DNA of 64,000 nucleotides from Tubulanus polymorphus (GCF_964204645.1 NC_134026.1:23532150-23596149), one strand, 5' to 3'. Counted from the stretch's first letter, positions 1 through 64,000 are shown. The notes: generated from the letters alone by a model not told the origin. Program-made: numbers and translations.

Positions 1-3000
1 ACACATATCAATTGTGGAGTTACTGATTGTCTATGGAGCAGATCCTGGAGTTCCTGATGTGCTAGGACAAACACCAGTCAACTATTCACGGTAACAGTCT
101 TCACATTTCAAATATTACAGAATAATATGAATTTTTCACCTTTCCACACTCTTCTGACTAAAAGTATAAATGCTTTTGTATTTGGAAGCTATGCACAATG
201 AAAACCATCGAATGATATTCAGACATGAATTAGCTACAAACAAAGAAAATGGGTTTTTTCAACTGATTGAACTGCTTATTTCTGTATGGCTATTGATGTT
301 AACATGTTACTACCATCTGTATTACACACTTCAATTTTATTTCATCTATGACAGACCCACAGACCCCAGTTACCGACCTTTACTACAGAAAGTCTGTTAT
401 CGTTGCTTTGTAGCTATATTACAAGTTGTGGTTTGTCATGAATCATATTTGCCTAATTTTTCTTTTTTAAATAGAGCCGAAGGTCATATAGATTTAACTG
501 ATCGGTTGATAGAATGTCAATATGAGCTGACTGATCGTTTAGCTTATTACCTTTGTGGGAGAAAACCAGGTAAGAGCTCAATCCTACTGAAAGCATTTCA
601 TACATCAATTATCTACAATATCATATAAAGTAATTGAGTGCTGGCACCAACCGTCTGAGCGACAAATGTGCATATCTTTTAGATCATAAAAATGGTCAGC
701 ATTTTATCATCCCGCACATGGCTGACAGTAGTCTAGACTTATCAGAACTAGCCAAAGCTGCCAAGAAAAAATTACAAGCTGTGAGTAGTCAATTTCACTG
801 GTTTCAACAATGGTTTTTTAAATGTGCTTGAATTACAACACATTATACGCACATGTATGGTGCTGCCACGTTGTATGATAAGATGAAACTAAGTACCTAA
901 ATCCTTACTTGCAATATTTTTACATATCGTTTGTCATGATTGTATTTCAGTTACCAAATCACTTGTTTGAAGAGTTAGCTATGGATGTTTATGATGAAGT
1001 TGACAGACGAGAAAATGATGCAAGTAAGTTGTCATAGTTGTTTAGTATAATTATCTATTGATATGAGTACTATGATACTTGACACTGACTAATTATTTGT
1101 AATTTTTCAGTTTGGCTTTCAACACAAAATCACAGTACATTAGTAATGGATAGGCAAAGTATTCCATTTTTACCAGTCAACCCAGAACTTTCATCAACAA
1201 GAAATCAGGTATGATTACCCTCATTATTGTCATAAATTGCAATAGGCTTGATCTGATGTCCACACCTTATCTTATTTTAAAATTTCAATTTTTCCCAATG
1301 AAGAAATATCAAATAAGCATTTCGAACATTGATGCACTTACCGGTATTATAAGTTTTGATAGTAGGGTAAGTTAATAAGCTGAAATTTCTTATTCAGGGA
1401 CGTCAAAAACTGGCTCGTTTCAATGCAAGAGAATTCGCTACGCTAGTCATTGATATATTGAGTGAAGCTCGACGAAGGCAGTTTGGTATTTCGAGCCCGA
1501 TTCAATCGCCACGTTCGGACAGGCATGGTAGGTTATACTGTAATGATTCTATAACACTGTTCATTAATATCATCATGCGTGGCTATCAATCAAGAACTGT
1601 CAAGCTTGTATGGTTATTTCTGTGAATGGTATTAGCATCGACTAATGATGTTTTCTGCTTAATGATCATCAAAAAGGGAGCATAAAAATCATGTGTGCCT
1701 CATGCATGTTTATTTGTAGGAAGTGGAAATGCTCCAAGTTTCTCTGCAACTTTTGAATTTGTTTCAAACTGAAATCTTAAACTGGTTAAGTCATTAGTGC
1801 ATTGTGCATCTTTTTGTTTGAAGATCTTTGTCATGTTTGTGTCATATATATTTCTCTCAGACTCTGTGAACGGTGAACTGCAAGATGAACCCCTGTATGA
1901 CAGCGTTCCAGTTGATACCCGTAAGAATTTTTGTTGTTTGAATGTTTGATTGTCTCTATCATAACCTGATCCTGACTGTGATGTTTTCTGCTAAATCTTA
2001 AATTCTCATTAATCAAACCTGGTGAGATTTTCATGGGGAAAAGGTTAGACGTTAGAAATTTATAGTGTAGCGTAATATATCAAATCTAGGATAGATCGGG
2101 AATCGGTATCTGTTCTTGGTCACTTAATCGTATTTAACGTTAATCATATTCTTTTATCTACAGAGATAAAAAGCATCATTATCTGCATCATTTACGTATT
2201 TTCACCAAGTGAATTATTTCAACATTCTCCATCATGTGTTTTCTCTTGAATTATGTGTGATATAAAATTGTTACCCTTAACTGTTTGGTAGGATCATTAC
2301 CGAATTATCCAAAAATGATATCTAGATGTCTTCTTTCTCCTTTGATTTATTTTCTGCATACTTAGACCCTCAGAATGGGAGGCAGTCGGGTTACCATAAT
2401 GCAGTTGACGATGAGCCATTATATGACAGCGTTCCAGCCAGTAAGAATTCATGTCTTCCCGTTGTGTGCATGTTGTTTTTTGTTATGATTTCTGCATGCA
2501 GGACTTAAGATATTTTGCTTTTTAGGCAATCCCTATTTTCAGTTTGGTGTGGATAGCAGATAAGAATTTCAGTGTAGATTGTGTTTCACTTTGAGCACTT
2601 TGTTGACAACCTTTTCTTCAGTATATACATATAGAATTTGGTTCATTTTCACCGGATTTTCCCATGTACGTTTACATCAGCAGAAATTGTGGCTACTTGT
2701 CATTTCTCGTTATTTCTTATCAATAACGTCTTAAGAACAAAAAAGAGTTACGAGGAATTAGAATCTATTATTGAGTTCATAATTGAAAGTATTTAAAAAT
2801 GATAAGAATTAGAGTAAAATACTCGTGCAAGTATTGTACCATATCCTGAATTTGGGTGTTTCTTTACATGAGGTCAGTGCATGGTTGTGAAATACTATAG
2901 ATTTGTGTAGATGATAATATTTGCATTTTTTGCTCTTGATGAAATTGATTGGCAAAAAAGATCAAGTATATTAGCTCATTGTTGTGTTGTTAAGTGAGAA

Positions 3001-6000
3001 ATAATTTCTTAAATGCTGCTTTCATGTATTGCATACTGTTTAGATGCATTTTTAAGATAAGGATATGCAATTACTGATGTGGCCCTTTTGTAAATTGCTT
3101 GTGATTAGATAATATTGTTAAGACAACTTAATTGTCAGAACGAGTGTGAAAAGCTTTTCATGTAATTGCTATGAAATTGTACAATTATACAAAGATGCCC
3201 TATTTATATGTATAAATCATGAAGGGTTTCACGCTGCATGTTAGAACTGTTAGTAATTGGTAAAGTGCCATACCGTAGTTCAACTAACAATAGGGTGTTG
3301 GAGAAAGGCATAGCATGACTGGCTACTAGTACCACTGCTACTACTACTAACCTGGAAGCAAATTTCTAAACACTCACCATTGCCTATATCGCTATTACGA
3401 ACAGTACTGGAGGAAGATGTGTACACGGATGCCATAGATGAACAGAATATTATACACAGTGATTATAGCGAAGTTGAAGTTGGGACAGCTCGGTTAGTTG
3501 CAGCCCCAGAAACAGTTACATCGCTGACCAAGGCAGTATATTCAGAGGAAACTATTGAGGAAGTTGAAGATGATGGTGATGATGATGATGATGAATCACA
3601 TTATGATAGCGTCGCATCTTTGATCGAGGGTTAGTACCGACAGATGACGTCTATATTGGTTCTCTATTATATCGGATCGAGTTTTTATCTGTGCTTGGGT
3701 TAAATTTATTCGAGTTATGAAAAGGGAGAAATTTTTTTCAATAGTTGTAATGATTGTTGTTTAGTTTCTAGTGGCGATGCTTCAAGGGAAAAGGTGAATT
3801 ATGAAGTTTTTGTTGTGCTAGGAAAGTTTATTCACTCCCTATGGTGACATACTGCAGCATTAATATTAACCAGTGGTTACAATTAACCTTTTGACTAAAA
3901 ATGCATCAAGAACATCGGGAACTGCTCCCTGCCATCCTTATTTGTGTGAATCAAGGATTTAAATTTTGTATTTTGCCGCAATCACACAAGAGACAATTTG
4001 GCCCGGATCAGACCCGAGTCAAATTTGGCCCATGTCTAATTAGAGTATGATAAAATTTTTCATCGGGCAAAATTTGGTCTGTTTCTAACTAGCAGGCACT
4101 GACCCATTTGGCACCAGTGAATCACGAATGGTTTGCATGGGCAAAATTTGGCCGCGGTCAAAATCAGTTGTGTGATCGCGACTTGTATTTTCAGCCAATT
4201 CCTTTTTTGTATAAATCTGTACTAGTACACATAGGTGATACGTTTTACTAATCTAATTCCTTTTGTAATTATATCCTGGGCTTTTTAGGTGCTTTTCTGC
4301 TGTAAACATTTCCATGAAATATCATGTTCAGTTTGTTGTGTTCTAAGTGTTTTTAACATTGTGTTAACGCAGTGATTTTTTTGAGTATTTAGATTTTGAT
4401 GGTGTATCTATGCACTATATCATTTTTATAATTTTTGCATTTTACTTTATTTTTGTTAGACTTGCCTATCTATAACAACATAAACTTCTATGGTGTATTG
4501 CCAACAATGGCTGAGGAAGACTCCCAGAACCCAAACTTTGATGGTAGCTCCCCCTGCAATCAATACCTCGATGGTGAGATATTCTTGCATTGGTTATAGT
4601 GCATGACCGTAGATACCCATGCCCTTTGCCTAAAACTAGACATGTTTATTCACCAAACCAATTCCGTTTATGATATGAAAAAAAACCCTACAAAGGTGAT
4701 AGTTGAATGCTAATTTAACCTGCTTGCCAATTGTGCTTTGGTACCCATAAATGAAACATTTTTATGGATTAAGTTAGTGAAAGCACTACTCAAGTTACAT
4801 TTATTTGTATTTCACATAGTTTTGTTCTGCCATTCTCTGAATTTTATGACTAAAAATACCAATTTTCTGTCATTTAATCTGCTATATGCTAGACTTTGAT
4901 GGCTTAAAATGTACTTTTTTATAAATATTTGTTGCTTTTGTTTAGATAATGAGCTCATTGTTTTGTTAATAATCCCATTTATATATATTTTCATAGAACT
5001 GGATGATGTTCTTGCTATTATGTATTCAAAAGTTATGTAAAACGTTTTCAGGCTCGGAGCTTTATATCCACGTCAATATCATCAGTACATGTATAGCCTA
5101 CTATCATTACTAAGCTATATTTGATTGTGTTCATAATACTTGTACTAATATTCGTGTCTCAATTAGCATTATCACTTACAAACAGGACTTCTGAAAACAT
5201 GAAAAGCAGCTGTATGAAGCTAGTTGTGTTCTATGTAAACTGCAGTTAGATCAACTGTGGTTAGAATTTTGGTTGTTGAAGACTGCTGTTTACTCTGATG
5301 CTAATCAACCGGTTTTGATGTTTAGTTTGACCTCTTCTCGGCCAAGTGTTTGGTTAATGGGTGTTACGTTGTTTACAGGGAGTCCCAATGAATTATGTGT
5401 CAATGATAGCAAAATGAAGAAGTCCTTGAGTAACATCAGTGATGATGAGCCGTTGTACGACTCGGTGGCGTCGGACGAAGATTATGGAATGCTACCAAAT
5501 GTGGATAAAACGCGGGCAGCGAAAAAAGATATGGCGACTAGCAACATAGAGAAACAGCCACAACCACCAGGAGAGGTGAGTGAGAAAAATCTGAAATACT
5601 GATCATTTTCATTTTAGTTCATATACCATGAGACTACAATTGGAGATTACTTGTTCGCTAGTATCTTACTTGTAAATACGTACATATAATTCATCTTATT
5701 TGTTGTATCATTATGAAGTGAAGTTTGTTGCTTTGGTTATTTTATGATAAACATAGATCGGACGTGCATGAAATGTAGTAACACGTGTTTATGATAGAAA
5801 GGTCATCACTGAAACCAATATGCTATTATTTTATGATGGATAGACTTATGTATTCTATGTTTCATATTACTGTTACCGCAAAGAATAAATGTGGGTGTGA
5901 TTGGAGAAGTTATTTTCAACTTAATTAGCTATTATTACAAACTGATGAATGTATGTTGCTTTTGATGTCCGATATCGTGTTATTGATGTTGTTATTTTTG

Positions 6001-7500
6001 CTTTAGGAGCTTACTGCTCCTATGAAGGGCAGTACATCCCCAACATCTATGATCTCGTTCACTGAGGTGAGAAAAAAGATGATTACTGTCTGATTGTTTG
6101 CATGTGTTTGGCATGATGCTTCTTGTATCAGATACAGAGCAGAAAAATTAATTAGTTGTAATCATTACTGGAGTGAAGAGATGCATGCTCATTATTCATT
6201 GTCTTTGGGGCTCGATTTCCTGTTAAAAACTCATTTGCTGATATTAGAAGAGTATTTTCTGAATGTCCATAATATGTTGGTACATGCATGAAACCGAATA
6301 TAAATAAATGTTTGTTTTGTCTTTTATTCAATTATCAGAGACGTATTCACATGTTTAGTTCAGTTTACCTCCCAACTGCAAGAAACAGTGTAACCCTAGT
6401 GGGTCTTAAGAGACGGCCAGGGCTTTTTTGTAGGTTGTTGTCACTCATAACCTGACTAAGTTAGCAGAGCTTAGTCCATGTACCGTATGTGTCTTGACAG
6501 CCAATGCCAGGGGTGGTTTGGAACCAGGCTTGGTTCCCAGTCCTCCACTTAATGAACTGAGCTAATTACACACGACCTGGGGCCCTTGAAAAAATATATC
6601 AAATGGGATTTGAACAATTGTGGTTATTTATTATTTGTAGAGTTTAGCCTCATCTGAGCACTCGGATACACCAATTACTCTCGAAGAATACATGGACGTT
6701 AAACGATCACTAGTGACATCAGAAGCCCGAGTAAATCAACTCGTTCAATTAAATACGGAACTGAAACTACAAGTAGCTCAGTTATCACAAACAGTAAGTA
6801 CCTGCACCTAACAACCTCGTGGTTAGCTAGAGATAATCATCTTAGGTGATTTTTTTATGAGAAAAGCTTTGCGTAACTGATAGGAAAGAGTTATTGATCT
6901 GTATGAGCTGTGTGTGTAATTTCGGCGCACTTACTTTTAATTTCTTTTTTTTTTGCACTCGATAGTGTACTGCTAGGAAACACCATGTCTTGCGTGTATG
7001 TCCCTGGCAATTGAGCTGTTGCATGCAGATTTTTTTCTGACAGTTCGATCTATGGTTCGTTTACGCTATATTAGTTTATTGAATGATGAACTTCCTGATT
7101 TAGTGAACGTTAATCACCAATTGAACGAGGATTACATCCTGTGTCTCTTTTTTAGGCTACAATATACCAGTACTACAGTGTGCACTGTTTCAGAACTACA
7201 TAGAACACTATTCCAATATCTATTTTCACATTTGGTGCTGAAAAAATAGCTGACATATTATTAAACTTAAGTTTGCACAACATCCTTTTGGAAAATCATT
7301 TTTATGCGTGAAGTTTTATTTAGGAATGATTTAGTATAGTTATTTTTTTTTGGTTCACATTCACATTTCATGACACTATTTTCATCATTAATCTGTCCCT
7401 TGATGATGAATTTTCCATAATTGCATCATTACTGTCTTGCTCAATTATTAATCTATTACACTGTTGTTTTTCTTTTGTTATATCTGCTGCTATTCTCAGA

Positions 7501-7534
<34 letters not shown>

Positions 7535-8991
7535 TAATGTTCTGTCATTATGTGTGCCCATCATTCATTTTTGAACGTATGAAAATTCTTTGATTTCAGG
7601 TGCAAAGTTTATTACAAGAGAATGCAGCTTTTCGGCGGCTCCAAAAACAGCAAAATAGTCAACACCATCAGATGACAACGACTACACCTGTTGATCAACG
7701 ACCACCATTGTCACCTCAAACGTATACAACATTACCCAATGGGCATAGTCCTGAATCAAATATTCACAGTGTAAAACCTCCTCCAGCCCGTCCACAGTCA
7801 ATGTTTGAAACTAGAGACCAACAACGACCAGTTCCTAAACATCCGAATGTAAGTCACTTTCCCATCAAAAACAAAGCTACTGTTTGTGAATTTGAGTCGG
7901 TATAAATGTTAATTACAATTTTTGCAGGTGTCATTAGCTGAAGAGAATAGTTCTGAATATTCCACCACCAATCAACCGGATCAGGTAGACAATCGTTCGA
8001 TTGATATAGATTGAATAAATCCTAGCAGAAAAAAATATTTGAGATGACTACCCGTACTTGAAGTGTAAAACCAATGACCTATAATTTGATACTTCTGATT
8101 GCAGGTTATGGACAGAAGTGGCCCGAGATTACGAAAATCTAGTGCACCGGCATTAACACCTATTCCACAGGGTACAGATGCAGATTATGATACTCCACCT
8201 AGTCATCGACATACAAGTGATTCAGTTAGTTCAAGGTAATTGAATAAATATGAATTGGTATTTTGAGATTGTAATCTTACATAAAACAGTAACCTGAAAT
8301 CATTTTTAAGTTATTTGTTGATGAGTGGTATATTTGCTTAATCATAGATCTGATAGTAGTGGTCATTTCACATCTGCATCGGATGGTAGTATGACACCTG
8401 GTACTCCGTCACATCCACATCCGCTAGATTTAGAGGAAGACATGCCAACGCAAGAAGATGTCGTCAAGAAAACTGAACGAATCACCAAAAAAATACAAGA
8501 ACTGTTAATTTCCGCTCAAGAAGGAAATCATAATAGGTATTCATCTGTTCGGATTTGTTTGTTACATTTGATTATCATCATCATTTCTATCAAACTCATT
8601 TAGAGTAAATACCGGTAGTGTTCAGGGAAAATTGTTCTGTCTTTTTTGTAGTTATGGGCCTTGTTCAGATAAAATACATTTAGCCGTATGCGAAATGGCA
8701 GCAATATTTCCTCAGGTAAGCGCATGCTAAGATAATTGACTATGTGCTTTCGGTAGAATTAATCAGTAATAATGAATATTTGGATTATATTCACAGAAAC
8801 CGAAGACTGAAATTGTTCAAAACGGACTAAGAGCGCTAACATATAGTGCAGTGCGTTTACAAGAGGAATGTCGCAGTACTCCGATGGATAGTCGTGGAAA
8901 TATAGACTATCGAATAAAAACTCAACAAGTCATTCAATGTGCCTATGACATTGCCAAAGCCGCAAAACAGCTAGTCATGTTATTCCAATAG
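1..8991 (+). CDS. GIT: ARF GTPase-activating protein GIT (GIT1/GIT2 family), 5'-truncated by the window; ankyrin end, Spa2-homology domain, coiled coil and C-terminal paxillin-binding domain
   Basis: Core exons, all GT-AG and phase-consistent: <1-90, 475-569, 683-780, 951-1023, 1111-1208, 1398-1527, 5379-5575, 6007-6066, 6641-6793, 7600-7848, 7928-7984, 8105-8235, 8348-8536, 8652-8715, 8797-8991 (TAG). Translation gives hallmark GIT segments: ELLIVYGADPG, ECQYELTDRLAYYLCGRKPDHKNG, LFEELAMDVYDEVDRRENDA, GRQKLARFNAREFATLVIDILSEARRR, YDSVASDED, EDVVKKTERITKKIQELL, QQVIQCAYDIAKAAKQLV. Confidence 0.96.
1861..1920 (+). CDS. GIT: Candidate GIT cassette exon A (60 nt, phase 1-1): (D)SVNGELQDEPLYDSVPVDT
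   Basis: Acceptor tttctctcag, donor gtaaga, length 3n, open in the GIT frame, repeats the DEPLYDSV motif of exon 5379-5575. Confidence 0.8.
2366..2440 (+). CDS. GIT: Candidate GIT cassette exon B (75 nt, phase 1-1): (D)PQNGRQSGYHNAVDDEPLYDSVPA
   Basis: Acceptor tttctgcatacttag, donor gtaaga, length 3n, DEPLYDSV motif. Confidence 0.8.
3405..3629 (+). CDS. GIT: Candidate GIT cassette exon C (225 nt, phase 1-1): acidic, Tyr-containing, ends DDDDDESHYDSVASLIE
   Basis: Acceptor acag preceded by TACTAAC at 3345-3351, donor gttagt, 75 open codons, YDSVAS motif. Confidence 0.72.
3975..4182. mobile_element. Non-autonomous DNA transposon (MITE), PIF/Harbinger-like, copy 1
   Basis: Terminal inverted repeats GCCGCAATCACAC ... 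GTGTGATCGCGAC, internal AAATTTGGCCC motifs; related copy at 48451-48751 in the opposite orientation. Confidence 0.65.
4460..4573 (+). CDS. GIT: Candidate GIT cassette exon D (114 nt, phase 1-1): (D)LPIYNNINFYGVLPTMAEEDSQNPNFDGSSPCNQYLD
   Basis: Long T-rich tract ending ttgttag, donor gtgaga, length 3n, open frame, TGCATG at 4600. Confidence 0.62.
6390..6570 (-). mobile_element. Degenerate tRNA-derived SINE-like fragment
   Basis: Minus strand reads TAGCTCAGT (A-box-like, 6556-6564) then GGTTCCAAACC (B-box-like, 6515-6525); more GC-rich than the surrounding intron. Boundaries are approximate. Confidence 0.4.
7501..7533. repeat. (CAT)11 microsatellite, intronic
   Basis: Read directly from the sequence. 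Confidence 0.95.
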
Positions 8992-10532
8992 TGCAGAAAA
9001 GCTTACTGGTATATGGGCCTCAAAAGCAATATTTTAATGCATGCTTCATAGAGTACATTCTATCATAAAACAATGTTCTCATTCAGTCCCTTGAGTTTTC
9101 AGCGAATATCGCTGAATTGGTGATTTTGATCCATGAAATATCAAGTGTAAATATTTTCAGCTCTGCCAGCATTTTAAAAATCAAGGCAATAGCTCAGGTT
9201 ATTGCTGTTATTGTCATAATACATTTTCACACTAAAGACTATATATGTCTGCGATTTTGATAGAGCTGCCAAATGATATTAATATATTGAATTTTCTCTT
9301 TCTTGGTAAGCAGCTACAAGTATTTTTTGTACATTTCAAAAAGCCCCTATGCTTACTGAATGTGTAGTGTAGATCATACCTTACAAGTACATATGTTATA
9401 AAGAATATTCACATGAATGTTGGTGCTAATCTACTTTACATGGCTTAGCATTTCTCATCGCCATATCTTACTTTTCCAATGAAGGTCATTTCCAAATATA
9501 TTTAACCAAAAGGTGATTCAGAGAAGATGCTTTTCGATGCAATGATTATAAATGCGCAAATGTGTCTCTGATTTCTGCCAAGAACCAATGATTTGCATAT
9601 ATATGTGTACATAACACTGCTATGTTAAATCTTACAATGTGGCTGTTGAATGTCCATAGCTTCACTAAAATATAGCCGTACTTGGAAGACTTTTTAATAT
9701 TTGGTCTCCCTGCAAATCAGATCAAAATTTCAATCTTGAGATGTAAATGTTTTCTCTGAATCAGATAGCTGTTCTATTGTATGGCATGAAAGTTTGTTCA
9801 GCTATGCAGAATCTTATGTTATGAATATTTTCTCGACTAAATACATAATATGTACATATGGAAATTAGTATGGTACTACTTAAATCATGTGTTGTTGCTG
9901 TAGTAAACTTTTGAATTAGCTGTTAACAAGGTTTATAAGAATTGGTCAGATGCTATGTCTGGTCAGTAGACCTAGACTGATTTGTATTGTGCATTAGGTA
10001 CAGGTTTTTGTTGTATTCCTAGAATGATTCATTGATTAATGTACATGTAAGCCATCTGTGATATGTGTGATGAATTTGCAACAAAATGTTAAACCATTTT
10101 TTATTGCTTTGCGGATATACCGTAGTGTTTTTCCCATGAAAAAGGTACCAGATATTTCTATGAAAATGAATTGATTGGACATTATAAAAACATACAAGTA
10201 ATGTACGGTATACAATTTCATAGAAATTTGATTTGACAACATTTCGTATTCAAATTAGCAAAATCATTTACTAAAAAGGGAGTTGTTTAGTTTGGTTTAG
10301 TTACCAGGTATACCTTTTATACATTTTGGAGTGTGGGGCCCATAAAATTAAGGTTGGTTTCGAAAAAATCATTAGGCATTTAATTAAAGAAAATGATGAT
10401 TAAAATGCAAAAGGCATAGAATAGTTTGGAGAGTATAGTGGAAAATAATTTTTAGTGGATAACAATTTTTATTTTCTTTTCCTTGTGATCCCGCATTTTG
10501 TGCTATTAATTTGTAACGTGTAAAAAATGTAC

Positions 10533-10619
10533 AATAAAGTGCGTAGTTTATGTTAGAGAAAAGTACTCTTCCTCGGAGTACTATACTTTTGTTTCGAACA
10601 AATAAATTATCTTAATAAA
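10533..10619 (+). terminator. Candidate GIT polyadenylation signals (AATAAA at 10533 and 10614)
   Basis: Two AATAAA hexamers about 1.6 kb after the stop, followed by GT/T-rich sequence and then a CpG-richer promoter-like region. Confidence 0.4.
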
Positions 10620-11352
10620 AATTGATGGTGTTTTTAGTCTTTTCTCGGATTTGTAAATTTGGTCATGATCGTGGAGTCAGTTGGACAATTTGTACTTGAT
10701 TCTGTAACAGCAACGCATTAACTAATGCTGCCACCTTCGTTTCCATAGTGATTGCTGTAAATTAGGGCAAGTTAAAGCGCCGATGATAAAATATTATCTT
10801 GCGTCGGTGCTTAGCTAGCGGTAGCACCAGAGCAGTGTGTTGCAGCACTTCATTCGAGTCGACTCCGATGATCAAATGCGCTGAGCTAGTTTGAGGAAAC
10901 TATATGCGGAATTACGTTTCGACCAACGGGATTTATTAATATATTAATGGATGATTTAATTAAATTTGATATTCAGAAAGTGTTCAGGCGTAAAGAGTTT
11001 TTATATCAAGACTCGGTTATTTTTCAGCACTTATTAACTTATCAGTTCAACAACGGCGCTATGCATTGAACAGCGACTCCTCCCGACGACTCTTTACCCT
11101 AAAATTCCGTTTTATTCGATCGTGAATAAAACATTTTAGGCCTACGTAGGGTCGGAAAGAATATTAAATCTAACGCGTGGTCTTTGAATTGGGAATCCTT
11201 AGTTGATTTCTCATGATGAGATCGTAGGAAAACCGCGCTATAGAAGAAGAATAGAGAGAATATCGCGCCCACGCTAATCGACAGTGGGGGAGGTAGTTCC
11301 AATCAACGAACAGCCAGTTCAGGAACTGCAACAACAGGAAGAACAGAGCAAA

Positions 11353-14300
11353 ATGGCGGATTTAGAAGCAGTACTGGCTGATGTCAGCTATCTAATGGCT
11401 ATGGAGAAGAGTAAATCGACTCCAGCGGCCCGAGCTAGCAAGAAAATCATTTTGCCTGACCCCAGGTAGGTTAGATTTTGATACCTTGTTTCTACGAACG
11501 AAAGCAAACATCCGCAATTATGCAAATGTTCTCATTTTTCGCCCTGTTTTCGATCGTCGAGATTTCTCTCGATCCTCATCCGATCCATGTTCTTTTACCT
11601 CTAATATTTAAGCGTACGAAGTGTGATGCATAAGCATCTGGAGAAGATGGGAGAAATCACATTCGACAAAATATTCAACCAAACTATAGGTAAGTGAACG
11701 GGTGGTGGTTGTCAAGCATTTCATTGGACAGCAGTGTAGCAGCATGGCTATTGGCCCTAATTTAAATATCATAATAAACAAACTATGCCACATGTTACTG
11801 CATCCCACTTCTTGCACAGCGACATTATAATATAGATCAATTCCGATATTACCATTAACCTTGTCTAATGTTAACCCTATATTGCCATTATTGGCAAGAT
11901 TGCTATCGGGAGTTTCTTTCACAATCAACAATTTGATAACCAATTTTTAATTGTAAATAAAATGTTAGCTGAGGTATAGGCCTGTATAGTTTAGGCCTTT
12001 GTCAAACAGTTTAAAAAATGATTGATGTATTTTGACCCAATTAAGATTCAATTAATGTATAAAATCCGGGTATGAATTAATCTATTTTATTCTAAAACAC
12101 ATTTTTTAAAGTAATTTTTTTCATTTTTTCAGGTTTTTTACTTTTCAAGGATTTTTGCAATTCAGTATCAGATGAGCCTGTTCCTCAGCTAAAATTCTAT
12201 GAGGAGGTAAGTTGAAAATTAATCCCTCAGTCTCAGTGAATCTTTGACTATGGCCTATATCTATTCTAAACTGGTAGCCTACTGCCTTTGAACTGGAGTG
12301 TGAAGTAAGTTCCCCCCACATGAAAGCGTACTTTGCACTATGTCGAAAAATATCAACATGTTAGATATTTGGCGAATGGCAAAATACGCTGCAAGAATCA
12401 GCAATGTGTGCCTTTAAATAGGTTTCGTCAGTGTAGCGCTGCACACCTTGCTCGGCAATCAATTTGGTCAATAGGGAATATATTGATCGGCATAATGAAA
12501 AACTAGCAACTCTGAGTAGCTGGGTTAAGAACCCCCACATTTCTCTCGTGTAGATATTTGACTAAATACAGGCCCATGTAGCTTATACAGTCGACCCCCG
12601 ATATACCGCCCTCGGTATATCGGGGGTTCAGTGTGTGAAGTCCAGTGCTATTTCTATTGATTGTATACGGCAAGATTGATGTAGTCTACTATCGACAATA
12701 ATTCAGTTGGCAATGCATAGTGAACCTACTATGGTATTATCTGTTGAAGTAGGCCTACCTGTTTATTTACCTATTGCATTTGGCAAGTAGTTTCAGGGGT
12801 TTGTTTATATTCATGACAGGTGAATCGAAATATACCAGATTTACAATTATTATATTTTTAGACTAGGCCTAGTACATTAATTTTTAATTTTTCATTATCA
12901 TCAATACGCCATCTAATCAGCCGGATGAATTTTGCTCGTATGAAAAAAAAAACGCTTTAAAATGCAAGTGCTCAATCGGCTGCAATCGGTCTTTAGTTTC
13001 TGCACAAAATAGTGGCATTAATCATCAATATTATATAGTTACTGTTCCATGCAACTTATGTACACGTATCCCTCTTCCATATTATTTGCTTAGATTTACA
13101 TAAGGTGTACGTATAGGCTATATCTTAGATTTATACACCAGAGAACGTGCGACACACCCAGGCTATTGAGTTCTTACAGAAGGTGATTGCAATATTATAC
13201 ATACATGACTTGTTATATGTATCTCTTGTGATCCTGTCTTAATGCTTTTTTTGTTTTACCTCACACTACATAAAGAATTATGCTCTGCTACTATGCAGTC
13301 AGTGTGAGGCATTTGTAGAACACTTGTTCATATGCATGTAGGCCTATTCTGAAATGGGTAAGTAAAATAGGTTAGTTGTTACAGCTGAAGTTTTGATTTC
13401 AGAAGTCACTGTGGAGCTGTGAATTCTTTTTTGCAGCATAATTTCATCTGTGCTATCAGATATTTTTGTGAAAACAAAACAATCTACATATGCACGAAAC
13501 ATTTTTTATAAAAATTTATAATTTACGCACTAGGCCCGTGTGGCAAGTGGTAATATTTGAGTGTGATGGGGTTTCAATACATATATTGTAGGTTTATGCC
13601 TGATTGCTTAACATGTCGCTAGAGAAAAGAATGGCTGAAATTCAGATGTAGAATATCTGTTAGTCGTTGATGTGAATGGACTGTTTAGCTATTACTCTGA
13701 AAAATATTGAAAAGGAATTTGCGACTCTGTGAAAGAATTACCTAGTGTTAGGTTGTAAGTCCTCAGTATTGACTTCGATAAACTCTCTGTAACTAGCGAT
13801 ATTCTACGGACAAATCGATTATGACTTCCAGAGACAGATCACTGGAGGCAACATGTGTCCAGGAATTTCCATCCGCATAATAAATCTGCTTTGTGCGATT
13901 ACCCTACTAAATCTGCATTTATGTATGATATGGTTTATAGGGTTTGCTGTGGCCTGGCCTGGAGCTAACCTCGATATATTTGGACAAGTTGACTGGCTCA
14001 AAACTTGTTCATAGTCAGTACGAATATGTTGACCATCTTCTTGTCTCAAACTAATATTGGGAAAATGAGTCATCAAGTAGTTTTGCAAAGAAAATGTTTT
14101 CACATTCACATTCTCAATAAACAGACCACTTCACACTGGATCGAGTCCTCATCAATTTCGTGGAGTGAGAAGAGAATTCTTCTTAGAATGGATCTCATGT
14201 TACCATTCTGTGAATAGCATTTGTTATTGATTTGTACAAAATGGATCCTGTTTTTCGGCTCGTTATATATCAGCTCATACTTCCTTATCGTAACTGATGT

Positions 14301-17300
14301 AGAATGTGCGTTTCAAACTATAGCCTATTTTCCAGCATATCCATAGACGAAATATGGAAAAAAAGGAGATCTTTTTAGTTGTATTCTAGATGAGATTTAT
14401 CATGACAAGCTTATGTCAGTCCTTATATAGCCGAGAGATAGTCACCACTGCTGTTAATTGAATTATACTGAACAAATAGGAAACAGGGTTAAGTTCCACT
14501 GCGAATGGTAAAGACCCATCATCCACGACAGCCATCTGCGGTCATATTAGTGGTCAATACCAATCTGTATATTGTCATGTTCAGACCTGTTTCCTTTTCC
14601 GTGTATAATCAGTGAAGGTAACTGTTGATGATGTCCGATCTTTTCACTGCATAAATCAGTGAATTTGATGAGTGGCAGTGGTCAAATTTTCATCCCTTCA
14701 GTCTTGTATTAGTTCGGTTGAAGAAACGTCTACATGTACACTAGTTTCCTGTTAGTGACATGTAGCAGACTTATTTGTACACTTCCGTCATTGGAATTGG
14801 CTGGGCTAATGGCCCAGTCACAAACATCCCCTCTTATATCTTGTTTTTGTCTGAAGTAATTGACATTTTGGATGATGTCAATGGTTTTTATAATGTCACA
14901 TACCGTCAGGAACAACAACAGAACGTTCTCGAAGATGGAGATATTCTTCATATGCGTACACTTCATTTCTATATTGAGCTTGGTGTGATGATCCCCACCC
15001 ATGAGGTTAACAATCAGTTTGTGTCCTGGGGTAACAGTCTAAGGTTGAATTTGTGAGCATTCAGTTAAATGCGGAGGGTAATTACCATGTTTTGTACTAT
15101 TGTTTCAACAAAACTTTTGGGGGCTCATCTTTGGCAAGGATGAAAAAAAACGTGAACATTTCTGAAATGTAATTTTCCATGTGAAATTTTTTTGAAAATT
15201 TTTTTGAAAATTCTCGTCAGAAAATTCCCATGTAGTTTCTCTGTAGGCTGTGTATTTTGATTTATCTCTGGGCTCTGTTTGTACTTGCACATGTTCATCT
15301 AGTCAAGTGTGAGTCATTGATTAGTGTACCCTAATTACGTGTCAAAATTTTTACATTCGTAAAAGTGGAAAATGGTAGGCTAATGTGAAAAAAATGAAAA
15401 TTGAATCTTCTCATCCTTGCTCTAGCAGGTGTCTCTCATGGTACGGCTGGTTTTGCAGCCACATCCCTCCCACCACTAAGCTCTACGAGTATCTGGATCT
15501 CATGTAGTATTAGGGATGTCCTGCATGTTATGGTTATGGTTGAACTGTTTTCGCGTACGAAGAGACCATAGAACGTTGGTGTTTATTCTTGGCGAAAGAG
15601 AAAGAGTACTCGATCATATGTGCATATAGGCTGCTGTAAATAGCGCCAGGAATGCATGTATACTATTTGCCTGTAGGATACCATCTATCAGATCGCAAAT
15701 TCTTCATACCCAGTTAAATATCAATGATAGGAACTCATCCAGCTGACTTATTTGTTGACATTGCATTATCTGTCATTACTCAATCATATTGTTCATCACC
15801 GCTAAGTCATCGGTGTATGCATTATCGAGATTTCTGGGATATTCTTCTTTTCTATGTATCTGATGCCAATGCCAGAGTATCAATCGGAGTAGATAGTCTA
15901 ACTCCCCTCGGTCGGGTTATTATCTATCTAATATTGGATGTGTCGATGTCTACAATCTTATATTCATTCGATATTACTGTTGATATGTTTACTTCAACCT
16001 CATTGGAAGCCTGTCATAAACAGGTGACAGTTGATGTGGATGCGCCGGAAGATGAGCACTTCTCTAGCCGTAGCATATCGCCTTGAATAGTGTGCAGGCT
16101 GATCAATACATCTAGCGGCAAGATATTGAATGGTTTGGACAGTTCGATGGAAGAAAGTGGTTCAACCTCTTAATGGGATTCAATATTGTTAGTATCAGGA
16201 GGGATTTCTGATTCCTGCAGTTTCGCAGAGCTTATATTCAGCATGACCTGTTACATTTAAGTATTGCCGAATCTAGGAATTGTGGCTCAATCATTTGCAG
16301 GAATTCGCATGGTTATTCCTGAACCATTCTTTCTCTCTTATAGTAAATTAGAAAACATTGGATATGACTGGACTTGATTTCCTAATAGCATCTTTCGTGG
16401 TAACCATGTCACTATTTTAAACCTCTTTCCACTTGATTAAAACTCAACCATAAGGGGAAGCCATGGTTATGGCCTACGGGCGGAACAAAATATATTTACA
16501 GAAGTAGGAAATATTATAAATCCGAGGATGATATGCACCTGATTTTTACCATTGTGCTAATGCCCTCAACACGTACCCAGATCATGCTGCTAGGTGATGC
16601 CATTATACCACATTTAGCTGGTTTTTACTATGAAAATGGACCGATATGATCTTATTGGTTTGGTGTAATAATAATATCGCGTATTTCATCAATCGGTGGT
16701 TAAATGTGTTCATTCCGTTGCATACTCTGTATAGCAGTTAATTGATGGACAAGGTGGTTGTATTTATTTACTACGGTGTTCATACAACATGCAATTATTA
16801 TTCTCTTATGAACAGCTGGAACTGCATTTCTTTACCGGTTGGAATTTACCTGTGAAACTGATGTGTTCAATGCTATATTACTCGGGCCTAAAAATAACTG
16901 ATTGTTTTGAATTCAATTAGTAAACGTTATTGTAAGAAAATGACTAAATGTTATATGTCTCAAAGACAATTTGGCTGGACAAGTTGACACATGATATATC
17001 CCAAAGCTTCTAAGGATGAACCATGGAAATTGGAACCTTGTGATTTCTCATCCCCAATATGGTGGGGTGAACGGCTACAGTGCCTACGCGTAGGATTAAA
17101 AGTTTCAGGTCCATGTTGCACCATTCATTATGAAACCGTGGCAAAGAAAATCATTTGATCATCTCCAACAGACGATGGTGGTTAGGTAGTTAGTGAACTA
17201 GAAATATCAGTACCTGCCAGGTTGCCGCTGGTTGTAATCATAGTGCATCTCATTCCAACTGTTTCACTACAAGAAGCATTCAAATCTGAAACCAACAAAT

Positions 17301-20300
17301 CACTGTAGTTCAGGATTGTTATGACCTTCGGCGTAAGAGTAAATGCAAGCGCAAACTGAAAGCTATAATTGATCACCCCAATGTCACTTAATGATGACTT
17401 TTTGTGTTACATCCATTAGTAATTTTGAAAAGTTTAGCCTGAATTATGTGGAATACTATGAACCGGCAGGATATACGTATTCAAGATTGAGCAAAGATTT
17501 TTACTATAACTGCAATCCTTCGATCTCCGTGTGCTGTCAGAGTCGGTCACATAGTTAGATTAATAGTATTAGGTTTTGAAAATGCAATGTGTTCATAGAT
17601 AAATCATGGTAAATGATACAAAAGTGTTTGTGATGGCAGTAATATCTTGTATGTGTGAAACTTGCGTATAATAGCGTGTATGCTGCGGCAGAGCGTTCAT
17701 CGGGTCTATTTCCCAATCATAATATGGAATTTCTGTTTTTAAATTGAATGGTGCGGAGAACAGCGTAATGAAAATATCTTTCAGCCTGTAGGGTGTTGGT
17801 CGGGGAGAGCGTGTTGTATATTGTATCAGTGGGAGTCATAAATCTTTTTACGAGGACATTCAACAAAAGCCTGCGAACAATAAAACTCGAATAATGACTC
17901 CCCAATTTCAGAGCGTTCCCCGTGAAATTCCATCTTACACCTGAAGAGTTATTCAGTGATTCATTGCGAGATTATCGAAAATCACGTTCACGTTTCGATC
18001 AGTGATTGATGATAAGTCAGTGTTCGGACTGTTCGAATTCTTTTTCTATCAATTTGCCGAACACTTTTTACGTGTTTGTTCTAAATCTCGGATAAAGTCG
18101 TATTTTTTTGTAAACGATGAACCATCTTAGCCGAATAGAAAGCTGAGATTGTCTAGTGTTTTCTCGGGATATCGTTTGTGGCGGCGTGTTTTTTGAACTA
18201 CGTATTCATTCTAAATTTGGTCTTAAGTGAGGATTAAGATATTTCGCTTTTCTATTTTGATCGGCTACGTTGATGTATCTTGTCGTCATTTTAGTTTTGG
18301 CATAGCTTTGTTTTGGTTTTGGAACAGCTTTACATTTTCAGCGTTTGTATAGATTGACATCAGAAATAGTTAATGACTGCTGAGAGGATAGCATCTTAAT
18401 TGAAAGTAATTATTTTCAAATATCGATCTTTCTACTCTAGGCCTATATTCATTACCATGGAGCAAGCCTCTAATTTCCGTTCGATTTTTGTTTGTGAGGA
18501 ATAAGATTATCCAAACAGCTGGATATGTAGAAGCATAAGGAAATGTATTTTGACAATGGTATTGTGATAAATAGTTCATTCGCTGATTGACCAAATGGTT
18601 TTCCAACTGCAGGATAGATGTCATGGGTATTTCTCAATACCGGCTACTCTGAGGTAATGCTCATGATGGGTTTAGATGTCTCCATAAGATTTTTTAACTG
18701 AAATACTTTCAATCATCAATGCTTTCCCGCTTTAAATGGTGAAACCAACAAATTTCTGTATCTGGTTCAGCCTGTCCCAGTACAGTGTTGAAAGTCCTAT
18801 TAGAACTTGGAGGACATCTTGTTATTGTCTTTTTCTAATTTATGCAGACCATCATTATTAGCAGTTTGTACGAGGAGTAGCAGTTTGTATGAGTAGTGTA
18901 TATAGTATATCTCGTTAAGAGAATTTCCTGGCATCTAATTATCATTTGAAAACTGTTTGTAACTGCCGGTATTTTTATGGCTTTGAACATTTTTAGACGT
19001 TTATTTTTTTTCCGTCATGAGTCGATTTCATTGGTTCACTTACGAGATGTTTCCATGGTTGCACAAGGATTTATGTTTGCATAAAACGAATCAACAATTC
19101 TAGAATAAATGGAGTAAATATTTGATGAATTCTCCATAGAAATGAAACCAGTTACAATTAATACAAAAGTGGGTTATCCGTTCTCCGTCATTGTGTTTGT
19201 TTTCGATTATTTTATGACAACTTTTAGATGAATATTGAGTCTTCCAGAGAGCTGTTGTTTTTTGGCGTAGCCTAGTTCGCTGACGTTAGGTTGTGCGTAA
19301 CTAATAATGATTTATATCGTATTTACCTTCAGAAGCTTATTAGACGAAGACTTGAATACAACTTTTGCTTCTGTGGTTCATCGACAAGAATTTTCAATTT
19401 AATGTTGAAAAATTGTATTTCATCTCAGATATATACTTGATGAAGAGACAAACTTTTATGTAGACCAAAAATACCAGGAGCTCAGCCTTTTAAACGTGGA
19501 AAGATGTCATCATTAACTGTGTCCTCATTGTATAATTTCCTGATGCCGTCATTCATAATTCATATTTTCTAGTTCACCTATATTTTCTGCATATTCAGCC
19601 TATCACTTGATTCAGCATATCAGCACTTCAGTCGATATTCCATGTTTCTTGTTTCATCTGCGGCTGCTGCTCTCCGATGTTGCAACCACCCAAGATGAAC
19701 TGTTCACTGATCACTTTATCATTTCGTAGATCAACTCCACATGCCCACTTTCAGTAAGAGATCAAGTAGAATTCTAAATATCACCTTATTGGGTTATTGT
19801 CTTTCCGTGAACTATCAATTGGATCATGAAGTTGATTATATCATCCATGGTTATATGAGTAGATTTAAAAACATAGAAATTTGAAGACATAATGAGAGGA
19901 AAACATTGAAGATTCTGTATCATTCTTTTAACGTTGCTTTTCCAATGTTTGTTCAAATTCTCAGAGACAGAATTGTTGGGTATAGACTGAGGATGGTCAT
20001 TAATGGGAATTAAGTAATCTATACAGAAAATTGACCGGCACTGGTCTAATGGAATGGGTGACCGATTAGAATAAAGACATTCATCAACGTGCCTGAACAG
20101 ACTCCACGTTGTGGGAAGATTCAGATCTTAACACTCGATTTCACAATCCATTCTCATACTGTCCCCACGTGCAACGGAACCTGTGACAAATCTCTCGGGT
20201 CTCGAGAATCAATTAACGATTCTGTGTTAACGATCTAGTTGTCTTAACGATTATCTGGACGTCTGAAACTTCGCAAATATTGATCTAGATGCGAATAAAT

Positions 20301-23300
20301 CGTCGTCGCGCCCTCCTCCCAGGTTGCGTACTGACAGATTTTCAATAGCCTTCATTGACACGAGTGTAAGTCGTGGCATGATGTAAATTAGTGATGGATA
20401 TCTAACTCAGTGTAGCCACATTAATGATGATATTAGCGTTGATTATAAAGTATTGTATCAATCGAATGACGAGCCGCATCCTGCGATGTCTGAGAGACCG
20501 CGCAGACCCGCAACAACTTTGAGATCATTGATACTCATTGATTTTTTTCAAGCTCCTAATCTACTTGTTGCCATGGTGATGTCGGGTTGCCTGAACATAA
20601 AGTAGATGTGGAGTTTTTGTTGTAAAACGCGGTAATGATGCGGTGGAGGATTTTATCTCGTCACTCGGGTATCGCCCCTACCCTGAACTCATAAACGTCA
20701 AATACATATATTATAACTACTGGAGCTTAACATTGTTGTTTATATATATTCAATTCTCTCTTTCATTCTATTTAAACTGCGCGGATGTTATTCTATATTT
20801 CAGTTTCATCTATTTATGATTTATGTCCATCTTCTTCAATTACTGCTATCAGTGAGAAAGCTTCGTGCTCGCGCAAATAATGCATTTATCCATATTTAGT
20901 GATATATTCTTGATTTTCTCATGGTCATTTTTTACCAAGATATTTGTCCCAAGTATTAACTGTAGCTGATAGATATTGACTGAACTGCTCGTTATATCAT
21001 GAAGTCCTGGGCTTGTCTTATATAATAGGTTTTTTTTTTAATATGTATATTCTCATTTCTGGAGGACTCGCTTATCACTGAATGGCAATTAATTGTGTCT
21101 TATATAATTTCAATTTATTTCATTCGGAAAATCCAGCGGTATTAATGTGCTTGTTGTGATCCATAATTACCTGACTGTAACCTCTGGTAAAGTGTTAAGA
21201 AGAAGATATTGTATTCATATTTTTTCCCTTCTAATCTAACATCACTCGGTTTTGTCGTTTTGTCATCAATAAAGCCGTGCTGCTCGGCCGAGTCGTTATA
21301 TCTATTATTCAAGCCATGTCCAGAAGCAAGTCAATTTCAGACACTTCATGCATCACATTTACATTGCGTCGAACTACATCGTAGCGCACTCAACCATGAA
21401 ATCATTCTGCTGATAAAACTGCTTCCCCCCATTGTCTTAGGTCTTTCCCGAATTAATTAATCGTATAACGGACACATGATGTTTTTGCTAGAATACCTGT
21501 TTTATTTAGTCGATGTACATACTAGTATTAGACCAGGGTTTCCAGCAGTCCTCCCGAGTCCTTCTTTGTCCTTCTTTTGGAAAAAGTTTGGACAAACATC
21601 ATCTTTGTCCTTCTTTTTGACTCTGAGTCCTTCCTTTTGATAAAAAAGTCCTTCAAAATTTGATTTCTATGTATTTTTGCCCCCAATTTTGTCGCCAATT
21701 CGACTGTTGAAGTATTTCATTACTCAGTAACTGGTAATTACTGGTAATTCAATTATCAGTAAGATTGAATCTACAGGAAAGTGTTATGGAATTACCCTAA
21801 AATATATGACTGGTCTACATGACAAGTATTCAGGCAAAGGCATTGCAAAAATGCTCCTTTATGGGCCCTCATTTTACTGGAAAGTACATATTTCCGAGTC
21901 AAAAAGTCCATCCTTTTGGGTCTAAAATTGCCGAAAAAGTCCTTCCTAGTACTTCTTTTTACCCCTGGCCTTATCACTGGAAACCCTGTAGACCATCTTG
22001 AAGAAGGGTTTGGGGGGTTGGACGTTAGGCTGGTATTGTAGCTAAAATACCTGTTTTATTTTATTCGAGGTATTTACTAGTATCAGACCATCTTGAAGTG
22101 GGTTAACGTTAGGCTCGTATCGTAGCTAGAATACCTGTTTTATTTAGTCGAGGTATTTACTAGTATCAGACCATCTTGAAGAAGTGTTGGGGGAGGGGGT
22201 GAATGTTAGGCTTGTATAGTTTGATGTGTTGGAGTGTGTGCATTCTCTATTACCTCACATGAGTCGCTTTCAGCGTGTTCATAATACTTTTGATTTGATT
22301 ATGCAGCGTACGAAATGACAATTTACGTGCTTGCAATTCACCATCGCTTCGCCTGCCTCCTCGGAGGGCTTTTCTAATTGAATTTAATCAGCCTGTTCTT
22401 GGCTGCGGTTTGATGAATTAGAATATTTAGGTGTAATTAAAATCTTTTATGTCGTGTTGCATCATTTAAGGCTTCGTCGTATTTATAGTACAATTCTGTC
22501 GTCTGAGAAAAAAATGTGTGTATATGCGTGTATTCGTATTTACCGTAAGGCTTCATTGATTCGAACTACGCTTACCCCGATATGTCGATGGCACAGATTT
22601 AGACGTTGAATAACGAAAAAATCAAACATTGCCGCAAACCAGAACTGTCGTAGTGAAAACATGATGAACACCGATGGTGACACATGGCGATATAAGATGA
22701 GATGACAAATCCTGCCATAAATTGTTTTGTAACATGAGTTGAGAATGCCTGTGGACGAAGTAACACCATTTGTAGCATACCTGTAAATGCCTCCTGGAAT
22801 ATGTTGCTGTTTATTGTAACAGGATGACTTTTTTTATTTTCATTATCGGTATTCCTGGTTGTGGTTTGCTTCTAGCTAGACGTGAATGGGTTTTTTATTC
22901 TCATTCACCGCGGCTCAATGATATTATCGTCAATGGTCTGGTGCTGGAAAATAATGCGGAGATGTCTGCGATTATCGGAGCTTCGGAGCTCGGCCAATCT
23001 GTGATATTCAGTCTACAGAGCGAGATCGTTTGTACCTCGAGCATGAGAGGTTGGCTAATATTCTTGTATTCGAAGATGTCGGTGAATGTACGCAAGCATG
23101 TGAACTCGAAACATGTTCTTACTGCTGAACTGAACCGTCTATGTAGTAGGTATAGCTGCTTCTACTGATCTTCAGTTCGGCTACAGCAGATTATTTATAC
23201 GTTTTCCAATATAATTCCGTCAACTGATTCTAGCCTTAATCGATCAATCGGTCAGTGGCTCGAAATATGGATCTTCAAGGTGCTTTTTCATGATCCACGA

Positions 23301-26300
23301 GTGGTTGGTGTAGCCGCTTCCTTTATTGCACATTTATTTCTTTTTCAAATCTGACAATGTCAAATAAATGTAAGATTTTGATTTATGGAAAATGTGCTTA
23401 TATTTATGGGAAGATGCTTGCTTGGGAAGATGCTGGTATTATTCGGGCATTCATTGGTGGAACCACATTATGGCAAATAATTACAGTCGTGAAATCGCAT
23501 TTAATTCGCAGTTGGTTGTATAGTAGCACCCATAGCTGGTGATTGGCAGGATACACGATTTCCGATGTCTGTACTCTGGGGCGGTTAGAGGAATTTACCG
23601 TGTATGTGACTTATAATACAAAGAATTACTGAAATGTTGTCCTGTTTATCACAATTCATTGATCGTAGAGCTATAATGTAACTCGGCAATTTTGAATTCA
23701 AGCAAGTTTCACCGGGTTGCCTTCATTTACGGTGTACTTAGGTCCAAAAATCAACAAACTTGTTGGAATCAGTCATACACAGGATCCAATCTAGCTTCAC
23801 TAATATGAAAATTAGCCCACATATTTATGTCCAATTTGATCTAGGTTTAAAAGACAACTCATCTGATCGATTTCTGGGAAAACTAATGATTTATGATGTG
23901 AATTTTTGACGGGTCCATAAGTCATGGCCATGGTCGTAGAATCACATGCTACTGACTCTAAATCATTCCTATAATGCACGAATACGGAGTCGCTCTTAGT
24001 TATTTGATATTGCCTTGAAATTTCCTGTTCTTCAAGAATCCGCGTCATATTAGCAGTTACTGTATAGCATGAAATAATGGACACCGGACTACTTCTGAGA
24101 CTCACTCAGGGCGATCGAATGACTCTTCGCTTTGTCAATTTAAGATAATGACATTATTTTACGTTTTCAATAATTCATATGCTGCCGCTCACCACGAACA
24201 TATGGATATTGTTGTTGTTCGTGTTTATATATATATATATTCAAATTGTATTTGATTAACAGGTTTAGGTTTCATAGAAGCATCTGCCCCTATTGATCTG
24301 CTTGTACTGAAAAAATAGATACCAGTATTACCATGGACAATACATTGATTCTTATATGAATCCTAGGTCCGTGTATTCATTGATGGACACTATGTCCCGT
24401 ATCGTTATGCTTTAGGTTAGACATCCATTGACTTCATGTTATTGGACATCAATTTGAGACGAGGATAAACTTCTACATAGATCATGCAGGGCCACCTCCA
24501 GAGAAAAGGTTGAAGATAAAGGTGTAGGGCTTAAGCCCACTCTTTCGCTGTAAATCTGCATCATTTCATGTTTTTATCAAACCAGGTGAAATGAATTATC
24601 TAATAGTCATCATCATAGGTATGATGACATTATTCAACTTCCTTGCATGGACCAGGAAATTCCAGCGCTGATGCTGGTCGCAATGACAACTTTAGATTTT
24701 GCGCGCCGAAATAATGAACAGTCATCGTTGATATAGTTTGAGCGTGTATATGCTGTGTATGATCGAGTCAGTTCACGTAACAATTGCCATTAGAAGACTA
24801 CGCACGACGCATATAAAACACTAACAATCATCTTTAAACATTGAAATAGCCTTCGCTTCAGTAAGATTTCAGTCGAAATCTCTGATGATATTTGTGTCGT
24901 TTATCGAGCGACATTCATCTATTTTGACTGATTCGGTGACTGTTGGTACATTTCGCAGTTTCACTGCGATGAAATGGAAAGATGAATTATGGTTTAGTCG
25001 ACACGGTCATATCTAAGCGATTGTTTATAACTGTTGCCATTTATAAAGATGTATTTCAGCGAGTGTCGGTCACTATTTGGAAAGATGCTGCCGGTTATAG
25101 CTAATATTCACTGGTAACTATTGTCTAACTGTGATGTTACCTAGCAACCGTATTATCATGTTAATCCTGTATGATATGCAGAGGTGTAGGCTACAAGTTC
25201 TTATCATACGTCAATATTCCGAAAATATCGGCTCCAAGATTACCTTCATTAAGTTCATATATGGAAACAAATTAATAGATCTGAAATTAATCAATTCTTA
25301 TGAGGATTTTACGTCCTACTTGTAGTATCATATGTATATTTATAGCTGAATAACCTTTCAATAGATTATGGATCATATTTTTTTCCTTCCTATTTTAGAT
25401 AGGGGGAAAATAACAATACTGTTACTGTGCAGCGTAGTTACCATAGCGACAAAATGCATTGTGAAGAATATGTTGATAGGATTTCAGTAGCAGTCTCTCT
25501 CTAAGTAGGATTGTACAAATGTTAGCGTTGCCTTCGAAAATGTATTTCAGATACATTGATAATTCTATCAGCGGGCTTATTGCATTATAAGAATTCCATT
25601 ACATTTTATTGATAAAAGAGAAAATGTCAATTTTGTTGGTTTATGGAACGTTATTTTGTTGTATTGACCTGCTGAAAATAGTAGAGAAGCTTTTTACTCG
25701 AACAGCATTTTATGTAGCTGTTCGCGATGTTATCGCTGTCTTGACTGGTTGCTAGCCAGAAATAGTCTGATTATCAAACTCTTGCACAATACCTTCCTTT
25801 ATTGTATTAAACTAACTAGCTGTAAGTCTACTACTGCCTGTATCTTCATGATTGGTTATTAGAAAATGCCTTGTTTATACTTTCTTCAGTAAATTTAGAA
25901 GAGACTGTTTTTAGCAGAGAGAATTAGAAGCTCAATGATATTGATGATGACAGCGGCTATAACGATCAGGCTGGTGTAGACAACCGGAGACTGGAACAAA
26001 TGAAACGAAATAAAGAGATCCTTAACTCCAGCATGACAGCTTCCATAGATAAATGGCACTTGTGGGGGGGGGGGGGGATTTTGCATAATCAGATCAATAT
26101 TGAGGTGATATCATTATTTGAGAATGATATCTAGTCACTAACTACAGTAGTAGCCACATATTTGATTGGAACAATAAACCTAACAACAGTGTTAACTCCA
26201 TGAATATTGGTCATTACGAGAAGTGTAGGGCTAAAGCTTATTCCTTATACATAGGAAAGTCTGCATAGCTGTGGGCTAGTTGCGTAGTTTGTTTGCACGA

Positions 26301-29300
26301 TTAATATATCCTCGTTTCTGGCTTGTATTTACATTGGCCAGCAGGATTGACCATTGCCATAGTCGGTGGATAACTCCTGCGCTGTTGATTGTCAGGAGAG
26401 CTGATGAGAATGAATCGATTGCTCAGTTCATGACGATTGATAAAGTCGTAGCGTGTTGAAATGAAGTTATCGTAAGTTCTGACGTCGCGATTTAACCTGT
26501 TGATAGCTATGACATATGATATATCCTGAAGTTAAATAAGCTACACCCGCCCACAATCTATACCACATCCCTGCAAGTTTTATGAACGAATAAATGAAAT
26601 ATGAAATGTTCTCTCTGTACGGAAGACCCTTTTGTTAGTGAAATCAGGGAGGTGCTGGAAGTTAGGAGGCAGAAGCCGGTATTGACTTTGTGACTCTGGG
26701 TGGTTTTAGTTGTATTCTATATTCGGCTGACATTCCTCTGGCAGCAGTGCGAGTTATACAATCAATCAATCATTTTTCTTATCATCATTGTAGTATTTAT
26801 CCTATAGAGATCGTTTGGGTGGTCATTCATCATGATCAGTAAAAATTGAACAATAAGCGCTTCTCTCGAATGGTGTAATTTGTTACCTCATTTGTGGCCT
26901 GTGGCTATGTGTTTGGGTTAGTTTATAGTCAGTCAGTCAGTACTGTTCGGGTATAAGCTGCGTTCACACTAGGATTTCAGTACGGTACTAAGCGTTCACA
27001 CTAGGAAATTATTTGAGGCCTTTTCGCGGCTCATTCAGTTCCGTACTGAAATACGTGGCTTATTAAGCACAGAATGCGATTCCGCGCCGAAAACCCTCAG
27101 TATGGCACAGAGCTGGCCATGACATGTCCATTACTAAATGGTTTTATAGATGAATACATGGTAGTGAAAACCACAAAACCCAATTGATATGCTGTGTCTA
27201 TTCTATGTTGTCTGGAATTTTTATCAGGTGTTTCTTTGGTGTATTTAATCTAGATTATTAGCCAGCTTTGGCTTCTCGCAGCTAAGTAGTATTGATCTAT
27301 ACTTCTCTTACTATCAAATCCACCTTATAGCATAAATACAACATAACCACATGTTGCCCGTGCCTGTTCTCAATATCGGTGTGTTGCTGGTTTGCGATTG
27401 ATTTTCTGTCGGATTGGTCATTACTCGTGCAGAATTGACCGCGCCCTGGTAACATTATTAATACTGTTTCATCCTGTTCTTTGATTAAATCGTACATTAT
27501 TGCAATATTTTATGAAATGGATGAGTAAATTGCCGAAGATGTAGATATTACACTCTGCATCTGATATGCCATAAGAAACTAGTACAAGAGTTTTGTGGCA
27601 AGTACTGAAATAACTATTGCCATGACAACTGGCTTTATAGCGAAGCACTGTGTGAAACTGATATATCCTTCGGAAGCTTTTGGCATAATCGTCTATACAC
27701 AGAAAACTAAGAAAGACAAGAAAAGCTTTGCCCAATCATCCCTCATCTTAAACACAGATTTCTGTAGGACGTGTACTACTTAAAGGATCCATTTATTTAT
27801 GGCCAGCAGGTCTGTTATGTTAGTTTTATGAGTACATAACTCATTAACTTAAATTGTGAAGAATCTGCCATTGAACAAAGCCAAAATTACCTTTATCAAG
27901 AAGAAATTGGTGGCTCGAAGTCTTGTTTCGGGATATATCAGCATTAGCAAGGAACGCTTGTGGCAAACTGGGTTATTATGATCGTGTATTGATCACACGC
28001 GGTGTTGAAGAAAATTCATGTTTTCATCCATTGATTTATGACAGATTGTTGGCAGTAACGCGCACGATTAACCGATCTAAACTTTCATGGAAATAATCTT
28101 CATCACACGTTCCGATACATGCTCAAAGAAACTGCGGGGTATCGTTTATATGGCCACGGTTGATCGTCCTTGAGGACTCCCCGCGATTTAATGAGGTTGA
28201 TCAGTATTAGATGGTGGGTTGTTAACGGTTGTGATCTCCCCGATGTAGAGTTCATGGCATATAGCGTCGCCAATACTGCTATGATCTACTGATGTATGAT
28301 AGCTAATGCCGTTTTAATTATCATGTAATACGCAATGTCTAGGTTAAAATCCTGTCGGGGCAAACTTTTAATTATGTATATTATAGGAACAGAATATTAT
28401 TTTCAGTTGAGTTTCAGCCACCTTTAGCATACCGTTCATGTTTTGTGGTATTTTATCTTTTCAGATAAAAAAATATGAAAAACTAGAAACCGATGAAGAA
28501 AAGATAAAATGCGGACGGGAAACGTATGACAAATTTATCATGAGAGAACTATTATCACAATCACATGTAAGCCAATAGTAATTCATCATCATTCTATACA
28601 TTTGAGTACATTAGCAATCTGTTTGTGATTGCACTAAAACAAAATATGAACATTACGCATACTGTTTATATATGGCAGGTATCATCATTGCGAATGTCAT
28701 CAATTTTCTAAAGCTCTGACGTACTATCGAAGTTTGTAGAAATGTCATTAAATTTGTATATGCAAATAAACAGAAATTAGCGCTTTACGATGATCAGAAT
28801 TAATTGTCGCGCACAGTTTTCGATACTGATTATGTATACATGGTTTTTCGCCGGAGGTGTTATAGATTCTGTCTGGCATGACTGAATTTAGATCCATATA
28901 ACCACGGATAGAGTGAAAGAATCGACATTCTGAAGAATCAATTAGCAGAAATCGGTCGCGTAGCATCATTATAATCCTATTATTCATGAAATAAGATTGA
29001 CTGCAGAGAAAGTGAACCCATTAACCCATAAGTCAATCGATTAGGAGTATTGATAAATCTTTACCCATAAATACACTTTTCAATTTTCCGACTGGCAATA
29101 ACGTAACTTGTTTTCACTAAGAACAATGCTACTTAGAAATGATTTAGTATTTCACCAATTTTGATAAAACTATTTGCTTTATATTGTAGACTTACTCCAA
29201 AGAAGCTGTAGATAAAGTCCAAGATGCATTAACGGCTGCTACAAAAACTAAAACAATACCAGCAGATTTGTTTGAGGTACGTCAATTAGCACAAATTCGC

Positions 29301-32300
29301 AAAAACCTAAAATGGCTTGGTTTTTTGATCGTGTGGAAAAAAGGTATTAGTCTGGCTTTACAAGGCAAGATTTGCCCAGATGAAGATAACAACATGATCC
29401 TTGGTTATGCCACAACTGATCAGTTGGTAATTTAAATTGTGCATCTGTTTTGATTAAAGACCCGATGAACGGAAAATTAATCCATATCATGAGAAGTGGA
29501 TAGCATTTCTGACTGAGTCAGTTGTTGCACGCCATCATTTTTAAATCAGTTCGGGTATCACGACAACTAGCGTGTGTTTTGTCGTTTCCAATCCAGTGTC
29601 TGTATACCCATAAATTAACAGTTTTTTGTCACATCTCTGTGCAGCTTAAGTAAGTTGGGATGCCCGCTTTGCCCATTGTTTATCGATATACCATCGGAGC
29701 GATAGTGCTCTTGCTAAATTCTATGGAAATATCTCATAGGCCTAACTAAACCGTACATAATGCAGTTATTTCATTGATATATTGATCTAATACATAACTT
29801 ACTCCATTCAAATTTTTACCAATATTGTTTGATAACAGGAATTGCTTGTAGTGCAATCTAGTTGAAAAAAGTCATTCCCATTCATATGTTTACCGGTTAT
29901 TTGAATTTTGCAATCTTCTAAGAAACATAAATGCTCAACGTGGCTATCTGTTCAATCTCTACTATAGTATACAATATATATACGTACAAATTTCATTAAT
30001 GTCGTGAAATGCTCGATCTCGCTGGCCATTGGGACTAGTTTATGTAATGGTTGTCCGTAATATGGTAATAGCGTGACACAATCAGGCGACCAATGTTACA
30101 CAGAGATGAAAATTAGGCGAAAATTGTGCTCTAAGGCTTTCAGCGCGTGTTGTACAAAGAATCACTATAAAATCTATACTTATGAAGTCTACTGTGTCGA
30201 AAGCATATTCACTAGAATACGATATATCCACATTATTTGGGTAGCGATAATCGCGCTTGCATTTCGATAAAGACATGTTGTATCAGTTCATCGGGATTTG
30301 TGGATTTTATTCTTATCATCATCTGTATCCCTACAGTTATCCTTCAGTCACCATACAGCCAATTCCCACAGAAAAATTCATTTGTGCATGTACTACATAT
30401 GCACAATAATAGTATTGAATTTACTTCAATTATATATTCGGTACTCTTTTAAATCATTTCAGCCATATATCGAAGAAATCAAAAATTCATTAAGGGGCCA
30501 TATATTTGAAAAATGGTTAGATAGGTAAGTGGTTCGCACCATCGTGCCTTATCATTGATGAGCTTAATATAAGACATCCATCACCCTATTTCCCTTATGA
30601 GCAAGTTTGTCACTATGGTATGAAAGATCACCTCATAGAAGCATGCCTTTCCTATTTCTGAAAATAACATTTTCCTACCAGTTGTTTCCTATACTAGGAC
30701 CTACCGGTATACAATTCAAACTTTTGATATTTGCCATCTATTATGTCTGAGATTATAGCTCTATAAATATTTGACAAGAGTTGTGTCTCCACTAGTGTTG
30801 CTTAAGCTGCTATCAGGGTAGCTGTCTGACTGACATTAAAACACTAGATCAATAACATCATAACAACAGCGTTGTTGCTGCTGCTGATGTCACTGTCCAC
30901 TGTTATCTATGAAGAATAATTCTGTCATGATGAATGTGTGGACACCACTGAGTCAATTTCATCATGACTGAAATCATCATTTTCTTATCCACATTGCTGA
31001 ATTTCAATAACAATAGACCCCTTAATTCCTTATTTCCGTAGTCATTGTTGGAGGCATGAAATGTCAGAGTATCTCCCATAATATGTCCACGGATAATTTT
31101 TGAGAACATCACGATTTCACATTAAAACTGCTTTCATCAGGAAGTGTAATACTGTTCAGTTGGACCTTTTCCAGTGCATGAGTTAACAGTGTTCAAAATA
31201 AATAGTTTGTGATATCTGAAATTATCAATTGAAGATTATATTTGTCTCTTTCAGTGAGAAATACACAAGATTTTGTCAATGGAAAAATTTAGAACTTAAT
31301 ATCCAAGTAAGTTTTTCGTATTTCACTTTGGTATTTATCGACAGCTTGCCAATTGGTATTGATTTATTGTCAGTTTGATGATGTTTGCGTGCTCAATAGA
31401 TTCTCCCAGGAGCATTTCTAAGCGAGGTTACTAATCGGTGTATATCCTGAAAGTAAGTGACTACATGTCATCAGGGACGTCTACTCAGAGAAAGTGACAC
31501 TGGTGGAAATGAGTTCACCTCATCCTGTTGTATATTTGCAGATTCCTCTATCGTGTTGACTATCCGTCAGAGTCCATATCGTGCCATATACCTTTACTCA
31601 TCTCCCCCTTCCATTGCTCTTTACATGTGATTTTTTATTTTTTACTGAACAGTGATTTCTAATTTTTTACAGAACAGTTCTGTTCATAATTGTGAATTAC
31701 TCGTCTCAATTTCCAGTTAACCATGAATGACTTCAGTGTACATCGAATAATTGGTCGAGGTGGCTTTGGAGAGGTATACGGCTGTCGAAAAGCTGATACG
31801 GGCAAAATGTAAGCATACAACAACATTACATAACACTTTGAAGAAAATTTTGTAACTCTTTGAGTAGTGAGAAGAACAACTAGGCGAAAATTTTGGAAAT
31901 GTTTTTTTCTTCATTACTTGACAGCAATATTGTATACATTCGTATGATTTAAAAGATTCTGTATGAAGAGATTTTACACCTTATTCGGTTTCTGAATTGC
32001 GTGCGTACGAGCTGAAGTTTACCGTTAGAAAACATCACCTGTGGCAACGCTCCTTCTGAATTACCATTTTTAGCAATCGGAATTGCATGGCATTTGAGCA
32101 CCCGATGGGAACGTCGAATCATTAAACTGAAAATAGCTCACTTGAGAAAGCCAAGTTAAATTAACAAATGCGTTGTCAGAAATTGAAGTAGGGACTAGAC
32201 GATTCACACCTCGATCTGTAATCGAATTAATGCGCTGGCGTTGATGAATTGCGTTTTGTCGATTCGTAATTTTTTAGGTCTACATAAAGTCTTGCGTTGC

Positions 32301-35300
32301 AGATGGGAATAATCAGTAGTACTTTGTTTTTGATGCTGTGTCAGTCGTAGTTAATCGAATTATTCATTTCTACATATACAGTTATCTGAAGAAAAAAGCT
32401 TGAAATTGACATTTTTATTTCGGCTCATTATAATGCAGTAGTTTATCATTGATTGCTTTGTGTTAATCGGATGAACATAAGATGTTGCCATTTACAATCA
32501 CGGCATTATATCTCGATAGGAAGCAAAAAATGTCATAATTACACCATAGAATGTAGATTAATTATGAATGATAATACAGGTGTGGTTACAAATTACTTAT
32601 AACTCATGAAGATCTATTCAACCAGCTACATTCCATACGCTGAATACAGGATTGAATTGATCATTTGTGGATGAGATACATGTGAAGAAATGTGAAAAAC
32701 GCGAATATTTCTGGAAAGAAATTTTTGTGTGAAAAATGTGAAAATTTCTGCAAAGATATTTTCAAAAAATGAAGAAATCACGATAGATATATGTTCTTTT
32801 TTGTAAAATTTAGTGTGAAAAATTCTGTTTTTTCATATGCCAAAATATGAAAAAGTCCTGTTTTGTTTGGTATAAAGAAATACGAAAAAAAAGTTGAAAA
32901 AATGTGAAAATTTCAGAATCTTGCATCTCATTCCTTTTTTTTTTCAGGTATGCAATGAAATGTTTAGACAAGAAGCGAATTAAAATGAAAGGCGGTGAAA
33001 CGTTAGCATTGAATGAAAGGATAATGCTGTCATTAGTCAGTACAGGAGTGAGTATCTGAGAGAAAAATCTCAACAAAAAATCTTTTGCAAATCTTATAAG
33101 AACTGAGCGTGACGTCACCATGTCTTGAACAGATACCTTCTGAAGATCGGCGACATCAATTATTCAAGTTTTCTTTTATGGGTCAAGTGTGACTGGATTC
33201 AGAATAAGTTTATTTGCTAATATTCTATGCACAACTGCTGATCGGGCTCCTAGTCATCTTTCTGCAGCGGATGTTGACATAGAATATGATAGATAGCCAT
33301 ATTTAGTGTCAAAACATGGGAGGTAATTAGTAATTATTTTCTTGAAAAGTTCATTCTGTGACATTTACCATTGTAGGAAGGAAGCCCATTTATAGTGTGT
33401 ATGACTTATGCATTTCAAACACCAGAAAAACTGTGTTTCATCTTGGATTTAATGAATGGTGGTGATTTACACTATCATTTATCACAACATGGAGTATTCT
33501 CTGAGAAAGAAGTGCGATTTTATGCTGCTGAAGTCATTCTCGGACTGGAGCACATGCACAATAGATTTGTAGTATATAGAGATTTAAAGGTAAGCCGATT
33601 ATGGATTGATGGTAAACTTTAATTTTCTTGGTAACCGTAACATTATCCTCTAGATAAGTAGGTGTACCCTACTCACACAAAAACCCAGTATTTAAACCAC
33701 ATTAGCATCGACAATTTGATCTCACCAATCAATCAAAAAAGCACCCAGCGCATTTAGGATTACATTTGAGAATTTGCTCATTCTTACTTAGAATTTGCTC
33801 TACCTTTACACAGGATAGGAATCGTTAGGTAAAACGTCTCGTGAGAATAAAATGATATGCTCACAGTTAAATTTAAAAGCGAATTGATGAGTAATTACTA
33901 CTGTCAAGTGTATCTCCCTATTGAACGGAAAATTAGCCATGTTTCCACCCTTTCGTGAATTATTCTTTGATCACCTGTACGCAAAAGGCGATAAAAACAA
34001 GAGCAAAAATCACCACGAAGCACGAACAGTATGAGTCAATTCATTGTGATACCGCGGCATGTTGATTTGGGATGTGAGCGTATCTTATTTACAAAAGCCA
34101 CTGGGAATAGATTTTCAACTAATAGTAATGCACTTATTTTCTATAGAAATTTCAATGATATCTATGATACATTGATATTTGTTTGATACATTTGTGATAA
34201 CCCAACTTACCTATGCAGAAGTTAGAACTACATGGACTGAGATATCGAAGATAGACTGGATGAAATGTCAATATAATTATTGGGGGATTATTCATGCTTG
34301 CATCATTTCATAACTCATTTGATTTCGAAATATGAAATCATTACTTAAATTCCTTTGATGTTTTGAATCGATATTTGTCCATTGTATTTGTTTGAAACGT
34401 GCTGGTTTAGTTATATTAACTTGTAATCATTGATCAAGACCGTCACTACTTTGCTTTCAGCCTGCAAATATATTATTGGATGAAAATGGTCACGTGAGAA
34501 TATCTGACCTCGGTTTGGCCTGTGATTTCTCCAAGAAAAAACCACATGCAAGCGTGTATGTATATTCAAGTATTATTATATATACTCAAAATCATCTGCA
34601 TATAAGAAGTACCTGTTAGGTTATTTGGGTTCTGTCTGAAGAGATTATGTTTTATTGCATCATCATGTCCTGTGAAGCATTGCAACTGATATTTCTCTCA
34701 TACATAATCTGTACTCTCTGATTCACGTACAGGGCAACACCCTCTACATATTCTCTCCAAAGGGTATTGAATTAATAGCGTTCGTTCTAGTCTTGAAAAT
34801 CCTGGAAAAGTTATGGAAATTAGTTATTATTTTATCAAAGCTTGGAACAGTCATGAAGTTTTAGACGCTATCAAAAAGCTATGGAATTTTAGAAATTTAG
34901 TTTAGATAATATATTCTTGGGGTTTTAGTACTGTAGAACTAGGATTCATTTCTATTAACTTTCAATTCTGATTTTGCGACTATAAGTTTATAGCTCATTT
35001 AATAGCTATGGAAATTTGGATATTTGACCCTGGGCAAGGTATTGAAAATCATAGCGAATAGTACAAACCCTGAATTAAGTTTTTATAGCTCTACACAGTG
35101 ACCAATGTATCTCCTTATAAAAAAATCATTGCTTTTTAAAAAAAATGTATTTCAGTGGAACTCATGGATATATGGCCCCGGAGGTTCTGTCTAAAGGTAC
35201 AGCTTACGATTCAAGTGCAGATTGGTTTTCGTTTGGATGCATGTTGTACAAATTATTGAAAGGGTATGTACTGGTCAAGTGATTATCTACGAATCATACG

Positions 35301-36828
35301 TAATTCAATCATACTTGGGTAACACTGCAGTGTTGGAGGAAATTTCTTCCTTGCAGTTGATTATAAGCATTCTTTTTCAAATTATACTTGACTATGTAAA
35401 TGACTAGCCAGTTATACCTGAATTCATTAAAATGTTCAGAGTTATTTCGATCATGATGTTTAATCCTTAGGTTAATAAGGTCCAACAACTTAGAATTTCA
35501 TTTTGAGCTCGGTGTTTGATCCGCGTGCGCAAAATGCTTAATTCGCTTTCCAGATTTTTAAAACTATCATCAATTCACTCTATGAAAGTGCGTGAAAATC
35601 AATAGAGTTGATAAAATTAATGAAGCAATTACATTAAAGCTTGTTGTCTTAGTGCATTCTTACATGTATAACAAGACAGTCACACTCCTTGTTAAGTACC
35701 AGTTTTTTATTATAGATAATGTGAGTGGCCAGGCTAAGTCATGAAAAGATTTTAAGAGAATTACTTCTAAACGTTGATAGACCATTAGCTGAAGTGGATG
35801 CTACGGGCCTAAATAACTAAAAATGATCTGGTGTTACATGTATAACATCGTACATGTACATCTATAACATTAGAGGTTTATATTGTCTTTTAGTCACAGT
35901 CCATTTCGACAGCATAAGACAAAAGATAAACATGAAATTGATCGGATGACAATGACTATGGTGAGTGCTAAATAGAATAGAGCGATCTGTGTCAAAAATG
36001 CTGCGTCAGTTTCGGAAGCTGGGATAATGCATGAACTAAAAAAGCTGATGGCTTTCGTATGCGAATGTCTACTCATGGAATGGGCTAGGCAGGGTGAACA
36101 GGCTAATCATTGCTGTAACCTTTAACTTCGATCACTTGAATGTGATCGGCCGGTCTAACGAAATAACTCACGTGTGTGTGTGATAGTAACAAACAGTCCT
36201 CATACTGTTTGACTGAATTTACTCCTTCACACTCAAACTCATCATTCTTCATATTCGCTTTGAACACGTGTTTGAAAATTTTATGGCGTAGAAATTACCT
36301 ATGATCAATGAACTTTTCTGCGCTGACGATCATTAGACGTAAATGATCAAGGTTCAGATAGGGATTGCGGAGCTACTTTGTAAGTTTGTCATCACTTCTG
36401 AGCTTTAATGAGTTGAATGTTCTGTTTGAGATCTGGTAGATCACTAATGACAATTTAAACGAAGCACTCATTTGAATATTGGAATTTCACTCATTAATTG
36501 TATATAGTATCAATTGGTGTGAAAGTGCGTTAATTTATGCAACATGTTGAACACATTATTGGAACTAGCAGTTCTTGTTTCAAAGCTTATCTAGTATCTT
36601 CTTATCAAATTTTCTAGAAATATCTATTTATCGCCTCTAGCTCGTGTATGTATGTCTTCACATCTTTGGGAATGAATGCAATTTAAAGCACAAATTTTTC
36701 CTCCAGTCATTTTTGAGATGCATAGGAAGGATTTTGATGAATTTTTTTCTTCATTTTATTTCTGAAATTTAGGACATTGGTCAGGTAGGTATAAGTAACA
36801 TCATTATCATCATGCGAGTACTACTACA

Positions 36829-36877
<49 letters not shown>

Positions 36878-39800
36878 TAACTACTACCAGCTTTGCCTCT
36901 GTCGTAATCTGACCTTGTGATTAGGTTTTAGAGATGAATGACATCTGTTTGTCCAATGTGTACAGTTTCAATATATTCATTCTTGTTTGCGCAGGCTGTT
37001 TTCCAAGCCATGGACGAAAAAAATACTCTCTCCATCTGTCTAATTCTCTATCTTTCATTTCTCGATGTGTCTACATCCAGTTATATCTTGACTGGAAGAT
37101 TAGTGGAGCAGCACTTTGACACTAGCTGAGATTGATCAACTCGCTAGAAACATTTTTACCATAAATTGTAGAAAAAAATGAAGTTGGCATTCGCGCAAAA
37201 TATCCTATTAGACAATGTTTTGCTCAGACTTCTAGATTATGGTAGCTGCATTTATAGCGGGATATGTTTTGTAGATACTGAATTGCCAGTCTGACTCGAG
37301 AGAAAAAGAACTATTCATCAAATAGTTTAGAATGACTTTCGCGTAAAGGAATTAGAACACTGCATGGCGAACAAGAATGATATATTATAACTATATTCAA
37401 AATCGTGATAAATGTGTTTGCTTGTTATAACCCTTCGATTTGGAGTTTATTTTGTGAACCCATTGGCAGCAACAGTATTGGTATTTCCCAGCAACAACAT
37501 CCACAGCAATAAGACATGTACACGATGACAACACCGCAGTGATGTTGTACCGTATATATTAGAAATTTTATTTCAGTCCAGGCTATACTGCAGTATCTAC
37601 AAGACTGGTTGCATAAAGACCAAACATTAAGAACCCAAAATTGACTTTCTTTAGGAGTAAACATCAGCTCGGTCTGGCATGGCTGGTATTTTGCACCCGT
37701 TTCTTGTTAACTGGAGTTAGCCTACCGGTATCTTCTAGACATATTTAACCCTTTGAGGGGTCAGTGGTTAATCTTACCATACAGGCTTGTAAAGAATTTC
37801 AGCATTTTACTTTGTTCCTTCAAAGGGTTAATATCATGTATTGCCTGGCATTTTTTGTTCATTTATTATTTTTCATTTGAATAGATAACGTATGTGTAAG
37901 CAGTAAAAAAAAGTCTTGAATTTCAGCTTTTTCATCGATATTACCTGACGGTCAACCCTTATTTCAAGTTCATTTACCATTTTTCTACTCACTGTACCAG
38001 TACATAAATCATTAAGAAATGATGATATGCAAAAATAGGGCAAAGACTATATTCGAAATGAACAAATGTTGACTATTTGTGAGAGAGTGACAAAATGTTA
38101 CCATCATCATGTTGTTATTGTAATGTGATGTATCAGTATTAAAAGCAGCATTATTTTGATATCCGAATATTAGCTTTTGATATGTAGATACCGATACACT
38201 AACGCACATACACACTTAATGAAATCATTCACATTTCATGTGCAAAACTTCCGTTGGAGGCAAAGAAAATTCTGTCGCAATGTACCATGCCTTGAAGGTA
38301 TTGCGTCAAAACTACCGGTACCATTTATACTATTTCAGTAATAATTGCTGCTTTGATATTCGTGGTTGCATTCGATCTTGATTTTCCCTCTAAAAAATCT
38401 TTACCTGCCTCTCACTTAGATGTACGTCCCCTCAAGTAAAGCATGGTATTTTGCAATAGATTTTATAATAACAAACCGGTCATTAGGACGATTTTGGCAT
38501 GTGTGTATGTGTGTTTTTGAGTGCGTTTTATTTATGGGATTTATTTTGCAATTTTTTCTTATGACGGCTTTCCTGACTATGTTGTACATGCATGAACAGC
38601 AGTCAATATGGTAGAATTTAGTGCTGGATTTGCTCCCATATCTTGGTAGTGATATTCTTCTGACATAATGTCTCAAGAGTGTCATGTTCACGGAGAACTT
38701 GTGATATCGATTGACACTTCATAACAAATGAAGATAATTTATGAATTTAATTTCAACATTTTTAACTGTAAGTTTGATCCAGCTCTGATGCGGCTGAATG
38801 GAATTATGTTGAATTAGATGACTTCTTCAAAATGAAATTCCTTTATTTCTGATCATTTTCATTTCGTTTCTCATTTATTTGAAGAACAATTGAATTGCAG
38901 TCTTGCTGAGTAGTAAAGCATTCTTTTTCAGCAACCCAAAATGACAGATATATAGATACTTTCTCTTCATTGTTCTTACCGTGATTAATACGAACTAGTG
39001 CATTTAGAAAGGTAATTTGACTGATTCGTTGTGAATGAATTTTGTAGAATGTTGAATTTCCTGATTCGATGTCACCGGAGATGAAGTCATTGTTAGAGCA
39101 GTTACTGAAACGAGATGTAGATGAACGTCTAGGATGCAGAGGACGAGGGTTTGTATATATGTTTATATATATTATTCTAGGGAATGGTTTTGTGGGCTGT
39201 GTATTAATAAATGAAAGTTTGTCTGCATATTCCATATTTTAATTGGTAATTTTAGTAGTTATCAATTCTCAGTGATTCGTATTATCAATTCTCAGTGAAT
39301 GTTAACTATAATGAATTCTGTGTTGTTCTATAAGTCGGTGTGCATTTCTTATATATGCAGGAGCCAAGAGGTGAAAGAGCACTCGTTCTTCAAGGGGATC
39401 GATTGGAATCAGGTATATCTGCAGAAATACATGCCGCCACTAATACCTCCTCGCGGTGAAGTGAATGCTGCAGATGCATTTGATATCGGCTCATTTGATG
39501 AGGAAGATACAAAGGGCATAAAAGTAAGCAAACAAAAAAACCATCTGATTCAACAATTATATGATAAAGCCGGTTTCAAATGGTAACTCTAGACTGTGGT
39601 GATATGGTTAAAAAATGTTCACTCTTTGTAGCTCACTGAATCAGATCAGGAATTATACAAGAACTTTCCATTGGTTGTATCGGAGCGCTGGCAGCAGGAG
39701 GTAGCTGAAACTGTATTCGAAGCGATAAATCAGGACACGGATAAAATCGAACAGAAACGCAAAGCGAAACCAAAAATAGATGACTTAGATGTCGGTAAGT

Positions 39801-40495
39801 TGATCAAAAATACTCTACAGTATCTAGTAATCCTCTTATATACTACATTCAAAAATTCTTATTTTCCGACAGGTCCAACAGATTGTATCGTGGAAGGTGA
39901 GGTGCTGAAACTCGGTGGTCCATTCTTGCAAACGTGGCAGAAGAAACACCTTAAATTATATCCAAATAGATTAGAATTCTATCACAAGAATAGAGATGGG
40001 CAAATAGTTCGCAGTAAAGGTGTTGAGGTACGTATCTTGTTTATAAAGATTTATGTTCAAAATATGATCATTTATGTCTAACATATCATGATCATTATGT
40101 TTTATAGCTGATCTCCATGCTGGATATCAAAGACATCTCACCAGAATTCCAAAAGCTCAATAAAACAGACAACTGTATTGTTCTAAATCTGAAAAATGAT
40201 ACAAAGATAGCTATCACCTCTCTAGTAAGTGAAGAAAACCATATGTAAAAGAGGATATTTCATTGCTAAAAACACTTGCTTAATGTTGATCATGTATATA
40301 TTTTAGGACCGTGTTTTAATAAATCAGTGGAAAGATGAAATAATGAATGGATTCAAACTATCCACGCAAATTATGGCAACTATGAACAAGAAAGCCAGTA
40401 AGATGTATGGTGCAGATCTGGTACATAATCCTGCCCTAAATCGCGAAATATATAGTAAACAACCTCTTGAACAGCGGAATAGTAATGGCAGTTAA
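11353..40495 (+). CDS. GRK2: G protein-coupled receptor kinase of the GRK2/3 (beta-ARK, Gprk1) subfamily: RH, kinase and PH domains
   Basis: 19 coding exons: 11353-11465, 11613-11689, 12133-12206, 28465-28566, 29190-29276, 30463-30524, 31255-31306, 31717-31808, 32948-33047, 33377-33589, 34461-34555, 35156-35263, 35894-35960, 39048-39148, 39361-39523, 39632-39794, 39873-40027, 40108-40224, 40307-40495 (TAA). Motifs: [100 protein letters not shown]; PH domain LYPNRLE...NQWKDEI. Confidence 0.98.
12588..12633. mobile_element. Minimal Tc1/pogo-like TIR-only element (46-bp hairpin)
   Basis: TA-CAGTCGACCCCCGATATACCG ccct CGGTATATCGGGGGTTCAGTG: 15-bp perfect stem, CAGT start after TA. Confidence 0.55.
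21487..22217. repeat. Three-unit tandem repeat (about 85-100 bp unit); the first unit is interrupted by a MITE
   Basis: The unit GCTAGAATACCTGTTTTATTTAGTCGA...CTAGTATCAGACCATCTTGAAG...GTTAGGCT begins at 21487, 22041 and 22125. Confidence 0.85.
21534..21988. mobile_element. 455-bp MITE, hAT-like termini, 5-bp target-site duplication
   Basis: Perfect 12-bp TIR CAGGGTTTCCAG / CTGGAAACCCTG; TAGAC on both flanks (21529-21533, 21989-21993); repeated subterminal GTCCTT motifs; neighbouring repeat units show the empty site. Confidence 0.85.
26956..27110. mobile_element. Possible Harbinger-like MITE fragment
   Basis: Starts AGCTGCGTTCACAC, resembling the TIRs at 3975 and 48451, with GCGTTCACACTAGGA duplicated. 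No clear second TIR. Confidence 0.3.
34776..35072. mobile_element. Degenerate hAT-like MITE
   Basis: Right end GTACAAACCCTG, degenerate left end TAGCGTTCGTTC, repeated internal AGTCATGGAA-like motifs. The left boundary is uncertain. Confidence 0.45.
36773..36784 (+). CDS. GRK2: Candidate 12-nt alternative microexon of GRK2 (DIGQ)
   Basis: atttttttcttcattttatttctgaaatttag|GACATTGGTCAG|gtaggt inside a phase-0 intron (35961-39047). Confidence 0.45.
36819..36887. repeat. (CTA)n microsatellite, imperfect
   Basis: Read directly from the sequence. Confidence 0.95.
37749..37827. mobile_element. 79-bp piggyBac-like MITE
   Basis: TTAA|CCCTTTGA ... TCAAAGGG|TTAA: TTAA target duplication and CCC/GGG termini. 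Confidence 0.55.
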
Positions 40496-43400
40496 AAGCT
40501 GGGTGAATGGCTTGTTCGTGGTGCCATCTATAGAAGACAACAACATCAACAACAAGAGCGCTGACTGCAAACGTGTGCACACATATTACGTATTTATTAC
40601 AAGCATTGCAACTAATGTGTGCATGGAACCTCGATGATAGTTCAGCATCTAGACAATAGAGAGCTCTTGAGCTGATCGTTGTCTTTTAGGTGCGTGAAAA
40701 TGTGATGGTGATGTCCATTCGTGAATTCAAGAAGAGAATCTACGTCGCTGTTCTCTATTGCACTGTCTCAAGCAGCCCTATAAGAGTCACGAATGATATG
40801 CCAGGAATGAAGTGCATCGATGTACACTATACACACACTACAGATCGCGCTCTAATCGCTGGTCGTCACCTGTAGTTGCAGCAATCATTGCATATCGAGA
40901 CGACATAGACACAAAACAGAAATAAGTCGGTGAATTATCATGATAAGTGTGTTATCTAGTCGTGTATATTAATATCATAGACAAAATTGTTGGTGTGTAC
41001 AGATGAAAACTTGTGTCTGTGTGACAGGAGGATTAATGTTGCACATAAACACATACGTACAATGCATACAAATGGGAATGTCTACTTATCCTGGAATTTG
41101 ACAGTACAAGCGTGCGCTCTTTTTATAGAAACTTTCCTCTCTCAACTATTTGCATTGAAAAATCATTACGCATTTATTGCCGAAGGAGTTGTGCATGCTT
41201 CGCAATAAATGCCTACATGTTCCAACAGGTTGGCATCACTGTTTGACTGGGGTTTGATATTTATATAGTGTATGTATACGAATATTTACCTGGTCTTCCG
41301 TATTGCTTCGTACTGTTGGCCTATACTCCAGTACATTGAATTTTTCAAGATCTATGTATAAAGTTGTGAATTAGTTTTGTCTTTCACTAGAACACTTGAT
41401 GTCTAATACGGATCATGTACAACACTTAACCTGCGGACTACTTGTAGGCTGCTAAATTTGGGCTGGCTCCACATATGTTAGTTTGTTTCCAGTAACATAG
41501 AGCCAAGCATTCTGTATTGACAGCAATGAATTTTCAGGCCATGAAAACTTAGTTGTTGACATGATATTATTTTCGTTAAGTTAATTATTTATTGTACTTG
41601 GTGTTTTTATATGGATTATAAGATTAAGATTCTATATAAATAGAGGTGTAGACTTTTGATCGAAATTGGTATGGTGCCTGCATTACTAGGGATTGTAAAG
41701 CAGTGGAAATTATTTTTTTCAGTCCAATGTTTATTTTCCGATACGAGTCATTAGCCTTGCCTAGCAAACTGCCTCTAACAAGCAAGCAAGCCAATGAATA
41801 AATGTCTAAAATAAAAATGGAAAATCATTAATTCTTTTTAAAACACATTTTGAAATTAGTACGTATGCATTGTACACTGATTAGCTGATATCTTGTTCTC
41901 TATTTAATCTTTTGTACCAAGACCTGACTATCCGGTAAAAGTGAAATCTCAGGCACTGGCCTAAATGTAAGCTTGCATGTTATTTAAATCTTGACTTCGA
42001 TAATGGTTAGCTGAATGAATTCTACCGGTATATAAACAACACTTGGATATGGTACAGACAGTTTGACACAAGACTCCACAATCTTTGTTCGGCTAGCAAA
42101 TGACATGAAAACTTGTCGATCTCTTGTACAAAATTTACATTTATAGTCCTGAAAAAGAGTGTATACATATGTTCACATTGTATGTTCTTCTGGTTCTACG
42201 TGTTGATTAGTTTCTAAGTCGTAGTTGTATACATACGTACATACAGTCAATTAAACACATAATTGGCTTGGTAGATGTTAATTATATATATATTATATAT
42301 ATACATATATAGACAAGATATATTTAAAAACTCCTGCTGGATACCAGGAAGCGCATCAGAAATCTGATCCGACTCTTCGCTATACATAATCTCATCATAA
42401 CGTTTTTGATGCTTAGGACATTAAACAGATAAGTTCTTGCAAGGTTTCTATTAAGTTTAGTTCAGTTAAAATGGTTTCGGTGACTTGCTACGTGTGGCCT
42501 TATTTCTGTGCTAGAAGGAAGTATTTTGAACAAATGAAATTTTCGATTTTTACACTAAATCGCTGTCATTCTTTGTTGATATGAAACATTTATTTGACCT
42601 CGAGTATGCTTTGTGACAAGAATAACCTGTAGTCTTATTGTTAGTAGTAATTTTCATGTGCATAACAATACATAATGATGATATATTTGTTAATTTCTTG
42701 TTGAATATTAATTATGAATATGATTCTAATTCTAATTATTATGATAATTATTACCAACATGATGTCAACATGATAAGTTTTCCTATCGACAAAGATTTGC
42801 TATCATTTTTATATATGTGATACGTTTTATGGCTATGGTGTGTATAATAAAGATGTACTAAAAGTATTTTAAATTCGTAACAAAATATACATTATAAGTC
42901 TATGTAGATAGTCATAGGTACAATGATTAAATTTGTTTTTCGTTATCCTTGTACTATTTCAGTCCAGATAGTGAAGCGTAATTGTTAAAAAAAGGCGTAC
43001 ATGCAGTACTTAAGGGACATCGATGCCTGCAGAAGATATACAAATGCCTGCATGCAGATATGTTGTACGTTGTTGCACATGTTTGTATTTGCACTGATGA
43101 TACAGAGAACCGCTTTTGTTCATTGCCTTGATTATTGTTCTGAAAAATTTCCAAAAAAATTGAAATGATTCAGAATGTATGAAATGGTTTTCAATCTCAT
43201 ATCCCTGGCAGCCATTTTTTCTCATAATGTCTGCATGGATCAGACTAGATTATGCGCACTTGTTGACATAATTAATAGATTATATAAATATATGAAAGTT
43301 GCTATTTTTTCTAGTGTGGATAGTGAATCCTCACCTAGGCTAATCTTAGTTGCTGGTACAACTTATGGCCTAATGCTGTTAAGTGATGCTTAATGATACA

Positions 43401-45007
43401 AAATAATATACACTGGTATAATTCTAACCCTAAATTGCACTTTTTGGCATTTTGATTTGAAAATTGGTCACAGGTTGTGGATCTTTCTCTAGTCTAAAGT
43501 TTGTGCGTTTTGGTGAGGAAATTTGAATCAAGCAAATTCACACATGATTTATAAGAATTTAACTAAAAAGATCTGATCGCTACCGGCACACATAATGTCT
43601 AACATTCATTTTCTCATTACAGCCCACAGGTGATAAACAGTAGCCCTTACGAAATGGTATTTACTTTTTCATGTTGCCTGCTGAAATTCCCATTCCTTAA
43701 ATGTATTCAAGGTTATCTGTGCCAGCAACTGCCATTGAATTATGTATGGCAAGTGAAACGGTCTTTTACTATTTGGAGTAATCATTTGTGAAATGATTAC
43801 TCCAAGCATGTTTTCTTCATAAATCTCCTGTGTGATATGTCTCATTTGGCCAGAAATCAGCTTAATCATTTTCAAGTTGTAATGAGCAATCCCTCAATTG
43901 TTATTGATGTCACAATGTACTAGAAATGCAGCTCTTACAAAGAATGTTATGTTTCTGCTTAAATAGCCATTCCTAATGGATGTACTGTCAGTCAACCTGT
44001 AGTGGTTTTTTTTTCTTCATTTATTTTGTTACATTGAAAACTAATTATGTGGGACGAAATCTGTGTTCTGTGTTACTTTTTATGGCAACTCCCATATACA
44101 ATTTTATGATGGTGATTATTAATGTTTCCGAAATTCGTCTGCACGATCATAATGTGATGTATGGTAGAATTAAGAATGTTAAATGATTCAAAATATATTG
44201 TGACAAATATCCGGAGGAAATCAGGTTGAAAATGAAAACATGATATGTTTTTCCATAACTTTTGAATTGAGATTTAGCTAAATTCAAAACCGCTGATAAT
44301 AAATGCGGGGTATTGTTAAAAAATTGAAGTTGCTTACATAATTTTATTTCTTATTGGGCATTTGTGATAAGGTATTATATCTAGATTTTCAATTCTCGTT
44401 TACTACTAAGCATGCTGTATTCTTTGTATATAGTTAAATACCATATACATGTATATAGCTATAATGAATATGTCGATACCTGACAGTCATAGTTCATTGT
44501 TAGAGGCATTTTTTTACTACAATGTGTATCCTTAAAAAGAAAAGAACGACGGCTGTGTAGTGCGAAGTTCCACGGCCAATTTTCATTGTACAGCCAACAA
44601 ACACAACGTGTATGTATTTGTAAAATAGATATTGAAAAAAGAGCGGGCTAGTCCGAAACTATTTAAGATGGTGCATATATAGAAGAATATATAAAATGAA
44701 TGAAAAAAGTCTTAGATCTTCTTGATCCATTATGATAATCATAAGGGATCAATGAAGATTAATTGATGACGTGTTTAATCTTAACATTTTAATCTATATG
44801 CTTTCAGGGACTTCTATTAGTCAGTGATTAGTGATCTTTTGTTGAAATCTTTGTTTTAAATACTATTTAAATGATGGTATAATGTTATTATTCCTAAATA
44901 ATAAATGATATATAAAATAAACATACTTTAAGACATTATGATAATGTTTTTGATGAAAGAGGTTACACAATCAATCAAAGATGTGAATGATGATGTGATG
45001 ATATAAA

Positions 45008-45039
<32 letters not shown>

Positions 45040-45078
45040 GGTATGATTATTATGGTATGATTATTATTTTTATTATTA
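45008..45078. repeat. (ATT)n microsatellite with an internal duplication
   Basis: Read directly from the sequence. Confidence 0.9.
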
Positions 45079-46103
45079 TAATTAATGATAAATCTTGTCT
45101 AGGTACGTATGTACAACTATTTTGTGTTTGGTACATTGTATATGTTGTGTCATATTTCTGTCATTGAAGAAACTATTATAAGATGCCATACATGTATTAA
45201 AACCTCACAACTCATCTTCAAATACTTGTGTGTTTGTCTTACTTATCTTTTATTTCAAAAATCAATAGGCATGCTGCAATCACTTTAAAAGGAGGAATAC
45301 ACTTATTTAGCTTCAGATTCCCGGCTCTGCGGTATCAGTCGATTCTCCCGGTGTTGTGTACTATGGTAGCCCTGAGACGACATTGCCAGTTGCCAATTGC
45401 TAGTTCTCAAATGCTTTTTGCTTGCTAGTTGACCAGCCGAGAGGCAGAAACGCGTACGGTACAGGAAATTTGACGACGACCAGAATCTTGCGTGCCGACA
45501 ATAATACTATTTAAACGTAATACTAATAAGTAACAAAGTAAAATTGATACGCTGGATGACGTTTCACATTCATCATTCAGATATAAGATAATTTCATTCC
45601 TTCAAATTTGGCAATACCCTGCACCTCCTCAATCTAGGTTCTCTTGAGACATTTGATCATAAAAGAGATCTTGTCCATAAAATTAAAATTCAAGTTCAAG
45701 TGTCCTCTTCCCTTGCCGTGTTTTATTCTGAACCTGCACCAGCCGGCGGCGCTCTTGACGGAAAAATCCTGACTTGGATATTCTCGGAGCCACCCGGCCA
45801 TTGAACGTTTAGATACAGATCTGAATATTGGGATTGTGACAGTCAAGTGGAATAGGTCTAAGTAATTCATATCTCCACCGGGCCTGTATTTTATATCATT
45901 TGTAAGTTGGTATTTGTTATTTAATCTCGGAAACGGTGCTGTTTGCTTGTTTTTGTGGTTGGTTAATCTCATATTTGCTGTAGTGTAGTGCTTATTTTGT
46001 TGACAGTTGACAACTTATATCCCCAGTGAGTTTGTCATCATTATTGTTAGAGCATTCTCATCTGATTGTATTACAGACCAGTGGACACAGGCTAACTCAA
46101 TCG

Positions 46104-49100
46104 ATGGCCTTATCATGTGTTAAAGTATTGATGGTTGCCCGTATCCGGGAAAATTGTGGCAATAATACTGCTGCTGATAGAATCAGGTAATTTTGAAATT
46201 CTATCTCTACTTCGTTTCGAGAGGTCATGTTAAAAGTTACAGGTTATCAGTATAGGCTAGTCCATGCATACTGTATTGATTTTGATATCAGTTAGACAGC
46301 TGTTCACTTGACTTTACTTGGCAATATTTGTTTTTGCTTTGCATATGTTTTCAATCAATGCGATGATTCTTGATTGTTTACTAGGATTGATCCACAAATT
46401 TTTCGGCCATGACTTTGAAATATTGAAAAAATTTCATCCCAGTTTACTCCATAAACGGTAGTCTGAATACCCGTCGTTGTTACCGGTTGTTTGTGGAACG
46501 ATGGCTAGGTACTAAACCTTCTAAGCCTATACTCCATTTCTCAATTCTACTTGGTGAAATATTTCCCAATGCTACTGAGATGGCGAAGTTTTTGCTATAG
46601 GCCATTCCTACTGAAGTTTAGATTTTTTATGAAAGTATTACTTATTCAGTGCTGACTAATTTATTCCTGAAAGTACTGGAGATAAATTCAAAATTTAAAA
46701 AAGTTCCACCCCATGCGTTGGGCACCACTCGGCCTATAGGCCTATGCATCAACACCGTAGAACTACTATTACTGATATTTCACAATATTTGACAGGTGTG
46801 GCCATCCTTGAATAGAGATAAGAACTAAATACTAATAACATCAATACACTGCTAAGCTATACCATATACTAGCAAAATCTATCGGTGATTTGTACACCGG
46901 ACTGCGGTGTAGATGCACTGAAAGGGTTAATAGAGAATATTTTACCATATTTCTCAGTGAACTGCAATTTAGCCTACAAATAGATACATTACTAATTAGT
47001 TCTGATTAAATCATAATTTCCTATAGTTGGCCTCTATGGCAGTACTCATCCATGTGTCTTATGCGTATTTGTATTTGTGTTTTTAGGAAACACCTTGAAG
47101 AAACACCTTTCTGTTGCGTATTGAAAGATGTCAATGATTTCCACGACGTCACTGAGTTGAAGCATTTCATCGCATGTCACAAAATAACTGTAGCTATAGG
47201 AATCCATGCTTATCATGCTGGAAAAGTTCTCCATGGTATGTAGCCTATGTAGATAAGAATATAATTTACATTTTTTAGTCTGCCAAAATAAATCTGTGGA
47301 ATTTATGAAAAAGTCCTTGTATGAGTGAAAATCCTTGTCTGGTTTCACAAATGATGTTAACTCAAATTTTTATTCATATCTTGTGACTACCTACCTATTA
47401 TCTGTGAGATATTGAGATTTTTCATCGATAAGGCTGGCTTATGGAATTTTGATTAGCCACCATTGATTTTATCAAAACGATACAGTTGGGATATGAAAAG
47501 CAGGTGTATTTCATTGCCGTGTTTGTTTATTCACAGTGTTTATTTAACTTATATTCTTTTATCAAATGGAATTTATGAGTAAGTAATTAGCATTGTCAAA
47601 TTGGTCACGTATGTCCATGACGTCAATATATCAATATGTTGCAGTTTAACAGCTGTTTTATCAACTATTATGTCCTACGGGATATTTGGTTTCCCTTTAT
47701 AGGCTGGGTCGTGCATGTGCCCCTTTAAGAAATTACTTGAAATGAAATTCTGAGGAGGTGACCTTATATAGATAATCCATTAAGACAATCTTTCCGGTTA
47801 AATGGTTTCTTATAGGTTGTGGTATTCCATATGCGATCATATTTGGAGGCACGGACTTAAATGAATATCATACTGATTCAAACATACTACCTGTGATGTC
47901 TAGAGTTGTTAATGAAGCTAAGTGAGTTCAGTTTTCTATCGTACACTTAGTCTGTATGCCGGTATATATGGAAATATTCGTGCACATTCTGAATGAGTTC
48001 ATGCTTGTTAGTAAAATTGCTTGTGAAATTTTCTGTTTCAGATATCTAGTTACCTTTAGTGCAGCTTTAAGAAAACGAGCTGATTCTCTATGGGTAAGTT
48101 TTTCTTGTCACTAGTACAGATACTAATTATACGCATCAGAAATCATCATATAGTTTACAACGTCATTTAAAACAGTAATATAAATAATGAATGTTCTCAA
48201 ATGAATTTGAATGATTTTATAAAGAGAAAGATTAAGGATGATGAGGGTCAAGTGAAAGTAAGTTATTTCATAGTCCAAGAAATTTAACTATTAACAAGTA
48301 CATGTATTGGCAAATCTATTCTTCGTTGATTAACCATAAATTATGATGTCTTTACAATTCTTTACATGATGATAAAGCAGTGATAATGGTGGGTTTTCCG
48401 CACCCTTCATATTCGAAATGAAGGGAATCAGAAATTAGAAAAGAATCTTTAGCCGCGATCACACAAGCGTTTTTGGCCCCTGCCAAATTTGGCCCGGAAC
48501 AACTGTTCACACGGGTCAAAAATGTCGGTCCAGGCCCGAGCCAAATTCTAGCACGAGACAAATGATAGCGTTTGAATTGCAACTGGCACCGGAAGTGACC
48601 CACTTCCCTTTTGTTTAAAAAAGCATTGTTTAGTATCGAGTGAGTGGTTTGCGTGTGAACGCGCTCTCTAATTATGCACGGGCCAAATTTGGCCCGAGCT
48701 TGATCCGTGCCAATTTGGCCCGGGCCAAATCTTCTCCGTGTGATCGCAGCTATTGTCAGGGATTTTGAACCTTACGGGTAGCTGTTACCACAACAGCAAA
48801 TAATGTGACCTAATGCAACATAACAATTATTTGACATAAATTTTGACAACAGCAATTCACATAACAAATTGATTTTATCCAGCATATTGTGTGTTATTCA
48901 AACCTATTGCTAATGATATAACTCGATCTATGTGCTGCAATATTTTTCTATATACTTTTTACAGCTTTTAGCAAAGCCTTCTAAACATGTCAGTAGTTAA
49001 ACGTGATAGTACATATATTTTTTTAACAAGGAAAATCGAAAAAAATTATAATAATCACTAGGATAAAAATGGGGCTTTCTAACTATGACAGAGAGCCCTA

Positions 49101-50689
49101 ATTAAGAGTCAAATAATGCATTCTTTTTCTATGATTTTTTTTGTAAGTTTTACTAATCACTGTGGGTAGGGATATAACAAGGAGTGTTTTTTTAATGGTG
49201 AAATTCATTTTCTCAGGTATAACCATATTTCATGATAGCTTCTTCCCAAATGATAGAATATTATTGATTTTTAAAGACTAAATCATAAACGATAAAGCTT
49301 GCGCTTATGCATATCAATGATATACGTCATACAAACACATGTGCTACCTTTTTCTTCGAGAACAGATTATTGAGAAGGTGCAATGCTACTTGTATAAATA
49401 TTCACCTCAATCTAGATATTTTCGTTTGCAATTTTCAGGCCGTTTCAGATGATAGATTTATCACAATTCCACAAGGTACATCAGTTGTTTGTAAACTAAT
49501 ACTGACTACTAAATCACTGAATTAGATCCTCTAACGTCATTTCTCTCTTTATATTTCCAGCTGTTTTAACCAATCCCTCCACATTCTGCTTAAGGAACTA
49601 TCTAAGAAAAAATGGATACAAAATCACAAGAAATCCACCGTTACTGTTTTCATTGATTGCTGGTATAAGACCTGTCAAAGATCCTGCATTCCTATTGCAA
49701 GCATTTTCAAGTGAGTTGAATGAAAATCTTTTGAAGATTGAAATACTTCTTTCAATAGATTCAATTGGAGAAAGTTTCTTTGAAACAATTTCAGACTGGT
49801 GGCAACACAATCAAAATGTTTTACTACTTATCATCGGACCAAAACTTAATAACGAATTTGCCGAGGAATTTGAGAAGCGCGTGAAACAAGCCAGTGGTGT
49901 AGTTTTCATTCCTGGCTTATCATTAGAGGATACTCATGCCGTTATGCGTGATAGTTTTATTGTGTTGAATTCCTCACTCAGTGAAGGCATGTCATGCGCA
50001 ATTTTAGAGGTGAGTTTGACACGTACAATTTATTTAATTGAACGTCGATGAAAGAAGTACTTCTCTTTGTGTGACATAACAGTCAAACTTGTTTGATAGG
50101 GGTTTCGCTCAACTCCGGATTTCATGTACAGTCCACTTAAAGCATGTTAAATGTGATGTTTTATTCGGATTTCTCAAAAACCGCATGAATTCCATTGATG
50201 CCGAATGATCCAAATTAAGCAGGTTCTACTGTAGTGTCTCTGTTACATACTTTAACTCGTGAATAGACACCTGAATTACCATACTTGGTGTTTCAGGCTA
50301 TGTCTCTTGGTGTACCTGTGATAGCTCGCAATATACCTGGAAATTATGCGATTATACAGCATCGAATTGATGGTCTTTTGTACGACACTCCTCAGGTAGT
50401 CAAGTGAAATGTTTTATAATGTTATTGTCTTTTCAAAATGTGTTGTTTTTAAACGTGAAATGTTTCGATCTTTATGTTTATGTAGGAGTTTGTTAAGTTA
50501 GCCGATGAAATTCTTAGCGATGATGTACTGTATGAAAAGATCAAACAAACGGCACTGGAGAAGATTAAGCTAAAACACAACTGTGATGCAGAAAAACGGT
50601 CATATCAAATGCTCGCGAGCAACCTATCAGCTTCATATAAACAATCATCAAAAACTGCTTCTGTTCTATATGATGATATATATTCATGA
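46104..50689 (+). CDS. GLT1D1: Glycosyltransferase 1 domain-containing protein 1 (GT-B fold)
   Basis: Exons 46104-46186, 47087-47235, 47816-47921, 48042-48093, 49439-49475, 49561-49710, 49795-50009, 50297-50395, 50486-50689 (TGA). Motifs: [72 protein letters not shown]. An acceptor at 46076 suggests an upstream non-coding exon. Confidence 0.92.
48451..48751. mobile_element. MITE, PIF/Harbinger-like, copy 2
   Basis: TIR AGCCGCGATCACAC ... GTGTGATCGCAGCT, many AAATTTGGCCC motifs; same family as 3975-4182. Confidence 0.75.
50080..50231. mobile_element. Degenerate Tc1/pogo-like MITE in a GLT1D1 intron
   Basis: CAGTCAAACTTGTTT ... AAGCAGGTTCTACTG|TA, imperfect TIRs. Confidence 0.4.
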
Positions 50690-50691
50690 TA

Positions 50692-50867
50692 CAGTGGAAC
50701 CTAGTTATAACGAACTCGAATACAACGATACATCTGATATAACAAATATAGAATTTCGTCCCAAGTAAGACAATTTGATTAATTTCATACTGGATATAAC
50801 GAACTATCAGTTATAACGAATATATATATTCTGGTCCCGTGAAGTTCGCTGTAACGAGGTTCCACTG
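50692..50867. mobile_element. 176-bp Tc1/pogo(Tigger)-like MITE with TA target duplication
   Basis: TA|CAGTGGAACCTAGTTATAACGAAC ... GTTCGCTGTAACGAGGTTCCACTG|TA (21/24 TIR match), internal TATAACGAA repeats. Confidence 0.85.
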
Positions 50868-51859
50868 TATATAGATATTGAGTTAATGAAATATTTTTAC
50901 TCAGGGATGAAAATATTGACAATGATAATTTCAATAGAATCTCCGATCATGAAAATAATCGTGCACTGAATATTGCTACAACGCTCGTTGCTTGTACTAC
51001 AGCAACGTAGCTGAATATTATATCATGGACACCATGATTATTCTAGTCAAATTCTAGCCAGTTCGAATGTCATTTATAACAGTTACCGATGGCTTTGTTT
51101 TGATAATGGCATTCTGTCAGCTATTACCAACTATCATCAAAAACAGCTTCCCTTGATACCATATACCGGTAGTGATCTGTGCTTATCTGATATATTATAT
51201 ATTGTGTAAACTCGTTGATATCAATCAAAATCAATGTCGTTATAACTATGTGATGGCAGAAATTGTTGTACTTATTTATATTTATTGTGATTTTAGGTTT
51301 AAATGAAAAATTGTATCTAAATAATAGTCTATTATTGTATTGAATAGATTTCGAATTGTTGAGGATTATATATTGTTGCCATGATAAGGATGAACATTCA
51401 TGTTCACTTCTTTCAATAAAATTGAAATTTTTAAAATGTTTTGTCCTGAAGTTCTCGTAATGCATCGCGTGGAACAATCCACTCTAGTCTATGTACTTCG
51501 ATAGAAGTGTCAGGGTACATGGAGAATATCAAATGGATAACCTTAGCTGGAAAGGAAACTCACGGTCACATGTGATATTTACGTCTGTGCCCACATCAGT
51601 CAGCATCATACATGGTCATCAGGACTGTTGGGGATATAAACCATTCTCAATAACTTTTCAAATCTAGATGAATAGCACTCTTGCGACTGACCTGGAGGTC
51701 TGAAGAAGGGTAGGTCCAGACTGCATTATGGTAACTGTCCGACTTGGTAACTATCCGACAGAGCCTAATATACCAGTAAATTAGTGAAAACTATGACAAC
51801 TTTTTTAGGACTTATTGATTTATTTATATACAAAATACATATACAGAGAAATTTGAGGA

Positions 51860-54142
51860 TCATTTCTTTTTTGACTTCATTTTCTGACGTTTGTTTTTGC
51901 CCGGGCGATTCTTACTCGGTTGCTACAAAACAAAAATTTGAGATGATTATAAACATAGATAACGAATAATACGAACAACTTGAATCAAAATAGACGTTTA
52001 AATAAACCTCATACGCAATGCATGAACATACCTTTCTTTTCTTCGGAAGTCCAGGTCGAGTCTGGTGCTTACGAACATTGAATTCTGTCATATCAGCCGC
52101 ACTAGTAGCTGTATTATATTTTCCTCGTTTTTTCTGACCACCAAAACCATATTTCTGATTTTTGAATTCTCGTTTCTTCCCGGGCCTGAAAAGTTCACAG
52201 AACAAATTCAAGTTGAGCAACAGCAGTGCTCATCAAAAACTTATACACCTGGATAAAGGTATGTGTACTTACGTCGGATCTGTGTTTTTATTCATTAAAG
52301 CTTTGTCACCTTCCAAAAAGTCTAGTTTGTCTTTCTGCCCTAGAATGAATAATGGCATTTATGGAAAATATGAATCACCAAACACAAGTAAACCTTTGAA
52401 AACACTTTGTAAAACAAAATACCTTTTCTAAATTTCTTTACAGCATCCAACATCTCACGTTTTTCTTTATGTCGTTTCTGAATGACCTCGGTTTGCACTT
52501 TCTTGCCATATTTCCGTAGGTTTCGTAGCTTCTTAGCCTTTTCTGATCGTTCGAGCGCTTGTTCTTTCGATAAAAGTTTTTCTCGTACCTATTTTCGATG
52601 AGCAAAAAGCTATCATTCACCGCATTGAGTGCTGACTGAATACCTATTTGGTTTCAGATCGATGCTTACCTTCTTCATATGATCATCTGTTTTAGCCATT
52701 TGGGCAAAATAATCTTCGGGTCTTTTTGTTAAAATACCTAAACTTTTCAAACGCGGTATCGCTTCTAAAACAGATGCTTGAGCCTGTCGATAACTGAAAC
52801 AGTAAAAAACAAACTAGACATAAATTTATGATTCTAAGGATAATCCCGGGTTAAAGTTCATAGACTGGTAAAATAATACTCAAACTCCAGGGAACATTTC
52901 AAATTTTGAATTAATATCATTATTTTGGAAGGTTATAAATGGTATGAGTTTAGGATTCCTTCTTAGGATCTTTTGAAAAAGGTCCTTGATCTTAAGAAAA
53001 CCGAGTCAACTAAAACAAATCACAAAATGCTACACTCACAATAACAACTCTCTTTTGAAGTCATTATGTACAATGTCATCTGGATTAGCTTCTGTATCTT
53101 CAAGGTTTGTATCTAGTGTTACCGCCGCAGGAGGATTTGTTAAGTCCAATGTTTCGACCCAATCTAAATTTTGTTTGAATTCACCAAGAGCTTCTTCCAT
53201 GCCGACCTATAATAGATAATCAGTATGAATGATGGTTGAGAACCATTGAGAAATTAAAAGATCTCGAGGAGAACTGAGAGAAACTTACCACATCGTTTAT
53301 ATATTTTTTTCGACCTTCTAAAACCACGTTAACTCCGGGTTTCAGTTTTCCTTCCTGGAAAGCATTTGCCAGCTGAAAATTCAATAAGAGGATATTCGAT
53401 TCACGTATGGACATATTTCAGTTGCTCCCAAAGCCAAGTCCAAAACGAGTCACCGCTGCTAGAGATCTCAGCTTTTGAAGACAAACTATTACCCAATTCT
53501 AAGAAAATAACAGCTGCGACCAATTTAATGTCAATGAAAATTGAAACACTCTCAGTCTCAGCGGCTTTAAGAAATTTACAGTATATGACAATAGTGTGTT
53601 GACATTGGAATCAAGGTGTGAAGATCCGTCAATTGGTCAAATTTCGAAATCTATGAAACATTGTTAAGTTCAGCACGGGGCTCGTATCAGAGTTGTAGGT
53701 AATGTAAAAACGATAATCTGTTAATCCTATGTCTATAACTATAGACATAGGATTGTAAAAACGATAATCTGTTAATCCTATGTCTATAGTTATAGACATA
53801 GGATTAACAGATTATCGTTTTTACATTACCTACAACTCTGATACGAGTCCCTGTGAAGTTCAGTGCAATATAAAATGCATTTTTTATGGGATGTTTTATT
53901 TGAATTGATTCGAACTGGAGGCGATAATGAGAATATCAAACTTGGAGTGAAGATGGACAGACCGGTGAAAACAACAATGTTGTTTTCACCGGTCTGTCCA
54001 TCTTCAAGATTCGATGTTGTCAACATCGAATCTTCATTCAGAGACCATTGAATGTATGAACATTTACCTCTTCATCTGAATCCACATCTGAAACATCCGA
54101 AGCATCGCTGTTATCAATAAAATTTTCCATATCAGCGGCCAT
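51860..54142 (-). CDS. EBNA1BP2: rRNA-processing protein EBP2
   Basis: Minus-strand exons 54142-54068, 53372-53289, 53206-53040, 52793-52670, 52588-52423, 52339-52273, 52185-52032, 51922-51860 (TGA). Motifs: LDWVETLD, NDFKRELLFYRQAQASV, TKRPEDYFAQMAKTDDHMKKVR, LRKYGKKVQ, KYGFGGQKKRGKYNT, NRPGKNKRQKMK. AATAAA on the minus strand at 51824-51819. Confidence 0.95.
53674..53855. mobile_element. 182-bp foldback MITE with 8-bp target-site duplication
   Basis: AAGTTCAG on both flanks (53666-53673, 53856-53863); CAC...GTG termini; perfect 74-bp inverted arms 53681-53754 and 53774-53847. Confidence 0.88.
53948..54034. repeat. Two abutting perfect palindromes (29-bp arms and 14-bp arms, each with a 1-nt centre)
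   Basis: TGAAGATGGACAGACCGGTGAAAACAACA-a-TGTTGTTTTCACCGGTCTGTCCATCTTCA (53948-54006) and AAGATTCGATGTTG-t-CAACATCGAATCTT (54006-54034). Confidence 0.92.
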
Positions 54143-54285
54143 GCTGTCTCCCTGTACGATGTACGATGCTGGATGTCTGATTCCAGGAGTCCGATTTCCG
54201 ATTTCCGATTTCCTACTCCGTGTTTTAGTTAATGTCGACTTCTCGGAAACATTCGACTCTTCCTGGAAATTGCTTAGTTGTCAAT
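54143..54285. promoter_or_regulatory. Very compact bidirectional promoter and 5'UTRs between EBP2 and SEC23IP
   Basis: Divergent ATGs at 54142 (-) and 54286 (+); CpG-rich; CCGATTT repeated three times from 54191. Confidence 0.7.
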
Positions 54286-57200
54286 ATGGCGGACCGAACG
54301 AAAAGTTCCGATCATGGCGCTACACCGCCTCCCCTGCTCCTCATGCCACCCGGTGAAGGACTCACATTAGACACAACCATCAGTTCTAACATCCTGATGC
54401 CCGTTGCTCCTACAGGAGCTGCATCTTTAATGTCAGAAGCCGAAGGTGAGAAATACTGCTCGTTTAATCCGTAAATTCAAACCCGGAAGTAAAGAAATCA
54501 AATGCAATTCGCTTTTTTTATCCGAATAATGTCAATGTGTCGACCTGCTTATTAATCCCTTTTAATTCAAATTTCTTTTTTTAGAGGTTGATGTAGATTT
54601 AGAAGCAGACAGTTTTGTCGGGCAGAATCCATCCCCTCCTCCTCATGGGGCAATAAACAATCAACATACTGGTGGCGGTGGAACATATTCATTTTTCCAG
54701 TCATCAACTCCGGCGACTTCATCTGATCCGTTTTCACAGGTTGGAGCCAATCCTATTCCCTCACAACCACAGCAGGTATCATCGATTAGACAACCTCCGG
54801 TATCTGTGTTTTCTCCTGTAAGTCAAATTCAGCCGCCACATGTACCTGCTAACACTTCATTTGGGCCGCCACCTGTATCTATCGCAGGATTACCACCTAG
54901 GCCACCAGTGACAGGACCTCCATTTGGAGGACTACCACCTAGAGGTAATGACTGTTTTAGGCTTGACTTTTGAATATTCCGTGACAAATGATCCGTTCTT
55001 GATTTTTGTTTGAATTATTGATTTTGATTAGGAGGAACTACAATCAATTATCATCGTGCGCAAGGTCCCCTTAGATATGCTCAGCCTCCTCCTGGAACGT
55101 ATGCCTCAGCTGCTGGATCACAACATCCTGGTCCCCCTCCACCGGCATTTGATGGTGTGCCAATTGCTCAGGTAAAAACTTACCCTAACTGTCAAGTCAA
55201 GTCTTTTACGTTTCATTTACTTTACAAACCTATAAATCATAAGGGATGTTGCAGCCCACACCACTTTATCATAATCAACAATAAAAAATAATTTTTTTTT
55301 TCGATTTATTGATTTTTAACTTCCAGTACCAGATGTTGTTGAACAGATGTTTAATACTTTTATAAGTAAACTGTCTACTGTATACATAAGTCTGTGTCTA
55401 ATTAAAGACTATTATAATGCTTGTAAAGTTAATACGTGTTCAATCAAGTAGGATCTTAAAGATAGAATACTCATCATAATGGATAAGAAATACCTTTATA
55501 CTTGTAGGATTGCACCAGTGAGTTGAAGTACTCCTATTAGAATTAATCTATGTGTTTGGATTAATCTAATTGGCATGTACATGTTTAATTTTCAGGTAGC
55601 ACCAATGCAACCCGAGCCGATGCCAAATGATGCTTCTGGTATGACATACATACCAATGAGTTCGACACCACAAATGCCTAATCAAGGTGTTGCACTGTAT
55701 CCAAATCAAAAGCTTTTCCAGCCAGTTCAGCCCCACTGGTTTTTCTGTAAGATCATTGAACATAGGGCCGTTTGGCTTCCAATGTCTTTGTTAGATACAA
55801 TGAGGTTAGAAGAGGCATATAATTCACCTATGTGTAAGTAAATTTTCATTGACTTCATTTTGTGTTTCAAAGCAATGACTAGTTCATCATGCACATCTTG
55901 ATTCTGATTTTCAGTTAATGAGACATCAGAACCGGTGATTGTATTTACGGATGGTGGGCGATATGATGTAGATTTGAGAAATCGTTGTCGAACTTCAGTC
56001 TATTGGGAAGAAGCGCCTACAGAAATAAAGAGGTGTACTTGGTTTTATAAATCGGAAGGTGACAATAGATATATACCCTATGACGAGGAATTTGCTGGGC
56101 AGTTAGAAGTAAGCTATTGTCTCAACAGAGCTATTTGCTATTTCTTTTCGAAAAAAAATTGAAATTGATTTTCTTGTTTGCTTTTCAGGAAGAATATAAA
56201 ACTGCTGTATTGACAAATGTTTGGCATAAACGACTGGAATTTCCTGGTGGTGAAACAATTGTCATGCATAACCCAAATGTCATTGTGCATTTCAGACCAT
56301 CATCATTGCCTGATGAATGGGGCACTGTGCAGGTAACAAAAGTAGGATTATATTTCAGATTAATCTGATCATCAGCATTCTTTTTTAATGGGATCGATAT
56401 ATTGGTATTTCATTATTTCAGGGAGACCAGATGAGACCACGTGTTGTGAAAAGAGGCATTGAAGAATTTGAAAACATTGAGGATGGTTAGTTTCTAAAAC
56501 TGTTTCATTATCTGTGTGTTTTAGATCATTATTACAAATATTGAAATATCTTTCAGGCGAACCAGCTCTTATCGATCATCTCGTATTTGTTGTTCATGGT
56601 ATCGGACAAATTTGTGATATTCGCTTCCGAGGATTAGTGGAATGTGGTAAGACTTTGACTGCGGTTATTTCGTCATTGTGAGAATAATTTATGTTCGTGA
56701 TGTCGTTCTCTGGATATTGATTATTCTTCTTATTTGTACTTTCAAGTCGACGATCTACGAAGTAATTCAAACATGCTGTTGTCAACACACTTCCAACAAC
56801 ATGTGAAAGACAACCGTATAAACCGGATAGAATACTTACCGGTTCACTGGCATCAATCGCTCCACGGTGACGCGACTGGCATCGATCGCAGACTCAAACA
56901 GATAACACTGAAGAGTATCCCAAAGCTTCGAGATTTCACAAACGATACGCTGTTAGACATTCTTTTCTACACTAGTCCAAAATACTGTCAAGTGAGTCAA
57001 TTTACAGTAAACTGAACTTTGCTTTCCAAAGAAATGTCAATTCGCTACCTTGGTTTTTTACTGATATTGATAAATCTTTTCCTTCACAGACTATCTTAGA
57101 TACAGTGACATCTGAAATAAACAGATTGTATGATCAGTTTCTTCAACGCAATCCATCATTTACTGGTCAAATGTCAATAGCTGGTCATAGTTTAGGTGGG

Positions 57201-60200
57201 TTTACTCATTCATGCTTGGTGAATATTCTACAATCAAAAACATCTCAATTATTTCATTTAGATGATGCTATGATAGAGTTTCTAGGAAGCTATTGCTGCA
57301 CAATACATTATAGGATTTGTTCATTGAATTGTTTTCTAGGTTCAGCAGTTATGTTTGACTTGCTTGTACACCAACCTGATGCACAGTCAGCAGAAACATC
57401 CCAAGTCTCGGATCAACCTAATGAAACAGAAGTGCTAAAAGAAACTGTAGCTCAAGAAGATGAAACTTTGGTACATGTTTTACCTTAATAGTTTTGATGA
57501 TGCAATTCTCGTGAATGAAATCAAATATTAAATGGTGGTAAGTTATATCCCTGTGATTCACAATGTGATTTCAGGATGTACCTGCTGATTTAGAAGAAGA
57601 AGGTACTCCGACAATGGATGAAATCTTAGAAAAACTTGGTATGATGAACTTCAAACAAACTTTTGAAAATGAACATTTAGATCTTGAGGCATTGGTAAGT
57701 CTTCATCGCAATCGAAAAATCACATCCTGGTGATTCACGTACTCCTATCTGGAATTGTTGATTTCAGACACTGTGTAGTGCTGATGATATCAAAGAATTA
57801 GGTTTACCTATGGGTCCAAGGAAAAAACTACTGGGTTATCTGAAAGAACTTCGACAAAAAGAGGTTTATATACAATCCGTTTGAAATTATTATCATATCA
57901 ACATATAGATGTGTGCGTGTGTTTGCACTACTGAGATTTCTTGGTTGTGGTTTTTGTCAAATTCCTTGAAAAATTGTAGGAAAAAAGAATTGAAGCGGTC
58001 AAACGAAAAGCTGAGCAAGATGCTGCGAAAAAACTTATGGAAGAAAAGTTACTTGAACAACAAAAACAGTCAGAAGAGTCAAAGAGTGCTACCTCTATCA
58101 GGTGAATACCCTGTTGTTCCATGAATTGTTCAATAACAGTTGAAAACTTTCTTGTAAAAAGCAACTCTCTCCTTCATAAGCATCACTTTACATCAGTGTC
58201 CGTTTTGTGTATTGTATTCAGAGATCCACTCATAAGTCAAGATTCAGTTGCTTCCATCACTGGTATTGATTACGTCGATATCGGGTCTGCGGGTACAGGG
58301 CAACCTCATGTCAGATACCCAAAGCTGAATTTTACACCGGTGAATTTTTTCGCTTTGGGTTCACCAATCGCTCTGTTTCTAACAACTAGAGGAACTGAAA
58401 CGATCCCTGATGACTTCAGTTTTCCTACTTGTACTGGATTTTTCAACATTTTCCATCCTGTAAGTTAGTCTGCAAATTTCAAATGAAATGTTATGACACT
58501 ACACATATTTTGTTCTAACATCACACATTTTCTGAATATTTCATTTCATGGTGACCCAATTGAACTTACAGTTTGACCCTGTGGTGAGTAATTCTCATAG
58601 ATTCACCGAGGAGGGAATTGAAGCAAAAATGAATATGAAATTTTGTATTTACAGGCATACAGAATAGAACCACTTATTGCTTATGAATTCAGTAATATCA
58701 AACCTGTACTCATGCCCCACCATAAAGGACGTAAAAGGTTGCATTTAGGTATGTTAATACCATATATTACTTTTTTGTACCCTGATAGTGTAATTTTCTC
58801 ACACAAAAATGTGCAAAATAAACTTACTTGAATATTGAATAGAATTGAGAGAAAGTCTGGCAAAAGTTGGAGCTGATTTGAAAGAAAGGCTGGTCAATTC
58901 ATGGAAAAGTGCATGGAATACGGTGAATGAATTTGCTCGAGCTCATCGCGCGACTCCACAATCGCAGAACTTAGACCAAGACGTTGATGATCTGGTTAAA
59001 CAGGTCGAACACATGACGCACGTTGAAGACTCTGCAGAGACGGGTTGTAAGTATGATCAATTTCGAAACCATTTACTTATGGTATCAGAGTATTATACGT
59101 GATATAATTGTATTGTATTTTCAGCTGTCTGTGAGTCTGTGACTACTGAGGAAGATTTAGTAATTGGTCAATTGAATGGTGGGCGTCGTATAGATTATGT
59201 ATTGCAGGAAAAACCAATTGAAAGTTTCAATGATTACCTATTTGCTTTGGCTAGTCATGGATGCTATTGGTATGTGGTTCACAATGCTAAACTTATTAGT
59301 TACCTGTAAATCATCATTCATTTTATACATAACATAACAAAATAAATCATATCATATCATAACAAAATAAATCATATCACCCTGACATGGACACAAATAT
59401 CCTTTGCTTGATTGATGTACAATCTTTGAAGTGAACATTTGATTAAACTCACAGAATTTTTTATAGCACTTCTGACGATTTTGTTTTATTAGGGATGAGA
59501 ATCAGTGTTATTGGTAAGGGCTCCTGATTTACATGTTTTGCGCATGGTAGCAACAACTCTCGTCTATTGTTGCCTCTATTGCCTCGATCCCCGTATAAAC
59601 CTGCCTAAATGGCTTTGGTGCTGTAATTATCAAATTCATTCATCTGGTCAAACTATTTATAATGGGCCTAATGTATCACCGAAGGTCACATACTTTCACT
59701 ACCTTTGAGAGTGCCTCATATTCTTGTATCTCTACAAAATATTTATACGAATAGGGTCCCAAAAAATACGGCACATAGATTAGATTCAGTAGTTTGGTAT
59801 TAAAAAATGAAACATAAAGAACAGGTAATCTACACAAATCAACATAAATACTGGTACATCTTTATAAACCTTAACAAAGTTTTTGGGTTTAACAAGCACC
59901 TGTTTCACCTGTGATCTCTTGTGATAAATTCTTGGAAACTTACTGAGTGCTTTGGTCAAGGCTGCACAAATTTTTGATATCCAAATTGACATGTTTGAAG
60001 TCAAATCCAGTATGTTTATTATGGTAATCGAGACAAATTGCTGTATATTTCAGGGAGTCTGAAGACACTGCTCTGTTGATATTGAAAGAAACATACGCAT
60101 TGATGGGCGTCACACCACAGAAACAAGGGCCACCCGCGCAGAAAGGACTGCGAATGACCAGCCCACCTCGTGAATCTATGCCACCCCTGCCAGGCCAGCC

Positions 60201-60402
60201 ACCTGTTTCATCACAAAATGGTTTCATGTCTGCGCCTTATGTCGGCAATACTGCAAGTATGCCACCGCCACCAATGGGTCCTCCTACTGGTACGACAGCA
60301 CCATTGAGAGGTCTACCTCCTCCTTTAGTTAATGTGGCTGCTGGTCATCCTCCAATGATGGCAGGTCCACCACCCTTGTCCGGTTTTGTGAGAAAGAGCT
60401 AG
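54286..60402 (+). CDS. SEC23IP: SEC23-interacting protein / DDHD2-like intracellular phospholipase A1 (Pro-rich N-terminus, WWE, lipase motif, SAM, DDHD)
   Basis: Exons 54286-54445, 54585-54944, 55032-55171, 55596-55833, 55915-56108, 56189-56332, 56422-56485, 56557-56646, 56747-56991, 57090-57195, 57340-57470, 57575-57694, 57768-57863, 57980-58101, 58222-58459, 58572-58583, 58655-58748, 58843-59046, 59125-59269, 60054-60402 (TAG). Motifs: [88 protein letters not shown]. Confidence 0.95.
59493..59513 (+). CDS. SEC23IP: Candidate 21-nt alternative microexon of SEC23IP (phase 2-2; adds DENQCYW)
   Basis: tctgacgattttgttttattag|GGATGAGAATCAGTGTTATTG|gtaagg; matches the phase of the host intron 59270-60053. 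Confidence 0.55.
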
Positions 60403-60488
60403 TCATCTTGCTCAATTGAAATATGAAAGGGATGAGTGTAATACATGCATGCAGTACATGTCCTAGATCCACTCCTGTTTCTGGACCT

Positions 60489-60620
60489 GGGCCCAGTAGC
60501 TCAAAAGGTGGTTCAAGATAACCGGCAGATAAACACCAACAGTAAACAATGAACTTTTAATTGTCACTATATCAACTAACCACTGGTTAACTCTCACCAA
60601 CTTTTGAGCAAACTGGCCCC
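60489..60620. mobile_element. MITE in the SEC23IP 3'UTR
   Basis: TIR GGGCCCAGTAGCTCAAAAG ... CTTTTGAGCAAACTGGCCCC; a related left-end fragment lies at about 62132-62180. Confidence 0.65.
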
Positions 60621-61208
60621 TCGGGTGTTAAAGAATTCAATTTAACATTTGACAGGTTTAGATCTGAACCATGGATCACTAAAGTAATTTCTAAATATAG
60701 AACTGGTCCTTTCGATTTCGAAAACTTGTTAATTTTGGATTTATGTATGTACGTTAAATCTGGGGTAGTCAGGTTTTCTCAACAAAAAGGGGTGGGGTAC
60801 CTTAACTGTTATACTTTACACTGAAATGATGAAAAAATGGTTGAGGTACATGAGGTTTAATGTTTTGATGATTCTTTATTTGAACTTCAGTTTTCCTGAA
60901 AGCGATTATAACAATCACATTAATTTTCATGTAGACTTTCCATGCATGTTTAATTATGAAAATCATTTCCCAGATGTATTTGAATTAGAAAAAATATACA
61001 CAACATTGATTTCTATGGTTATCTTTGAGTATCTGGTGGTCTCTTGTGTATTTTGATCGAAGGTGCTTCAACTATTTTCAATGTAATGTATTGATATATT
61101 ATTTAAAAGCTGGTTACTGGAATAAGCACTTTCACTTTAAGGGTTGGGGCTCAGTTCATTTGTGTACTTAACATGTATAACTTAAATGTACACGATTGTC
61201 TGTTTGTG

Positions 61209-61214
61209 AATAAA
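61209..61214 (+). terminator. Candidate SEC23IP polyadenylation signal
   Basis: AATAAA about 0.8 kb after the stop and just before the PITP promoter region. Confidence 0.4.
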
Positions 61215-61670
61215 ATTAATTTATTTCGTAAATATTAAAATTTTCTTATTAAAGGGATCTTGTTTGATTAAAGGGTTAAAATTAATTAAATGCTGGTATC
61301 CGTTGCCGGGACACCGCCTGATTTGATTACTTATTCCGTACAGTGCTGCCATCTAACGTTCAGGTGCGTCACAATTAAGGTAATCTTATAGTTAAGATCT
61401 CAAACCGAAAAGATACCAAGCTATTTTTGCTATAGTAAAAGCTGCTAGCAAAACAAAATAACAGTGGAAAATTATTTACATGAATTATAGTAGTTGATAT
61501 TATTGATTAGCCAAAAAGTCGACGGTAATTGCCTCTTTGAATAAAATTAGCGAAACGTTTTTTCATTGACGTAGTTATCGCGTTGACCGACATCCGGGAT
61601 ATACGTTGGTTCTTTTCTGTTTCGCTGTTGACTGCAACACCCCGTGTGTGCTCGCCAAAAATTCCTCAAC

Positions 61671-63305
61671 ATGAAGATTATTGAGTTGTAAGTGGCTTCT
61701 AGCTCTAGATTATGATTACTGGTTATCCAAAGTAGCTTGAGATTTAAAAATGCAGTTGTTTGGCCATTGAAAAAAGCTTGGACTTCACAACAAAATTAAA
61801 ATGAAATCGATTTCAGAGAGACTGACAGTCAGTATATAGACAGTGGCAGATTTTGAGATCTGTCAGTAGTGTCACATAACTCATTGATCAGTCAAACAAG
61901 TTTCTTCACAATTTTTAGATTTCTCTTTCGTGACTCCTCAATCTAGATTCCAGGATGATCCACCAGTTTCATTTCATTATCCTGCTGGGGCCTGGGGGTC
62001 AATGACGAAAATTGTGTTTTTCCATCCCGTAGAGTTTGGATCATGGCATCATGTCACAGGCCACGACAAGAATAAAGGGTGGTTCTTTTAACCGAAGAAT
62101 TTAAGGTTTTAGGGGTTGGAGGTTTGGACTAGCGCCAGTTGCTCGTAAGTTGGTTAAGATAAAACCGGCGGATACCATGGCAGGGATGTACTTTTAACGA
62201 AGTGGCTATTCTTACGGACACGTACAATGATTCCGTAGGCTATTTGTACGCTGCCGTACGGATTACTCTGGAATGTTCGTAAGGGAAGGGATAGGGTAAG
62301 GTGAGACTATATGTAGTTAAAACATTCGGCTGACTGTCAGCGAGCTCGGTGGTCTAGTGGTATGATGCTGCGCTAGTAATTTACTGGTTTGAGTCTCGCT
62401 CGATCCGTTCTATTTTTCTCTAACTCTTCACACTATCCTTGAAGTCGTGCACTTCTGTACGCATGCGCAGCATTAATCAGCCAATAAGCGACAGTTATTA
62501 GCGTACAGATCCTAGTTCACTTGGATGATAATCAATAATTTTCTGGATTTTAATGATACCTTAGCCGACCCAACCTTAACCCTTCAGTGGGGAGACGATA
62601 ACTATTTTTTTACCTATTTTCTAGTCGAGTACGTTTGCCGATGAAGGTGGAAGAGGTATGTCATACATATACTGAACTATCTTTCTTAACATTATGATCC
62701 GTCATCAGATCACTGGTTAAGTGGTGGTTTAATGGATGTGTTGTTCCTATTTACAGTACCAAGTTGCTCAATTATACTCAGTCGCTGAAGCAAGTAAAGC
62801 TGAAACCGGAGGTGGGGATGGTATTGAAGTTTTAGCAAATCATCCAATTAAAGAACAGCCTGTGCCCGCTTTGATGGATGGTTACACGGAAGGCCAATAT
62901 ACGCATAAAATTTACCATATAGAAAAGTAAGCATTAGCACGTAGTTCAGCTCTGGGCTTCGTGGGGAATAGTAGAGGTTTAGAAATTATCTGATCCTGTT
63001 TTTTCGTCTTGTGTTTTTCAGCAAAATCCCATCTTTTCTGCGAAAGTGTTCGCAAAAGATTTGCGGTAAAGGCTGTTTTTCATTTCATGAAAAAGCGTGG
63101 AATGCATATCCATACTGTAGAACTGTTGTGACGGTAAGCTTCATTTCGACTGATAAAAGCGCTGCGATGATTTTGTTCAGATTTGGTGATCATTGACTGT
63201 TTTATTATAAGTCTTGTCCGACTCTTTCAGAATGAATATATGAAGGACTCTTTTTTCCTAAAGATCGAAACACTTCACAAGGATGATGATGGCTCGTCAG
63301 AAAAT
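61671..63305 (+). CDS. PITPN: Class I phosphatidylinositol transfer protein (PITP alpha/beta, vibrator-like), 3'-truncated by the window
   Basis: Exons 61671-61687, 62625-62655, 62757-62926, 63022-63133, 63231-63305, then an intron to the window end. Translation: [42 protein letters not shown]...GQYTHKIYH...[33 protein letters not shown]. Confidence 0.94.
62342..62406 (+). mobile_element. tRNA-derived (SINE head or tRNA pseudogene-like) sequence in PITP intron 1
   Basis: A-box TGGTCTAGTGG followed by TATGAT, B-box-like GGTTTGAGTCT; the anticodon/variable region is too short for a full cloverleaf. Confidence 0.5.
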
Positions 63306-64000
63306 GTAAGTAAAGATGATAGGGATCGGGAATTATAATAAGCGTTGATGGATTTGATAGTGATATTATGGGCTTCAAAAGTGCGATCGAAGGATAACGT
63401 TAGATACAACAACAAAAATGATCATATCTGATAAGGCTATGGTCTGCCAATGCAAGATTATTTTCATGAGCATTTATATGGCTTGTTATGAATGATATAG
63501 TGATGAAATTCAGTAGAGCAGATTGCAATAATTGATGACATTCAGATGTTTAACAGATTGCAACCAGTAAATTGTTGGGTCTAATGCCCAAACAATATCT
63601 CTGAACAATAACTTCAAATAATCAATGGATTTTTACCACTAAAAGCAACCTAATTGAATCATAATGAAAGAAGGAAATCATCGTATAAACTAATACTGAA
63701 TATGTATGATTGTTTCAGTTCGGTGATAATATTTGTCTCGTGATGCCTTCAGGGTATTATGAGTAATCCTTAGGAATTATCTTTGTCTTTAGGCATTTGT
63801 TGAACTACGTTTAAAAAATCTATACTTTAATCATACATATATATATATATATAGTATATGAGTGTATGGAATATTTGTAAATATATCTTTTGTGAATTTG
63901 CAAACTGATAAATCTGTCACACCCCATTTAATAGTATGACAGTTAACATATGCCATCCACTCTATACATAATACCAGTTGATCTTGGCCTTTCATGCCTA

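Follow-up and report, generated by a model that had tools for sequence, protein, structure and literature searches.

Can a scaffold gene set, by exon choice, how many SH2-binding tyrosines its product carries? This question is raised by a GIT locus of Tubulanus polymorphus, which lies in a window of 64,000 nucleotides, the whole stretch of DNA that we analyzed. GIT is a scaffold protein of cell adhesion. The longest of the four database isoforms, P0128, contains by Pfam an ArfGAP domain, ankyrin repeats, two SHD repeats, a coiled coil and a GIT1_C domain in that order, has the features that define the GIT ArfGAP family, and has GIT2 (6jmt) as its closest solved structure. A preliminary description of this DNA proposed that four units (A to D) lie as optional exons between the exon with the second SHD repeat, whose phase 1 donor is the entry to the optional region, and the exon with the canonical DDEPLYDSVASDEDY motif, the alignment partner of vertebrate GIT1/2 YDSVASDE. 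We confirmed the coordinates of the units, their lengths (60, 75, 225 and 114 nt), their AG/GT borders and 1-1 phases, and their peptides (EPLYDSV in A and B, SHYDSV in C, PIYNNI in D). All 16 of 16 unit combinations are open as described, an outcome that is near-automatic for symmetric exons with lengths divisible by three. The YxN motif of exon B itself (YHN) had been overlooked. Also missed was optional exon E, which is both present and absent among cluster members in eight of nine other spiralian groups; by this comparison of sequences E is an older spiralian cassette.

Table 1. Features of the GIT gene in the window.
Feature	Position	Strand	Content	Tyr codon	Evidence
GIT gene	starts upstream of window, ends near 8991	+			exact match to four-isoform database protein cluster
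Exon with second SHD repeat	1398..1527	+			four of four isoforms; X2 joints
Exon A, optional	1861..1920	+	20 codons, DEPLYDSVP	1896	X2 joint; three of four isoforms
Exon B, optional	2366..2440	+	25 codons, YHN and DDEPLYDSVP	2422 (YHN at 2392)	X2 joint; two of four isoforms
Unit C, acidic	3405..3629	+	DDESHYDSVAS	3602	motif 24.0 bits; weak splice sites; no joint listed, none of four isoforms
Unit D, exon-like	4460..4573	+	PIYNNI		fair splice scores; no joint listed, no isoform
Constitutive exon	5379..5575	+	canonical DDEPLYDSVASDEDY	5456	four of four isoforms
Exon E, optional	6007..6066	+	20 codons, SPTSMISFTE; no Tyr motif		skipped in X2; three of four isoforms

The database isoforms differ in the optional region: one contains neither A nor B (803 aa), one contains A (823 aa), and two contain both (828 and 848 aa). 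Exon A is thus present in three of the four and exon B in two, never without A, and the isoforms carry one, two or three YDSV motifs, which bears out the idea of optional inclusion with a variable motif number. For evidence at the level of transcripts we turned to run X2, which we treated as RNA because of its GT-AG joints and which is the sole RNA-like run. At 13 listed GT-AG introns of GIT, its contigs are spliced where X1 stays unspliced. No spliced joint for GIT is among those listed in X1, X3 or X4, and X5 yielded a single short contig that is relative-like. In the optional region, X2 has GT-AG joints from 1527 to 1861 (depth 29.7, one contig, 29 letters on the short side) and from 2440 to 5379 (depth 11.1, one contig, 30 letters on the short side), both of which fall short of our 31-letter bridging rule. 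The direct skip from 1527 to 5379 was read from loose contig ends at 1528 and 5378 (16 and 12 letters). Joints from A to B and from A to 5379 are absent from the X2 joints listed, and one X2 contig is unspliced from 1860 to 2440, from A through B, with a reading that would stop at 1947-1949. The RNA behind X2 may also be the source of the database isoforms, so that the two lines of evidence are possibly not independent.

Both A and B were found in included and skipped forms, as expected of cassette exons, through short contig overlaps in one run. We are highly confident that A and B are real and optional exons. The joints at 1527 to 1861 and 2440 to 5379 dispose of the case, named in the preliminary description as fatal to its proposal, that no junction leads into any unit. 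The existence of isoforms with one, two and three YDSV motifs disposes of a second case, which the description held to be fatal to tunability but not to motif expansion: that all four units are always included. P0006 and P0128, in which A and B occur together, rule out that these two are mutually exclusive exons. We also considered a processed pseudogene as the source of the X2 joints and rejected it, given several isoforms and the unspliced piece. The combinations observed number three of 16 (none, A, and A with B), far from the 16 isoforms envisaged; a search with the last exon found, among the matches listed, no further protein identical to the GIT cluster. The proposed range of one to four Nck-type sites holds for one, two and three YDSV motifs, and the four-site form would need unit C, which is in none of the four isoforms.

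The exon status proposed for all four units thus stands for A and B, which have joints and isoforms, and is left without either for C and D. Neither C nor D has a listed joint in X2 or X4 or is contained in an isoform, and contigs drop rare splice forms, so that lack of such joints does not prove absence; unspliced contigs span C (3084-3933) and D (4336-4794). Contig depth over C is higher in X3 and X4, a measure that cannot rank parts. We scored splice sites with a matrix built from 13 junctions of this GIT gene, using leave-one-out comparison. The C acceptor scored -1.9, lower than all 13 leave-one-out scores (-0.9 to 11.1), and its donor, GTTAGT, scored 3.3, near the bottom of the gene's donors (1.8 to 11.3). 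Further in-frame AGs at 3480, 3504, 3516 and 3546 make the C acceptor uncertain. With the B acceptor also weak (0.3), the description of all four units as having good splice sites does not hold. A codon usage test had little power: real exon A behaved like D (reached by 6% and 8% of null windows), and the null for C comprised just 42 overlapping windows. C is likely a rare or decaying exon, and we lean towards its being a rare third cassette, with which the number of sites would rise to four.

Unit D has fair splice scores (4.9/6.4 with the same matrix). In simulated introns (n=300), a unit matching D in length and score arose in 11%, and one that also has a YxN in 1.3%, a figure for which the motif was picked post hoc. 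No homologues of D were found among 539 proteins or 73 loci. That D is an exon seems to us somewhat doubtful, and the Grb2-type exon of the preliminary description, which is in none of the four isoforms and for which one RNA-like run lists no joint, finds no backing here.

Are the repeated motifs more than chance? We built a motif profile from 56 distinct non-nemertean GIT sites and scored 59,728 stop-free 12-mers in six frames of the window. The four top-scoring 12-mers were the canonical site (43.3 bits), B (35.8), A (31.2) and C (24.0), followed by a fifth at 9.9 bits. The three extra YDSV copies are beyond chance. Over an 11-codon span, which was selected for its match to the canonical copy, A differs from the canonical sequence by six synonymous and three changed codons, B by six synonymous and two changed, and C by seven synonymous and two changed, with two identical. 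The copies are alike at the protein level because their differences from the canonical copy are mostly synonymous, and the C motif is apparently under protein-level constraint. At the DNA level, a single repeat family of 28 nt (86%, 71%) unites A, B and C but not the canonical copy. B is 86% identical to A over the 28 nt and the donors of A and B are alike, so B is likely a tandem duplicate of A. This pattern suggests that A, B and C arose by serial duplication of a single cassette.

We next asked how widespread this arrangement is. In a FastTree phylogeny (21 sequences, 574 columns), the window GIT pairs with GIT of the nemertean Lineus longissimus (support 0.991), to which it is about 70% identical; the animal is thus likely a nemertean. 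Lineus GIT (XP_064620290-294) has an optional YDSV cassette in three of five isoforms, between the same two flanking exons. This cassette is 32 residues long, ends in DDSSLYDSVASQ and has a motif score of 24.7 bits; it can be aligned with A, B and C at the motif only, best with C, and a common origin with them is plausible. Lineus GIT thus resembles the window GIT in having a YDSV cassette at the same place and an optional exon E, and differs from it in having one cassette. Metagenome contigs, scanned with the Lineus linker, yielded no locus.

Outside nemerteans we compared 406 proteins, of which 347 qualified by an SHD2 hit that at least 60 residues follow, and the other 59 were set aside; this set is redundant (the best 120 of 6024, 120 of 261 and 150 of 54,273 matches, plus 27 cluster members). 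An acid-preceded YDxV within the next 220 residues was found in 322 of the 347, and two such sites in a single protein, P0320, whose second motif is a YDEV 11 residues further. Of 107 proteins scored in a search set dominated by vertebrates, 106 had one site and none had two. Among short fragments (the best 120 of 157), all 120 were one-site, with no other nemertean-like or multi-site sequence. We also scanned 73 genomic loci for unannotated copies. The SHD2 end and the canonical site were both identified in 65, and lie more than 400 nt apart in 35 of these (17 distinct groups). No second motif of at least 14 bits was detected in any of the 73 loci (0 of the 35 intron-bearing), compared with four motifs in the window. 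The YDSV expansion is real, optional and apparently nemertean, in a sample of two nemerteans.

What might the extra motifs do? We propose that A and B, optional and probably tandem-duplicated, equip each chain with one, two or three YDSV motifs in the stretch that links the SHD repeats to the coiled coil. A Src-family kinase would phosphorylate their tyrosines, just as happens to GIT1 Y392, which in the available text of PMC3974724 is a target of Src kinases and acts via Grb4. Each phosphorylated YDSV would likely bind an Nck-type SH2 domain, and exon choice would then set the number of Nck-type sites and with it adaptor avidity. In a GIT dimer, one to three sites per chain would amount to two to six per dimer on an oligomeric scaffold; mammalian GIT1 dimers and PIX trimers form condensates, driven by an interaction between the N- and C-terminal parts of GIT1 (10.1101/2019.12.18.881771, in excerpt). 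For nephrin, an excerpt of PMC4238058 describes very different Nck levels needed for clustering with three, two or one phosphotyrosines. We put this whole explanation, in which A and B are optional duplicates through which splicing sets Nck-type adaptor valency, at barely better than an even chance, and the narrower claim that adaptor valency is the function of A and B at an even one. A bolder version seems unlikely: that nemertean GIT is a tissue-switched splicing dial, made of serially duplicated cassettes, with one to four sites per chain (two to eight per dimer), which carries GIT-PIX past an Nck/N-WASP condensation threshold, thereby links the scaffold directly to actin assembly and has Grb2-type sites interspersed.

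The SH2 consensus gives this proposal mixed support. The Grb2 SH2 consensus is pY-x-N, and YxN motifs are present as YHN in expressed exon B and as YNN in D, which has no transcript support. For Nck SH2 domains the consensus reads pYDxV(S/A/T/Y)x(D/E), and their partners include GIT1 and GIT2 (PMC2661883; PMC3937095, both in excerpt). The core Y-D-x-V is present in A, B, C and the Lineus cassette, and the acidic run ahead of it is retained in every copy. The extended consensus is complete only in the canonical site: A (YDSVPVD) deviates at +4, B (YDSVPAR) at +4 and +6, and C (YDSVASL) at +6, which speaks against a role in valency. In favor of it, proline at +4 occurs naturally in 12 of 56 single GIT sites, and the vaccinia A36 peptide pYDSVAGS, used as an Nck-binding peptide in the accessible part of PMC9333988, also lacks the +6 acid. 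The A+B isoform has three YDxV motifs in the linker, with tyrosines 27 and 32 residues apart, near the spacing of ~20 residues that the same excerpt notes across platforms such as nephrin and A36. The linker is coil in an AlphaFold model of low overall confidence (mean pLDDT 48.7), which weakly supports disorder. Since GIT-PIX is already oligomeric, extra sites may add little.

The +4 proline common to A and B, together with the absence of the ASDEDY tail from both and the YHN added by B, could instead point to a choice of partner rather than of number, with the YDSVP copies recruiting Vav, Src or Crk or priming a Src-family kinase for the canonical site. Crk, Src and Vav2 SH2 domains do bind phospho-GIT2 (PMC3681694, in excerpt). 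However, both the pY-D-x-V core and the preceding acidic run persist in every copy, the same proline occurs in 12 of 56 natural single GIT sites, and YDSVAS is retained in C and in the Lineus copy; we consider this reading quite unlikely. The acidic character of the inserts suggests another role, in which the cassettes are spacers that loosen the interaction between the GIT N- and C-termini or alter GIT-PIX condensation, and the tyrosines are incidental. The inserts do separate the N-terminal block from the coiled coil, 25 of the 74 residues of C are D or E, and GIT1 condensation is driven by the interaction of the two termini. Conservation is nevertheless concentrated in the Tyr motif rather than in length or flanks, which makes the spacer reading very improbable.

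A different possibility is that these are near-neutral duplicates that keep frame in a flexible linker at low inclusion, with C and D decaying or chance units. The weakest splice sites are in C, C and D are absent from all four isoforms, X2 contains a skip form and the unspliced A-B contig with its stop at 1947-1949, and a second site is missing from 346 of 347 other proteins. Against this, silent positions have turned over while motif residues were kept, and Lineus, at ~70% GIT identity, retains an optional copy at the same place. We regard near-neutrality as improbable, and favor splice-set valency as the working model.

Across the animals sampled, which range from vertebrates to insects and molluscs, GIT has a single Nck site with hardly an exception. 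The multiplied, optional form of this site provides a natural one-, two- and three-site series on one scaffold, in which one could ask directly whether exon choice tunes SH2 avidity and condensate thresholds, as was put forward in general form in 2012. The reach of the finding is limited in that the animal is a non-model species with no attached phenotype. The A and B isoforms are already in database annotation. Among the top matches in the open-licence literature, no paper describes multiple YDSV exons in GIT, in line with the earlier statement that the architecture was not known to have been described; it is not unique to this species, with a one-cassette version in Lineus. The principle that splicing of recurring SH2 motifs can tune avidity is known, and it is the GIT instance that was not found in print.

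Vertebrate GIT1 and GIT2 share with the window GIT their domain order and the canonical YDSVASDE site, and GIT1 Y392 acts via Grb4/Nck2; unlike the window GIT, they show no two-site protein among 107 scored, mostly vertebrate sequences. GIT2 is itself extensively spliced, in frame and mid-protein, in regions A-E, to give many isoforms (10.1101/538223, in excerpt). One GIT2 variant described there loses the coiled coil and dimerization, whereas splicing of the window GIT adds Tyr motifs upstream of the canonical site. The window GIT, with as many as three YDxV motifs at distances of 27-32 residues, resembles nephrin, whose triple YDxV acts through Nck and N-WASP and whose clustering is set by valency. 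Yet nephrin is a membrane receptor whose valency was varied by phosphorylation, while GIT is a cytosolic dimer whose site number is varied by exon choice, and it has the GIT domain set in place of the receptor tail of nephrin-type platforms. Weatheritt et al. 2012 (PMC3424572) report, in the portion available, that alternative exons are enriched for SH2-binding and recurring motifs and that motif number can tune avidity. That work is a survey of annotated motifs, whereas the window GIT is a lineage-specific case that arose through duplication of the exon with the motif.

Our data show a fifth optional exon of GIT, exon E, which is rich in serine and threonine. A segment like it is present in some cluster members and missing from others in Lineus, Lingula, Octopus, Haliotis, Patella, Owenia, Physella and Batillaria. 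This variable presence across spiralian genera indicates that exon E is, as judged by sequence comparison, a spiralian cassette of old origin.

Features in and beside GIT
Feature	Window position	Context	Basis
High-copy repeat element	~3990-4160		X1 contig depth
High-copy repeat element	~6360-6530		X1 contig depth
Exon E, fifth optional exon of GIT	6007-6066	directly upstream of coiled coil	peptide SPTSMISFTE
Gene with GRK2/3-like start	11353 onward	same strand as GIT	N-terminal sequence

Two further forms, one seen in a contig and one hypothetical, concern the optional YDSV exons A and B and the exon-like unit C. In X2, a run that we take to be RNA, one contig (1860-2440) keeps the intron between A and B, yet B is joined to 5379 by splicing. 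Retention of this intron would introduce a stop at 1947-1949; the contig thus represents either incompletely spliced RNA on its way to a mature message or an unproductive transcript. Reading through the weak donor of C would give G and then a stop one codon on (3630-3634); this hypothetical form would yield a GIT ending before the coiled coil. At 5396, ahead of the YDSV motif of the canonical exon, contigs of X2, X3 and X4 show T>C, a change from Cys to Arg.

Over both repeat elements, depth in the unspliced run X1 exceeds 2000, versus ~40; the first element sits between units C and D. About 2.4 kb past the GIT stop begins a gene that we take to be GRK2/3-like. GIT itself is named as a GRK interactor. 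The neighbour's first exon had no match in 73 related loci, the majority of which are too short to tell.

Outside nemerteans, the divergent GIT protein P0320 (from our 347 linker proteins) carries a second acidic YDEV 11 residues past the canonical site, and is an independent instance of a two-site GIT.
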